DNA from: Alphaproteobacteria bacterium
GTDB lineage: Bacteria > Pseudomonadota > Alphaproteobacteria > UBA828
Assembly: GCA_965221125.1 (NCBI GenBank)
Contig: CBDCRW010000004.1
Span: forward strand, 800,001-864,000
Direction: 5' to 3'
Length of the DNA stretch: 64,000 bases
Shown: positions 1 through 64,000 of the stretch, in pieces
Numbering within the stretch: position 1 is the stretch's first letter
Layout of the letters: the number at the start of each line of letters is the position of its first letter
The notes under the pieces: model-generated
Told to the model about the DNA's origin: nothing
What the model saw: the letters and a program-made list of their open reading frames with translations, nothing else
Databases searched by the model: none
Program-made: the position numbers and the translations under genes

Positions 1-125
1 ATGGTGTTGCAGCCGATCGAGCCGGTGGAGCCCAGGATGGTGACGCGCCTGGGTTCCGCCCCCTCGGCGGCGGCCGGGATGTACGGCTCGGGCGAGACGT
101 CGACGGTCGCGTCCATCGGCGCCAT
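1..125 (-). CDS. dxr: 1-deoxy-D-xylulose-5-phosphate reductoisomerase, N-terminal part (runs off the window start)
   Basis: Not in the ORF track. Manual translation of the minus strand from ATG 125 gives MAPMDATV...RRVTILGSTGSIGCNT, the Dxr NADPH-binding signature. Confidence 0.85.
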   Translation of the reverse strand, partial: MAPMDATVDVSPEPYIPAAAEGAEPRRVTILGSTGSIGCNT

Positions 126-250
126 TCACAATTCCCTTCGTCAGCCGGAGACTTCGCGTCCCATAGCGATTATCTTTCCAGCCCTCTCTCGCCATCGCAA
201 CCGCAAAGGCCGACGCGGCGACCGAGGGACCCGCGCCGCCGGAGGACGAC

Positions 251-583
251 ATGAGCCTGACGAGCAAGACCTGCGTGCCCTGCCGGGGCGGCATTCCGCC
301 GCTCGAAGAGTCGCAAGCGCAAGAGCTTCTGGGCCAGACGCCCGGATGGGAGCTGATCGACGACGCCACAAAGATCCGCCGCACCTTCTCGCTCGGCGAC
401 TTCGCCGAGTCCATGGCGCTGGTGAACAAGGTGGGCGACCTCGCCGAGGAGGAGGGCCACCACCCGGACATCACCTTCGGCTGGGGCTACTGCACGGTCC
501 TCTTCTACACCCACAAGATCAAGGGCCTGCACGAGAACGACTTCATCATGGCGGCCAAGGTCAACGCGCTGGCCGGGGGGTAG
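251..583 (+). CDS. phhB: Pterin-4-alpha-carbinolamine dehydratase
   Basis: CVPCRGG N-terminus, AEEEGHHPDI and HKIKGLHENDFIMAAK motifs; GGAGG RBS. Confidence 0.92.
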   Translation: MSLTSKTCVPCRGGIPPLEESQAQELLGQTPGWELIDDATKIRRTFSLGDFAESMALVNKVGDLAEEEGHHPDITFGWGYCTVLFYTHKIKGLHENDFIMAAKVNALAGG

Positions 584-601
584 GAGAGCCGGCCCCAAGG
601 C

Positions 602-1105
602 TCACGACCCCAGTAGCGCGTCCACCTCCGACATCCGCAGGACGAGCATCAAGGGCTCGCGATCCGAGAACGGACGGAAACCGAACCGTCCGTAAAACGA
701 CTTTGCCCGCTCGTCGATGGACTGCACCACGATGGCGCGGGCGCCGATGACCTCTGCCGCAGCCCGTGCGCGGCGGACGGCGTCGATCAGCAGGTCCGAG
801 CCGAGCCGCCGGCCCTGGTAGGCGCTGTCCACGGCAAGCTGTCCCAACAGGATGACCGGGACCGGCTCGGGCATGTTGCGGCCCACCCGTGACGACAGGC
901 GCTGCCTCTCGATGGCGCTGGCGGCCAGGCTGTAGAAGCCGGCCACGCGCTCGCCGTCGCAGGCGACATAGGTGCGTGCGCCGCCCCTGGCTTCGTTGAG
1001 GCGCGCCTTGCTCTGCAGCCAGGCGTCGAGGCCAGGCACGCCCGACGAGAACTGCGAGACGTCGTGCCGAGGGACGAGCGGCTCCGGTGCCGCTACCGCT
1101 CCCAC
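602..1105 (-). CDS. GNAT acetyltransferase toxin (TacT/AtaT-like)
   Basis: FSSGVPGLDAWL, GFYSLA, PVILLGQLAVDSAYQGRRLGSDLL, FYGRFGF; overlaps the upstream DUF1778 gene. Confidence 0.88.
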   Translation of the reverse strand: MGAVAAPEPLVPRHDVSQFSSGVPGLDAWLQSKARLNEARGGARTYVACDGERVAGFYSLAASAIERQRLSSRVGRNMPEPVPVILLGQLAVDSAYQGRRLGSDLLIDAVRRARAAAEVIGARAIVVQSIDERAKSFYGRFGFRPFSDREPLMLVLRMSEVDALLGS

Positions 1106-1350
1106 TGTGGCCGGCGTGCGAAACGCTCCTTCACGGCAGGATCGATATCGACCGGCGCGTCAAGCGCGGCGGCAAACGCGTCCCAGGCCTCGTCGTCAAG
1201 GGCGATGATCGGACGCTCGTTCAGGGTCTCGATTGCCGCCGCCTCGCTCGACCGCAGCACGAACTCGGTTCGCGTGACGCCCCTGATCGCCGCCGCGCGG
1301 TCGATGAAGGCGAGGCGTTCTTCGGACATGCGAAAGTTAACCTGGGCCAT
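1093..1350 (-). CDS. DUF1778 family RHH antitoxin (TacA/AtaR-like)
   Basis: 85 aa; VNFRMS..IDRAAAIRGVTRTEFV..IALDDEAWDAFAAALDAP; directly upstream of the GNAT gene. Confidence 0.88.
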   Translation of the reverse strand: MAQVNFRMSEERLAFIDRAAAIRGVTRTEFVLRSSEAAAIETLNERPIIALDDEAWDAFAAALDAPVDIDPAVKERFARRPQWER

Positions 1351-1459
1351 AGCGGCGTCCTTCGTGCGGCTTGCAGACTTGGGACTATCGCAGAGGGGCG
1401 TATAGCATGTGTATAGAAAATCGGAAAGGACCCGCCGTCTTGGATGGCGGACCGGCGGC

Positions 1460-4400
1460 CTACGGCGCGGAGCTTCCGGCGAGCGCGCAGAGGTCCCGCA
1501 GGATGCGCTGCACGCCCTCCAGCCGCGCTTCGGTATCGGGCCAGCGGCGCGTGACGATGAGGCGGCTGTCGGGGCGCAGCCGCACCTCGTTCTCCGGTGC
1601 CGACACGTAGCGGACCAGCGCCGCCGGCTCGCCGAAGCCGCCGTCGCGAAAGCTCAGCACCGCGCCTTTGGGCCCGGCCTCCACACGCTCGATGCCGCTG
1701 CTCCGGCAAAGCTGCTTGATCGCCATGATCTCCAGCAGGTGGTGAACGGAGTCCGGTGGCGGGCCGAAGCGGTCGGTCAGCTCGTCGACGAAGGCGTCGA
1801 TTTCGGCCTGATCTTCCAGCGCCGCAACCCGTCGGTAGAGGGTGAGCCGCACGTCCAGGTCGCGCACGTAGCTCTCCGGGATCAGCACGGACGTGCCGAG
1901 GCTGATGGTGGGCGACCAGCGCTCTTCCGGCGGCGCCTCGCCCCCGGCGGCGGCGCGCGCCGTCGCCACGGCCTCCTCCAGCATGTGCTGGTAGAGCTCG
2001 ATGCCCACCTCGCGGATATGGCCCGACTGCTCCGGCCCGAGCAGGTTGCCCGCCCCCCTGATGTCGAGGTCGTGGCTCGCCAGGCTGAAGCCGGCGCCGA
2101 GCCCATCCAGCCGGTGAATGACCTGGAGCCGCTTGTGCGCGGTGTCGGTGAGCCGATGGCCGGGCGGCAGCGTCAGATAGGCGTAGCCGCGCAGCTTCGC
2201 CCGTCCGATTCGCCCGCGCAGCTGATAGAGCTGGGCCAGCCCGAAGCGGTCGGCGCGATGCACGATCATGGTGTTGACCCGCTGAAGGTCGAGCCCCGAT
2301 TCGATGATCGCGGTGGAGACGAGGACGTCGAACTTGCCGTCGTAGAAGTCGCCCATGATCGAATCCAGCGCACGGGCTGCGAGCCGGCCGTGGGCGACGC
2401 CCACCTTCACCTCGGGCACGAGCTGGCGCACGCGCTCGGCCACCTCGTCGAGGTCGGCGATGCGCGGGCACACGTAGAACGTCTGCCCGCCCCGCAGGTG
2501 CTCGCGCATCAATGCCTCGCGCACCACCACCGGGTCGTAGGGCAGGATGAAGGTGCGCACCGCGAGGCGGTCCACCGGCGGGGTCGCGATGACGCTCATG
2601 TCGCGCACGCCGCTCAGCGCCATCTGCAGCGTGCGCGGGATCGGCGTCGCCGTCAGCGTCAGCACGTGGGCTTCGGCCTTGAGCTGCTTCAGGCGCTCCT
2701 TGTGGGCGACCCCAAAATGCTGCTCCTCGTCCACGACGACGAGGCCGAGGTCGTTGAAGGCGATCTGCTTGCCCAGCAGCGCGTGGGTGCCGATGACGAT
2801 GTCGATCTCGCCGCCCGCGATGCCGCGCTTGACTTCCGCCTGCGCCTTGGCCGGTACCAGGCGCGAGAGCTGCGCGATCCGCACGGGCAGGCGGGAGAAG
2901 CGCTCGCCGAAGGTCTGCATGTGCTGCCGGCTGAGCAGAGTGGTGGGGGTCAGCACCGCGACCTGCTTGCCGGCCTGGATCGCGTGGAACGCCGCGCGCA
3001 GCGCCACTTCCGTCTTGCCGAAGCCGACGTCGCCGCAGACCAGCCGATCCATTGCCCGGCCGGCGTCGAGGTCGCCGATCGCCTCGTCGATGGCGCGGGC
3101 CTGGTCCTCGGTCTCGACGTAGGGGAAGCCCGCGCAGAAGGCGTCGTAGAGCGCGCCCGGCGCAGCGAGCTTCGGCGCGGGCCGAGTCGCGCGCTCGGCG
3201 GCGAGCCCGATGAGCTGGTTCGCCATCTCGCGGATGCGCTGCTTGAGGCGTGCCTTGCGCGCCTGCCAGCCGGCACCGCCGAGCCTATCCAGCGCGACGG
3301 GCTGGTCGGCCGAGCCGTAGCGCGACAGCAGCTCGATGTTTTCCACGGGCAGGAACAGCCGGTCGTCGCCGTCGTAGAGAATGCGCAGGCAGTCGTGGGG
3401 GGCGTGGTCTACCTCCAGCGTCACCAGTCCGTCGTAGCGGCCGATGCCGTGGTCGACGTGCACCACCAGGTCGCCGTCCGCGAGCGCCGCCGCGTCGACC
3501 AAGAAATTCTCGGCGGGCTTCCGCCGGCGTCGCTCGGGCCGGCTCGCGCGCGCGCCCAGGATGTCCTGCTCGGCGATCACGGCGAGACCCGCCGAGACGA
3601 ACCCCCGCTCCAGCGGCAGCACGGCGGCTGCGACGATTCCGGGCGGCAGCGCGCAGGCGCCGCGCCAGTCGGCGACCGGCTCGATCCCGTGCACGCCGTG
3701 CTCGCGCAGCAGGCGGACCATGCGGTCGCGGCTGCCGGCGCCTGCGCTCGCGATCAGGACCCTGCGATTGCTCTCCTGCAGCCAGTCGATGTGATCGCTC
3801 ACGGTCTCGAACAGCGCCCCGCCCCGCTGCGCCCGCTCGGCGACGAAGTCGCGACCGTCGCGGGCGCCTGCGTCCGCGCCGCCTTCCGTCTCGACGAAGG
3901 GCGAGCACTGCGCGACCGGGCGGCGTGCGAGCAGCCGCGCCCATTCCTCCGCATCGAGAAAGAGCGACTCCGTCGGGACCGGGTGATAGGGCGCGTCCGC
4001 GACCGATGAGGCTCGCGGGTTCGCGCGCGCATCGTAGAAGTCGGCGATGGTCTCGAAGCGGTCGTCGCGCGCTTCCATCGCGCGATGGTCGAGCAGCACC
4101 GGGCCGTCCGGCGAGTAGTCGAACAGCGTCTCGAGCCCGTCGTGGAAGAGCGGCAGCCAGTGCTCGATGCCGGAATAGCGCCGGCCCGCGGAGACCGCCT
4201 CGTAGAGCGGGTCCTCCCCGGTCACCGCCCCGAACCGCCGGCGATAGGCCGAGCGGAAGCGGGCGATCGACTGCGGGTTGAGCAGCACCTCGCTGACCGG
4301 CGCGAGATACAGCGCATCGGCGGGCTCGGCGCGGCGCTGCGACACGGGGTCGAACCAGCGCATGGTCTCGATCGTGTCGCCGAAGAAGTCGAGCCGCACC

Positions 4401-4957
4401 GGGCGCTCGGCATTGGGCGGGAAGATGTCCACGATGCCGCCGCGCACGGCATAGTCGCCCGCGTCCATCACCGTGCCGGTGCGCACGAACCCGTTGCGTT
4501 CCAGGTAGCCGAGCAGGGTCTCGGTATCGAGGGAGGCACCGGCCGCGAGCGGCAGCGTCGCGTCGGCGAGCATGGTGCGTGGCGGCACACGCTGGAGCGC
4601 GGCGTTGACCGTGGTGAGCACCACCCTGGGCCGCGCCGCACCGTCGCCCAGAAGGCGGACGAGACCGGCGAGCCGCCGGCTCGCGATGTCGGCGCGGGGC
4701 GAGACCCGGTCGTAGGGCAGGCAGTCCCAGGCCGGGATGGTGACCAGGGCGCATCCGGGATCGAAGAAGGCGAGCATCGCGGAGAGCCGTGCGAGCCTCG
4801 CGTCGTCGCGGGCGACGTAGAGGGCTGGTGCCGCGTGTGTCTCTGCCAGCTTGAGCAGCAGCGCCGCCGCAAAACCCTCGGGCACGCCGCCGACGGTGGT
4901 GGCCTTTCCTAGCGCGGTGAGCGCGCGCACGCAGCGATCGGGAACGAGGACGCTCAC
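1460..4957 (-). CDS. mfd: Transcription-repair coupling factor
   Basis: 1165 aa; UvrB-like N-terminus, CarD-like VVHVDHGIGRY, GDVGFGKT, DEEQHFG, QLRGRIGR, TRCF C-terminus. Confidence 0.98.
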   Translation of the reverse strand: MSVLVPDRCVRALTALGKATTVGGVPEGFAAALLLKLAETHAAPALYVARDDARLARLSAMLAFFDPGCALVTIPAWDCLPYDRVSPRADIASRRLAGLVRLLGDGAARPRVVLTTVNAALQRVPPRTMLADATLPLAAGASLDTETLLGYLERNGFVRTGTVMDAGDYAVRGGIVDIFPPNAERPVRLDFFGDTIETMRWFDPVSQRRAEPADALYLAPVSEVLLNPQSIARFRSAYRRRFGAVTGEDPLYEAVSAGRRYSGIEHWLPLFHDGLETLFDYSPDGPVLLDHRAMEARDDRFETIADFYDARANPRASSVADAPYHPVPTESLFLDAEEWARLLARRPVAQCSPFVETEGGADAGARDGRDFVAERAQRGGALFETVSDHIDWLQESNRRVLIASAGAGSRDRMVRLLREHGVHGIEPVADWRGACALPPGIVAAAVLPLERGFVSAGLAVIAEQDILGARASRPERRRRKPAENFLVDAAALADGDLVVHVDHGIGRYDGLVTLEVDHAPHDCLRILYDGDDRLFLPVENIELLSRYGSADQPVALDRLGGAGWQARKARLKQRIREMANQLIGLAAERATRPAPKLAAPGALYDAFCAGFPYVETEDQARAIDEAIGDLDAGRAMDRLVCGDVGFGKTEVALRAAFHAIQAGKQVAVLTPTTLLSRQHMQTFGERFSRLPVRIAQLSRLVPAKAQAEVKRGIAGGEIDIVIGTHALLGKQIAFNDLGLVVVDEEQHFGVAHKERLKQLKAEAHVLTLTATPIPRTLQMALSGVRDMSVIATPPVDRLAVRTFILPYDPVVVREALMREHLRGGQTFYVCPRIADLDEVAERVRQLVPEVKVGVAHGRLAARALDSIMGDFYDGKFDVLVSTAIIESGLDLQRVNTMIVHRADRFGLAQLYQLRGRIGRAKLRGYAYLTLPPGHRLTDTAHKRLQVIHRLDGLGAGFSLASHDLDIRGAGNLLGPEQSGHIREVGIELYQHMLEEAVATARAAAGGEAPPEERWSPTISLGTSVLIPESYVRDLDVRLTLYRRVAALEDQAEIDAFVDELTDRFGPPPDSVHHLLEIMAIKQLCRSSGIERVEAGPKGAVLSFRDGGFGEPAALVRYVSAPENEVRLRPDSRLIVTRRWPDTEARLEGVQRILRDLCALAGSSAP

Positions 4958-5259
4958 GGGCGGGGGTCGCGGCGCCGTGGGTGCCGCTTCAGGGCCTCGC
5001 GCCTGAGGCGCGCCATGAACGGCGTGTCGTGTTCTTCGGGCACCGGCGTTCGCCCGCTGATCCAGTTCGTGATGTCGACGTCGTTCGCGCTCAGCAGTTT
5101 TTCGGCCTGCGTCACTTCCTCCGGTGGGAGCGCGTGGCCGAGCCTGGCGATGACATCGCCGACCAGGAGGTCGGTCTCCTTCGTGCCGGTGCGCGCCGAG
5201 CGGTAGCGCAGCCGCCTGCGCCTGGTTTCGATATCGAGGCCCTGGGTCACGGTCGGCAC
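4954..5259 (-). CDS. sdhE: Succinate dehydrogenase assembly factor 2 (SdhE/Sdh5)
   Basis: RRRLRYRS..GTKETDLL variant of RGxxExD; 4-bp overlap with mfd, the usual alphaproteobacterial arrangement. Confidence 0.85.
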   Translation of the reverse strand: MPTVTQGLDIETRRRRLRYRSARTGTKETDLLVGDVIARLGHALPPEEVTQAEKLLSANDVDITNWISGRTPVPEEHDTPFMARLRREALKRHPRRRDPRP

Positions 5260-5281
5260 GGCCCCGGCGTTGCTGGCGCGC

Positions 5282-6475
5282 TCAGCCGGCGGCGACGGCG
5301 GCGGGGTCCCGGCCGACCAGCCGGCGGTAGATGTCGGGATCGGTGGCGCCTTCGCTGCCGATGACCAGCACGCGCGACGCCTCGCTCAGACCGAGCGCGT
5401 CGCGCGCGTCCGTGTCTCCCGCTGCGGCGATCAGCCCGCCGAGGGCAGCGGCGCCCGACTCACCCAGCACCAGCGCCGGGTCGCCCTCGGCCGGCGCGGC
5501 GGCGCGGCGCATGGCATAGACGGCGCCTGAATCGTCGAGCGCCATGAAGGCGAAGGCGCCACGCTCCAGCACCTGCCATGCCAGCGGCGATACCTCCGCC
5601 GCCGCGAGGCAGGCCATCACCGTGTCGAGATCGCCGGAGGCGGGAGCGGGCCTGCCGGCGAGCGCGCTCTGGTAGAGGCAATCGGCGCTCGTGGGCTCGA
5701 CCACCACGCCCTTCGGGCTGTCAGCGCCGAGGTCCTGACGGAAGGCGCCGATCACCGCGGCGGCGAGCCCGCCGACGCCGGCTTGCACGAAAACATGGGT
5801 CGGGCCCGGTCCCGCCAGCGCCGCCCCGATCTCGTCCACCAGCATGGCGTAGCCGTGCATGACCCGGCTCGGCGCCTCGTCGCCGCCGGCGTGCGAGGTG
5901 TCGGAGACCAGGAGCCAGCCCTTGCGTGCGGCCTCATCGGCGCAGGCTTCCACGGCTTCGTCGTAGCTGCCGGCGATGCGCACGATGTCGGCGCCTTGCG
6001 CTCTGATTGCGCGCTCGCGGCCCGCGCTCACCGGCCCCGGCAGGAACACCGTGCACCTGGCGCCGGCGCGCCGCGCCCCCCAGGCCACGGCGAGCCCGTG
6101 GTTGCCGTCGGTGGCGCAACACACGGTCATGTCGTGGATGCGGGAGGCGGCGCGGCCCGCGGCAACGTCCGCGATGGAGACGTCGTCGCCCAATCGCTCG
6201 CGCAGCAGGTGCACCACGGCATAGGCGCCGCCGAGCGCCTTGAAGCTGCCGAGGCCGAAGCGCCCGCTTTCGTCCTTGAGCCACAGGTCGCCGACGCCGA
6301 GGGCGCGGGCGAGACCCGTCAGCCGATGCAGCGGGGTGGGCCGGTAGCCCTCGAAGCCCGTGATGGCGGCGCGGGCCGCGGCGCGGCGCTCCGGCAGGAT
6401 CACCGGGCCGCCGCTGTCGCTCGCCGCTGCGGGGGCGTAGCGCGCGTTCACGTGGAGGAGGAAGGGGGCAGCCAT
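5282..6475 (-). CDS. dpaL: Diaminopropionate ammonia-lyase (PLP-dependent)
   Basis: KDESGRFGLGSFKALGGAYA, ATDGNHG, QAGVGGLA, GESGAA, SEGATDP motifs. Confidence 0.9.
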   Translation of the reverse strand: MAAPFLLHVNARYAPAAASDSGGPVILPERRAAARAAITGFEGYRPTPLHRLTGLARALGVGDLWLKDESGRFGLGSFKALGGAYAVVHLLRERLGDDVSIADVAAGRAASRIHDMTVCCATDGNHGLAVAWGARRAGARCTVFLPGPVSAGRERAIRAQGADIVRIAGSYDEAVEACADEAARKGWLLVSDTSHAGGDEAPSRVMHGYAMLVDEIGAALAGPGPTHVFVQAGVGGLAAAVIGAFRQDLGADSPKGVVVEPTSADCLYQSALAGRPAPASGDLDTVMACLAAAEVSPLAWQVLERGAFAFMALDDSGAVYAMRRAAAPAEGDPALVLGESGAAALGGLIAAAGDTDARDALGLSEASRVLVIGSEGATDPDIYRRLVGRDPAAVAAG

Positions 6476-6496
6476 GACGGAGCTTGAACGCCGGGC

Positions 6497-7474
6497 TCAG
6501 CGCAGGTCTGCGAGCAGCGGCATGACCTGGTCCGCGAAGCGTTGCAGGTGCGCCGCCTTCTCGCTTTCCGGCGCGAGCACGTTGATCACGAGATGGCGCA
6601 TGCCGGCGGTGTGGAATGCCCGGATCGCCTCCGCCACCGCTTCCGGCTCGCCCAGCGCGCAGTAGCGCTCGGCGGCACGCGAGAAATCCATCGCGTAGCG
6701 GACGCTCAGGAACTCGGCAGCGAAAGCGAGGGCGCTCTCGCGATCCTTGTCGAGCCGCACGAACAGCAGGTGCGACGTGCCGAAGCGGTCCAAAGAGCGT
6801 CCCGATTCGGCTGCTGCGGCTGCAATGGTCTCGAGCGAGCGGCGGTAGCGCTCGGGATCGACGACGTAGGACATCCAGCCGTCGGCGATCCGGCCCGCGC
6901 GGCGAAGCGCGGGGTCGGCGCGGCCACCGCACCAGATCGGCGGGCCGCCAGGCTGTGCCGGCGGCGGAGCGATCGTGACCTCGGGGAAGGGATAGAAGCG
7001 CCCGTCATTGGACGTGGCCTCGCCGGACCACAGCTTGCGGAGCACGCGAATCCCCTCGCTGAGCCGGGCGCCGCGCTCCTCCACCGGCACGCCGCAGAGC
7101 TCGAATTCGAAAGGGAACTCGCCGCCGACGCCGACGCCGAAGATCACGCGGCCGTTGGAGATCGTATCGAGCGTCGCGACCTGCTTCGCCACCGGCGCAG
7201 GATGGCGGAGCGGCAGCAGATAGACGGCCGTGCCGATCCTGAGCCGGTCGCTCAGCGCGGCGGCCTGTGCGAGCTGCACCAGCGGATCGAGGATCGGCCC
7301 CGCGAAGGCCACGTGATCGCCGGACCAGATCGAATCGAAGCCCAGCGAGTCGAGCAGCCGGACCACTTCGGGCAGGTCGCGGCCGGCTGCCGCCCCCTCC
7401 GCATCGTCGTATCCCGTCGGCGCCAGAACGTGCTGGTAGCCGATGCTCAGTCTCGGCTCGAGGGGTAGGTCCAC
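6497..7474 (-). CDS. LLM class flavin-dependent oxidoreductase
   Basis: GFDSIWSGDH, LRHPAPVAKQVATLD, GRVIFGVGVG, PPIWCGG. Confidence 0.9.
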   Translation of the reverse strand: MDLPLEPRLSIGYQHVLAPTGYDDAEGAAAGRDLPEVVRLLDSLGFDSIWSGDHVAFAGPILDPLVQLAQAAALSDRLRIGTAVYLLPLRHPAPVAKQVATLDTISNGRVIFGVGVGGEFPFEFELCGVPVEERGARLSEGIRVLRKLWSGEATSNDGRFYPFPEVTIAPPPAQPGGPPIWCGGRADPALRRAGRIADGWMSYVVDPERYRRSLETIAAAAAESGRSLDRFGTSHLLFVRLDKDRESALAFAAEFLSVRYAMDFSRAAERYCALGEPEAVAEAIRAFHTAGMRHLVINVLAPESEKAAHLQRFADQVMPLLADLR

Positions 7475-7510
7475 GGCCGGCTCCCGCGTCGATGAAAACG
7501 GCGGCGCACT

Positions 7511-7622
7511 CTAGAGCTTTTCCGCCCTAGACGGAAACGCTCCAGCTCTTTGTCGCTCACGGTAGCGGGCCTTCCTGCGATTCCGCGCGCCTTCCGGCGC
7601 GACAGGCCGGATTGGGCGCCGC
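7511..7622 (-). repeat. Palindromic intergenic mosaic repeat (RIME/Bru-RS-like), copy 1, partial
   Basis: Reverse complement reads GTCGCGCCGGAAGGCGCGCGGAATCG...CCGTGAGCGACAAAG..GGAGCGTTTCCG..CGGAAAAGCTCTAG, matching copies at 49397 and 61795. Confidence 0.75.
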
Positions 7623-7631
7623 GGACACGGA

Positions 7632-8933
7632 CTACGTGTCGTTCAGGCCGGCATAAATGGGGAAGCTCCGGCAGAGCGCCCGCACCTCGGCGCAGACGAT
7701 CGCCTCCAGCGCCTCGTCGCGCGCGCCGGACGCCGCCATGGCGTGCAGCACGTCGGCGATCCAACCGCCGATACGGCGGAACTCGGCCTCGCCGAAGCCA
7801 CGCGTGGTCCCTGCCGCCGAGCCGAAGCGCAAGCCGGAGGTTACCGTGGGCGGCTCGGTGTCGCCGGGGACGGCGTTCTTGTTGCAGGTGAGGCCGGCGG
7901 CCTCCAGGCTGTCGGATGCCGCGGCGCCGGTGAGACCGAGAGGGCGCAGGTCGGCCACCAGCAGCGGCGTGTCGGTGCCGCCGGAGACGATGGACACATT
8001 GCGCGCCATCAGCGCCCCGGCGAGCACTCTCGCGTTGGTCAGCACCTGCGCCGCATAGACCTTGAACGAGGGCTTCAGCGCCTCGCCCAGGCAGACCGCC
8101 TTCGCCGCCACGGCGTTGAGGATCACGCTGCCCTGCACGCCGGGGAAGACGGCGCTGTCGAGCTTCCGCGCGAGCGCCGGATCGTCGGTGAGAATGATGC
8201 CGCCCCGTGCGCCGCGCAGGTTCTTGTAGGTGGTTGCCGTCGTGACGTGGGCGTGGGGCAGCGGGCTCGGGTGCACGCCGCCGGCGACGAGCCCGGCGAA
8301 GTGGGCCATGTCGGCGAGCAGCAGGGCATCCACCGAATCGGCGATCGCCCAGAATGCGGCGAAGTCGATGGCGCGCGGGTAGGCCGAGCCGCCGCAGATG
8401 ATGAGCTTGGGCCGGTGTGCGCGCGCGAGGCGCTCGACCTCGTCCATGTCGATGAAGCCGTCGGCGCCGATGCCGTAGCGGACCGGGTTGAACCACTTGC
8501 CGGTGAGATTCGGCGCCGCCCCGTGGCTCAAATGGCCGCCGGCATCCAGCGCCATGCTGAGCACCGTGTCGCCCGGCTTGAGCACCGCGAGGAAGACCGC
8601 CTGGTTGGCCTGGCTGCCGGAATGGGGCTGCACGTTGGCGAAGCCGCAGCCGAAGAGCGCCTTGGCCCGCTCGATGGCGAGGGTCTCGATCCGATCGGCG
8701 AACTCGGCGCCGCCGTAGTAGCGCCCGCCGGGCCGGCCCTCCACGGTCTTGTTGACGATGATGGAGCCGAGCGCCTCCAGGCTCGCCTGGCTGACCAGGT
8801 TCTCCGACGCGATCAGCTCGATCCCGTCCTGCTGGCGCTCCAGTTCGCCCGCAAGCGCCTCGTAGACCTCGGGATCGGTCGCTCTCAGGTTGTCGAGAAA
8901 ATAGCCCGGCTCCAAAGCCCGAGACTCGCTCAT
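7632..8933 (-). CDS. Serine hydroxymethyltransferase family protein, atypical (2-methylserine hydroxymethyltransferase-like)
   Basis: [26 protein letters not shown] and NKN are present. It has NKTVEGRPG (canonical NKYAEGYPG), TTYKNLRG (canonical TTHKTLRG) and FPGVQGS. Confidence 0.88.
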
Positions 8934-8940
8934 GGGCCGG

Positions 8941-9723
8941 TCACGCGCCCGGCGCGAGCAGGCAATCGTCGGCGAGTGCTGCCACCGGCGTGAAGTCCGT
9001 GTGGTGTTTGTATTCGGGCCGGGCGAACGCGGTCTGGGCGTTGGCGACCGGGTTGAGGATGAGGGAGAAGATGGCGCGATCCCAGGGCGACATGTTGCCC
9101 GGCGAGCCGTGGACCATCAGGTCGCCGAAGATGAGCGCGGTGCCGGGCGGGCCGATCGCTGGCGTGATGCCGCCGTCTGCGATAAGGCCGCCGACCGTCT
9201 CGCGGTCGACCACCCAGAGCGGGTAGCTCGTGCTCGTCACGTCGTGGAACGTGGGCAGCGGCTCGTGCCGGTGGGAGCCGGGGATGAAATAGAGCGGCCC
9301 GTTGTAGTGGCTCACCTCGTCCAGCAGGATGTGCAGGTTGAGCGCCTGCGGCGCCGGCACGCCGTCGTCCCTGTGGTGGGTGGCGAAGTCGTAGTGCCAC
9401 TGCCAGACATCGCCTTCGAACGCGGCCTTCACGTTGACCTTGACCTGCTGGATGTAGAGATCGTCGCCCGCGATCTGCCGCGCCGGCTCGACCAGGCGCG
9501 GGTGGCGCACCAGGCGGTCGAAGAGTTCGCTCCGCTGGTGGAGGCCCATGACGGTGCGGGCCACCGCGCCCGTCTTCTCGCGAATGTTGGCCTCGCACTC
9601 CTCGTCGAAGAGCGGCGCCAGCGCAGCGCGAATCGCCGCCACCTCGTCAGCGGAGAACAGGCCGGGGAGGATCAGAAGGCCGTCTCGGCGGAAGGTCTCA
9701 AGCTGCGCGCCGCTCAGCTTCAA
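8941..9723 (-). CDS. Phytanoyl-CoA dioxygenase family Fe(II)/2OG dioxygenase (EctD-related)
   Basis: WQWHYD (HxD), [24 protein letters not shown] (distal His, 2OG-binding Arg); TTG start. Confidence 0.87.
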
Positions 9724-9826
9724 CGAACGGGTCTCGCCTGTCGCTCGCGTGTTGCGAAATGCCGGGGCTGCGCCCTCCCGCCACGGGGAGGGAGGGCGCC
9801 CGCCCCTGATGCAGTAACCGGCCGGC

Positions 9827-11125
9827 CTACTCGGCGGCAGCGGGCGTTGCGCTGCGCCGGCGCTTGGCCAGCGCGATCTCGTTCGGCGCGCGGTGATAGG
9901 CGCCGTCCTTCATGATCATCAGCAAGTTGTCCGCATCCTGCATGATCGAGACGTCCTTCGTCGGGTCGCCGTCGACCAGCAGCAGGTCGGCCAGATATCC
10001 CTCCTTGACCTGGCCCACGTTGAGGCCCATCAGCTCCCCGCCCCACTTGGTGGCGCCGATGAGCGCCTCGGCCGGCGAGTAGCCGAACGCGTTCACGAAG
10101 TGCTCCAGGTCGCGGGCGTTGGTGCCGATCGGATTCCAGGCGAAGCCGTAGTCGCCGCCCGGCATGGCGCGGATGCCGCGCTTGCGCACCTCCTGATAGG
10201 TGCGGACCGTGTGCTCCATCTTGTAGAAGAGGTTGTAGCTCTCGGCGACCTCGCGGGTGATGCCCCACTCCGAAGCCTCGTACGCGGTGGTGTAGACCAC
10301 GCCGAACGCCGGCGCCATGAAGATGTCCTTCTTCTTGGCCTCCAGCATGTCGATGGTCTTATTGGTCGCGTAGTCCGCGTGGTAGATGATGTTGATGCCG
10401 TGCTTGAGCGCGAGCCGCACCGCCTTGTCGGCCCTCGCGTGGGTGAGAATGTTGACGCCCGCCTCGCGCGCGACCTCGACCGCTGCAGCGACCTCGGCAT
10501 CGAAGTAGGTGATCCTCTCGGACTGGCCGGGGTGGGCGAACTCGTCGCCGGAGATGTTGATCTTCAGGTTGTCCACGCCTTCCCGCACGCACATGCGGCA
10601 GGCCTTGCGCACCTCGTCCGCCCCGTCGGCGATGTAGCCCACCGATTCCTGGTGCATGTGCCACATGCGCTCGTCGCCGAGCCCGCCTGAGGAGACGATC
10701 TCGGGCGAGGCGGCCTTGATGCGCGGGCCCGGATAGCGCCCGGCGTTGATCACGTCGCGCAGCACCGGCTCGATGCGGAGCTTGTTGTAGCCGACGCCGG
10801 CTGCCGAGAAGAGGCTCGTGAAGCCCTGGTCGAGCATCTTCTTCGCGTTCTCGAGCGCGAGCACCATGTGCTCCTCGGGCTGGAGCCGCCCGATCTCCGG
10901 CAAGCTGGTGCAGTCCGTGTAGCAGACGTGGGAGTGGGGCTCGATCATCCCCGGCATCAGCGTTGCGCCGGCGCCGTCCACCACGTTCGCGCCGTTGGCC
11001 CTGATCTTGCCCTTGCCCTTGGCGACCTTCTTGATGAGGTTGCCTTGCAGCTTCACCTCGCCCGCATAGGGGCGCTTGGCGTTGCCGTCGAAAATCCTGA
11101 CATTCGTGAAGAGCGTCTCTGCCAT
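9827..11125 (-). CDS. Amidohydrolase family protein (Xaa-Pro dipeptidase-like subgroup)
   Basis: TLMPGMIEPHSH, LKINISG, THAR, IYHADY, GGDYG, GYLADLLLVDGDP; start chosen at ATG 11125 behind GGAGG. Confidence 0.88.
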   Translation of the reverse strand: MAETLFTNVRIFDGNAKRPYAGEVKLQGNLIKKVAKGKGKIRANGANVVDGAGATLMPGMIEPHSHVCYTDCTSLPEIGRLQPEEHMVLALENAKKMLDQGFTSLFSAAGVGYNKLRIEPVLRDVINAGRYPGPRIKAASPEIVSSGGLGDERMWHMHQESVGYIADGADEVRKACRMCVREGVDNLKINISGDEFAHPGQSERITYFDAEVAAAVEVAREAGVNILTHARADKAVRLALKHGINIIYHADYATNKTIDMLEAKKKDIFMAPAFGVVYTTAYEASEWGITREVAESYNLFYKMEHTVRTYQEVRKRGIRAMPGGDYGFAWNPIGTNARDLEHFVNAFGYSPAEALIGATKWGGELMGLNVGQVKEGYLADLLLVDGDPTKDVSIMQDADNLLMIMKDGAYHRAPNEIALAKRRRSATPAAAE

Positions 11126-11354
11126 CGTTTCAGCCTCCGCCTCTGGCATGCGCCATTGCGGTCTGTAGGCCCATGCCGCAGGAATCCCTTCGTCGCGCCG
11201 CTTCGGGCGGCGCCCGCCGCTGCGCCAAGCTTAGGCGCCTGCCCCGGCGCTCGCAATCGCTAACCCGCGCTGGCAGCCGATTTCGCGCGGCCGCGCTGTA
11301 CATCGCAGCATGGCCGGTCTATGACCCGCAGGCCACCGGCGGGAAGGGAGACCC

Positions 11355-12077
11355 ATGATCGATCTGCACTACTGGCCGACGCCCAACGGCAAGAAGGTGA
11401 CCATCCTGCTGGAGGAATGCGGGATGCCCTATCGCCTCGTCCCCTGCCACATCGGGAAGGGCGATCAGTTCGAGGACGCGTTCCTCGCGATCAGCCCCAA
11501 CAACCGCATGCCGGCGCTGGTGGACCACGACCCGCCCGGCGGCGGCGCGCCGGTCAGCGTCTTCGAATCGGGCGCGATGATGATGTACGTCGCCGAGAAG
11601 GCCGGGCGCTTCTATCCGCAGGACCTGCGCGGGCGCTACGAGGTCAACCAGTGGGTCATGTGGCAGATGGCGAACCAGGGGCCCAAGTTCGGCGAGCGCG
11701 GCCACTTCAACCGGCTCGGCGACGACGAGGGCGACCAGAGCTACGCGCTGACCCGCTTCAGCAACGAGGTCAACCGGCTCTACGGCGTGATGAACAACCG
11801 GCTCTACGACCGGCCTTACCTCGCCGGCGACGACTACACGATCGCCGACATGATCTCCTACCCGTGGACCGTGTACTGGGAGGCGCAGGGGCAAGACCTG
11901 GACGACTTCAAGTATTTTAGGCGCTGGTACGAGGAGCTGTCGGCAAGGCCGGCGGTGCAGCGCGGCATGGAGGCCGGCGCCGACCTGCCCGAAGACCCCG
12001 ACACGATCCCGGAGGAAGAGAAGCAGCGCCGCCACGCCCTGCTCTACAACCAGCGGGCGCGGCCTGCGCCGGGCTGA
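11355..12077 (+). CDS. Glutathione S-transferase, YfcG/YghU-type disulfide oxidoreductase
   Basis: YWPTPNGKK, ISPNNRMPAL, VFESGA, YTIADM. Confidence 0.9.
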   Translation: MIDLHYWPTPNGKKVTILLEECGMPYRLVPCHIGKGDQFEDAFLAISPNNRMPALVDHDPPGGGAPVSVFESGAMMMYVAEKAGRFYPQDLRGRYEVNQWVMWQMANQGPKFGERGHFNRLGDDEGDQSYALTRFSNEVNRLYGVMNNRLYDRPYLAGDDYTIADMISYPWTVYWEAQGQDLDDFKYFRRWYEELSARPAVQRGMEAGADLPEDPDTIPEEEKQRRHALLYNQRARPAPG

Positions 12078-12092
12078 TCGTCCGCGCGCCCG

Positions 12093-13124
12093 TCAGGTGA
12101 CGGGCTTCCAGTCGCCGGCCGGCTTGAGCTTCCTGGCCTCGGGGATCACCTCGGCGCCGAAGCGCTCGATCTGATCGAGCTGCTCGGAAAGATCGCCCGA
12201 CGGGCATTCCAGCATGCACACCACCATCGAGTAGCCGGCGTCTGCGAAGCGCGCGAGGTCCTCCAGGATCTGCTCGCCGGTGCCGGTGCAGGTGCGGCGG
12301 TCCGTTGCCTGCGCGGCCGCATCGCCCGCGTCGGTAATGCGCGCCGACGCGGCGCAGTGCATCAGGAAGTCGGAGGGACTGCGGCCCTGCGCCTCCAGCT
12401 CTCGCTTCACTTCGTCCTGGAGGTGGGCGAAGCGGCCGGGCTCGACATGGGAATCGAGGAACAGCGGATAGAGCCCGTTGCAGAAGCGCGCCGCGCGCCG
12501 CGCACCCCGGATCGTGTTGCCGCCGAAGACGATGGGCGGGTGCGGGTCCTGCTGCACCGGCTTCGGATCCTGCGAGACGTTCCTGAAGCTGTAGTAGTTG
12601 CCCTCGAAGGTGGCGAGGTCGCCGGTCCACGAGGCCTTGTAGATCTGGATGCACTCCTCGGTGCGCCGGTTGCGCTCCTCGTAGTCGATGCCGACGGCGT
12701 CGAACTCCTCGACCATCCAGCCGACGCCGACGCCCAGCATGAGCCGGCCGCCGGACAGGTGATCCACGGTCATGAACTGGCGCGCGTCCGAGAGCGGATG
12801 CCGGTAGGGCGCAATGAGCACGCTGGTGCCGAGCTTCAGCGTCGTGGTCCGGGTCGCGACGGCGCCCATGACGACGGCGCCGTCCAGCATGTTGTGGCGG
12901 CGCTGGTAGGCGCGCTGGCCGGACTGGTTGGCCGTGTGGAAGCTCTCGGAATCGAAGGGCATGCAGACATGGTCGGGATACCAGATCGAGTGAATGCCCG
13001 CGCGCTCGGCGGTGAGCGCCACCCGGATCGGGTCCATCTCCTCCACCGGCGTGTGGTGGAGGAACATGTTCACATCGTCGCGATAGGATTGACCGTGGGT
13101 GTTCCCGTAAAGCCCGACTTCCAT
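12093..13124 (-). CDS. LLM class flavin/F420-type oxidoreductase
   Basis: AERAGIHSIWYPDHV, LGTSVLIAPYRHP, SGGRLMLGVGVGWMVEEF, PKPVQQDPHPPIVFGG. Confidence 0.88.
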   Translation of the reverse strand: MEVGLYGNTHGQSYRDDVNMFLHHTPVEEMDPIRVALTAERAGIHSIWYPDHVCMPFDSESFHTANQSGQRAYQRRHNMLDGAVVMGAVATRTTTLKLGTSVLIAPYRHPLSDARQFMTVDHLSGGRLMLGVGVGWMVEEFDAVGIDYEERNRRTEECIQIYKASWTGDLATFEGNYYSFRNVSQDPKPVQQDPHPPIVFGGNTIRGARRAARFCNGLYPLFLDSHVEPGRFAHLQDEVKRELEAQGRSPSDFLMHCAASARITDAGDAAAQATDRRTCTGTGEQILEDLARFADAGYSMVVCMLECPSGDLSEQLDQIERFGAEVIPEARKLKPAGDWKPVT

Positions 13125-13252
13125 GATGCTGCCCCTTTCGTTCGCCCGTTCTTCGGCGCGGCGGGATTATGCCGCCGGGACCGCCTGCCTGGAAGCATCG
13201 CCGGGCGCGGGGTAGCCTCGCGACGCCAAGCGATCACGGAAGGATAGCGACG

Positions 13253-14713
13253 ATGCGGGTCTTCATCGCCTGTCTCGGGACCGAGACCAACACCTTCTCG
13301 TCGTTGCCGACGGGGGAGCAGACCTATCGGGACACGGCCGTCTTCGACGGCGATGCGACCCGCCACGAGCCCTCGCCCTTCAGCCTGCCGCTGCACGTCT
13401 GGCGCAGGCGCGCCGAGGAGCGGGAGCACGAGGTCGTCGAAGGCTTCTGCGCCTTCGCCCAGCCGGCGGGGCGGACGATCCGCCGCGTCTACGAGGGCTA
13501 TCGCGACCGCATCCTCGCGGAGGCCAGGGCCGCGCTGCCGCTCGACCTCGTGCTCGTCAACATGCACGGCGCCATGGTGGCGGAGGGCTACGACGACTGC
13601 GAGGGCGACCTGCTGGCGCGGCTGCGCGAGATCGTCGGCCCCGACACGGTGATGGGCGGCGAGCTCGACCTCCACTGCCACATCACGCCGCTGATGCTGG
13701 AGGCCGCGACGGCGCTCATCACCTACAAGGAGTATCCCCACATCGACATCGCAGACCGGGCGGAGGACCTGTTCCGGCTCTGCCACGACGCGGCGCTCGG
13801 GCTGACTGCGCCGGTCATGGCCGCCCATGACTGCCGCATGATCAGCATGTGGCGCACCACGAGCGACGAGATGAAGGCCTTCGTCGCCGACATGAAGGCG
13901 CACGAGGGGCGGGACGGCATCCTCGCGGTCTCCTTCGGTCACGGCTTCCCCTGGGGCGACGTGGCGGAGGTGGGGGCCAAGACGCTGGTGGTGGCCGACG
14001 GCGACGCCGGCAAGGCGGCTGCGCTCGCCGCCGACCTCGGCGCCCGGCTCTGGGCGATGCGCGAAGAAACCCGGCCCACCGCAGTGGCTATCGACGAGGC
14101 GCTGGACCGCGCGCTGGCCGCGGACGCCGGGCCGGTGGTGCTGGCGGACGTCTCGGACAACGCGGGCGGCGGCGCGCCGAGCGACTCCACCTTCATCCTG
14201 GAACGCCTGATCGCGCGCGGGATCGGCGATGTCGCGAGCGGACTCTACTGGGATCCGGTGGCCGTGCGGTTCTGCATGGAGGCGGGGGAGGGGGCCCGGC
14301 TCAAGCTGCGCATCGGCGGCAAGTGCGGCCCGGATTCAGGCGATCCGGTGGACCTCGCCGTCACCGTCGAGCGCATCGTCACCGGCGCCGCACAAACCTT
14401 CGGCTCGGCCCGCAACAGGATGGGCGATGCGGTGTGGGTGCGGGCGGACGGCGGCCTCGACCTCGTGCTCAACACCGTGCGCACGCAGGTCTTCCACCCG
14501 GACGCGTTCACCGCCGTGGGGCTCGATTCCCAGACCAAGAAGATCGTCGTGGTGAAGTCGACCCAGCATTTCCACGCGGGCTTCGCGCCCATCGCGTCAG
14601 AAATTCTCTACGTCGCCGCACCGGGGGCGATCGCGCCCGACTTCGCGGCGATCCCCTACACCAAGCTCGCGAAGCCCTACTGGCCCCGCGTGGAAGACCC
14701 GTGGGCGGCATAG
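13253..14713 (+). CDS. M81 family metallopeptidase (MlrC-like)
   Basis: ETNTFS, MHGAMVAEGYDDCEGD, ELDLHCH, YKEYPHID, DNAGGG, VVKSTQHF; start at ATG 13253. Confidence 0.9.
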   Translation: MRVFIACLGTETNTFSSLPTGEQTYRDTAVFDGDATRHEPSPFSLPLHVWRRRAEEREHEVVEGFCAFAQPAGRTIRRVYEGYRDRILAEARAALPLDLVLVNMHGAMVAEGYDDCEGDLLARLREIVGPDTVMGGELDLHCHITPLMLEAATALITYKEYPHIDIADRAEDLFRLCHDAALGLTAPVMAAHDCRMISMWRTTSDEMKAFVADMKAHEGRDGILAVSFGHGFPWGDVAEVGAKTLVVADGDAGKAAALAADLGARLWAMREETRPTAVAIDEALDRALAADAGPVVLADVSDNAGGGAPSDSTFILERLIARGIGDVASGLYWDPVAVRFCMEAGEGARLKLRIGGKCGPDSGDPVDLAVTVERIVTGAAQTFGSARNRMGDAVWVRADGGLDLVLNTVRTQVFHPDAFTAVGLDSQTKKIVVVKSTQHFHAGFAPIASEILYVAAPGAIAPDFAAIPYTKLAKPYWPRVEDPWAA

Positions 14714-14723
14714 GGAGGGGAAA

Positions 14724-15479
14724 TCAGTGGAAGTAGGCGCCGCCGTCGACGACGAGGGTTTGCCCGGTGATGAAGGCGGAGTCCTGCGAGGCGAAGAAGA
14801 CCACCGCGCCCACGATGTCGTCCGGGTGCTGATCGCGCTGGAGCACGCGCGCCTGCCGTGAGATGTCCTGCAGCTTCTCGAGCTGGTGGGGATTGTCCAG
14901 CACGCCGTCGGACAGGGTGAACCCCGGCGCCACGGCGTTGACCCGTATGTCGGCGGCGCCGAGCTCCTTCGCGAGCGCCTTGGTCATCGCATTGACGGCG
15001 CCCTTGCTCGCCACGTAGTGCAGCATGAAGGGAACGCCCTTGAACGGCGTCCCCGACGAGACGTTGACAATGGAGCCGCCGCCCTGCCTGCGCATGGCAG
15101 GTGCGACCGCGCGGGCCGCCATCGCCTGCCCGATGACGTTCACGTCGAGCACGCGCCGCCACTCCTCGACGCTCAAGTCCTCGAAGGGCGTCATCTTCAG
15201 CGTGGAGTAGATCCCGGCGTTGTTGACCAGCACGTCGATGCGGCCGAAGGCCTCCAGCGCGGCGTTCGCCATGGCCTCGGTGTCGCTCCGGCTCGACACG
15301 TCGCAGGGGACGCCGATGACGTTTCTGCGCGCATTGTCGAGCGCCGTCACGGCTTCCTCGGCGCCGTCGCGGTCGGCGATGACCACCTTCGCCCCTTCGG
15401 CGAGCAGAGCTTGCACGATCGCGCGTCCGATCCCCATCGCGCCCCCGGTGACGATCACGACCTGTCCGCTGCACCGCAT
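14724..15479 (-). CDS. SDR family oxidoreductase
   Basis: TGGAMGIG, NNAG, YVASK, VNAVAPG; start at ATG 15479. Confidence 0.92.
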   Translation of the reverse strand: MRCSGQVVIVTGGAMGIGRAIVQALLAEGAKVVIADRDGAEEAVTALDNARRNVIGVPCDVSSRSDTEAMANAALEAFGRIDVLVNNAGIYSTLKMTPFEDLSVEEWRRVLDVNVIGQAMAARAVAPAMRRQGGGSIVNVSSGTPFKGVPFMLHYVASKGAVNAMTKALAKELGAADIRVNAVAPGFTLSDGVLDNPHQLEKLQDISRQARVLQRDQHPDDIVGAVVFFASQDSAFITGQTLVVDGGAYFH

Positions 15480-15493
15480 GTCCGCTGTTCCTT

Positions 15494-16165
15494 TCACTTG
15501 AGCGTGCGAGCCGTCCATGCCGGATCGAGCGTCACGGGCATCTCGGCAAACACCCGGTAGCGCTGCGACTTCGGCTTGTCCCGGTCTGCCGCGTTGACGT
15601 AGCGAATGGACGACGCGCCGAGCAGGGCGCGCGGCAGGATCATCGCCCGAATGAAGCGGCTGGGGACGCTGGCGGACGCCTGGGCGAAGACGGGTTCCGG
15701 TCCGCTCTCGAACCAGGCGCCGCCGGGGCCGTAGGAGCAAGACCGGCCTTCCGTGTCGATCCTGATTTCTCCCTCTCGCAGACATCTGATTCCGGGGCCC
15801 TGGTGCGTGTGAAGGAGGGCCGTTCCGCCGGGCGGGAACGCGACGCTGTCGAGCCGGATCAGGAGATCGTCGGCGATCGCGGCTGGATCAATGCGGCCGG
15901 CCAGGCGGAGGGTCGTCCGGCGACCGTATGCGCTGGCCCGCGCGTCGGAAGACCCGGCCTCCCAACGCCAGACCGTGGCGCCGTCACGGCCGGCGCACAG
16001 CGTCGCCGCCTCCGCCGAAACGACGCCGTCGTCGCAGGGGATGTCCTCTCCGTCCACGGCGATGCTGCCGGCCGAGACGTAGATCGCCCTCGGCGCGGGC
16101 TCCTCCAGCCGGACGACTTCGCCGCCGAACAGCGTGTCCTCGAACAGCCGCAGTTCGCAGGGCAT
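15494..16165 (-). CDS. Cupin-domain protein
   Basis: HTHQGPGIRCL..GEI and AWFESGPEPV cupin motifs; co-oriented between the formamidase and SDR genes. Confidence 0.7.
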   Translation of the reverse strand: MPCELRLFEDTLFGGEVVRLEEPAPRAIYVSAGSIAVDGEDIPCDDGVVSAEAATLCAGRDGATVWRWEAGSSDARASAYGRRTTLRLAGRIDPAAIADDLLIRLDSVAFPPGGTALLHTHQGPGIRCLREGEIRIDTEGRSCSYGPGGAWFESGPEPVFAQASASVPSRFIRAMILPRALLGASSIRYVNAADRDKPKSQRYRVFAEMPVTLDPAWTARTLK

Positions 16166-16191
16166 GGTCCGGACCGCGGGAGCGCGGGAGA

Positions 16192-17307
16192 TCAGTCACC
16201 GTCGAAGATGATCTCGGGCAGCAGCGCCGAGACCACGAAGTTGGGCGCGTCCACGACGTTGCTGACCCGGAGGTCGACGGCGACGCTGCAGATCACGTAG
16301 GCCTGCTCGCGGCTGTAGCCGCGTTCCTGCAACAGCTCGATCATGTTCAGGACCGCATTGCGGCAGGCGAGCGTCAGGTTCTCGCCGTCGTTCTCGCCGT
16401 CGTCGGTGATCGGCATGCCCATGACGCCGAGGAAGCGCTGCGGAACGGCGACTTCCGGCGGGACGAAGTAGTCCTCCTGCGAGAACACCGGCGCCTGGAA
16501 CCTGCGCGACGCCGCGAGGCCCTTGTGCAGCCTGAAGCGCACCACAGCGGTGGCGCCCATCTCCACGGCGGTCACGCAGACCTCGCCGTCGCCCTGCGCG
16601 AAGTGCCCGTCGCCCGTCGAGAAGAGGGCGCCGTGGACGTAGACCGGCAGCACCAGCTTCGAGCCCTTGGTGAGCTGCTTGACGTCGAAGTTGCCGCCGG
16701 CCTCGCGGGGCGGGAGCGTCCGCAAGCCGTGCAGGCCGCACGCGCCGCCGGGGACCGCGCCCGCGAGATCGGGCGGGAACACCAGGCCGCCCTTGTCGAG
16801 CAGCCGCTGCTCCCGGTCCGTCCATGCGGCGAGCGCCTCGGGCGAGGGTGCCACGCCCGAGACGCCCATGAAGGGTCCGCCGGGAACGCGCACGCCGGGG
16901 ATCTGGTCGGACGTGGCCCAGCCGTCGGCGATCGTCCAGTGCACCAGGAAGGCCTCGGTCATGACATCGCGCAGGAAGCCGAGGCCGGGAAAGATGCCGC
17001 TGAAGGCGATCGGTTGCGCCTCGATATCCAGGAATTCGATCTCCAGGGCGTCGCCGGGCTCGGCGCCCTTGACGTAGATCGGCCCGGTGAGAGGGTGTAT
17101 GGCGCCCGCTTCGATAGCGTCGAACACGGACACGGTGGCGTCGGGCGGGATCTGGCCGTCGAGCGCGTCGCGCGTCTCCATGACCACCTCTTCCCCCTCG
17201 TCGACCTCGAGCACGGGCGGAATGTCGGGATGGAACCTGTTGTGACCGACGTGCGGCTCCTCCGCCAGGGGCTTGCTGCGGTCGATGCGAATCGCGTGCA
17301 TGGTCAT
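16192..17307 (-). CDS. Acetamidase/formamidase family protein (FmdA-like)
   Basis: HNRFHPDIPP, HPLTGPIYVKGAEPGD, PPREAGGNFD, GDGHFAQGDGEVC, AYVICSVAVDL. Confidence 0.92.
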   Translation of the reverse strand: MTMHAIRIDRSKPLAEEPHVGHNRFHPDIPPVLEVDEGEEVVMETRDALDGQIPPDATVSVFDAIEAGAIHPLTGPIYVKGAEPGDALEIEFLDIEAQPIAFSGIFPGLGFLRDVMTEAFLVHWTIADGWATSDQIPGVRVPGGPFMGVSGVAPSPEALAAWTDREQRLLDKGGLVFPPDLAGAVPGGACGLHGLRTLPPREAGGNFDVKQLTKGSKLVLPVYVHGALFSTGDGHFAQGDGEVCVTAVEMGATAVVRFRLHKGLAASRRFQAPVFSQEDYFVPPEVAVPQRFLGVMGMPITDDGENDGENLTLACRNAVLNMIELLQERGYSREQAYVICSVAVDLRVSNVVDAPNFVVSALLPEIIFDGD

Positions 17308-17350
17308 CTCTCCCCCTTGCGGATCGGCGCGCTTGATCTGGTAGCCGGCA

Positions 17351-17366
17351 TGTTAAGATCGTAACA
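17351..17366. promoter_or_regulatory. Putative CRP/FNR-family operator TGTTA-N6-TAACA
   Basis: Perfect palindrome TGTTAAGATCGTAACA between the divergent formamidase and cupin genes. Confidence 0.45.
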
Positions 17367-17478
17367 GACAGGCGATGCGGCGGTCATCTTGCGGGCCTGG
17401 TCACGCCGGCAGGCACGCGGAATCAAGGGAAGGCCGACCACAAGGACCAGCGCACCAGCCGCCGGGAGGAGAAAGCCG

Positions 17479-17895
17479 ATGCTCAGCGTGCCGCCAGAGG
17501 GTTTCAGGAGCTACGACCCGGACGGGAGCCCGAACAGCTTCACGCCCCTGCTGAATCTGAACATCGCGAACGCCGGGGTGGTGGCCTGCCTCGAAGTGTT
17601 CCCGCAGGGCGGCGAGGCGATTCCGCCGCATCACCACCAGGCCACCGAGGTGTTCCTCGTGCTGGCAGGCAGGGGCGAGGCGCGGATCGGCGCGGGGCCC
17701 TGGCAGGAGATCGGGAAGGGCACCGCGCTCGCCGTCCCGCCGGAGACGACGCACACCATCAAGAACACCGGCGACGGCGACCTCGTCTGCCTCACGATCA
17801 TGACGCCGGGCGAGGACCTGACCGCCCTTCTCACGGGTGACTGCAAGGCCAGCGAACTCGACATCGTCGAGGGCAGGCAGGACGCCAGCGACTGA
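17479..17895 (+). CDS. Cupin 2 domain protein
   Basis: IPPHHHQATEVFLVLAGRG and VPPETTHTIKNTG motifs; GGAGGAG RBS before ATG 17479. Confidence 0.85.
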   Translation: MLSVPPEGFRSYDPDGSPNSFTPLLNLNIANAGVVACLEVFPQGGEAIPPHHHQATEVFLVLAGRGEARIGAGPWQEIGKGTALAVPPETTHTIKNTGDGDLVCLTIMTPGEDLTALLTGDCKASELDIVEGRQDASD

Positions 17896-18084
17896 GATCA
17901 ACGAAGGCAGGTCGCAGCGGAGGCCGTTGCCGGAGCGCCTCTTGCGGCGCCGATTTCCTGTATCCCCAAGCTGGCGCGCGCGAGTGGCCGTTGCAGGCGC
18001 GCGTGTGTACAGTCGACGCCGTCCGCGTCCCCTCGCGATCCCCTTGGAGGCGGACGGGGAAAGGCCGGACCGAAGGAGGATCGG

Positions 18085-18864
18085 ATGCTGGGCAGGGTGG
18101 AGAGCATTTGGCGCTATCCGGTGAAGAGCATGCGGGGCGAAGAGGTCGACGAGATCTTCGTCGCCTTCACCGGGCTCATGGGCGACCGGGTCTACGCGAT
18201 CGCCTCAACTGCTGCGCCAAAATCCTTCCCCTGGCACACGGCGCGGGAACAGGAGGACCTGGTGCTCTACCAGGCGCGCTTCAGGCAGCGGGACGGCACG
18301 CTCAAGCCCGACAACATGGAAGAGGCCATGGGCCACCCCGCCAACGTCCACGCGCCCTTCCCCGAGGCCGAGGCCTTCGCCGTGGAGGTCGAGCGGCCCG
18401 ACGGCTCCCTGGTGGAGATCGAGGACCCGGCCTTCCTCGACGGGATCAGGGACAGGTCCAAGGGCGCGCTCTCGCTCCGCTTCACCCAGCGCAGCCTCGT
18501 CGATTGCCGCCCGGTGACGCTCTTCTCGCTGCAGACCGTGGGTCAACTCGCCGACGAGACCGGCATCGACGTTCACAAGCTCCAGTTCCGCGCTAACTTC
18601 TACGTCGACTGGGCGGAGGAGGGGGGCTTCTACGAGGACGAGCTGGTGGGCCGCCGCATCGCCGTGGGCGATAAGGTCGAGCTGATGGTGGTGGAGCGCG
18701 ACCCGCGCTGCAAGTTCATCACCATCCACCCGGAGACCGCCGAGACGACGCCCGCGCTCTTGAAGCACGTCAACCGGACGCGCGACGGCTTTGCGGGCGT
18801 CTACGCCGCGGTCATCAAGGAAGGCCCGGTCAAGGCCGGCGACGAGATCGCGCTGGTGGACTGA
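18085..18864 (+). CDS. MOSC domain-containing protein
   Basis: [40 protein letters not shown]. Confidence 0.9.
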
Positions 18865-18911
18865 CGGCGTCCGCCCGGCCACCCTTCACTCGATAGCGGG
18901 AGCATTGCGTC

Positions 18912-22556
<3,645 letters not shown>

Positions 22557-22594
22557 GCGCGCCAGCGCAGGCTGGATGAAGAAGGAGACAGGCC

Positions 22595-22990
22595 ATGACA
22601 CTCACGCTCGATGAGGCCAACCGCATCGCAGCCGGCGCGATCGAACACGCGCGCTCGCTCGATATCCTCGTGTGCGTCGCCGTCTGCGATGCCGGCGGGC
22701 GGCTGGTCTCGTTCCAGCGCATGGACGGCGCCATCTGGGCAGCGGTCTACGGTTGCCAGGGCAAGGCCATCGCATCCGCCGCCTTCGGCCGCCCCAGCGG
22801 CGACCTCACCGAGCGCGCCGATCACCCCACCTTCCGCGGCATCGTCGCGAAAGACGGCGGGCACATGATCCTCGGCCGGGGCGCCGTGCCGATCCTGCGC
22901 GACGGCCAGGTCATCGGCGCCTGCGGGGTCGGCGGCGGCACCGGCGAGGAGGACGAAGAGTGCGCCAGGGCGGGTGTGGCGACGCTCTGA
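22595..22990 (+). CDS. GlcG/HbpS family heme-binding protein
   Basis: VAVCDAGG, FQRMDGA, KA, G..IGACGVGGGTGEEDEECA. Confidence 0.88.
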   Translation: MTLTLDEANRIAAGAIEHARSLDILVCVAVCDAGGRLVSFQRMDGAIWAAVYGCQGKAIASAAFGRPSGDLTERADHPTFRGIVAKDGGHMILGRGAVPILRDGQVIGACGVGGGTGEEDEECARAGVATL

Positions 22991-23018
22991 ACGTGGTTGA
23001 AGAACGGAGCTTCGCCGC

Positions 23019-24707
23019 TCAGCCGTACTTGTAGTCCCGCCGCGCGCCTTCGGGCGTGATCCAGCCTTCGCTCAGGTCCTCGGCGATCATGCCGGGGTCG
23101 CGGTCGGCGGGGTCGCCGTAGCCGCCGGCGCCGGGCGCCACCAGGCGGACGCGGTCCCCCGGCCCGATGGTCGCGTTGGCGAACTTGCTGGGCGAGGTCT
23201 TGCCGAAGGCCTCGGTGAAGGGGCGCCACTCGTTGCTGCCGTCCGCCTGGTAGAAGAGGCCGCCCACAGCCCCCGACCCGCCGCCGAGCAATCCCCAGGG
23301 GCGCTTCTTGTGACGGTCCGAGACCGAGCTCACGGTGATGTCCGTGTCCACGGCGCGCAGCACCTTGGCGAGCGCATGGGCGCCGCGGTAGCGGCCGGGG
23401 CCGGCGGTGTCCGGCTGCAGCGCGTACTCCTCGATCACCCACGGGTAGCGCACCTCGAACACCTCGATGGGCACCATGCGCGAGTTGCCGTTGATGCAGT
23501 TGATGACCTCGTTGCCGTCGGCGAAGGGCCGCCCGCCCCAGGCGGCGCAGGTGAAGTCGTAGCAGACCACGTAGTCGCCGGAGCGCGGGTCCGTCGCGCC
23601 GAAGAGGAAGTTGCTGTGGGTGCCCGCGTCGGTGGCGAACGCGCGCTCCGGCACGCACTGCGCCAGTGCCGCGATGATCGTATACGCGATGCGGATGTGG
23701 GTCTCGGTGTTGCCGCCGACGCAGGTCGCCGGATAGTCCGCGTTCACCATCGAGCCGCCCGGCGCCACGATCTTGATCGGGCGGAAGCAGCCCGAGTTCT
23801 TGGGGATCGAGGGGTCGGTGAGGTGCAGGATCGCGTTGTAGGCCGATGACCACGCCACCGAGAGCACCGCGTTGATCGGCCCCCGCGCCTGCTCGTCCGA
23901 GCCGCCGTAGTCCACCACCACCTCGTCGCCCTGCACGTGGACGTCGACGTGGATCTTGTACGGCCGGTCCTCGATGCCGTCGTCCTCCATGTAGTCCTCG
24001 AAGCTGTAGACCCCGTCGCGGAAGGCCGAGAGCTCGGCCCGCATGCGGGACTCCGCATAGTCCATCAGGTCGTCGGCGGTCTCGCGGAAGGTCTCGGGTC
24101 CGTACTTCTCGATCAGCGCCGTGAGCCTCGCCGCGCCCACGTCGACGGCGCTGATGAGCGCGCGGAAGTCGCCGTAGTTGGCGCGGGGCGTGCGGTAGTT
24201 GGCGAGCATCAGCTTCCACACCTCGACCACGTCCCTTCCGCGCTCCTTGATCTTGACCGGGGGGACGCGCATCCCCTCGTGGAAGATCTCCGTGGCCTCG
24301 CCCGCGAAGCCGCCCGGCACCATGCCGCCCACCTCCGCCACATGGCCGATGGCGACGGCGTAGCCCATCAGCTCGCCCCGGTAGAAGACGGGCTTGATGA
24401 AGGTGTGCTCCGGCGTGTGCATGCCGCCCCGGTAGGGGTCGTTGTGGACGATGACGTCGCCTTCTTCGATCTCGTCGGGCGGGATTTCCTGAGCCGAGGT
24501 CTGGAGGACGAGCGGCAGGCCGCCGATCTGCGAGGGGTTGAACTCGGCGACCCCGATCAGGTCGCCCCGCGTGTTGCCGAGGCCGCAGGTGAAGTCCAGG
24601 CCTTCGTTGAAGATGGTGGAATAGGAGGTCTTCATCATCGTGATGCCCATCTCGCGGCAGATGGACACCATCGTCGAATCGATGATGTTCATGGTGACCA
24701 TGTCCAT
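23019..24707 (-). CDS. Hydantoinase B/oxoprolinase family protein
   Basis: EMG..MMKTSYSTIFNEGLDF, NDPYRGGMHTPE, HVAEVGG, EIFHEG, PGAGGYGDP; start at ATG 24707. Confidence 0.9.
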   Translation of the reverse strand: MDMVTMNIIDSTMVSICREMGITMMKTSYSTIFNEGLDFTCGLGNTRGDLIGVAEFNPSQIGGLPLVLQTSAQEIPPDEIEEGDVIVHNDPYRGGMHTPEHTFIKPVFYRGELMGYAVAIGHVAEVGGMVPGGFAGEATEIFHEGMRVPPVKIKERGRDVVEVWKLMLANYRTPRANYGDFRALISAVDVGAARLTALIEKYGPETFRETADDLMDYAESRMRAELSAFRDGVYSFEDYMEDDGIEDRPYKIHVDVHVQGDEVVVDYGGSDEQARGPINAVLSVAWSSAYNAILHLTDPSIPKNSGCFRPIKIVAPGGSMVNADYPATCVGGNTETHIRIAYTIIAALAQCVPERAFATDAGTHSNFLFGATDPRSGDYVVCYDFTCAAWGGRPFADGNEVINCINGNSRMVPIEVFEVRYPWVIEEYALQPDTAGPGRYRGAHALAKVLRAVDTDITVSSVSDRHKKRPWGLLGGGSGAVGGLFYQADGSNEWRPFTEAFGKTSPSKFANATIGPGDRVRLVAPGAGGYGDPADRDPGMIAEDLSEGWITPEGARRDYKYG

Positions 24708-24980
24708 GGCCGGGACCTCCTCTGCGGCCTCACCCGCGCGCCGGGCGCCGCCACAGTGGCCCACGCCCTTCCGAGCCGCAAGCGGGCGGGCGCGTCGTGC
24801 GGCCTCGAGTCGAATTCAAGGGCCGGAATGCGGTTGACTTTCGATCAACAATGCGCTGGTTGGGGCGAAGCGTCGGATGCCGGCGGTGGCGGTCGCTGAC
24901 TGGAACGCAGAGGAGAGGGGAACAGGGCATCGGAGGCTGTCGACGATTCGGAGTCCGATCCGCCCTGGACCGAGGCAGAC

Positions 24981-25475
24981 ATGCAGACGAAGAGAGAACA
25001 CGACGCAACGCCAGAGATCGGAATTCCGATCACGTTGTTCGACACCGTAATGGAGGACGACGACGGCAACCTGGAAATACCGAACCTGGACATGCTCCTG
25101 GCAACTGTCGCCGTGGCCCGCTCGCTCGCGCCAATCCAGTTGGTGGGGGCGGAACTCCGATTCTTCCGCCATGTTCTGCATCTGACGGGGGCCGAATTCG
25201 CGCGCGCGATCGATCTCAGCGACAAGACCGTCGTTTCGCGCTGGGAGAACGGCAGGACGCGCCCCGGCGGATTCACGGAAAAGGTCATTCGGCAACTCAT
25301 CCTGAACAAGCTGGGCCAGCGTGCGCCGGGCATCGAGATTCCGGAGAACGCGATTCCCGGAATGAGGATTCGCCAGCGCGAGGTTTCGGAGGGTCCGCTG
25401 CCAATGGCTTTCTGCTTCAAGAGCCGTTCGGAAGCGGGCGGCCGGCCCGCAGGTTGCTATGCCGAGGCAGCCTGA
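24981..25475 (+). CDS. XRE-family HTH protein, MqsA/YgiT-like antitoxin
   Basis: LVGAELRFFRHVLHLTGAEFARAIDLSDKTVVSRWENG HTH, preceded by IPNLDMLLATVA as in MqsA-type proteins. Confidence 0.72.
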   Translation: MQTKREHDATPEIGIPITLFDTVMEDDDGNLEIPNLDMLLATVAVARSLAPIQLVGAELRFFRHVLHLTGAEFARAIDLSDKTVVSRWENGRTRPGGFTEKVIRQLILNKLGQRAPGIEIPENAIPGMRIRQREVSEGPLPMAFCFKSRSEAGGRPAGCYAEAA

Positions 25476-25509
25476 CGGATGACCGGGGCTCTGACCGCGA
25501 CTTAGCAGG

Positions 25510-25854
25510 TCAGTCGAAGGGATCAAGGCTCGCCTGCGCCTTGCGCGTGAGCCCAGCGCGCACGATGCGGTAGGAGTCCGCGAGCCGCTTGCGGAGCTCG
25601 TCCTCCGGCAGGTCCCAGGGAATGTTGATCCAGGAGCGGTGGAAGTAGGGCGCCTTGCGGCCGACTCCCATCTCGATCAGCATCTCGGCGGTCTCGACGC
25701 TGTCCGTCTTGATGGAGACGCCCGGCGTCTTCGAGCCGATGCTGGCGAACATCTTGCCGCCCACCTTCCAGGCGTCGTGACCGCCGCCCCAGGGATCCGA
25801 GACCTCGGCGCCGGGGAAGGTCCGGCAGATCGCGTTGACGGTGTCGCGGCTCAT
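25510..25854 (-). CDS. MmcQ/YjbR family DNA-binding protein
   Basis: FPGA..PWGG..WKVGGKMFA, APYFHRSWI, SYRIVRAGLTRK; start at ATG 25854. Confidence 0.88.
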   Translation of the reverse strand: MSRDTVNAICRTFPGAEVSDPWGGGHDAWKVGGKMFASIGSKTPGVSIKTDSVETAEMLIEMGVGRKAPYFHRSWINIPWDLPEDELRKRLADSYRIVRAGLTRKAQASLDPFD

Positions 25855-26076
25855 GCGGCGCCTCGCTCTCGCCCGGCGGATCGGACGAAAATGTCGTCCT
25901 GGCGGGCGGCGCCGATGGTACACGCGGCTCTCGCGCCATGCTCCCCCAATTGAGGGCGGTCGGCTGAACGCATTGCCGCGATGCCGAGGAGGGGTATATT
26001 TCTCCCTGCCGTTGAATGATATGAGTAATATTTCCCCACGAAGCCGGAAATTTACGTCGGCCGTGCCCATTGCGTT

Positions 26077-26105
26077 TCACGATATGCACAATTGGCATAT
26101 CGTGA
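26077..26105. promoter_or_regulatory. Perfect 11-bp inverted repeat, putative operator
   Basis: TCACGATATGC-ACAATTG-GCATATCGTGA in an AT-rich divergent intergenic region, ending 28 bp before the nuclease ATG. Confidence 0.5.
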
Positions 26106-26133
26106 GCCTTCCACGAGCCGCGAGACGAAGGCG

Positions 26134-26580
26134 ATGGCACGCCTTGCAGCCTTGGCGCTGTTGCTCATGGTGGTGTCGATACCCGCGACGGCGGCCGACT
26201 ACGCGTGGCCGGTGGTCCGCGTGGTCGACGGCGACACCGTGGCGGTGGATGCCTCGGCCGACCTGCCGCCCGAGCTGGCCGATCTGCGGGTGCGCCTGCG
26301 CGGCGTCGACACGCCGGAGAAGGGCGGGCGCGCCAAGTGCCCGGATGAGCGCGAGGCCGGGCGGGCGGCGACGGCGTTCACCGAGCAGGCCGTCGCCGGC
26401 GCGTCGACGATCGTGGTGCGCAATCTCGAATGGGGCAAGTGGGGCGGGCGCGTCGTCGCCGACCTCGTGCTCGACGGCCACTCCCTCTCCGAATCGTTGA
26501 TCGCGGCCGGTCACGGGCGGGCCTACGACGGCGGCAAACGCGGGAGCTGGTGCGCGCAGGCTGAGAGCCGGGAGCAGTAG
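26134..26580 (+). CDS. Secreted thermonuclease (SNase) family protein
   Basis: Signal peptide MARLAALALLLMVVSIPATA; VVDGDT, VRLRGVDTPE, KWGGRVVA, LIAAGHGRAYDGGKR. Confidence 0.9.
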   Translation: MARLAALALLLMVVSIPATAADYAWPVVRVVDGDTVAVDASADLPPELADLRVRLRGVDTPEKGGRAKCPDEREAGRAATAFTEQAVAGASTIVVRNLEWGKWGGRVVADLVLDGHSLSESLIAAGHGRAYDGGKRGSWCAQAESREQ

Positions 26581-26676
26581 CGTCCCCGCCCGCGCCATGA
26601 CTCCACGGCGCCTCTCGTTTATCTTCTGCCCCGACCCGCGCGGCGGACGGTCGCCTGGCGCGGAAGGGAGGGACAG

Positions 26677-28089
26677 ATGGAAGGGCAACTCGCAACCAAT
26701 TTGAGCCTGGAGCAGATGGACGTGGAGACCACGCTCCACGCGTTTACCCCGATTCACGAGCATGAGAAGTCCGGCCCGCACATCATCACCAGCGGCGACG
26801 GCATCTACGTCACCGACAACAAGGGCGACACCTACATCGACTCCATGGCCTCGCTCTTCTGCGTCAACGCGGGCTACGGGCGGAAGGAGATCGGCGAGGC
26901 GATCGCCGACCAGGCCCGGAGCTTCCCCTACTTCCACACCATGGCGGGCCATGCCAACGAGCAGCAGATCAGGCTGAGCGACCGCCTCATGGACATCCTG
27001 CCGGACAACATGAGCCGCATCCTCTACGCGAGCTCGGGCTCGGAGGCGAACGACGCCAACGTCAAGCTCGCCTGGATGTACCAGCGCTGCCGCGGCAAGC
27101 CGGAGAAGCGCAAGATCATCGCGCGCAGCATGGGCTATCACGGCGTCACCGGGATCGCGACCAACCTCTCCGGCCTGCCGCTCATGCACGAGGCCTTCGG
27201 CCTGCCGCTGCCGGGCTTCCTGCACACCGACAAGGGCCACTACTACTGGGAGGGCGAGCCCGGCGAGAGCGAGCGCGACTTCTCGAAGCGCATGGCCGCC
27301 GCCCTGGACGAGATGATCGTGAAGGAAGGTCCCGAGACCGTCTGCGCCTTCATCTCCGAGCCCGTGATGGGCGCCGCCGCCTGCGTGGCCCCGGCCGAGG
27401 GCTACTTCGAGGAGATGCAGGCGGTCTGCAAGCGCCACGACGTGCTCTTCATCGCCGACGAGGTGATCACCGGCTTCGGCCGCCTCGGCACCTGGTTCGC
27501 GACCGAGAAGTACGGCCTCGACCCCGACCTGATGACGCTGTCCAAGGGCATCACCAGCGCCTACGTGCCGCTCTCGGCCTCGATCATCTCGGACCGCGTG
27601 TGGGAGGTGCTGCACGAGGGCTCGAAGGACATCCCGATCTTCGCCCACGGGCACACCGCGAGCGCGCATCCGCTCGCCTGCGCCGCCGCCAACGCCAACC
27701 TCGCGCTGATGGAGCAGGAGGACATGGTGGGTAACGCCGCGTCCACCGGCGCCTACTTCAAGCACCAGCTCGAGGAGCGCGTCGGCCCGCATCCGCTGAT
27801 GGGCGAGATCAGGGGCGACGGCCTGATGATCGCGATCGAGCTGGTGGCGAACAAGGCGACCAAGGAAGAGCTCAACCTGGAGTGGGACTGCTCGCACCGG
27901 CTCTTCGACCTCTGCCTGGAGGAGAAGCTGATTACGCGCGGCTTCTTCGGCCACAACTCGACCTCGTTCGCGCCGCCGCTCACGATCACGCCGGCGCAGG
28001 TGGACGACGTGATCGACCGCTTCTCCCGCGGCCTCGACAAGCTCACGGCCGACCTCAAGTCGGAGTACGGCTTCACCCCGCCGGCCTGA
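26677..28089 (+). CDS. Class III aminotransferase (omega-amine/polyamine type)
   Basis: SGSEAND, GYHG, EPVMGA, IADEVITGFGRLG, TLSKGITS (PLP lysine), HGHT. Confidence 0.92.
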   Translation: MEGQLATNLSLEQMDVETTLHAFTPIHEHEKSGPHIITSGDGIYVTDNKGDTYIDSMASLFCVNAGYGRKEIGEAIADQARSFPYFHTMAGHANEQQIRLSDRLMDILPDNMSRILYASSGSEANDANVKLAWMYQRCRGKPEKRKIIARSMGYHGVTGIATNLSGLPLMHEAFGLPLPGFLHTDKGHYYWEGEPGESERDFSKRMAAALDEMIVKEGPETVCAFISEPVMGAAACVAPAEGYFEEMQAVCKRHDVLFIADEVITGFGRLGTWFATEKYGLDPDLMTLSKGITSAYVPLSASIISDRVWEVLHEGSKDIPIFAHGHTASAHPLACAAANANLALMEQEDMVGNAASTGAYFKHQLEERVGPHPLMGEIRGDGLMIAIELVANKATKEELNLEWDCSHRLFDLCLEEKLITRGFFGHNSTSFAPPLTITPAQVDDVIDRFSRGLDKLTADLKSEYGFTPPA

Positions 28090-28209
28090 GCGACGGAGAG
28101 AGCAGGGCGGCCCTCGCGGCCGCCCGTTCTCGCCGGTGCGGAACCGCCGCCCCGGCCGCGGCGCGGTCCGGCATCGCGACGTTGCTTTATTCCGGGATAT
28201 TCCGGCACT

Positions 28210-28431
28210 TCAATTCGCTCCGAAGCGTACTCTTGTCGCTTGAACGATCGGATCCCTGTCCCTCAGCCGGCGATAGACCGCGTATGGATCTCTCGCGACC
28301 TCGTCGAAGGGCGGATGGTAGGTGACACCGCTCTCGAGTCGCCCGCGAGCCAGCAGCACCTGCATGGCGACCGGCTTGAGGAGACCGGCGACAGCCTTCA
28401 GCGCCTTGTTCAGGTTGGGGAGAATTGGCAA
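28210..28431 (-). pseudogene. Truncated cytochrome P450 (N-terminal fragment)
   Basis: ...DPYAVYRRLRDRDPI is a typical bacterial P450 N-terminal motif. The frame ends 11 codons later, and no ExxR or heme-Cys region follows. Confidence 0.6.
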
Positions 28432-28503
28432 GTTTTCTTGCCGTAACCAGAGTGATCGCGGGGATGAGGCGCCATAAGCGCTTGGCCGCGGCCGATCTCG
28501 CCC

Positions 28504-29661
28504 TCAGCCGCCAGCCTCCGGAGCGCCTGCCAGGGACCGTACCAGCCGCACCAGCTCCTCCTGCCGTGAGAACCCGTGCTTGGCGAACACGTGCTTCACG
28601 TGGGAGCGGATGGTGCTCTCCTTGCGGCCCGTCGCCGCCGCGATCTGGCTCACGCTCATGCCCTGGGCCAGCAGCACCGCAACCCGGCTCTCCATCCCCG
28701 TGAGATCGAGGGCTGCCGCGACCACGGCAGGATCGATGGCGGCCCCGTTCGCCGGATCGACGACCAGCACCAGCGCCGCCACCTGCCAAACCGGGAAGTC
28801 CGGCTCCCGGCGGCCCACCGGGCTCACGTGCAGCACCAGCGGAAGCAGGGCGCCCGATCGTCTCACGATCGTCGAGCCGCCGGTCCCCTGCGCCCCGAGA
28901 GGCGGCAAGGCACGGCTGAGCAGCGCCTGCAGGTCGTCGTTGTCACGTGGCGTGCGAGCGAACAGGAGCCCGTCGCTGTCGAGCAGGGCGTCGCCAGTCC
29001 GCAGCACGTCCCGGGCGCGGTCGTTTGCCGCCACGATCCGCCCGCGCGCGTCAAGCTGTAAGATGCCCAGCCGGGTGCGGTCGAGCATCTCCGTCAGCGT
29101 CGCACCCAGGGCATCCGCGCGCGCCAGGGTCTGCTGGACGGTCACGGTCTGGCGGATGTGCGGCAGGAGACGCCGGATCCAGTCGCGTTGCGCGGACGAC
29201 CAGCCCTCCCCATCGACGGGGTCGTTGACCTGCCACACGATGCGCGAACCGTCGGCCCCCTTCAGACGCACGTCGATCGCGTTACCGGCATGGGCAAGGG
29301 TCCGCAGCGCGTTATACGCCTCGGAGGTCTTCCGCTCTTCATCGGTGTAGAGGTCGGTGACATGGAACAACCGGTTGAAAGGGAGGCCCCGCAAGCGGGG
29401 TATCCTTTCGTCCAGGGGATAGAGGGTCTCCAGCCAGAGACGCTCCAGGTCCTGGCGCCTTTCTCCATGATGGTAGATCCACAGGAAGGAGATTCGATAG
29501 TCCTCTTCCGAATCTCCGTCGCCGCTCGCCAGGGTGCTGCCATGCGTGCCGAGGGCTTCGTCAATCAGCGCCGAGGCGCCGAGCCAGCGGGCAGGGTCGA
29601 GTGCCGCCTCGTGCAGCGAGGCGAGGATGCGCTCGAACGCGTTCAGTTCGCTTGTGACCAC
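28504..29661 (-). CDS. LuxR-type HTH transcriptional regulator with PAS-like domain
   Basis: C-terminal LTGMESRVAVLLAQGMSVSQIAAATGRKESTIRSHVKHVFAK; central LDARGRIVAANDRA. Start uncertain (29661 or 29709). Confidence 0.85.
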   Translation of the reverse strand: MVTSELNAFERILASLHEAALDPARWLGASALIDEALGTHGSTLASGDGDSEEDYRISFLWIYHHGERRQDLERLWLETLYPLDERIPRLRGLPFNRLFHVTDLYTDEERKTSEAYNALRTLAHAGNAIDVRLKGADGSRIVWQVNDPVDGEGWSSAQRDWIRRLLPHIRQTVTVQQTLARADALGATLTEMLDRTRLGILQLDARGRIVAANDRARDVLRTGDALLDSDGLLFARTPRDNDDLQALLSRALPPLGAQGTGGSTIVRRSGALLPLVLHVSPVGRREPDFPVWQVAALVLVVDPANGAAIDPAVVAAALDLTGMESRVAVLLAQGMSVSQIAAATGRKESTIRSHVKHVFAKHGFSRQEELVRLVRSLAGAPEAGG

Positions 29662-29829
29662 GGCTTCATCGGCGGGCGCTCCGCAGACCCGACGCCCCTC
29701 GTTTCGCAAGAAGTGCGCTCCCTCGTTGCTGATATCCCCAGCCGCAAATCCGCTGGTTCATGGCAGCGCAACCACTCGCGGCTGCGTTGAGGCCACATGA
29801 ATGGCGAGCTGCCGACATACCGTCACACA

Positions 29830-29889
29830 TCCCCATGTTTGGTGAGGATAATGGACTTGCGGACGTCTGCGCTTCCCCAACATTGGGGA
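29830..29889. promoter_or_regulatory. Two related 16-bp palindromes upstream of the LuxR-type gene
   Basis: TCCCCATGTTTGGTGA (29830-29845) and TCCCCAACATTGGGGA (29874-29889), 44 bp apart. Confidence 0.45.
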
Positions 29890-29973
29890 GACGCGGCGAA
29901 ATTGTCGTTTGCGCGTCCGATGTCATGAGAAGGGCACAGTCGGCCTGCCGCCAATGCGCGACGGGTTACGGGG

Positions 29974-30819
29974 TCAGCGGCTGCGCAGGCGCTCGGAGCG
30001 CCGGCGTAGGAGCTCGATGGTGATGAGGAGGCAGATGGAGACCGCGATCAGCAACGTTGCGACCGCGAGGATCGTGGGGTTGATCTGCTCGCGCAGGCCC
30101 GAGAACATCTGGCGGGGAATGGTGCGCTGGTCCGGCCCGGCGAGGAAGAGCACCAGCACCACCTCGTCGAACGAGGTGACGAAAGCGAAGAGCGCCCCCG
30201 AGATGACGCCTGGCCGGATCAGCGGCAGGACAACCCGGAAGAAGGTGCGGATCGGCCCGGTGCCGAGGCTGATCCCCGCGTTGTAGAGCCCGCGGTCGAA
30301 GCCCGTGAGCGTGGCGGTGACGGTGACGATGACGAAGGGGATGCCGAGCGCCGCGTGGGCGATGATGAGGCCGGGGAAGGTGCCGACGAGCCCGAAGCGC
30401 GTGTAGAAGAAGAACATGCCCGCGGCGATGATGATGAGCGGCACGATCATCGGCGAGAGCAGCAGGGCGGTGATGGTGCGCCTGAACGGCATGTCCGAAC
30501 TGGCGAGGCCGACGGCGGCGACGGTGCCGAGAATCGTCGCCACGATGGTCGCGAAGATGCCGACGATGAAGCTGTTCTGGATCGCCAGCATCCAGTTGGG
30601 CGTCTCCAGGATCGTGACGTACCAGCGCAGCGAATAGGCGCTCGCTTCGAAGGCCAGCATCTCCTCGGTAAAGGTGAAGTAGGGCTGGCTGTTGAAGGAG
30701 AGCGGAATGATGACGAGGATCGGCAGGATCAGAAAGAACAGCACGGCGCCGGCGCAGCCGCGCAGCGCATAGACCCCCAGCTTGTTCCAGATCGTGAAGT
30801 ATTCGGGGAAGCTCGCCAC
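29974..30819 (-). CDS. Polyamine-type ABC transporter permease (PotC-like)
   Basis: IPLSFN, SLRWY, SPMIVP, GALFAFVTSFDEV, QRTIPRQMFSGLRE. Confidence 0.93.
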   Translation of the reverse strand: MASFPEYFTIWNKLGVYALRGCAGAVLFFLILPILVIIPLSFNSQPYFTFTEEMLAFEASAYSLRWYVTILETPNWMLAIQNSFIVGIFATIVATILGTVAAVGLASSDMPFRRTITALLLSPMIVPLIIIAAGMFFFYTRFGLVGTFPGLIIAHAALGIPFVIVTVTATLTGFDRGLYNAGISLGTGPIRTFFRVVLPLIRPGVISGALFAFVTSFDEVVLVLFLAGPDQRTIPRQMFSGLREQINPTILAVATLLIAVSICLLITIELLRRRSERLRSR

Positions 30820-30822
30820 GGC

Positions 30823-32097
30823 TCAGCCGAGCTTGATGTTCTTGGCCCCGACGAGGCGGTCGTAGAGCCAGTAAAGGACGATGATCACGAAGAGGAGGAG
30901 CGTGCCCAGCGCGGCCGCGAGTTCCCAGTTGTTCGACTGCTGCATGTGGAAGGCGATGATGTTCGAGATCATCTGCCCGTCGGTCCCGCCCACCAGCGCG
31001 GGCGTGATGTAGTAGCCGACCGAAATGATGAAGACGAGCAACGCGCCCGCCGATAGCCCCGGAAGAGTCATCGGGAAATAGACCCGGATGAAGGCGGCGA
31101 TGGGCCCGGAACCCAGCGAGAGAGCGGCGCGCATGTAGCTCCGGTCAATGCCCTTCATGACGCTGTAAAGCGGCAGCACCATGAAGGGCAACAAGATGTG
31201 CGTCATCGCCACGATGGTGGCGAACTCCGTGTACATCATCTCGAACGGCTCGTCGGTCAGCCCGATCCCCATGAGGAAGGAATTGACCACGCCGTTCGTC
31301 TGAAGAAGGGCGATCCACGACGTCGTTCTGACCAGGAGCGACGTCCAGAACGGCAGCAGCACGAAGATCAGAAGGATGCCGGCAGCCTTCGCCGGCAGGC
31401 CCGCAATCACGTAGGCGAGGGGATAGCCCAGGACGAGCGTGAGCACGGTGATGATCAGCGCGATCTTCAGCGTCTTGAGATAGAGCTGGATATAGATGCG
31501 TGCTGACTCGCGCTGCTGGATGCCGCCCGACGGGCCTCGTTCGAGGTCGAGCGCCGTCAGGAAGTTCCGTTCGGAGTAGCTGCGGCCGACCTCGCGCACG
31601 GTGGTCCAGAGTGCGGGGTCCGCCCACTTCTTGTTCGCCGCGAGCAGAAGGGCGGCGCCGTCGGCCGCAAGCTCCTCGTCCGCGACGCGGCGCATCTTGC
31701 GGGCGGTCGACTTCACCACGCTTGACGTGCCCGGCAGGCCGCGGTTGAGCTCTTCGGCGAGCTTGCCCGAGGTGCGCTCGTTGGCGAGACGCTTGAGGTC
31801 GACCGCCATGGAGGTCAGCACAGCCTCGCCCGGCACGCCCTCGCCGCTCCAGCCCTGCAGGACCTCCAGCGTGCCGGGGATCAGCTCCACCACGGTCGGA
31901 TTGTGCACGCTGCGGTGCAGCATGGTCGCGACCGGGGCGAAGAAGGCGAAGGCCACAAAGGCCAGCAACGGCAGCACCAGCGCCAGCGCGACCAGGCGCC
32001 GGCGGTTCAGCGCACGGGAGGCGACCCGCGCTTCCTCCCGGGTCAGCCCGCGCGGAGCGTGTGCGGCCGCAGACTGAAGCGCGGTCTTAGCCCGCAT
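30823..32097 (-). CDS. Polyamine-type ABC transporter permease (PotB-like); current start lies inside the MITE terminal repeat
   Basis: LPFWTSLLVRT, HILLPFMVLPLYSVM, RAALSLG, GYYITPALVGG. Confidence 0.92.
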   Translation of the reverse strand: MRAKTALQSAAAHAPRGLTREEARVASRALNRRRLVALALVLPLLAFVAFAFFAPVATMLHRSVHNPTVVELIPGTLEVLQGWSGEGVPGEAVLTSMAVDLKRLANERTSGKLAEELNRGLPGTSSVVKSTARKMRRVADEELAADGAALLLAANKKWADPALWTTVREVGRSYSERNFLTALDLERGPSGGIQQRESARIYIQLYLKTLKIALIITVLTLVLGYPLAYVIAGLPAKAAGILLIFVLLPFWTSLLVRTTSWIALLQTNGVVNSFLMGIGLTDEPFEMMYTEFATIVAMTHILLPFMVLPLYSVMKGIDRSYMRAALSLGSGPIAAFIRVYFPMTLPGLSAGALLVFIISVGYYITPALVGGTDGQMISNIIAFHMQQSNNWELAAALGTLLLFVIIVLYWLYDRLVGAKNIKLG

Positions 32098-32381
32098 TTC
32101 TCACCAAGGCCATGGTCTGCGCGGCGCTGTCCGGCTGACAGGCAAGGAGAGGCGCGCAGCGCGTCGCGCGGTACGCGCGCCTCCGGCGCGATGTGGGACA
32201 TCGGGCAAGCGCATCGACGCAGCGTGTCGGCCGGACAGCGCCGCCCTTCGGGTCGCGCCTAGGCGCCCGCCCGCGGCGTCGCGAGCCTCCACCGTATTCC
32301 CTGATACGCTTTTCGGCCCGCTCCTGGCGGATCGAACGCCTGGACGCGACGCAGGCCGTGGCCTTGGTGAGAAATGCGGGC
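32090..32381. mobile_element. MITE (292 bp, about 31-bp terminal inverted repeats, TA duplication, no transposase)
   Basis: Left GCCCGCATTTCTCACCAAGGCCATGGTCTGCG and right CGCAGGCCGTGGCCTTGGTGAGAAATGCGGGC; TA at 32088-32089 and 32382-32383; internal hairpin GCGGCGCTGTCCGGCTGACA/TGTCGGCCGGACAGCGCCGC. Confidence 0.88.
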
Positions 32382-32450
32382 TAGTCATCGACGTTGGAAG
32401 GCGAGCGACGGCGCCGGGCTTGCAGCCGGCGCCGCCATCCCGCGGTCAGG

Positions 32451-33506
32451 CTACTGCAGTAGCCACTCGTTGAACTTCTCGCCAAGGGATTCGCCGAAAT
32501 CGGCCCAGAAGATGCCGTCGGCCTTCAGCCCGATGTCGATATGCGCCGTCGGCAGATCGTTCTGTACCGCCGGATCCACCAAAGCCGCCGCGGATCGGCG
32601 CGTCGGCCCGTAGGCCACATCCTGCATGCCGGACAGCGGCACCGTGCCGGTCGCGAATTTCACGAAGTCCATCGCCTGCTCCATGTTCGGCGAGCCCTTC
32701 ACCACCGACCACACGTCGAGGTCGAAGATGTGGCTGTCCCAGACCATGACGAAGGGACGGTCATGGTCCTGGATGTCCTTGAAGATGCGGCCGTTGGCCG
32801 ACTGCACCAGGACCGCCCCGCCGTCGTTCAGCAGCTGGGGCGCCTGCGACCATGACTCGTACCAGACGAGGTCGTCCCGGATGGTGTCGAGCTTGGCGAA
32901 GGCCCGCGCCTGGCCCTCGTCCGTCGCCAGCGTCTCGTACACCTGGTCGCGCGGCACGCCGTCGGCGATGAGCGCCCACTCGAGGTTGACCTGCGGCCGC
33001 TTCCGCATGGCCCGCTTGCCGGGGAAGGTCTCGGTATCGAAGAAGTCCTCGATCTTGCTGGGCGTGCCGCCCTGGATCGTCTCGGTGTTGTAGGCGTAGA
33101 TGATGGTCCAGAAGATCACGCCGACGCCGCACTCGTTGGCGAGCGCCTCCTCGAAGAAGTCCTCCTCGGCCGGCGTGCCGTCGTCGCCGGGCGGCAGGAT
33201 ATCGCGGGGGATGATCTCCAGCAGGCCTTCGGAGCAGGCCCTCTCCAGGTCGATCACCTCGATATCGACGACATCCCACTGGATGTTGCCGGCTTCCACC
33301 TGCGCCTTGATCTCGGCGATGCCGCCGGAATAGTCCTCGAACAGCACATTGTTGCCGCTGGCCGCGATGTAGGGGTCGACCATGTGCTCCTTCTGCGCGG
33401 CACCGTAAGCGCCGCCGAAGGACACGGCGGTGAGATCCCGCGCCGCCGCAGGGGTAGCAGCGACGGCCAGGATTGCCGCTGCGCTCAACAGGGTCTTGAG
33501 TCTCAT
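32451..33506 (-). CDS. Polyamine-type ABC transporter substrate-binding protein (PotD-like)
   Basis: Signal peptide MRLKTLLSAAAILAVAATPAAA; VSFGGAY, IQWDVVD, FPGKRAMRK, LEWALIADGV; start at ATG 33506. Confidence 0.92.
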   Translation of the reverse strand: MRLKTLLSAAAILAVAATPAAARDLTAVSFGGAYGAAQKEHMVDPYIAASGNNVLFEDYSGGIAEIKAQVEAGNIQWDVVDIEVIDLERACSEGLLEIIPRDILPPGDDGTPAEEDFFEEALANECGVGVIFWTIIYAYNTETIQGGTPSKIEDFFDTETFPGKRAMRKRPQVNLEWALIADGVPRDQVYETLATDEGQARAFAKLDTIRDDLVWYESWSQAPQLLNDGGAVLVQSANGRIFKDIQDHDRPFVMVWDSHIFDLDVWSVVKGSPNMEQAMDFVKFATGTVPLSGMQDVAYGPTRRSAAALVDPAVQNDLPTAHIDIGLKADGIFWADFGESLGEKFNEWLLQ

Positions 33507-33568
33507 CGTCTTTCTCCCTTTCGTTGATAACGGTTGATCTTCGGTCGCCATAAAAGGCTCATCCGCGC

Positions 33569-34744
33569 TCACATCGTGCGGAAGGCAAAGCAGTCGCTTC
33601 GTTGCCACTGAAGCCGTGCAAACTCTCCCTCCTGAAACTTCGGTGCCGTCAAATCGTTCAAGAGTTTCACGGTTATTTCCGTCCCGTCCTCCAGCTCGAA
33701 GTAGTAGCGAATGAAGTCGCCGACGTAGTGACGCACGATGAAGCGCGCCGTGATTTCGTTGTCGTGGCTGCTTCCGTTCGTCTCGAGAAATATTTTCTCG
33801 GGCCGTACCGATACGATGCAGGGGGCACCGATATCCTTGGCGTCGGCCAACGCGGTCACGACGTGCTGATCGCCCGAAATGGAGACCCGCACCGTGCGGT
33901 CGTCCACGGCGGCAACGGTGCCGGGCACCATGTTGTTCTCGCCGATGAAGTCGGCGACGAAGGCGTTTCCGGGCCGTTCGTAGAGCTCGTCGGGCGTGGC
34001 GCACTGCTGGACGACGCCGTCGTTGAACACGGCGATCCGATCCGACATCGTGAGCGCCTCGGTCTGGTCGTGCGTCACGTAGATGACGGTGAAGCCGAGG
34101 CGCTGATGCAGCCGGGTGATCTCGAACTGCATCTGCTCGCGCAGCTTCTTGTCCAGCGCGCCCAGCGGCTCGTCCATCAGGACGAGCGACGGCTCGAAGA
34201 TCAGCGCGCGGGCGAGCGCCACGCGCTGGCGCTGGCCGCCGGAAAGCTGGGACGGATGGCGGTTGCCGAAATCGCCGAGCTCCACCAGGGACAGGTATTC
34301 CTCGACCCGCTCCTTGATGACGCTGCGGCCGACCTTCCTGGCCTTGAGGGGGTAGGCGAGGTTCTCGGCTACCGTCATGTGGGGAAACAGCGCGTAGTTC
34401 TGGAAGACGATGCCGATGTTGCGCTTGTTGGGCGCGGTGCGGGTGATGGGGGCGCCGCCGATCAGGATGTCGCCGCCGGTGACGCTCTCGAAGCCGGCCA
34501 GCAGCATGAGCACCGTCGTCTTGCCCGAGCCGGACGGCCCCAGCAGGGTGATGAACTCCCCCTTGGCGACGTCGAGATCGAAGCCCTTCACGACCAGCGT
34601 CCTGCGGTCGTAGCTCTTCTTCACGTCGATGAAGCGGAGAAACCCTTCCGGCCCTGGGGGTTGAGCCGCTTGGTCGTCTCTTTCGCCGCCCGGAGATGGC
34701 CTGCCCGCGCTCTCTTGCCGAACACCCGCTTCAGTGCGTTCCAT
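33569..34744 (-). CDS. Polyamine-type ABC transporter ATP-binding protein (PotA-like)
   Basis: GPSGSGKTT, FQNYALFPH, LSGGQRQR, LMDEPLGALD, TOBE C-terminus; start uncertain. Confidence 0.93.
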   Translation of the reverse strand: MERTEAGVRQESAGRPSPGGERDDQAAQPPGPEGFLRFIDVKKSYDRRTLVVKGFDLDVAKGEFITLLGPSGSGKTTVLMLLAGFESVTGGDILIGGAPITRTAPNKRNIGIVFQNYALFPHMTVAENLAYPLKARKVGRSVIKERVEEYLSLVELGDFGNRHPSQLSGGQRQRVALARALIFEPSLVLMDEPLGALDKKLREQMQFEITRLHQRLGFTVIYVTHDQTEALTMSDRIAVFNDGVVQQCATPDELYERPGNAFVADFIGENNMVPGTVAAVDDRTVRVSISGDQHVVTALADAKDIGAPCIVSVRPEKIFLETNGSSHDNEITARFIVRHYVGDFIRYYFELEDGTEITVKLLNDLTAPKFQEGEFARLQWQRSDCFAFRTM

Positions 34745-35206
34745 GGCAGGGACCGGCAAGAGGGTTTATCCCGGACACTGGGTGGGTTACTTGGGCGAGT
34801 CTCCAATGACGTGTTGGGGTACCGGCTCCGCTCGCCACCGCGCCTGCGCAACGGGAGCACCGCGCACCGATTGCCGCGGGTCTCTTGACGTGCCCCGCCC
34901 TGACGTCCCGACTCACTCTTCGCAATTCCGTCGGCGGACTGCCATGCTGCCCATGCCGCGATTCCCCGCGCCGTTCAGCATGTACCCTCCCCCGGACCAG
35001 CACTCACCGCAGCGCGTGCGCGCCGGCCGTTGCGGTCGACACTTCAGTGGTTCGCAAGTATACAAGCTGTTATGCGAATTGTATGATCAAAGCGGGGTCA
35101 GATATGCGAATATAGGGAAACTTTCTCCCGCTTCCGTCTATCCCCACGCTGCCCGCGCAGGGCGCCAAACAAGAGCCAGGGACCAGCCGATGGCCGCACC
35201 GCCCTG

Positions 35207-35386
35207 AAAGGCGAAGGTTTCGAGTTCGTCGGCGAGCAATACCGGCTGGACGAAGGAATCGGCATCGCCGTGCACCACGAGGACGCCTCACTTCGGCAAC
35301 GCCTGAGCGGCGCGCTCAAGGCCATCCTGGAGGACGGCACCTATGAGCGGATCAACGCCCGCTACTTCCCGTTCAGCATCTACTAG
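35207..35386 (+). pseudogene. C-terminal remnant of a polar amino-acid ABC substrate-binding protein (ArgT/HisJ family)
   Basis: Manual translation KGEGFEFVGEQYRLDEGIGIAVHHEDASLRQRLSGALKAILEDGTYERINARYFPFSIY*; no matching N-terminus upstream. Confidence 0.75.
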
Positions 35387-35534
35387 GTTGATTGGGGGCG
35401 CGCTACCAGGTTCGGGAACGCCGTCTCGGTGCCGATCCTCTGCCCGGCGGGGCGCACATGCGAAGACGCCGGGGCGAACAGCGCGCGCGTCAGCGTCTCC
35501 GGGTGCTCGTCGTGGTCGCCGGAGATGGCGCCGG

Positions 35535-36932
35535 TCAGTTGCCGGTGAGCAGGCGGTCCACCAGCTGGCGCACGGACGGGATGAAGCGGTTCGAGTAGAA
35601 GGGGTCGTCCGCGAACCTGAACGCCGCGTGGCCGGCGAACATGAGCTGGTTCTCGATGTCCTCGCCGTGGATGATCTCCTGCAGCGTCTTCTGGATGCAG
35701 TAGCTGCGGGGGTCGGTCTTCTTGCCGGTCGAGCCCGTCTCGTTGGTCGCCCAGTTGCTGAAGCGGCAGGCGCTGAGGCAGCCCATGCAGGCCGCCTGGT
35801 CGGCCCTGATTTCGCGCGCCTTCTCGTCGGTCACGAAGATGATCGTGGTGTCGGGGGTCTTCAGCACCGAGGTGAAGCCCTCGTCCATCCACTCCTCGGC
35901 CCGCACCAGATCGCCCCCGGTCAGCCAGAAGCTGCGCTCGCGCGGGCCGGGCGTGAATTTCCGATCGTGGTCGCCGATGGGCTCGGCGGTATAGGCCACC
36001 TGGCGCTGCTCGCGCTCGGCGAGCTCGTGGATGAAGGCGTTGCGCACGGCGGACGAGTAGAATCCGGTCGGGCTAAAGCGGTTCAGGTTGACGTCCCCTT
36101 CCTTCATCGTCAGCAGCTTGCGCTTCCACGTTTCGGAGATGGGGCTTTCCTCGGTCACCAGCGGGCGGGTGCCGAACTGAAAGACGACGGGGCCGATCTC
36201 GGGATTGTCGAGCCAGTCCTCCCAGTCGCGCAGGTACCAGACCCCGCCCGCCATCACGATGGGCACGTCGTCGAGGCCGTACTCGTTCATCTGCTTGCGC
36301 AAGGCGGCGACCCGCGGATAGGCGGGCTCGGGCTGTTCGGGATCCTCGCTGTTGGAAAGCCCGTTGTGGCCGCCGGCGCGCCAGGGGTCCTCGTAGACCA
36401 CGCCGCCCATCCACTCGGAGAAGCGATGGTAGGCGCGCTTCCAGAGCGCGCGGAACGCCCGCGCCGACGAGATGATCGGGTAGTAGTGGACCTCGTACTG
36501 CGCGGACACCTCGGCGAGCCGGTAGGGCATCCCGGCGCCGCAGGTCACGCCGTGAATGAGGCCGCGCGTGGCTTCGAGGACGCCGTGCAGGATGCGCTCG
36601 GCGGCGGCCATCTCCCACAGCACGTTCATGTGGAGCCGGCCCTCGCCGCCCGAGACGTCGTGGGCGATCCGGGCCTGCGTGATGCCGCCCCGGATCGCGT
36701 AGTCGACGAGCTCCTCGTGGCGCTCCTTTCGCGTACGCCCGCGATAGACCTGCGGGACGGCACGGCCCTTCTCGTCGTAGGAGTCGGCGTTGACGCCGGA
36801 GAAGGTGCCGACGCCGCCGGCGGCGGCCCAGGCGCCCGAGCTCAGGCCGTTGGTCACGCCGATGCCCTTGCCCCCTTCGATCAGGGGCAGAACTTCGCGA
36901 CCCGACAACCTGATTGCGTTCAACGCCTTCAT
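35535..36932 (-). CDS. Nitronate monooxygenase family / NAD(P)H-dependent flavin oxidoreductase
   Basis: LIEGGKGIG, CGAGMP, YEDPWRAGGHNG, VMAGG, FQFGTRPL, FSPTGF, LMFAGH. Confidence 0.88.
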   Translation of the reverse strand: MKALNAIRLSGREVLPLIEGGKGIGVTNGLSSGAWAAAGGVGTFSGVNADSYDEKGRAVPQVYRGRTRKERHEELVDYAIRGGITQARIAHDVSGGEGRLHMNVLWEMAAAERILHGVLEATRGLIHGVTCGAGMPYRLAEVSAQYEVHYYPIISSARAFRALWKRAYHRFSEWMGGVVYEDPWRAGGHNGLSNSEDPEQPEPAYPRVAALRKQMNEYGLDDVPIVMAGGVWYLRDWEDWLDNPEIGPVVFQFGTRPLVTEESPISETWKRKLLTMKEGDVNLNRFSPTGFYSSAVRNAFIHELAEREQRQVAYTAEPIGDHDRKFTPGPRERSFWLTGGDLVRAEEWMDEGFTSVLKTPDTTIIFVTDEKAREIRADQAACMGCLSACRFSNWATNETGSTGKKTDPRSYCIQKTLQEIIHGEDIENQLMFAGHAAFRFADDPFYSNRFIPSVRQLVDRLLTGN

Positions 36933-37071
36933 AGTCGGTCCGTCCACCGTTGCGCCTGGCTCGCTCCACGCGCCGTGGCGAGGCAGGGTGGCGGGCCGGC
37001 GCCGCCGCTACGCCGCGATGTGGGCGGCGGCAGCGCCGATTGCAAGATGTCGCTTCTCTCGGCGGCTTTTC

Positions 37072-39198
<2,127 letters not shown>

Positions 39199-39245
39199 GC
39201 TGTTTCCTTCGTTCCATTGGCGAGCCGCTCATTCGGCCCGCCCCT

Positions 39246-39280
39246 GCATGAGCGCAGCGTCGGAGGCTGCGGCCCCATGC
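39246..39280 (-). promoter_or_regulatory. Stem-loop in the pnp leader (possible RNase III/autoregulation element)
   Basis: GCATGAGCGCAGC..GCTGCGGCCCCATGC imperfect inverted repeat between rpsO and pnp; function inferred from the E. coli precedent. Confidence 0.35.
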
Positions 39281-39345
39281 CGCGCCTCCCGCCATGCCCT
39301 CTTGACCCGCGTGCCGCATGCGTGCGGACCACGCGAACGCCAATT

Positions 39346-39615
39346 CTATTTGCGCAAGCCCAGCCGCTGAATCACGGTGGCATAGCGCTCCTGATCGTTG
39401 CGCTTGAGATAGTCGAGCAGGCGGCGCCTGCGGCTGACCATCTTCAGGAGGCCCTGCCTCGAATGAAGATCCTTCTTGTGGGTCCGAAAGTGCTCGGTCA
39501 GGTTGTTGATCCGTTCGGTCAGGATCGCGACCTGGACTTCCGGCGAGCCGGTATCGTCGGTCTTGGTGGCGTAATCCGATATCAGCTCTGTCTTCCGCGC
39601 AGCGGTGATCGACAT
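39346..39615 (-). CDS. rpsO: 30S ribosomal protein S15
   Basis: [31 protein letters not shown]; 89 aa. Confidence 0.99.
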
Positions 39616-39628
39616 CTGGCTACTCCGC

Positions 39629-40528
39629 TTATTGAATGTTGAAGACCCGCACCGGGCGGGCCTGACCCGCGCCGACTTCGGCTAGCGCCACGAGGCGGGA
39701 GCCGGCGGTGGCGCGGACCCTTCCGGGCGCCGCACCGGGCGCAGGCACAGGCTGGCCGTGGCGCAGACGATCTGCCTCGCGCGCGGTCAGGGGCAGAGCC
39801 GGGATGTCGGCCAGCACTGCATCGACCGGCAGCAGGCTTTCGGCGAGGCCCGGACTATGCCCCAGTGCGACCAGTTTATCCAGTGGTTTCGCATCGTCCT
39901 CGGTGAACGGCCCGACCGCGGAGCGGCGCAGCCAGCTCACGTGGCCCACCGTCCCCGCAGCCCGGGCGATGTCGCGGGCGAGCGCCCTGACGTACGTCCC
40001 CTTGCCGCACGTGACCTCGAAGGCGGCGCCCTCGTCGTCGGCCTCGGTCAGCGTGAGGCTCGCCACGTGGACGGTGCGGGGCGCAAGCTGCGGCGGCCGG
40101 CCCCGGCGCGCCAGCGCGTAGGCGCGCTCGCCGCCCACCTTGAGGGCGGAGAATGCCGGCGGCACCTGCTCGATGCGGCCGATGAAGGCGGGGAGCACGC
40201 TTGCGAGCGCCGACTCGGACGGGCGGCTCCCGCTGGTCTCGATCACCGTTCCCTCGGCGTCGTCGGTATCGCGCTGCTCGCCCCAGCGCACGCCGAAGCG
40301 GTAGCGCTTGGTCGCGTCCATCACGAACGAGACCGTCTTGGTCGCCTCGCCAATGGCGATGGGCAGGACGCCCGTGGCCATCGGATCGAGCGTGCCGGCA
40401 TGGCCCACCTTCGCGCCGCGCCCGACCAGGGCCTTGATGCGGGCAACGGTCGCCGCAGAGGTGATGCCGCCCGGCTTGTCGACCACCAGCCAGCCGTGGA
40501 GCGCGCGCGGGGCCGCGCCGTCAGCCAT
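39629..40528 (-). CDS. truB: tRNA pseudouridine(55) synthase
   Basis: [40 protein letters not shown]. Confidence 0.98.
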
Positions 40529-40904
40529 CGGAACCGCCGCCCGCGTCGAGCAGCCTGTCGATGCGCTCGACGTTCTCGAAGCTGCGGTCGAGCTCGAAGC
40601 GGAGCGTGGGCGAGAATTTGAGCCTGACGCGGCGGTTCACCTCGCCCCGCAGGTAGCCTGCGGCGCGCTGCAGGGCGTCGATCGCTTCCGCCGCCCGCTC
40701 GCCGCCGAGGGGCATCACGTAGACCCTGGCGGAGCGCAGGTCCGGCGCCGGCCGCACCTCCGTCACGGTGAGGCGGACTTCGCTCAGGACGGGATCGCGG
40801 AACTGGCTGCGGGCGAGCGATTCGGACAGCGCCACCCTGATAAGCTCGCCGACCCGCCGCTGCCGTTGGCTGGGCGTGTCAGCGCTGCCGCTTCTCCTCG
40901 TCAT
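40521..40904 (-). CDS. rbfA: Ribosome-binding factor A
   Basis: RQRRVGELIR, VTEVRPAPDLRSARVY, LKFSPTLRF. Confidence 0.97.
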   Translation of the reverse strand: MTRRSGSADTPSQRQRRVGELIRVALSESLARSQFRDPVLSEVRLTVTEVRPAPDLRSARVYVMPLGGERAAEAIDALQRAAGYLRGEVNRRVRLKFSPTLRFELDRSFENVERIDRLLDAGGGSDG

Positions 40905-40928
40905 CGGTCGCTGGGCAGACGCCGCGCT

Positions 40929-43574
40929 CTACGCGTCCAGCGTGCGCGCGACCTCCTCGATCTCATAGAGCTCGATGACGTCGCCTTCGCGCAGGTCGGT
41001 GTGGTTCTCGAAGGACATGCCGCACTCGTAACCTTCCTTTACCTCGCGCACGTCGTCCTTGAAGCGCCGGAGCGTCTTGAGCGCGCCGTCGTGAATGACG
41101 ACGTCGTCGCGCAGCAGCCGCGCCTTCGAGCCCCGGCGCACGAGGCCGTTGGTCACCCGGCAGCCCGCGACCTTGCCCACGCGGCCCACCTCGAACACTT
41201 GCAGGATCTGGGCGCTGCCCATCGTCCGCTCGCGCGCCTCCGGGCGCAGCATCCCTTCGAGGCTGGCACGCACCTCGTCGACCACGTCGTAGATGACGGC
41301 GTGGTAGCGAAGCTCGATCGCCGTCCGCGCGGCGAGCTCGCGCGCCTGCGCGTTCGCGCGCACGTTGAAGCCGATGATGGCCGCATCCGACGCAGCCGCG
41401 AGCGTCACGTCGGACTCGGTGATGCCGCCGACGCCCGAATGGAGCACGCGCACCGCCACCTCGTCCGTGCCCAGCCGGCCGAGCGCGCCCACCAGCGCCT
41501 CCACCGAGCCTTGCACGTCCGCCTTGATGACGAGCGGCAGCTCGCTCTTGCCTTCCTTCTCCTGAATCTCGGAGAAGAGCTGCTCCAGGCTCAGCGGCGC
41601 GCCGCGCGCGACCTCCTTCTCCCTGGCGCGCGCCTGGCGGAACTCGGAGACCTCCCGCGCCCGGCGCTCGTTCTCGACCACCACGACCTCGTCGCCCGCG
41701 AGCGGCGCCCCGCTCAGCCCGAGAACCTCGACCGGCACCGCAGGCCCCGCCTCCCTGGCGGCGGCGCCGTGGTCGTCGTACATCGCCCGCACCCGGCCCC
41801 ACTGCGCGCCGGCAACGACGATATCGCCGATACGGAGCGTGCCGCGCTGGACCAGGACGGTCGCCACCGCGCCGCGCCCCCGGTCCACCTTGGCCTCGAT
41901 CACGACGCCTTCGGCAGCGCGGTCCGGATTGGCGGTGAGCTCCAGCAGCTCCGCCTGGAGCAGGATCGCCTCCTCCAGCTTGTCGAGGTTGAGCTTCTGG
42001 GTCGCCGATATCTCGACCGCGAGCACGTCCCCGCCCATCTCCTCCGTCACGATCTCGTGCTGGAGCAGGTCCTGGCGCACGCGGCCCGGATCGGCGTCTG
42101 GCCGGTCGATCTTGTTGATGGCGATGAGGATGGGCACGCCTGCCGCCCGCGCATGATTGATGGCTTCCGCGGTCTGCGGCATGACGCCGTCGTCGGCCGA
42201 AACCACGAGCACGACGATATCCGTGACGCTCGCGCCACGCGCGCGCATCTCCGTGAAGGCGGCGTGGCCGGGCGTGTCGATGAAGGTGATGCGGGACCCC
42301 TTCGGCGTCTCCACCTGGTAGGCGCCGATATGCTGCGTGATGCCGCCCGCCTCGCCGGAGGCCACGTCGCTGGAGCGGATGGCGTCGAGCAGCGACGTCT
42401 TGCCGTGATCGACATGGCCCATGACGGTGACCACGGGGGGACGCGAGAGAAGGGCGTCGGCGGCATCGTCCTCGCCCTTGAGCCCGATCTCGACATCGGA
42501 CTCGCTGACGCGCCTGACCTTGTGGCCGAACTCCTCGACCACGAGCTGTGCGGTGTCCGCGTCGATGGTCTGGGTGATGGTGACGACCGTGCCCATCTCC
42601 ATCAGGCGCTTGACGACCTCGGCGCCGCGCACGGCCATGCGGCTGGCGAGATCCTGCACCGTGATCGCTTCGGGAACCACGACCTCGCGCACCACCGGCT
42701 TGAGCTCGTCGGCCCGCATCGCCTCCCGCGCGAGGCGCTTTTCGCGCTCGCGCTGGCGCCGCAACGACGCGAGGCTGCGCCCGCGCTGCTCGCCGACGGT
42801 GCCGTCGAGCGCTTCCGACAGCGTGATCTTGCCGCCGCGCCGGCGCGGCTGGTCGCGCCGCGTGGGGCTGGGGGGGCGGCGCTGCTCGCCACGGCGGCGC
42901 GGCCTGCCACGGTCCTCCTCCGCCGGCGCATCGCCCGGCCGGGCGGGCCTCGCCGCGGCCGGCGCCTCGGCCGCCGCGGCTTCTTCCGGCTTGGGCTCCT
43001 CCGGCTGAGGCAGCCGTTTGGCGGCATCTTCCTCCGCTCGCTTGCGCGCGTCCTCCTCGGCCTTGCGGCGCGCGTCCTCTTCGCTCTTCCGCCGCTCCGC
43101 CTCGGCGTGTTCGACGGCCTGGCGCTCTTCCTCCTCGGCACGCCGCCGGGCTTCCTCCTCCGCCCGCTCGCGCTCCTGGCGCTCGGCGCGTATCGCGTCC
43201 TCGACGGCACGGGCACGGGCGGCTTTCTCGTCGCTCGTCAGCGTGCGCAGGACGACCCGTGAGCGGGGCGCGGTGGAGGTCTGCTGCACCTCCTCCTGAG
43301 GAGGAGGAGGCGGCGCCGCTTCGGCCACCGGCTCCGGCGGCGACGCCTTGGGCGGGGCCTTCGGCTTGGGCGCGACCGCCGCATCGGCGGCGGGGCTCCG
43401 CTTCAGCGTCCGCTTCTTGCGCACCTCGACGGCGACGGCACGGCTGCGGCCGTGCGAGAAGCTCTGCCGCACCTGGCCGGCGTCGACCGTCTTCTTGAGC
43501 TCGAGCCGCCCCGGCCGCTTCAGCGAGAGCGGCTTGCGGCGTTCCTGATCACCGGCTTCGGTTTCGTCAGTCAT
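40929..43574 (-). CDS. infB: Translation initiation factor IF-2
   Basis: [41 protein letters not shown]. Confidence 0.99.
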
Positions 43575-44182
43575 GATGCCTTGTCCCGATCGCCGGATTC
43601 TGCACGCACGCCATCGAGCCGCGCCGATTCCCGAAGGAACCGCTCGGCGAGTCGGCCGGGCGCCAATGCGGCGTGCACCACATTCTCACGGCCCAGGCTG
43701 CGGCTCAACGTAGCGCCATCGAAATGCGCGATCACGGGAATGTCCCGCGCGAGCGCGCCGAGGCGTGCCCGGCCGTGCCGGGCGCCGTCGCTCGCTTCCA
43801 CCAGGACGGCCACGCGACGCTCGACGAGCGCCCGCTGCACCTTGTCGAAGCCCATGACGAGGCCGCCCGCGCGCCGCGCCAGGCCGAGCACATCCAGCGC
43901 CCGCGCGGTCAATTGCCGCTCCACCTCGTCGATCAGATCGGGGGCCACGACGATCGGCCGCCGCGCGGCGCGGGCGAACAGGCCGCGCTCGCAGGCCTTC
44001 GCCAGCAAGGCGCGCTCGGCGGAGATCCACAGGCCCCGCCCCGGCAGCGATTCGCCCAGGTCGGGCACCAGCGCGCCCTCCGGTCCGACCACGAAGCGCA
44101 GCAAGGCATCGCGGGGCCGGCTGGCGCCGCTTGCGATGCAGCGCCGGGCTCCGGCATCCGACGAAACCTGGCTCTCGCTCAT
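43571..44182 (-). CDS. YlxR/DUF448 plus L7Ae-like RNA-binding protein
   Basis: [47 protein letters not shown]; between nusA and infB; start at ATG 44182. Confidence 0.9.
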
Positions 44183-44196
44183 GTGTGCCCGCGCGG

Positions 44197-45777
44197 TCAA
44201 ACGTTCGCTCTCTCGTGCTCCTCGGCGTCGGCAGCCTCGTCGGCCTCCGCCCCGTCGACCGGCTCTTCGTCCTCGAACCAGTGGGCCCGCGCCAGCATGA
44301 TGACGGCGTTGGCCTCGTCGATCGTGGGCGCGAGGTCGCCCAGCATCTCGATGAACTCGTCGCCGGCGAGGTCGCCCAGATCGTCCAGCGTCTTGACGCC
44401 ATTCTCGCCGAGGGCCACGAGGATCGCCGGGTCCAGGCCCTCGATGGCGGCCACCTCGTCGCTGACGCCGAGCTCGATGCGGCGCTCGTTCAGCGCCCGG
44501 TTCGTCGCTTCGACGTAAGCCCCGGCCCGCTCGGCCAGCTCGATCGCCAGCTCCTCCTCGAAGCCCTCGATCGCCGCCAGCTCCTCGAGCGGCACGTAGG
44601 CCACTTCGTCGACCGTGCTGAAGCCCTCCGTCACGAGCAGGTGGGCGATCACCTCGTCCACGTCGAGCGCCTTCATGAACATCTCGGAGCGCGTGAGGAA
44701 CTCCTCCTGGCGGCGCTCCGATTCCTCGGCCTCGGTCAGGATGTCGATGTCCCAGCCCGTGAGGTTGGAGGCGAGACGCACGTTCTGCCCGCGCCGGCCG
44801 ATGGCCAAAGAGAGCTGCTCGTCCGGCACGACCACCTCGATGCGCTTGGCTTCCTCGTCGAGCACGACCTTGGTGACCTCGGCCGGCGCCAGCGCGTTGA
44901 CGATGAACGCGGCGGGATCGGGCGACCACTGGATAATGTCGATCTTCTCGCCCTGCAGCTCGCCGACGACCGCCTGTACGCGCGAGCCGCGCATGCCGAC
45001 GCAGGCGCCGACGGGGTCGATGCTGCTGTCGTTGGAATGCACGGCGATCTTGGCGCGGCTGCCGGGGTCGCGGGCCACGGCGTCGATCTCGATGATGCCG
45101 TCGTAGATCTCCGGCACTTCCTGGGCGAAGAGCTTGGCCATGAAGTTGGGATGGGTGCGCGACATGAAGATCTGCGGCCCGCGCGGCTCGCGGCGCACGT
45201 CGTAGATGTAGGCGCGCACGCGGTCGCCGTTGCGGAAGGATTCGCGCGGCAGCAGGTCTTCGCGGCGGATCACCGCCTCGGCCCGGCCCAGGTCGACGGT
45301 GAGCCCGCCGTACTCGGTCCGCTTGACGAGGCCGTTGGCGATCTCCTGCACGCGGTCCTTGTATTCCTCGTACTGGCGCGCGCGCTCGGCCTCACGCACC
45401 TTCTGCACGATCACCTGCTTCGCCGTCTGCGCCGCGATGCGGCCGAAGTCGATGGGCGGCAGCGGGTCGGCCAGATAGTCACCGACCTGCGCGGCCGGGT
45501 TGCGCTCCTGCGCCTCGCTGATCGCGATCTGGGTCGCCTCGTTCTCGATCTCCTCGGCGACTTCCAGGTAGCGCATGAGCTTGATCTCGCCGGTCTCGCG
45601 GTCGATATCGGTGCGGATGTCGTGCTCCTGGCCGTACTTCCGCTTGCCGGCGTGGGTGATCGCCTGCTCCATGGCCTCGAGCACGAGCTCGCGCTCGATC
45701 CCCTTCTCCCTGGCGACGGCGTCGGCCACCTGGAGAAGCTCGAGGCGGGCGAGGCCCGACGTGTCCTGATCCGCCAT
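44197..45777 (-). CDS. nusA: Transcription termination/antitermination factor NusA
   Basis: [53 protein letters not shown]; start at ATG 45777. Confidence 0.98.
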
Positions 45778-46268
45778 CACAGCCGCTCCGCCGCCTGGCT
45801 CGCGGCCAACAGTTCGTCCGTCAACACGAGCTTCGCCGCGCGAATCCCGTCGAAGGGCAACGACACGTCCCGCTCGTCCACGGTCATGCGCACGCAACCG
45901 TCGCCGGCGCCCTGCAGCAGGCCGCGGAAACGGCGCCGGCCCTGCAGCGGCTCGCTCATCTCCACCTTGGCCTCGAAGCCGGCGAAGCGGGAAAAATCCG
46001 CGAGCCGCACCAGCGGGCGGTCGATCCCCGGCGAGCTGACCTCGAGCGTGTGCTCGGCGGCCGGCAGGTTGTCGTTCTCGAATTGTGCCGTGATGGCGCG
46101 GCTCGCCGCAGCGCAGTCGTCCACGGTCAGCGGCACGCGGTCGGCCCGCTCGATCATCACCTGAAGCACCGTCTGCCTGCCCCCGCCAAGGCGGATTCGC
46201 ACGACCTCATAGCCCATCGCCGCCAGCATCGGTGCAATCGCACGTTCGATCTGCCGTTCCGTGTCCAC
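45777..46268 (-). CDS. rimP: Ribosome maturation factor RimP
   Basis: LQVMIER, TVDDC, LEVSSPGIDRPL, GRRRFRG; start uncertain (GTG 46268 or 46286). Confidence 0.95.
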   Translation of the reverse strand: MDTERQIERAIAPMLAAMGYEVVRIRLGGGRQTVLQVMIERADRVPLTVDDCAAASRAITAQFENDNLPAAEHTLEVSSPGIDRPLVRLADFSRFAGFEAKVEMSEPLQGRRRFRGLLQGAGDGCVRMTVDERDVSLPFDGIRAAKLVLTDELLAASQAAERL

Positions 46269-46298
46269 GTCTCGCGTCTTCGTCACACCACAGGACAG

Positions 46299-46325
46299 AA
46301 AAAAGGCGGGCCAGCACTGCCCACC
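46299..46325 (-). terminator. Intrinsic-terminator-like hairpin in the rimP-nusA leader
   Basis: Minus strand GGTGGGC-AGTGCTG-GCCCGCC-TTTTTT just upstream of rimP. Confidence 0.55.
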
Positions 46326-46448
46326 ACGATCACTCAAAACCCTGGGCATACTACACGCGGCACCCTTCGCGCCCGAAGAGCACCGCAGCGCTAACCTATC
46401 GCGCTCGGTGCCCCGACTTCAAGGAGTTTCTCCCCTTTGGCGCCCGTT

Positions 46449-46496
46449 CTCCCTCTCCTCCCCGCCGGGGAGGAGAGGGCTGGGGTGAGGAGGGGG
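46449..46496 (+). repeat. REP-like CCCTCTCC...GGAGAGGG palindrome, copy 1
   Basis: CTCCCTCTCCTCCCCGCCGGGGAGGAGAGGGCTGGGGTGAGGAGGGGG; near-identical copy at 52276. Confidence 0.75.
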
Positions 46497-46533
46497 CGAT
46501 GGCAACCGTGTTCGCGGCGAACCCGCGCAAGCC

Positions 46534-47232
46534 TCAGCGGGGAACGCGGACGTAGCGCAGGAACACCGGCGGCCGGCCGGCGGCGCGGGCCTTCTGCTCG
46601 TAGCGAGTCTCGGGCCAGTCGGCCGGCCGCGACGGCCATGCGCCCGCGCCCTGCTCGGGCCCCTCGAACGCCCCGCTCGCCGCGACCCGCTCCAGCGTCC
46701 ATTCCACGTAGTCCCTGTCGTCGGACGCCCATCGGAACTCCGCGCCGTCCTTCAGGATGCGCGCGAAGCCCGTGAGCGTCTCGGCCGCGATCAGGCGGCG
46801 CTTGTGATGACGCTTCTTGGGCCAGGGGTCGGGAAACAGGACGAACAGCCGCCCGATGCAAGCGTCGGGCAGGCGATCTATCAGGAGGCGCGCATCGTCG
46901 GGGAAGATGCGGACGCGCCCGGCCGTGCCGTCGTCCTCCAGGTGGCGCAGGAGGCCGGCGATGCCGTGCACGAACGGCTCGCAGCCGATGAAGGCCACAT
47001 CCGGGTTGGCGCGGACCTGATGGGCAAGGTGCTCGCCGGCGCCGAAGCCGATCTCAAGCCAGAGATCCCGGAGCGGTTCCGGGAACAGGGCGCGCGGGTC
47101 CAGCCGCGCGCCCTCGCCCGCGGGAAGCGCGATCCGGCGTGCCGGCAGGGAGCGCTCAAGCAGCGCCCGGCGGCCGGGGCGGAGACGGTAGCCGAGCCTT
47201 CGCCCGTAGACGCGGCGCCGGGGCTGCTCCAT
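46534..47232 (-). CDS. trmB: tRNA (guanine-N7)-methyltransferase
   Basis: LEIGFGAGEH, FIGCEPF, FPDPWPKKRHHKRR, TRYEQKA. Confidence 0.97.
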   Translation of the reverse strand: MEQPRRRVYGRRLGYRLRPGRRALLERSLPARRIALPAGEGARLDPRALFPEPLRDLWLEIGFGAGEHLAHQVRANPDVAFIGCEPFVHGIAGLLRHLEDDGTAGRVRIFPDDARLLIDRLPDACIGRLFVLFPDPWPKKRHHKRRLIAAETLTGFARILKDGAEFRWASDDRDYVEWTLERVAASGAFEGPEQGAGAWPSRPADWPETRYEQKARAAGRPPVFLRYVRVPR

Positions 47233-47263
47233 CGCGTGCGGAGCGGACGCCGGGCGGCGGCCC

Positions 47264-48433
47264 CTACCCCACCGCGGCGAGAAGCGGGTCGACGAGGTCC
47301 GTCCGTTCCCAGGAGAAGCCGCCGTCGGCCTCGGGCTCGCGGCCGAAATGGCCGTAGGCCGCCGTCCGCTCGAAGACGGGGCGCGCCAGGCTCAGATGCT
47401 CGCCGATGCCGCGCGGCGAGAGGTCCATCACCGATTCGAGCGCCGCAGCGAGCCTGGCTTCGTCGACCGCGCCGGTGCCGTGGGTGTCGACGTAGACCGC
47501 GAGCGGGTGGGCCACGCCGATGGCGTAGGCGAGCTGGATCGTGCAGCGCGACGCGAGGTTGGCGGCGACCACGTTCTTGGCCAGGTAGCGCGCCGCATAC
47601 GCCGCCGAGCGGTCGACCTTGCTCGGGTCCTTGCCCGAGAAGGCACCGCCGCCGTGGGGCGCCGCGCCGCCGTAGGTGTCGACGATGATCTTGCGGCCCG
47701 TGACGCCGGCATCGCCGTCCGGCCCGCCGATCACGAAGCGGCCGGTCGGATTGACGTAGAACCATTTTTCGTCGCACATCCAGCCGTCGGGGAGCGCGGC
47801 CACGACATAGGGGCGCACGATCTCGCGCACGTCGTCCTGCGACAGCTCCGCCGCGTGCTGGGTCGAGACGACGACGGAGGTGGCGCCCTTAGGCACGCCG
47901 TCCTCGTAGCGGAGCGTCACCTGGCTCTTGGAATCGGGGCCGAGGCCGGGCGCATCGCCGGCGTGGCGGGCCTCCGCGAGCGCGGCCAGGATGGCGTGGG
48001 CGTAGTGGAGCGGCGCCGGCATGAGCGCGTCGGTTTCGCGGCAGGCATAGCCGAACATGATGCCCTGGTCGCCCGCGCCCTGGTCCTTGTTGCCGGCCTG
48101 GTCCACGCCGAGCGCGATGTCGGCCGATTGCGCGTGGACGTGGATCTCGACGGCGGCCTTGGCCCAGTGGAAGCCCTCCTGCTCGTAGCCGATCTCGCGG
48201 ACGCAGTTGCGCGCGATGCTCTCAAGCGCGTCTGCGGTGATCGAATCGGGGCCGCGCACCTCGCCGGCCAGGACCATCCGGTTGGTCGTGACCAGGGTCT
48301 CGCAGGCCACGCGGGCGTTGGAATCGAGTGCCAGGTAGGCATCGACCACCGCATCGGAGATGCGGTCGCAGACCTTGTCCGGGTGCCCTTCCGACACCGA
48401 TTCGCTGGTGAACAGGTACTCTCCTCGCCCCAC
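47264..48433 (-). CDS. metK: S-adenosylmethionine synthetase
   Basis: [44 protein letters not shown]; GTG start 48433. Confidence 0.98.
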
Positions 48434-48613
48434 GGCTTCCCCCGATTTCCATGATGTTGCGGAGGCGGGCGGCGGGCGGCCGCGCCGCGGGCCGGTTTTC
48501 GCAGCGTTCGCGGGAGCGGTCAAGCGCGCCCGCGCAGACCATGACCCTGGCGCGACATCCGGGCTAGAGTGACGGCGGAACAAGGCGGTGGCTTACCGAC
48601 AGGGAGGGAGCGA

Positions 48614-49399
48614 ATGCTTGCCGATATCCGGGGCGTGGGGATCAACTACGAGGTTTCGGGAAACGAAGACGGGCCCTGGCTCACCTTCTCCAACTCGCTG
48701 GCCACGAACCTCGGCATGTGGAGCGAGCAGGAGGCGGCGCTCCGGGGCGACTTCCGCATCCTCCGCTACGACAAGCGCGGGCACGGCAAGTCGGCGCCGG
48801 TCGAGGGGCCGTACACGTTCGACGATCTGATCGGCGACGTCGTCGGCCTCTGGGATCACCTGGGCATCGCCAAGAGCTACCTCGTGGGCCTCTCCATCGG
48901 CGGGATGACGGCGCAGGGCCTGGCGCTGCGCCACGGCGAGCGCATCGCGGCCACGGTGATGGCGAACACCACGGCGCACTGCAGCGCCGATTTCCGCGCC
49001 GCCTTCGATGGCCGGGTGGCGGCGGTGGCGGACGGCGGTATGGAGGCGGTGGTCGAATCGACCATCGAGCGCTGGTTCAGCGAGAGCTACCGGACGAGCG
49101 GCGCCGCGTGGCTCGAGGACGTGCGGGGCATGATCCGCACGACCTCGGTGGCGGGCTACACGGGCTGCGCGCGGGCCATCCAGGGCCTGGCCTATCTCGA
49201 CGAGCTGGCTACGCTCGACCATCCCGTCCTGCTGATCGCGGGTGCGCACGACCCCGCCACGACGCCCGCCGACATGCGCCTCATGCACGAGCGGATCAGA
49301 GGCTCGGACTATGTCGAGCTCGACGCCGCCCATCTCTCCAACATCGAGCAATCGCCGGCCTTCACGGCCGCGCTGAAGGAGTTCTTCGCCAAGAATTAG
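48614..49399 (+). CDS. pcaD: 3-oxoadipate enol-lactonase family alpha/beta hydrolase
   Basis: FSNSLATNLGMW, LRYDKRGHGKS, GLSIGG, TIERWF, AAHLSNIEQ. Confidence 0.85.
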   Translation: MLADIRGVGINYEVSGNEDGPWLTFSNSLATNLGMWSEQEAALRGDFRILRYDKRGHGKSAPVEGPYTFDDLIGDVVGLWDHLGIAKSYLVGLSIGGMTAQGLALRHGERIAATVMANTTAHCSADFRAAFDGRVAAVADGGMEAVVESTIERWFSESYRTSGAAWLEDVRGMIRTTSVAGYTGCARAIQGLAYLDELATLDHPVLLIAGAHDPATTPADMRLMHERIRGSDYVELDAAHLSNIEQSPAFTAALKEFFAKN

Positions 49400-49600
49400 A
49401 GCGCGTCCGGCATTGACGGACGCGCTCCAGGCCGCGACCGCGGCCCGCCGCGAATGCGGCGCCCTCGCGGAGGCGCCGGCCGTCGCGCCGGAGGCGCGCG
49501 GAATCGATAGCGCCGGCAGGCGCGCACAATCGCAAGACGGCCGGCTGCCGTGAGCGATAAAGGCATGGAGCGTTTCCGCGCAAAGTGGAAACGCTCCATG
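49397..49600 (+). repeat. Palindromic intergenic mosaic repeat (RIME/Bru-RS-like), copy 2
   Basis: Hairpin GAGCGCGTCCG..CGGACGCGCTC, core CCGTGAGCGATAAAG, terminal hairpin CATGGAGCGTTTCC..GGAAACGCTCCATG. Confidence 0.8.
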
Positions 49601-49652
49601 AGTTGCCGGGGCGACGAGGGACAGCCGCCCCGGCACCCACCGACAACGCCGC

Positions 49653-50657
49653 TCACTCGGTCGTCGTGTGAATCGGCGCGTCGGGATGGAAGGCGTGGAA
49701 GGCGAAGGCGAAGCTGATGTCGTAGGGCACGTCTTCCAGGCCGTCGCCGCCGTTGCGCTGCACCACCACGTTGCCGACGTCGCGGCCGTCCGCAATCGTG
49801 CGGCTGTCGAGAGCCGAGTTCTGGCCGGCCTCCCAGGTGATGACCAGGTCGCCCCGCTCGAAGCGCCCGGCTTCGCGAATCAGCGCGAGGCTCCAGGCCT
49901 CGTCGTCCACCACCACCACGCGGGCGAGCGGCGCGATCCCCTCCGGCAGGTCGCCGCGATAGAGGAAGGGGCTCGTGGACGAATCGTAGCGCGCATACGG
50001 GTTCACGCCGTAGGCGCGGGCGCCGTCGTTCTCCGGCACCAGGACGAGGGCGTCCGCGCCGGCGCGCTCGCGATAGCGGGCGAAGGATTCGACCCGCGAC
50101 GGCAGCCGCTTGAGCACGGTGCCGGTGTGGACGCCGACGATCCCCTCGCCAGTGAACTGCTGCCACCAGCTCTCGGTCTGGCGGTCGTACATCACGAGGT
50201 CCGAGTTGCGGAGCTTGCCGGTGGTGCCGAAGTCCAGCACCGCGTCGCCCACGCGCCGGTCGTAGACGACGGCCGAGTTGCAGAGCGGGCAGAAGGTGAC
50301 CGAGACCGGCACGCCGCCCGCCGTGTCGTTGACGATCTCGTGCCACATCAGGATCTGCAGCGGATAGGCGCGATGCTCGCCGCCGAGCAGCACGCTGATC
50401 ACGGGCTCGGTGTCGGCAAGGTGGTCGATCTCGCCGGCGGACACGAAGACCGGATTGTCGACCGCTGGAATGCCGTCCTTGGGCGGCCCGCCGGACATGA
50501 TCTCGTCGAAGTCGATCGACGCCTTCGAGAAATCCGTCTCGCCCCATTCGTACAGCCAGTTGGAGGGCGCCTCGCGCGCCATCGCCGGCTGGATCGAGAG
50601 CGCCGCGACGAGCGCGAGAGCGGGAACGGTGAACGCTGAAAGAGCAAGGCTCCGCAT
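49653..50657 (-). CDS. DUF3179 domain-containing exported protein
   Basis: Signal peptide; SGGPPKDGIPA, RAYP..WHEIVND, TFCPLCNS, FGTTGKLRNSDLVMYDRQTESWWQQ, FAFHAFHP. Confidence 0.9.
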   Translation of the reverse strand: MRSLALSAFTVPALALVAALSIQPAMAREAPSNWLYEWGETDFSKASIDFDEIMSGGPPKDGIPAVDNPVFVSAGEIDHLADTEPVISVLLGGEHRAYPLQILMWHEIVNDTAGGVPVSVTFCPLCNSAVVYDRRVGDAVLDFGTTGKLRNSDLVMYDRQTESWWQQFTGEGIVGVHTGTVLKRLPSRVESFARYRERAGADALVLVPENDGARAYGVNPYARYDSSTSPFLYRGDLPEGIAPLARVVVVDDEAWSLALIREAGRFERGDLVITWEAGQNSALDSRTIADGRDVGNVVVQRNGGDGLEDVPYDISFAFAFHAFHPDAPIHTTTE

Positions 50658-50884
50658 CGGGTCATCCTCCGTCCTGTGACGGGTGGAATGTCGGGTCTGC
50701 CGGGGCGCGGCGCCAATCGCGATGCTTCAACTTGTCGTGACGAGGCCCGCGCCGGCTCGGCCCAGCATCCCGCGCTGCTGCCGAATTCACCGAATAATGT
50801 TCTAAATCAATGGGCTATACGAAATTGGCTTCGTTTTGCAATTTCGTCTTTTTCCGCCCGCCGCCCCCGGACGAACTTTCCCGG

Positions 50885-51676
50885 TCAGCCGGCGGCGGCC
50901 ATCGCGCGCTGGGCCATGACGCCCACCAGGTGCGCGCGGTACTCGGCGCTCGCGTGGATATCCGCGTTGAGGCCGTCCGCCGAGAGCGCCGGCAGCTCGG
51001 CGTCGGCATCGAGGGAGCCGCCCAACGCGGCCTCCATGGCGGTGGCGCGGAACACGCAGGGCCCCGCCCCGGTCACGGCGATGCGCACGCCGTCCGCCGT
51101 CTCCGCCGCCATGACGCCGACGATGGCGTAGCGCGACGCCGGGTTGGGGAACTTGGCGTAACCGGCCTTCGCCGGCCGGGGGAAGCGCACCGCCGTGATG
51201 ATCTCGCCCTCCTCCAGCGCCGTCTCGAACAAGCCGGTGAAGAAGTCGTCCGCTGCGATGGTGCGTGCGTTCGTAACCACGGTGGCGGCGAGGCCGACAA
51301 GCGCGGCCGGATAGTCAGCCGCCGGGTCGTTGTTGGCGACCGACCCGCCGATGGTGCCCTTGTTGCGCACCTGCGGGTCGCCGATCTTGCCCGCGAGCGC
51401 GGCAAGCGCCGGGATCGCGCCCCGCACCTCGGCCGACGCCGCGACCGCCGCATGGGGCGTGCGCGCGCCGACCTCGACCGCCGCGCCATCGACCGCGATG
51501 CCGGCGAGCCCCGCGATCCCCGCCAGGTCGATCAGGTCCGACGGCGCCGCGAGGCGCTGCTTCATCGTCGGCAGCAGCGTGTGGCCGCCGGAGAGATAGG
51601 CGCCGTCCTCCGCCGCCCGAAACGCGGCGGCGGCGTCCTCGACCGATGTGGCCCGGTGGTAATTGAATGCGTGCAT
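50885..51676 (-). CDS. Xanthine dehydrogenase family FAD-binding subunit (CoxM-like)
   Basis: SGGHTLLPTMKQRLA, IGDPQVRNKGTIGGS, NNDPAAD, KFPNPASRYA, HASAEYRAHL. Confidence 0.93.
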   Translation of the reverse strand: MHAFNYHRATSVEDAAAAFRAAEDGAYLSGGHTLLPTMKQRLAAPSDLIDLAGIAGLAGIAVDGAAVEVGARTPHAAVAASAEVRGAIPALAALAGKIGDPQVRNKGTIGGSVANNDPAADYPAALVGLAATVVTNARTIAADDFFTGLFETALEEGEIITAVRFPRPAKAGYAKFPNPASRYAIVGVMAAETADGVRIAVTGAGPCVFRATAMEAALGGSLDADAELPALSADGLNADIHASAEYRAHLVGVMAQRAMAAAG

Positions 51677-51809
51677 GGCGTGCGCTCCTCTGCGGCCAGA
51701 CTATGGCCTTCGCTCAGGTTTTGCCAGGGCACCATGGTCCGGGTCCGCCGGCCTTTCGGGCGCCCGCCGGCGCCGGCTACGATGCGCGCTCGCGGGAGAG
51801 GAGGCGCGG

Positions 51810-52196
51810 GTGGTCACGCTCAGGCGCGCCCAGATCGTCAATCTGGTCGAGCACAGCTACTACAGCAATATCGATTTCCGCCGCCTCGGCACGGTGCTCG
51901 ACTGCTTCGCCCAGGACGCGGTGCTCTCGGTCGACGGCCGGCACCACCGCGGGCGCGACGGCGAGATCAGGCAGTACCTCACGCAGATGCTGGCGGACCA
52001 CCCCACGATCCGCCACGCGGTGCTGAGCCACGAGGTCGACGAGGCCGGGCAGCAATCGACCTGCCGATTCTCGCTCCGCCTCGAAGACGCGAAGGGGGGC
52101 GCGCGCGAGGTCGGCGGCAGAGCCACCTTCCGCCTCGAGAACGGCAAGCTCGCGGCCGTGACGATCGAGAGCGACGGCAGCGGCCGCTCAATATAG
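51810..52196 (+). CDS. NTF2/SnoaL-like domain protein
   Basis: YYSNID...LDCFAQDAVL...HRGRDGEIR...H pattern; GTG start behind GAGGAGG. Confidence 0.7.
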   Translation: MVTLRRAQIVNLVEHSYYSNIDFRRLGTVLDCFAQDAVLSVDGRHHRGRDGEIRQYLTQMLADHPTIRHAVLSHEVDEAGQQSTCRFSLRLEDAKGGAREVGGRATFRLENGKLAAVTIESDGSGRSI

Positions 52197-52275
52197 TCCT
52201 TGCCACGCACTCCGGGCCGAAAACCCCCCTCCCCCAAAGGCGGAGGGGGGATGCTGTCGTGGACGGCGGCGCCTA

Positions 52276-52323
52276 CTCCCTCTCCTCCCCTCGGGGGAGG
52301 AGAGGGCCGGGGAGAGGTGGGGG
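52276..52323 (+). repeat. REP-like CCCTCTCC...GGAGAGGG palindrome, copy 2
   Basis: CTCCCTCTCCTCCCCTCGGGGGAGGAGAGGGCCGGGGAGAGGTGGGGG; a related hairpin CCCCCTCC..GGAGGGGG lies at 52224-52250. Confidence 0.75.
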
Positions 52324-52392
52324 CGACGGTGCGTTTGCGTTTGCGAGGCCGATGCGCTCAAGATGCACTGGGCTAGAGACGCGGGGTGCGGC

Positions 52393-53037
52393 ATGGCTTC
52401 GGATATCGACATCTACAAGACGCAGAATTTCGGGAACCGTCTGGGCTTCGGCGAGAAGGCGGCGCTGCTCATCGTCGATTTCGTCAACGGCTTCACCGAC
52501 CCGGCGAAGTTCGGCGGCGGCAACATCCAGGAGGCGATCGACACCACCGTGGGGCTGCTCGCCTTCTGCCGCGAGCGCGGCGTGCCAGTGGCGCACACCC
52601 GCGTGATCTTCGCCGACGACGCGGCGGACGCGAACATCATGTGCATGAAGGTGCCCTCGCTCAAAGGCCTGACGGAGGACGCGCCGGATAGCCAGATCGT
52701 GGACGAGCTGGCGCCGCAGCCAGGCGAGATCGTCGTCCGCAAGCGGGTGCCGTCGGCCTTCTTCGGCACCGACCTCGCGCCGGCCTTCGCGAAGATGCGC
52801 GTCGACACGGTGATGGTCGCGGGCTGCACCACGTCCGGCTGCGTGCGCGCGAGCGTGCTGGATGCCATGTGCCACGGCTTCCGCCCGGTGGTGATCGGCG
52901 ACTGCGTGGGCGACCGGGCGCTCGGCCCCCACGAGGCCAACCTCTTCGACATGGCCCAGAAGTACGCCGACATCGTCACCAGCGCCGAGGCGATGGACAC
53001 GCTCTCCGGCGCTGTCGCAGCCGAGGCGGCCGAGTAG
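52393..53037 (+). CDS. Isochorismatase family cysteine hydrolase (maleamate/N-carbamoylsarcosine amidohydrolase-like)
   Basis: ALLIVDF, K..PSAFFGT, GCTTSGCVRASVLDA, PHEANLFD. Confidence 0.9.
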   Translation: MASDIDIYKTQNFGNRLGFGEKAALLIVDFVNGFTDPAKFGGGNIQEAIDTTVGLLAFCRERGVPVAHTRVIFADDAADANIMCMKVPSLKGLTEDAPDSQIVDELAPQPGEIVVRKRVPSAFFGTDLAPAFAKMRVDTVMVAGCTTSGCVRASVLDAMCHGFRPVVIGDCVGDRALGPHEANLFDMAQKYADIVTSAEAMDTLSGAVAAEAAE

Positions 53038-53046
53038 CGCCCCGCC

Positions 53047-54075
53047 GTGAAGGCGGCCGTCATCCGCGCCCACGGCGGCGTGGAGAACCTGCTCTACGAG
53101 GAGGTCGAGACGCCCCGGCCCGGACCTGGCGAGCTGCTCGTGCGCATCCGGGCGAGCGGCATCAACCACCTCGACCACGACGTGCGCGAGGGCGTCTCCG
53201 GCATCCCGGTGACGCTGCCGCACGTGCCCGGCTGCGAAGGCGTGGGCGAGGTGGCGGCGCTCGGCCCCGGCGTGGACGGCCCGCCCGTGGGCTCCCGCGT
53301 CGCCATCGACTTCGCGCAAGGCGATCCGCTGTCGGAGCCCTGGCTGAGCGGCCTCGACGGCGTGGATTTTACGCACGGCCGCATCGGCGCCGGCCAGTGG
53401 GGCACGCACGCGGAGTACTGCGTCTCGCACGCGCTCTCGGTGATCCCGCTGCCGGACGCGCTCCCCTTCGAGACCGCCGCCGCCGGCATGATCGGCCTCG
53501 GCACCGCGTGGCACATGACGGTGGCGCTGGGCCGCGTGCAGGCGGGGCAGACGGTGCTGGTCAACGCGGCCGGCAGCGTGGTCGGCTCGTCGGCGATCCA
53601 GGTGGCGCTGCTGCACGGCGCGCGGGTGATCGCGAGCGCGGGCTCCGCCGCCAAGCTCGAGAAGGCGCGCGAACTCGGCGCGGCCGAGACCATCGATTAT
53701 TCGCGCCAGAGCATCCGCGACGAAGCGCTGCGCTTCACCCACGGGCGCGGCGTCGACCTCGTGATCGAGAGCGTGGGCGGCGACGTGCTGCGCCAGAGCA
53801 TCGACGCGGTCTGCTTCAACGGCCGCCTCGTCACCTGCGGCGCGCACGCGGGCGAAGAGGTGCCGCTCAACGTGATCGAGCTCTTCCGCAAGCACATGAC
53901 GATCCACGGCAGCCATTTTTGTGGCCGCCGCGAGCTGGCGACCGTCTTCGCGCTGATGGCGGAGGGCCGGCTCGGCCCGGTGATCGATACCGTCTACCCG
54001 CTCGCCGAAATACAGACCGCCGCGCGGCGGACCGCAGACCGCGACGTCTTCGGCAAGATGGTGCTGGTGCCGTAG
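53047..54075 (+). CDS. MDR family (zinc-binding dehydrogenase/quinone oxidoreductase-like) protein
   Basis: PRPGPGELLVRIRASGINHLD, PHVPGCEGVG, AAGSVVG, GRGVDLVIESVG, FGKMVL. Confidence 0.9.
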   Translation: MKAAVIRAHGGVENLLYEEVETPRPGPGELLVRIRASGINHLDHDVREGVSGIPVTLPHVPGCEGVGEVAALGPGVDGPPVGSRVAIDFAQGDPLSEPWLSGLDGVDFTHGRIGAGQWGTHAEYCVSHALSVIPLPDALPFETAAAGMIGLGTAWHMTVALGRVQAGQTVLVNAAGSVVGSSAIQVALLHGARVIASAGSAAKLEKARELGAAETIDYSRQSIRDEALRFTHGRGVDLVIESVGGDVLRQSIDAVCFNGRLVTCGAHAGEEVPLNVIELFRKHMTIHGSHFCGRRELATVFALMAEGRLGPVIDTVYPLAEIQTAARRTADRDVFGKMVLVP

Positions 54076-54278
54076 GGGGAGTTACCGCCCCCGACGGTTT
54101 GCCGCATTCCCTTTTGTCGCTAGACAGCGCGTGTGTTCTCCAACTGAGGAGAGAGTCTGCAACCACGCTTTGCCCAATCGGAAGCGAGTGTTGGCTGTAT
54201 GGGCATTTCTCGCTACGCTCTGATATCTTGACCATCACCTGCCCTGGCGCCCCGTCTGACAAAGTCGAAGTTGCTCGC

Positions 54279-55367
54279 ATGGACATAGAACAGGCCTTGA
54301 AGGCAGCAGTCGGCCGACTTCAGTCTGGGCGGTTGGACAATGAGGCACAGGTCAAACAAGCCGTTATCCTCCCGGTTCTACGTGCCTTGGGCTGGGATGA
54401 CACAGATCCAGAAGCCTTTAAACCTGAGTACCGCGCGGGGAAAGGCTTGGTTGATTATGCATTGCTTGATCGTGGCAGACCACTAGTTTTCATAGAAGCA
54501 AAGCAACCTGGGAATCTGAGCGCTAGTGCGGAGAATCAGCTGTTTGGTTACGCCAATAATCGAGGTGTTCCATTTCTCGTTCTAACCGATGGAAATCGTT
54601 GGGACTTTTATCTCAGTATGGCAGACGGAGACCCCAGGGATCGGCAATTCTATGAAATGGAATTACAGTCAGATTATGCTGCTATTGGATATGCCACTTT
54701 TCTCAATGAACACCTCAAAAAAGACTCAGTCGTTTCGAGGAAAGCCCGGCTAAGTGCTGAGGAGTTACTTGCTCGCAGACGAGCCCTCGACAGAGCCCGC
54801 AAAGCGATTCCGAGAGTTTGGCGTGATCTGGTGAAGGAGCCAGACGAAACACTACGCGACTTACTTGCCGAGACTGTAGAGAGCACATGTGGGACGAGAC
54901 CTTTGCATGATGACGTGGTGACTTTCCTCAGAGACCTTCCCTCTCCCACCTTGCCGCCTGAGCCCACTCCGAATCCCACACCTGTTGCTCCCAAGCCTCA
55001 GCCCTCGCCACCCAGACCGGAATCTGCAAAGGCAAGAATTTCTGGCTTCATGATTGGAGGGGAACGCATCGAAGTTGGAACCGCGAGAGGAACACTGATC
55101 GCCATCATATTGAAATTTGATCAGAATGATCCAACCTTCATGGAGCGCTTCTACAAAGCGTCAACTACCAGACGTAGAAGACTTGTGTCACGAAACCGGG
55201 CCGAACTATACGATAAGCCGCACCTGGTAAGTGAAGCCAAGGACTTAGGCAATGGTTGGTGGATAGGAACCAACCTTAGCCAACAGCAAATTCGGTCACG
55301 CATAAAAACTGCTTGCAGCGTCGCGGGAATGGAATTCGGCCGCGAACTGAAACTGATTGAGCGCTAG
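54279..55367 (+). CDS. Restriction-endonuclease-like protein: HsdR_N PD-(D/E)xK domain, Pro-rich linker, SeqA-like C-terminal domain
   Basis: NEAQVKQAVILPVLRALGWD..PEY..VDYAL..FIEAK..QLFGYA..LTDGNRW; linker PPEPTPNPTPVAPKPQPSPP; C-terminal GWWIGTNLS; GC about 50% by eye. Confidence 0.8.
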   Translation: MDIEQALKAAVGRLQSGRLDNEAQVKQAVILPVLRALGWDDTDPEAFKPEYRAGKGLVDYALLDRGRPLVFIEAKQPGNLSASAENQLFGYANNRGVPFLVLTDGNRWDFYLSMADGDPRDRQFYEMELQSDYAAIGYATFLNEHLKKDSVVSRKARLSAEELLARRRALDRARKAIPRVWRDLVKEPDETLRDLLAETVESTCGTRPLHDDVVTFLRDLPSPTLPPEPTPNPTPVAPKPQPSPPRPESAKARISGFMIGGERIEVGTARGTLIAIILKFDQNDPTFMERFYKASTTRRRRLVSRNRAELYDKPHLVSEAKDLGNGWWIGTNLSQQQIRSRIKTACSVAGMEFGRELKLIER

Positions 55368-55429
55368 AGAGTAGGAAACCAGCGTCCTGATTGAGAAGTT
55401 CCCGTGATCAGTCAACACATCCCTCTCAC

Positions 55430-55528
55430 CGTCATGGCCGGACTTGTTCCGGACATCCACGTGTTCACACACCACTCTGTCGGACCAACAGTAAAACATG
55501 GATGCCCGCAACGAGTGCGGGCATGACG
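55430..55528. repeat. Paired CGTCATG..CATGACG palindromic repeat, copy 1
   Basis: CGTCATGGCCGGACTTGTTCCGGACATCCAC ... TGGATGCCCGCAACGAGTGCGGGCATGACG. Confidence 0.8.
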
Positions 55529-55602
55529 AAGTAAAGGTTTGAGGTTGAGGAAGCCAAGCACGGGATCGAAAACGCAGAAACTTCGGGCTGGGGTTCCGTC
55601 CC

Positions 55603-57015
55603 CTACTTCTGCTTGCCCGCCTGGCCGCGCTTGAGGAACTGGCCGCCGCCCTCGCGGCCGAGCCAATTGCGGCCGTCGACGATCAGCTCGCCGCGCAGGA
55701 ACACCTTGGCCACGCGCCCGGTCACCTCGCGGCCCTCGAACATCGTGTACTCGACCCGGCTGTGGTGCTCGGCGGCGCGGATGGTCCAGGTCTCGTCCGG
55801 GTCGAAGAGCACGATGTCGGCGTCCGAGCCCACCGCGATCGTGCCCTTGCGCGGGAACAGGCCGAAGAGCTTCGCCGGCGCCGTCGCCATCAGCTCCACG
55901 TAGCGGTTGAGCGACATGCCGTTGCGCCGCACGCCGCCGTCGTAGACCAGCGGCATGCGGGTCTCCAGCCCCGGCGCGCCGTTCGGGATCTTGCTGAAGT
56001 CGTCGCGGCCGAGCTCCTTGGAGAGCCGCAAGCCCAGCACGTTCTCGCTGAAGCAGAAGGGGCAGTGGTCGGTGGCGATGACCTGGAGGTCGTCGGTCTT
56101 CAAGCCCCGCCAGAGCGCGTGCTGGTGCGTGGCGCTCCTGAGCGGCGGCGTCATGACGTACTTCGCGCCCTCGAAGCCGGGCCGGTCGTACTCCTCGTCG
56201 GTGAGGAAGAGGTAGTGCGGGCAGGTCTCGGCGTGGACCGGGAGGCCGCGGTCCCGCGCCTCCGTCACCGCGTCCAGCGCCTCGCCCGCAGACAGGTGCA
56301 CGATGTAGACCGGCGCCTCGGCAAGCTCGGCGATGCGGATGACGCGGCTGGTCGCCTCGCCCTCCATGATCGTGGGCCTGGTCAGCATGTGCCACTTGGG
56401 GCTCGTGTTGCCGGCGTCCAGCGCCTCCTGCACCAGCACGTCGATGACGTGGCCGTTCTCGGCGTGGACCTGCACCATGCCGCCGTTGGCGCCCACCATC
56501 CGCATGGTCTTGAAGATCGCCCCGTCGTCGATCATCAGCACATCCGGGTAGGCGGTGAAGAGCTTGAAGGTGGGCACGCCCTCGTCGTGGATCAGGCTCT
56601 TCATGTCAGCGAGGGTCTGGTCGTTCACGTCGGTCATGATCATGTGCGCACCGACATCGACGGCGGCGACCGACGCGCGCTCGTGCCAGTTGGCGAGGCC
56701 GGCGAGCGGGCTCTCCCCCTTCGTCTGGTTGGCGAAGTCCACGATGGTGGTGGTGCCGCCGAAGGCCGCCGCCTGGGAGCCGGTGTAGAAGGTATCCGCC
56801 GTGCGCGCGGGCCCGAAATCCCAGTCGAGGTGGGTGTGGACGTCGACGCCGCCGGGCATGACCAGCAGGCCCCTGGCGTCGTGCTCGGCGACGTCGTCGC
56901 CGACGGGGAGGTCCGTGCCGATCATGCGGACGCGCCCGTCCTCCATCAGGATGTCGGCCGTGTAGTCGTCCACCGCCGTCACGATCCGCCCGTTCCGAAT
57001 CACGGTCGCCGTCAT
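55603..57015 (-). CDS. hydA: Dihydropyrimidinase
   Basis: PGGVDVHTH, AAFGGTTT, FKLF, VHAENG, VHLS, ETCPHYL, ATDHCPF, KIPNGAPG, GSDADIV; start at ATG 57015. Confidence 0.95.
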   Translation of the reverse strand: MTATVIRNGRIVTAVDDYTADILMEDGRVRMIGTDLPVGDDVAEHDARGLLVMPGGVDVHTHLDWDFGPARTADTFYTGSQAAAFGGTTTIVDFANQTKGESPLAGLANWHERASVAAVDVGAHMIMTDVNDQTLADMKSLIHDEGVPTFKLFTAYPDVLMIDDGAIFKTMRMVGANGGMVQVHAENGHVIDVLVQEALDAGNTSPKWHMLTRPTIMEGEATSRVIRIAELAEAPVYIVHLSAGEALDAVTEARDRGLPVHAETCPHYLFLTDEEYDRPGFEGAKYVMTPPLRSATHQHALWRGLKTDDLQVIATDHCPFCFSENVLGLRLSKELGRDDFSKIPNGAPGLETRMPLVYDGGVRRNGMSLNRYVELMATAPAKLFGLFPRKGTIAVGSDADIVLFDPDETWTIRAAEHHSRVEYTMFEGREVTGRVAKVFLRGELIVDGRNWLGREGGGQFLKRGQAGKQK

Positions 57016-57064
57016 CGTCGCCTCCCTGGAGCGTGGAGACCCCCTCATTCTCCGCCCGCCCATC

Positions 57065-57406
57065 ATGCCGCGCCCGCAGGCAGCCGTCCATTGCGCGGCA
57101 TGGGCGGCTTTGCCAGAGTCGCCTCGGGCTCACGGCGGGAGCAGGGAGGGCACGTCGCCGCTACTCGAGAACAAGGACCTCGCCATCGCCGACATCTACG
57201 TGCCGGCCAAGCGCCGCCGCACGCTGAAGCAGGCGACGGTCGATACGCTCGCCGAGAGCATTCTGGAGGACGGGCTGAAGGTGCCGATCCTGGTGCGGCA
57301 GGACGGCTCCCGCTACGTGCTCGTGGAGGGGCTGCACCGGCTGGAAGCGTGCAGGGCGCTCGGCGAGGAGGTCATCGCCTGCACCTTCGTCCAGGCCCGG
57401 AGCTGA
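57065..57406 (+). CDS. Small stand-alone ParB/Srx N-terminal domain protein (start uncertain)
   Basis: IYVPAKRRRTL..LAESILEDGLKVPILVR..YVLVEGLHRLEACRALG. Confidence 0.82.
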   Translation: MPRPQAAVHCAAWAALPESPRAHGGSREGTSPLLENKDLAIADIYVPAKRRRTLKQATVDTLAESILEDGLKVPILVRQDGSRYVLVEGLHRLEACRALGEEVIACTFVQARS

Positions 57407-57475
57407 CGGGCGCGGCGGTGCTGGCGGCTGCCATCGCCCGGCTCGCGGCGTGGCGGCCCACATCGGGAGCGACGG

Positions 57476-57844
57476 ATGACCGAGGTTCACACCGGCGGCT
57501 GCCTCTGCGGCGGGGTCCGATACCGGGCGACCGGCCCGTTGCGCGCGGTCATCGCCTGCCACTGCGGGCAGTGCCGCAAGACCTCGGGCCACCATGCCGC
57601 CATGACCTCGGTGCCGCTGGCCCGCTTCGCGCTCGAGAGCGACGAGACCCTGGTCTGGTTCCATTCGTCTGACACCGCGCGGCGCGGGTTCTGCAACCGC
57701 TGCGGCGGCAACCTGTTCTGGGAGCCGGTGGGCGAGGACCGCGTCTCGATCACCGCGGGCACGCTCGACGGCGCCACCGGGCTCGCCATTGAGCGCCACA
57801 TCTACACCGACGACGCGGGCGACTACTACGACGTGCCGGGGTGA
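57476..57844 (+). CDS. GFA family (Mss4-like) zinc protein
   Basis: TGGCLCGGVRY, CHCGQCRK, RGFCNRCG. Confidence 0.93.
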   Translation: MTEVHTGGCLCGGVRYRATGPLRAVIACHCGQCRKTSGHHAAMTSVPLARFALESDETLVWFHSSDTARRGFCNRCGGNLFWEPVGEDRVSITAGTLDGATGLAIERHIYTDDAGDYYDVPG

Positions 57845-57984
57845 TCGGGAATAGACCGACGTGCGACCGCGTGGTGCGCGGCGGTCTCGTGCTCCCAGAC
57901 CGCGTGCTGGAAGGCGGCTCCCTCGCGGTCCGTGACGGCGTGATCGCCGCACTCGGCACGGACACCTTCATCCGCCCGGTGTGA
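57841..57984 (+). pseudogene. Internally deleted amidohydrolase (allantoinase/dihydroorotase-like) remnant, 47 codons
   Basis: Manual translation VIGNRPTCDRVVRGGLVLPDRVLEGGSLAVRDGVIAALGTDTFIRPV*; GTGA overlap with the GFA stop. Confidence 0.6.
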
Positions 57985-58112
57985 GACGCGCACGCCGAAG
58001 GTGCAGACCGCACCATGGTCCGGGGCGGCGGGCCCACAGTGCTTTCCGGTCTTACGAGATCACTGCGGCAACCGGGTAGGTCTCCACTCGGTCGGACAGG
58101 GCTCCAGCCGGC

Positions 58113-58571
58113 CTACTCCTCGACCCAGCCGTCCTTGTGCGGGGTGAAGAACTTCAGGTCGATGCGCAGGTGCTTGTAGTACCAGGTGCCGTCCACGCGC
58201 ACGTAGTCGTCGTCGTATTCCGCGAGCAGCCAGCGCGCCTCCTTCGGCCCGCCGCCGAGCTCCGTGGTGCACGGCATGATCAGCCACCACTTGCCGTTGG
58301 CGCTGTCGCCGTCCACGGTAATGATCGGATTGAGCACCAGGTGGGCGGCGAAGACGATGTCGTTCGAGATGCCGGAGAAGAACTCGTGGATCGCCGCGCG
58401 TCCGGTATGGCAGCCGAAGTTCTCGCCGCCGTCCCACACGCCGTCCTCCACGAACATCGCCGCGATGCCGTCGGGATCGTAGCCGGCGTCGCAGAGCTGG
58501 CAGTAGCGCGCCTTGAGCTGCTTGATGTCCTCGATCGCATTGAGCCGCTCGACCTTCTCCTCGAACGTCAT
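58113..58571 (-). CDS. NTF2 family protein (SnoaL_4; BaiE/LinA/scytalone dehydratase-like)
   Basis: IEDIKQLKARYCQLCD, FVEDGVWD, GRAAI, AAHLVLNPII, YDDDYVRVDGTW; start at ATG 58571. Confidence 0.85.
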   Translation of the reverse strand: MTFEEKVERLNAIEDIKQLKARYCQLCDAGYDPDGIAAMFVEDGVWDGGENFGCHTGRAAIHEFFSGISNDIVFAAHLVLNPIITVDGDSANGKWWLIMPCTTELGGGPKEARWLLAEYDDDYVRVDGTWYYKHLRIDLKFFTPHKDGWVEE

Positions 58572-58732
58572 CGCTTCCTCCTTGTCTCTCGCAGGCGCCC
58601 GCCCCGGTACGCCTTCGCAGGCTAGGTAGCACAGAGGCGCCCGAGTCGGGCAAGCCTTCCACGTGCCATCGCCAGCGTGAGTATTCCCGGCCAATTGCCT
58701 ATCATGGCCGCGCAGGACACGCGGAGGGGACG

Positions 58733-61063
58733 ATGGCACGGTTCGGCGTCGGCCAGTCAGCGCCGCGCAAGGAAGACGACGCGCTTCTCAAGGGCGGCGG
58801 GCGGTTTCAGGACGACATCTCGCTCGACGGCGAGGTGCACGCCTGCTTCGTGCGCTCGCCCCACGCCCATGCGGACATAACGGCGATCGACGCCTCGGCG
58901 GCGGCCGCGGCGGACGGCGTGCTCGCCGTCTACACCGGCGCGGACGTGGCGGCGGACGGCCTCGGCACGCTGCCCTGCATCGCCGACGCCTTCGTGGCGC
59001 TGACGCGGCCGGACGGCAGCCCCGCCTGCTATCCGCCCAACCCGATGCTGCCCTGCGAGCGCGTGCGCCACGTGGGCGAGGCGGTGGCCATGGTCGTGGC
59101 CGAGACCCTCGCAGCCGCCGAGGACGCGGCGGCGCTGGTGAACGTGGAGTACGCCACCCTGCCCGCCGTGGTCGACGCCGCGCAGGCCCGCGCGCCGGAT
59201 GCGCCGGAAATCTGGCCGGAGGCGCCGGGCAACCTCTCGTGTACCTGGGTGCAGGGCGATGCCGATGCCACGGACGCCGCCTTCGAGGCCGCGGCCCACG
59301 TGGTGGAGATCGAGCTGGTCAACAACCGCCTGGTCGTGAGCACCATCGAGCCGCGCGGCGCGCTCGGCGTCTACGACCCGGAAGGCGAGCGCTACACCCT
59401 CTACATCAACAGCCAGCATGTGCACGGCGCGCGCGCCATCGTCGCCGGCATTCTCGGGATCGAGGAGGAGCGGCTCCGCATCCTCTCCCACGATCTCGGC
59501 GGCGGCTTCGGCATGAAGTACTTCACCTACCACGAGCAGGTCCTCGTGGCCTGGGCCGCACGCAGGCTGGGGCGGCCGGTGCGCTGGCTGTGCGGGCGCA
59601 CCGAGGGCTTTCTCAGCGACACGCAGGCGCGCGACCACCTGACGCGCGCCGCGCTGGCGCTGGATGCCGACGGGCAGTTCCTGGGCCTGCGCGTGCGCAC
59701 GCTCGCCAACCTCGGCGCCTACGTCTCCAACCTCGGGCCCATCTCGCCCACCCTGCTGTATACGCGCATGCTGGCGAACGCCTACCGCACGCCCGCGATC
59801 CATGCCGAGGTCGAAGGCGTGCTCACCAACACCGTGTTCACCGACGCCTACCGCGGCGCGGGCATTCCGGAATCGAACTACGTGGTCGAGCGCCTGGTGG
59901 AGAAGGCCGCAGGTGCGCTCGGCCTCGCGTCCGACGAGATCCGCCGGCGCAACCTGATCCCGGCGGCGGCGATGCCCTACCAGGTGCCGCTCGACATCAC
60001 CTATGACTCCGGCGACTACGCCCGCAACCTCGACGACAGCCTGGCGCTCGCCGGCTGGTCGGGCTTCGCCGAACGGCGCGCGGAGGCGGCGCAGCGGGGC
60101 AAGCTGCGCGGCATCGGCATGGCGGTCTACGTCGAATCGACCGTGGGCGATCCGGCCGAGCACATCTCCATCCGCTTCCGCGACGACGGCGGCGTCTCCC
60201 TCAGCTCCGGCACGGGCGCGTCCGGCCAGGGGCACGAGACCACCTACGCCCAGCTCCTCGGCGAGAGCCTGGGCATCCCCTACGAGGCCGTCACGCTGGT
60301 CGAAGGCGACAGCGACGACCTGCCGGCCGGCGGCGGCAGCGGCGGCTCGCGCTCCACCTACATGGTGGCGCTCGCGATCGAGGACGGCGCCGCCAAGGTG
60401 GTCGACAAGGGCACGCAGGTCGCCGCCAACCTGCTCGAGGTGGCGCCCGAGGACATCCGCTTCGCCGACGGCAGCTTCGCCATCGCCGGCACCGACCGCG
60501 CCATCGACATCATGGAGCTGGCGGCGCAGGCGAGGGACCCGGCCAACGTGCCCGACGGCATGGAGCCCGGCCTCGACGCCGACGGCAGGACCGAGACCCT
60601 CGACGGCACCTTCCCCAACGGCTGCCACATCTGCGAGGTCGAGGTCGATCCCGACACGGGCGCGCTGGACATCGTCAGCTACGCCGCCGCCAACGACTTC
60701 GGCCGCATCGTCAATCCCGTCCTCGTGGATGGGCAGGTGCACGGCGGCGTGGCGCAGGGGCTGGGCCAGGCGGTGTTCGAGAACTGCGTCTACGACGAGA
60801 GCTCGGGGCAGCTGCTCTCCGGCTCCTTCATGGACTACTGCCTGCCGCGCGCCGACGACATGCCGCCCTTCGCGCTTGCCGACAACGGCGTGCCGACCAG
60901 CCAGAACCCGCTCGGCATCAAGGGCTGCGGCGAGGCGGGGGCGATCCCTGCGCCTGCGGCCGTGGTGAACGCCGTCCTCGATGCGCTGAAGGAGCGCGGC
61001 GTCACCGATATCGACATGCCGCTCACCCCGGAGCGCGTGTGGCGCGCGCTCGCAACGGCTTAA
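58733..61063 (+). CDS. Xanthine dehydrogenase family molybdopterin-binding subunit (CoxL form II-like)
   Basis: [59 protein letters not shown]. Confidence 0.93.
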
Positions 61064-61068
61064 TCGTG

Positions 61069-61188
61069 ATCCCTCAAGCGCATCGCGCACCTGCGCGCGT
61101 ATCCGCGCGACGCGCTCGCTCCGCTCGCTTGGCTTCGCGCTACGCGCATCGTGCGCTTGCGTACGTGGCCGTGCGACGCGCAGTCGCG
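61069..61188 (+). repeat. GC-rich modular repeat, copy 1
   Basis: Shares ATCCCTCA, GCGCTCGCTCCGCTCG, TCGTGCGCT, ACGTGGCCGTGCGACGC and TTCGCGCT-CGCGCA blocks with 63919-64000. Confidence 0.65.
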
Positions 61189-61250
61189 CCGTCCGGGCGG
61201 CCAGTAGTGGCCGCCCGGTAACGCAACTCATCAACGACACGAGGAATTTC

Positions 61251-61787
61251 ATGGCCGCGACCGACCCCGTCTTCACCGACCTGCCCAACAGCATCATCGG
61301 CCAGACCCGGCAGATCTGCATCGTCACCCGCGACCTCGACGCCTGCGTCCGCAACTACGCCGACCGCATGGGGATCGGCCCCTGGTGGGTGCAGGAGTAC
61401 GCGCCGCCGCTGCTCGTCGACAGGCATTATCGCGGCGGCCCCGGCCAGTTCTCCATGCGCCTCGCGCTGGCATGGACCGGCGATCTCAACTGGGAGATCA
61501 TCGAGCCGCTGGAAGGCCCCAGCATCTACCACGAGTTCCTCGACGATCACGGCGAGGGGCTGCAGCACGTGGGCTTCCTGCTGCAGGACACGGGCCTCGA
61601 CTGGGACGCCTGCATCGCCGACATCGAGGGGCGCGGCTTCGCGCGGGTGATGAGCGGAGGCTGGCGCGGCGTGCGCTTCTGCTACTTCCAGACGGAAGAC
61701 GCGCTCAAGACCACCTTCGAGCTGATCCACCGCCCGGAGGGCTACCGGCGCCCGGACCCGATCTACTGGTACCCCGCGCGGGACTGA
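61251..61787 (+). CDS. VOC family protein (methylmalonyl-CoA epimerase-like)
   Basis: QICIVTRDLD, GIGPW, WEIIEPLEGPSIYHEFLDDHGEGLQHVGF, FELI. Confidence 0.88.
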   Translation: MAATDPVFTDLPNSIIGQTRQICIVTRDLDACVRNYADRMGIGPWWVQEYAPPLLVDRHYRGGPGQFSMRLALAWTGDLNWEIIEPLEGPSIYHEFLDDHGEGLQHVGFLLQDTGLDWDACIADIEGRGFARVMSGGWRGVRFCYFQTEDALKTTFELIHRPEGYRRPDPIYWYPARD

Positions 61788-61794
61788 TGGGGGC

Positions 61795-61954
61795 GGAGCG
61801 CGTCCGTCAAAGACGGACGCGCGACAGGCCGCGAATGCGGCGCGCCCTCGCAGGCGTTGGCCGGTCGCGCCGGCAGGCGCGCGGAAGCGAAGACCGGCCA
61901 ACTGCCGTGAGCGATAAAGACTCGGAGTGCGTCCGACCTTGACGGGCGCTCTCA
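61795..61954 (+). repeat. Palindromic intergenic mosaic repeat (RIME/Bru-RS-like), copy 3
   Basis: GGAGCGCGTCCGTC..GACGGACGCGC, GCCGCGAATGCGGCG, GCCGTGAGCGATAAAG, GAGTGCGTCCG..CGGGCGCTCTC. Confidence 0.8.
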
Positions 61955-62764
61955 GCTATCTTGCCAGACGGGGTCCCGCTTCTCGAGGAAGGCCGTGATC
62001 CCCTCGCGCGCGTCGTCGGCCTGGATGGTGCGGTAGATCACCTCGCCGGCGTAGTCGTAGGCATCGCCCCGGTCCATCTCAAGCTGGCGGTAGAAGGACT
62101 GCTTGCCCTGCGCGATGGCGTAAGCCGACTTCGACGCAATGTGCCGCGCCACCTCGTCGACCCGCTCGTCGAGCGTCTCCGCCGGCACCACCTCGCTCAC
62201 CAGCCCCATGCGGAACGCGGTCTCGGCGTCGATCATCTTGCCGGTGAGCAGCATCTGCATGGCATGCTTGGGCGCCACGGCGCGGCTCACCGCCACCTGC
62301 GGCGAGTGGCACCAGAAGCCGATGTTCACGCCGGGGGTGGCGAACCTGGCGTCCGCCGAGGCGTAGACGAGATCGCAGCTCGCGACCAGCTCGCAGCCCG
62401 CCGCGGTGGCGATGGCGTGGACCTTGGCGATCACCGGCTGGGGCAGGCCGATCAGGCTCTGCATCATGCGCGAGCACGTGGCCGTCGCCTCCCGCTTGGT
62501 CTCCGGCGCCTTCATGGCCTCGACCGATTCGTTGAGGTCGTGGCCGGTGCAGAAGAGCCGCCCGGACGCTGCCAGGACCACCACGCGCACCGAGCGGTCG
62601 TCCCTGATCTCATCGAGGGTGTCCTGCAGCTCGTGGACCAGCTGGTGGGAGAGGCTGTTGCCCGAGCTGGGCCGGTTGAGCGTGAGCGTCGTCACGCCGT
62701 CGTCGTCCTTGCGGCGCAGCACGCGCGCCACGCCTGCCGGCAGTTCCGCGATCTCGGTCGCCAT
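61952..62764 (-). CDS. Enoyl-CoA hydratase/isomerase family protein (ECHDC3-like)
   Basis: LTLNRP..NSLS, FCTGHDL, ATAAGCELVASCD, FATPGVNIG, DAREGITAFLEKR; start at ATG 62764. Confidence 0.92.
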   Translation of the reverse strand: MATEIAELPAGVARVLRRKDDDGVTTLTLNRPSSGNSLSHQLVHELQDTLDEIRDDRSVRVVVLAASGRLFCTGHDLNESVEAMKAPETKREATATCSRMMQSLIGLPQPVIAKVHAIATAAGCELVASCDLVYASADARFATPGVNIGFWCHSPQVAVSRAVAPKHAMQMLLTGKMIDAETAFRMGLVSEVVPAETLDERVDEVARHIASKSAYAIAQGKQSFYRQLEMDRGDAYDYAGEVIYRTIQADDAREGITAFLEKRDPVWQDS

Positions 62765-62929
62765 CACGTCCTCCAACTCTCGAGCGAGCGGGCGGCATAT
62801 TAGCACTCCGCAGCGGGAAACGAAGGTAGCCGGATGGCTTGCTTGCGGCGGCGCCCGTTGTGGCCTATGTCGTGGCCCGCCGGGGGCGAGGCCGGGCCGG
62901 CACGAGCATCGATGAGAAGCGGGAGATCC

Positions 62930-63691
62930 ATGGCACAGCTTGAAGGGAAGGTCGCCGTCGTCACCGGCGGCGGGCGGGGCCTGGGCCGCGCCTATTGCGA
63001 GGCGCTGGCGCGCGAGGGCGCGGCCGTCGTCGCCGCCGACATCCGCGACACCGCCGAGACGGTGGACGCCATCGGCAAGACCAACGGCCGCGTCACCGGC
63101 ATCGCGTTCGACGCCGCCGACATGGCGAGCTGCGAGGCCATGGCCAGGCACGCCGTCGACGAGTTCGGGCGCATCGACGTGCTGGTGAACAACGCAGCAC
63201 TCTACGGCGACATCCAGGGCGGGCGCTTCGACAAGATCAGCGAGGACGAGTGGGACCGCACCATGGCGGTCAACGTGCGGGGCGTCTGGAACTGCTGCAA
63301 GGCGTGCGTGCCGGCCATGCGCGACGCCGGCGGCGGCTCGATCGTCAACATCGCCTCGCTGGCCGCAGTCTACGGCATGCCTTTCGGGCTGCACTATGCC
63401 ACGTCGAAGGCGGCCGTCATCGGCATGACCCGCGCGCTCGCCCGCGAGCTCGGGCGCGACTGGATCAGGGTCAACGCCGTCGCACCCAGCGCCGTGCTGA
63501 CCGAAGGGACGGACGAGTTCTTCGGCGAGAAGAAGGAAAAATTCCTCCACGCCGTCGCCGGCGGCCAGAGCCTGCAGCAGAACCTCACCACCGACGATCT
63601 CGTCGGCACCGTGCTCTACCTCTCGTCCGACGCCAGCCGGCTCGTCACCGGCCAGACCCTGATGGTGGACGGCGGCACGGTCTTTCTGTAG
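62930..63691 (+). CDS. SDR family oxidoreductase
   Basis: TGGGRGLG, NNAA, YATSK, VNAVAP, TGQTLMVDGG; start at ATG 62930. Confidence 0.92.
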   Translation: MAQLEGKVAVVTGGGRGLGRAYCEALAREGAAVVAADIRDTAETVDAIGKTNGRVTGIAFDAADMASCEAMARHAVDEFGRIDVLVNNAALYGDIQGGRFDKISEDEWDRTMAVNVRGVWNCCKACVPAMRDAGGGSIVNIASLAAVYGMPFGLHYATSKAAVIGMTRALARELGRDWIRVNAVAPSAVLTEGTDEFFGEKKEKFLHAVAGGQSLQQNLTTDDLVGTVLYLSSDASRLVTGQTLMVDGGTVFL

Positions 63692-63759
63692 CGGTCCGGT
63701 CTTGGGTTTCGCGTGGCTTGAGGTCGGCCAAGCGGCCTCCCCGGCCCGTCCACCCCTCT

Positions 63760-63848
63760 CGTCATGCCCGCACGTGTTGCGGGCATCCACTCTTGCCGGG
63801 CGGAGCCGGATTTACCCCTGGATGGCCGGGACAAGCCCGGCCATGACG
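63760..63848. repeat. Paired CGTCATG..CATGACG palindromic repeat, copy 2 (inverted relative to copy 1)
   Basis: CGTCATGCCCGCACGTGTTGCGGGCATCCAC ... TGGATGGCCGGGACAAGCCCGGCCATGACG. Confidence 0.8.
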
Positions 63849-63918
63849 TGGTGAGTTATTCGGGCCGGCCCCGAACCGCCGCCCCACCTCCCCCTGTCCC
63901 CCTCCCGACTCTTTTCTT

Positions 63919-64000
63919 ATCCCTCAGTCGCCGGGCGCTCGCTCCGCTCGATCGTGCGCTCCGCGCACGTGGCCGTGCGACGCTTCGCGCTCCGCGCACG
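63919..64000 (+). repeat. GC-rich modular repeat, copy 2 (runs off the window end)
   Basis: Same blocks as 61069-61188, in a different order. Confidence 0.65.

Follow-up and report, generated by a model that had tools for sequence, protein, structure and literature searches.

MITE insertions in coding sequence are usually read as gene-killing or, in Rickettsia, as in-frame protein additions. Among known elements, those closest to the one described here are the IS630/Tc1-mariner-type MITEs, namely Correia/NEMIS of Neisseria and RUP of pneumococcus, which are short and non-coding, occur in many copies, and carry terminal inverted repeats and a TA duplication; they also yield long stem-loop transcripts and are co-transcribed with neighboring genes (PMC2229807). 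In the accessible text of these reports, the effects ascribed to them are promoters, IHF binding, RNA processing, and ORF fusion, and not the replacement of a start codon by a phase-biased repeat ATG. The Rickettsia palindromic elements (RPEs) are likewise mobile palindromes residing in conserved, still functional protein genes (PMC10969869, PMC2229807), where, according to the available parts of these papers, they form a translated in-frame segment of the host protein. The Neisseria REP2 and Borrelia IR repeats are described, in the sections at hand, as lying upstream of genes, with a promoter and without terminal inverted repeats. In Coxiella, functional genes overlap at their 3' ends with the ends of QMITE1 and QMITE2; with ubiB, the overlap is 2 bp long and is listed as STOP. 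The main text of that paper places the QMITE insertion at the 3' end in all affected functional genes and does not contain the term 'start codon' (PMC5896051). For MITEAba12 of Acinetobacter, the accessible text comments on the consensus (data not shown there) and reports no cases of start-codon replacement. MITEAba12 is of the IS5 type and makes a 9-bp duplication. In the openly accessible main texts searched, we found no description of a repeat-encoded start-codon replacement combined with a read-through upstream ORF.

Here we analyzed a window of 64,000 nucleotides in which an element of this kind occupies the start of a permease gene. The element resembles Correia, NEMIS, and RUP in the features described for them, and an Rfam scan of positions 31500–33000, with E values up to 1, returned zero families. 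In contrast to the RPEs, translation entering this MITE would stop at the far repeat and then restart, so that the element peptide would be separate and the host protein would lose only its first residues. Unlike REP2 and the Borrelia IR repeats, the element has terminal repeats together with a duplicated TA, gave no promoter-like match, and lies within codons 2–30 behind a read-through ORF.

The element within the first permease gene

The element and the permease are read on the minus strand throughout. Sequence analysis revealed a TA-flanked MITE of 292 bp (32381–32090) inside codons 2–3 of the first permease gene in an ABC-transporter operon (Table 1). The assignment as a MITE follows from its shortness, a sole long ORF (95 aa) without a Pfam match, terminal inverted repeats, a target-site duplication with empty sites, and many dispersed copies. 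A plasmid collection searched with the element gave one match, which spans 68 nt and is unrelated. As the original prediction had it, deleting the element plus one TA restores ATG ACT AAG ACC GCG CTT CAG, and the net insertion of 294 nt, or 98 codons, is in frame. The native ATG indeed opens 95 codons that end in a TGA, followed by GAA and the in-frame ATG (32097–32095) of the 424-aa permease, and an SD-like GGTGA (32105–32101) overlaps this stop. Both ends of the element carry the outward ATG and form TAG from TA+G, the terminal repeat reading outward ...GGTGA GAA ATG CGG GC/TA. Beyond the repeat ATG, the next in-frame ATG, GTG, or TTG is 40 codons downstream, within the first transmembrane helix.

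Table 1. Features of the element and of the surrounding operon (window positions)
Feature	Position	Strand	Remark
MITE body	32090..32381		292 bp; longer variant of a mostly 265–266-bp family
TA target-site duplication, native-ATG side	32382..32383		TA + first G of the element = TAG
TA target-site duplication, permease side	32088..32089		TA+G = TAG here too
Terminal inverted repeat arm adjoining the native start codon	32345..32383		39 nt, 90% complementary
Terminal inverted repeat arm with TGA, SD-like GGTGA, and candidate restart ATG (minus-strand reading)	32088..32126		39 nt, 90% complementary
Native permease start codon ATG	32386..32388	-	Followed by ACT A; same start in the empty paralog, G015, L013, L047, and L044
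Insertion-created upstream ORF	32101..32388	-	95 codons; opens at the native ATG, crosses the entire element, ends at TGA 32103–32101
GGTGA	32101..32105	-	Complementary to UCACC of the 16S rRNA 3' tail; last 3 bases are the TGA of the upstream ORF
Repeat-borne ATG, in frame with the permease	32095..32097	-	Only canonical start before the first transmembrane helix
Permease 1, PotB-like, BPD_transp_1	30823..32097	-	424 aa from the repeat ATG; intact ORF
Permease 2, BPD_transp_1	29974..30819	-	Pfam domain match
Solute-binding protein gene, SBP_bac_8	32451..33425	-	Stop precedes the native permease ATG by 62 nt; start coordinate from our own gene finder
ABC ATPase gene, ABC_tran + TOBE_2	33569..34759	-	First gene of the operon

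Both permease ORFs of the window are intact, with no frameshift or stop over 704 codons, and the operon keeps all four genes. A paralogous operon on another contig (C7) of the same genome (G000) contains both permease genes, which are 95.6%–97% identical to the window copy, with the native start intact. This second operon is incomplete, its ATPase gene and the N-terminal half of its binding-protein gene having been lost to a repeated insertion-sequence fragment (4 places). The branch leading to the window copy carries 6 non-synonymous versus 33 synonymous changes (dN/dS about 0.065), a signal that may pre-date the insertion; the intact-start paralog could have relaxed selection on the window copy. 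The sole RNA run found matched 0.08 of the sampled words, and its contigs, at only 90%–95% identity, come from relatives and do not bear on this locus. The window permease gene probably stays expressed despite the insertion, as do several essential genes of related bacteria.

The site without the element reads ATGACCGAAACC in the C7 paralog (around 184392–184397) and ATGACCGAGACC (MTETALQ) in the sister species G015. At the position of the TA...TA of the filled site, both carry CG, and the empty-site sequence that had been predicted, TCTTAGTCAT, was not found; two extra substitutions must thus be assumed. No exact pre-insertion allele was found among the paralog and the relatives examined. That the insertion struck codons 2–3 of a true gene is borne out by these empty sites and by the orthologs L013, L047, and L044, which share the MT... 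start and do not begin downstream of the insertion site. A sponge-metagenome contig (X5) matching 32355–33000 with 1 difference was not counted as an independent filled allele, as it covers 29 nt of the element, below the 31-nt bridging threshold.

Empty sites were found for three insertions of this genome; besides the permease insertion, these are two lineage-specific start-proximal ones, the first in a gene resembling hisZ and the second in a gene for an ABC ATPase. At these two genes every aligned relative has an empty site (8/8 and 6/6, respectively, from 11 relatives' loci each). Between the empty sites and the reconstructed site there are 2–5 nt of difference. The idea that flanking bases travel with the element was rejected as unnecessary, because the codons to the left of the element leave the protein after insertion; moreover, N-terminal codons vary among relatives anyway.

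The element family and its insertion sites

At least 121 copies at 103 distinct loci were located in 21 genomes of the genus; 11 full-length copies are in the genome of the window, and the element is present in at least 18 of the 20 others. The copies analyzed are the best-scoring subset, about 160 further matches lying outside each of two sets, and may favor well-conserved copies; so may the setting aside of 11 of the 131 sequences (120 relatives' loci and 11 own copies) that were without the repeat pair. Genes were called with our own codon-usage finder rather than taken from curated annotation. The 16-nt repeat end matches 24–80 times in each genome, and its reversed control 0 times; with the complementary arms and the dispersed copies, this goes beyond chance. 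Copy length is 265–266 bp in 92 of the 121 copies and 292–293 bp in 10; TA flanks both sides in 62 and one side in 53, and GGTGAG is found at 216 of the 242 family ends, the terminal repeats being conserved throughout the 121 copies. The target conforms to YTAR in 112 of the 121 copies (CTAG 45, CTAA 28, TTAG 25, and TTAA 14). IS630 prefers a CTAG-like target with TA duplication. The element is a non-autonomous transposon (MITE) behaving like IS630/Tc1-type elements. An IS5-type 4-bp duplication was ruled out, the outer Y and R differing between the two sides in most copies and the G/C being constant bases of the element.

The transposase profiles PF13358 and PF01359 found nothing in the genome of the window, which has no DDE_3; elsewhere in the genus, DDE_3 genes are present in 16 of 20 genomes. 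A MITE-like end (at most 6 mismatches) was found at none of 20 DDE_3 loci, out of more than 120. Two candidate parents were discarded. Repeat ends 1018 bp apart in G019 proved to belong to a 40-bp double-repeat mini-element and a solo end, and the stretch separating these two contains no coding gene. The ends of an abundant 1453-bp insertion sequence, found next to a MITE remnant, are unrelated.

Insertion positions were scored after in-silico removal of the element. In 33 of the 121 copies (27 loci), the insertion site is the TA of a stop codon, and the first G of the repeat rebuilds TAG. Since YTAR contains TAA or TAG by definition, insertions at stop codons are expected; this class is the same as the 3'-end overlaps of QMITE1 and QMITE2. 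The enrichment of copies at gene boundaries, proposed beforehand as a check, was found.

A second class comprises insertions within the first 30 codons, of which 21 of 23 (18 loci) have the TA in codon phase 3/1, and no other phase would bring the repeat ATG into the reading frame of the gene. Compared with plain TA availability, this phase was observed in 18 of 20 cases with 0.30 expected (p = 4e-8). Compared with YTAR availability, it was observed in 18 of 19 with 0.69 expected; under this stricter null the bias reaches only p = 0.008, and, YTAR being impossible in phase 1 within an ORF, only two phases compete. Insertions fall in phase 3 of codons 2–10 at 14 of 103 loci, whereas among the remaining YTAR sites of those loci 4 of 263 have this position (odds ratio 10, p = 1e-5). 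Relative to intergenic YTAR sites, this 10-fold excess is more than tolerance alone can give.

The repeat codon is ATG more often at the used ends of the start-proximal copies (20 of 21) than at the other ends (121 of 221, p = 1.3e-4) or at the ends opposite to the used ones (14 of 21, p = 0.045). The upstream ORFs created by these insertions span 84–114 codons, and in 20 of 21 the stop lies within 16 nt of the repeat ATG (+8 in 12, -15 in 6, -6 in 1, and +16 in 1 of the 21 copies). Furthermore, 17 of the 21 copies lie the same way round, in the orientation that offers an open entry frame in 110 of the 121 family copies versus 55 of the 121 for the other; without orthologous duplicates the orientation bias is 15:3 (p = 0.0075). 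In all 21, the next possible start codon lies 13–62 codons past the repeat ATG.

The genes behind the repeat ATG include tpiA, ispE, and aroA, each adjoining an element. Given the family cut-off, tpiA is the sole copy in G004 and G014, ispE in G004, G014, and G019, and aroA in G019. Judged from sequence, these single-copy genes of complete genomes are predicted to depend on the repeat ATG. The view of the ends as portable stop/restart cassettes, first raised for the permease locus, is thus supported family-wide by the stop-codon TA, the phase, the ATG retention, and these three genes.

Proposed read-through and restart, and its alternatives

The explanation that best fits these observations, to which we assign a probability of about 0.7, is that the insertion is read through, terminated, and re-initiated at the repeat ATG. 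Initially, ribosomes would begin at the native ATG as before, using the native ribosome-binding site. Translation of the 95-codon ORF through the element would melt the long stem of the two terminal repeats, which, if unmelted, would bury the second SD-like site and the ATG. Afterwards, translation would terminate at the TGA inside GGTGA and re-initiate 6 nt downstream at the repeat ATG, yielding a permease in which MRA replaces the native first two residues MT. For the family at large, an insertion would be harmless on a TAA or TAG stop codon, where the first G of the repeat rebuilds TAG, and at an NNT/ANN junction in early codons, where the repeat ATG is in frame; copies at these two kinds of site would be the ones that persist.

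As in known coupled pairs, the stop lies near the downstream start (-6 at the window locus), and the initiation site is predicted to be masked by a structure that upstream translation would open. The predicted RNA fold has an energy of -208.6 kcal/mol (z = -10.3), and in the minimum-energy fold the repeat stem covers both GGUGA and AUG. GGUGA is complementary to the 16S tail GGATCACCTCCTTTCT at G000:C4:567593, and GGTGA is a weak, atypical SD, found upstream of 68 of 3172 predicted genes versus 1025 for GGAG. An in-frame fusion of the RPE type is not what we see, for the TGA at 32103–32101 ends the entering ORF, as the far repeat does in 20 of 21 copies. Of the translational coupling originally proposed, the end of the upstream ORF, the orientation bias, and the predicted stem over SD and AUG all stand in its favor; the re-initiation itself, and its dependence on translation of the upstream ORF, we infer from the sequence and the folding model.

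The repeat ATG might instead be used without coupling, on a transcript from an outward promoter inside the element or on an RNase III-processed mRNA, the far repeat then being single-stranded and its SD-like site and ATG directly accessible. Correia elements of Neisseria are reported, in the accessible portions of the papers, to have outward promoters and to undergo RNase III processing (PMC3184786, PMC2229807), and the very stable stem would be an RNase III substrate. However, no sigma-70-like site was found within 31950–32600, in or around the element, and thus no REP2-like internal promoter, although this is a weak test for the organism; moreover, uncoupled use predicts neither the excess of copies oriented with the open entry frame nor upstream ORFs that end so close to the repeat ATG (at most 16 nt away in 20 of 21 copies). 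We consider it unlikely. A little less likely again is a recent inactivation of the window permease, whose in-frame ATG would be idle while the C7 paralog covers the function. This paralog, with its intact native start in the same assembly, has a similar contig depth in the likely source run, and the absence of the insertion from all relatives examined indicates that the insertion is young. Against inactivation, the C7 operon lacks the ATPase gene and half of the binding-protein gene, whereas the window copy has four genes free of frameshift or stop, and the identical insertions in single-copy tpiA, ispE, and aroA argue that the arrangement is compatible with function.

We give least credence to a distribution shaped by transposase insertion preference only, for YTAR and perhaps for translation-start regions, in which ATG and TAG would have no functional meaning. 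Such a preference accounts for the hits on stop codons, fits the competition between only two ORF phases, and is hinted at by the excess at codons 2–10 over intergenic sites, which may reflect a targeting or retention bias. Yet it leaves unexplained the better ATG retention at used ends, the phase ratio of 18:1 against 0.69 expected, and the orientation bias, as well as the survival of single-copy essential genes that have no alternative start for 13–62 codons.

Under read-through and restart, the element's own ends appear to neutralize the insertion, either by a rebuilt stop codon or by a start codon behind a read-through ORF. The element could then colonize the most constrained part of a compact genome, and automatic annotation would mis-call genes as disrupted or N-terminally truncated, or add spurious 'hypothetical proteins' of 85–115 aa. 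About 270 nt of structured, translated RNA between the native initiation signal and the protein would offer a regulatory handle and a potential synthetic-biology part; as originally suggested, the element may adjust the amount of permease relative to the binding protein. We further suggest, tentatively and with less than even confidence, that the terminal repeats form a complete translational splice of stop, SD-like site, and start, and that start-proximal copies become locked in by turning into the initiation region, since any imprecise loss of the copy would take with it the sole start codon left to the gene. If true, such lock-in would explain the roughly 10-fold excess at codons 2–10 in the compatible phase over intergenic sites, as well as the presence of the element in single-copy tpiA, ispE, and aroA of several species. 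It would mean that a mobile element persists as part of the initiation regions of essential genes, acting as a natural portable translational-coupling cassette. The family is a testable case of selfish DNA and host selection jointly shaping where repeats survive. Loci seen in more than one genome number 3 of 18 in the start-proximal class, 8 of 27 in the stop-codon class, and 7 of 47 among intergenic insertions.

Element at the permease start

The window carries a minus-strand ABC-transporter operon ordered ATPase, solute-binding protein, element, permease 1 and permease 2. The anatomy proposed in the original prediction, namely TA, element, TGA, GAA, restart ATG and GGTGA, is present in every item on the minus strand.

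Features of the operon and of the element (window coordinates)
Feature	Position	Strand	Remark
ATPase	33569-34759	-	ABC_tran + TOBE_2
Solute-binding protein	32451 to about 33425	-	SBP_bac_8
Permease 1	30823..32097	-	BPD_transp_1
Permease 2	29974-30819	-	operon member 3' of permease 1
Native ATG	32388-32386	-	gene's original start, then ACT A
TA, native-ATG side	32383-32382	-	directly before the element in minus-strand reading
MITE, 292 bp	32381-32090	- (reading direction)	bounded by inverted repeats of 39 nt that are 90% complementary
Second TA	32089-32088	-	then AG ACC GCG CTT CAG
Upstream ORF, 95 codons from native ATG	32101..32388	-	terminates at TGA 32103-32101
GGTGA	32105-32101	-	shares bases with the TGA stop
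Repeat ATG	32097-32095	-	GAA between TGA and ATG; opens 424-aa ORF 30823..32097

Contig C7 of the same assembly carries the two permease genes again, 95.6-97% identical and without the element; the empty site there reads ATGACCGAAACCGCG, and that of the sister species G015 reads ATGACCGAGACCGCG. The orthologs L013 (95%), L047 and L044 (both 75%) have an MT... start at the same position, so that no ortholog begins downstream of it. From this comparison of sequences, the element is a true insertion into the real gene start of permease 1. The exact empty allele that had been predicted (ACTAAG, MTKTALQ) was not found: the C7 and G015 sites show CG instead of the TA...TA of the filled site, and thus two transitions must have made the TA target in the lineage of this genome. 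The likely source run yields contigs with the filled junction, matched over 160 nt with 0 differences at a depth of 25.5, and with the empty paralog joint at a depth of 18.8.

The C7 paralog could make the window permease copy dispensable. Since their divergence, both copies have had a dN/dS of about 0.065 (6 N + 33 S changes on the window branch, 7 N + 39 S on the C7 branch); the insertion may fall anywhere along the window branch. The paralogous stretch, C7:182275-185659 (window 29969-34448), contains both permease genes together with the 3' half of the gene for the binding protein, at 95.6-97% identity. The ATPase gene and the other half of the binding-protein gene are displaced there by a segment of about 555 bp, probably an insertion-sequence fragment, which is found three more times in the genome with 98.6-99.5% identity; the window operon is complete.

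A MITE family at gene boundaries

Judged by sequence, the element belongs to a MITE family of the genus. The family counts 11 full-length copies in this genome, where repeat-like ends number about 55. Of the 20 other genomes of the genus, 18 match the element query and two complete ones (G016 and G017) lack it. Outside the genus, weak partial matches occur in two other genera of the same taxonomic family, and five genomes of a neighbouring family gave no match. Five genomes searched with the 16-nt repeat end (≤1 mismatch) contain 24-80 occurrences each, and the reversed control gives 0. An Rfam scan of the element region matched no family, and no transposase with ends matching the MITE was found in this genome or in the relatives' loci examined.

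The census combined 120 relatives' loci (full-length, among the matches listed) with the 11 copies of this genome; both repeat ends were found in 120 of these 131 sequences, giving 121 elements from the best-scoring subset of matches, and 11 sequences were dropped. Among the matches listed, 92 elements measure 265-266 bp and 10 measure 292-293 bp, the class of the window copy. TA stands at both flanks in 62, at one in 53 and at neither in 6, and the target is YTAR in 112 (CTAG 45, CTAA 28, TTAG 25, TTAA 14). Other sizes also occur: repeat-end spacings imply variants of about 170-350 bp in G014, and a 40-bp mini-element at L225:1588-1627 (G019:C1:3078087-3078126) consists solely of a pair of terminal repeats set back to back, with TA on each side. 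In the window, a 37-nt repeat-like end (48530-48566, 84%) and a 43-nt internal piece (61093-61134, 86%) are possible decayed copies.

To place the sites relative to genes, each element plus one TA was removed in silico, and genes were called by our own codon-usage finder trained on this genome. Among the matches listed, 51 of the 121 elements are intergenic, 33 lie at a stop-codon TA, 23 within the first 30 codons (start-proximal) and 14 elsewhere in genes. The TA of 21 of the 23 start-proximal copies is in phase 3|1 (NNT|ANN), the sole phase putting the repeat ATG CGG GCT Axx in frame. Grouping orthologous insertions left 103 loci, with 18 start-proximal in phase 3 and one each in phases 2 and 1, 27 at stop codons and 47 intergenic; the following tests assume independent loci. 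Of the 104 YTAR sites at codons 2-30 of this genome's predicted genes, 72 (0.69) are in phase 3, compared with 18/19 observed (p = 0.008); with the availability of plain TA (0.30) as the null, the observed 18/20 gives p = 4e-8.

The original prediction that copies concentrate at gene boundaries was borne out against 263 other YTAR sites within the same loci. Codons 2-10 in phase 3 hold 14/103 insertions versus 4/263 sites (odds ratio 10, p = 1e-5; 10.6 against intergenic YTAR sites), and stop codons 27/103 versus 40/263 (odds ratio 2, p = 0.017), while the remaining gene bodies are depleted (13/103 versus 77/263). Tolerance alone cannot yield the gene-start excess, which leaves either targeted insertion or preferential keeping of copies. 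We favour retention, because imprecise loss of a copy would ruin the gene's start or stop. Loci shared by more than one genome (3/18 start-proximal, 8/27 stop-codon, 7/47 intergenic) are only suggestive on this point.

An orthologous element at ispE (L110 in G019, L141 in G004, L163 in G014) falls in the upstream gene's stop codon in one genome and is start-proximal in two; a single copy may thus serve both neighbours at once. Among the 3667 genes called in this genome, stops are TGA in 2214, TAG in 1142 and TAA in 311, a TAG share of 31% that is seemingly high for 69% G+C.

Start codons in the terminal repeat

Several observations suggest that the repeat ATG serves as a start codon. The ends facing a start-proximal gene carry ATG in 20 of 21 cases and TTG in one. 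ATG is found in 121 of the other 221 ends, 55 of which have no start codon (p = 1.3e-4), and, within the same 21 elements, at 14 of the ends facing away from the gene (p = 0.045). In all 21 copies the next in-frame ATG, GTG or TTG lies 13-62 codons downstream of the repeat ATG; for the window permease it is 40 codons on, within the first transmembrane helix. Behind the repeat ATG, NCBIfam models matched above curated cut-offs for TpiA, IspE, AroA, HpnD, allantoate amidohydrolase and a PotA-family ATPase, and the best matches below cut-off were HisZ (first 170 residues scanned), HdaA, LpxI and several ABC permeases. No second match to tpiA exists in G004 or G014, nor to ispE in G004, G014 or G019, and in G019 aroA is alone above cut-off; each of these genes adjoins the element. 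In TpiA, the next start codon encodes the M within the conserved NWKMNG motif, and a start there would delete the catalytic lysine. This genome also has lineage-specific insertions of the same kind in two further genes, one hisZ-like and the other encoding an ABC ATPase, with empty sites in 8/8 and 6/6 aligned relatives, respectively (11 relatives' loci fetched each).

An ORF of 84-114 codons, opened by the native start, crosses the entire element in 20 of the 21 start-proximal copies. Relative to the repeat ATG, it stops at +8 (far TA+R) in 12 copies, at +16 in one, and at a far-repeat TGA (-15 or -6) in seven. Reinitiation in bacteria can take place a few nucleotides to either side of a stop. 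The entry frame is stop-free in 110/121 copies in one orientation and in 55/121 in the other. Start-proximal copies take the open orientation in 17 of 21 cases (deduplicated 15:3, p = 0.0075), and stop-codon copies are without such bias (19:14). The transcript of the window copy has a predicted fold of -208.6 kcal/mol (z = -10.3), in which the two repeats pair over GGUGA and AUG and the native AUG lies 4 nt before the stem. Such a stem would bar direct initiation at the repeat AUG unless opened by a ribosome arriving from the native AUG. The 16S tail of this genome contains UCACC, the complement of GGUGA. From sequence and predicted fold, we infer that translation of the upstream ORF is probably coupled to that of the gene behind the repeat ATG.

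Known elements and other repeats

Passages of PMC10969869, PMC3184786 and PMC2229807 describe in-frame fusion of MITE ORFs to host genes for RPE, ERIC, the 107-bp Correia element and YPAL. A passage on Coxiella reports element ends overlapping gene 3' ends, one providing a stop (PMC5896051), and the stop-codon half of the present family is, to that extent, already known in kind. Terminal start codons were remarked on as a possibility in a passage on MITEAba12. Our search of article full texts found no account of a terminal repeat that, downstream of a read-through ORF, systematically takes the place of native start codons. The start-codon half, which shows biases in phase, orientation and position and occurs in single-copy essential genes, appears to be new.

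Other repeats of this genome include an insertion sequence of 1453 bp with a single 398-aa ORF (C6:357612-359064; at least 14 copies, 99.9-100% identity), whose ends are unrelated to the MITE and whose C6 copy has a solo MITE end about 95 nt away. Short repeats at window 52225-52323, 61112-61202, 61849-61918 and 63883-63997 recur elsewhere in the genome at 86-96% and are likewise unrelated to the MITE. The beginning of C5 (1-6607) is 100% identical to C7:82394-89000 over 6.6 kb, apparently through an overlap in the assembly that may add to the estimated contamination of 5.83%.
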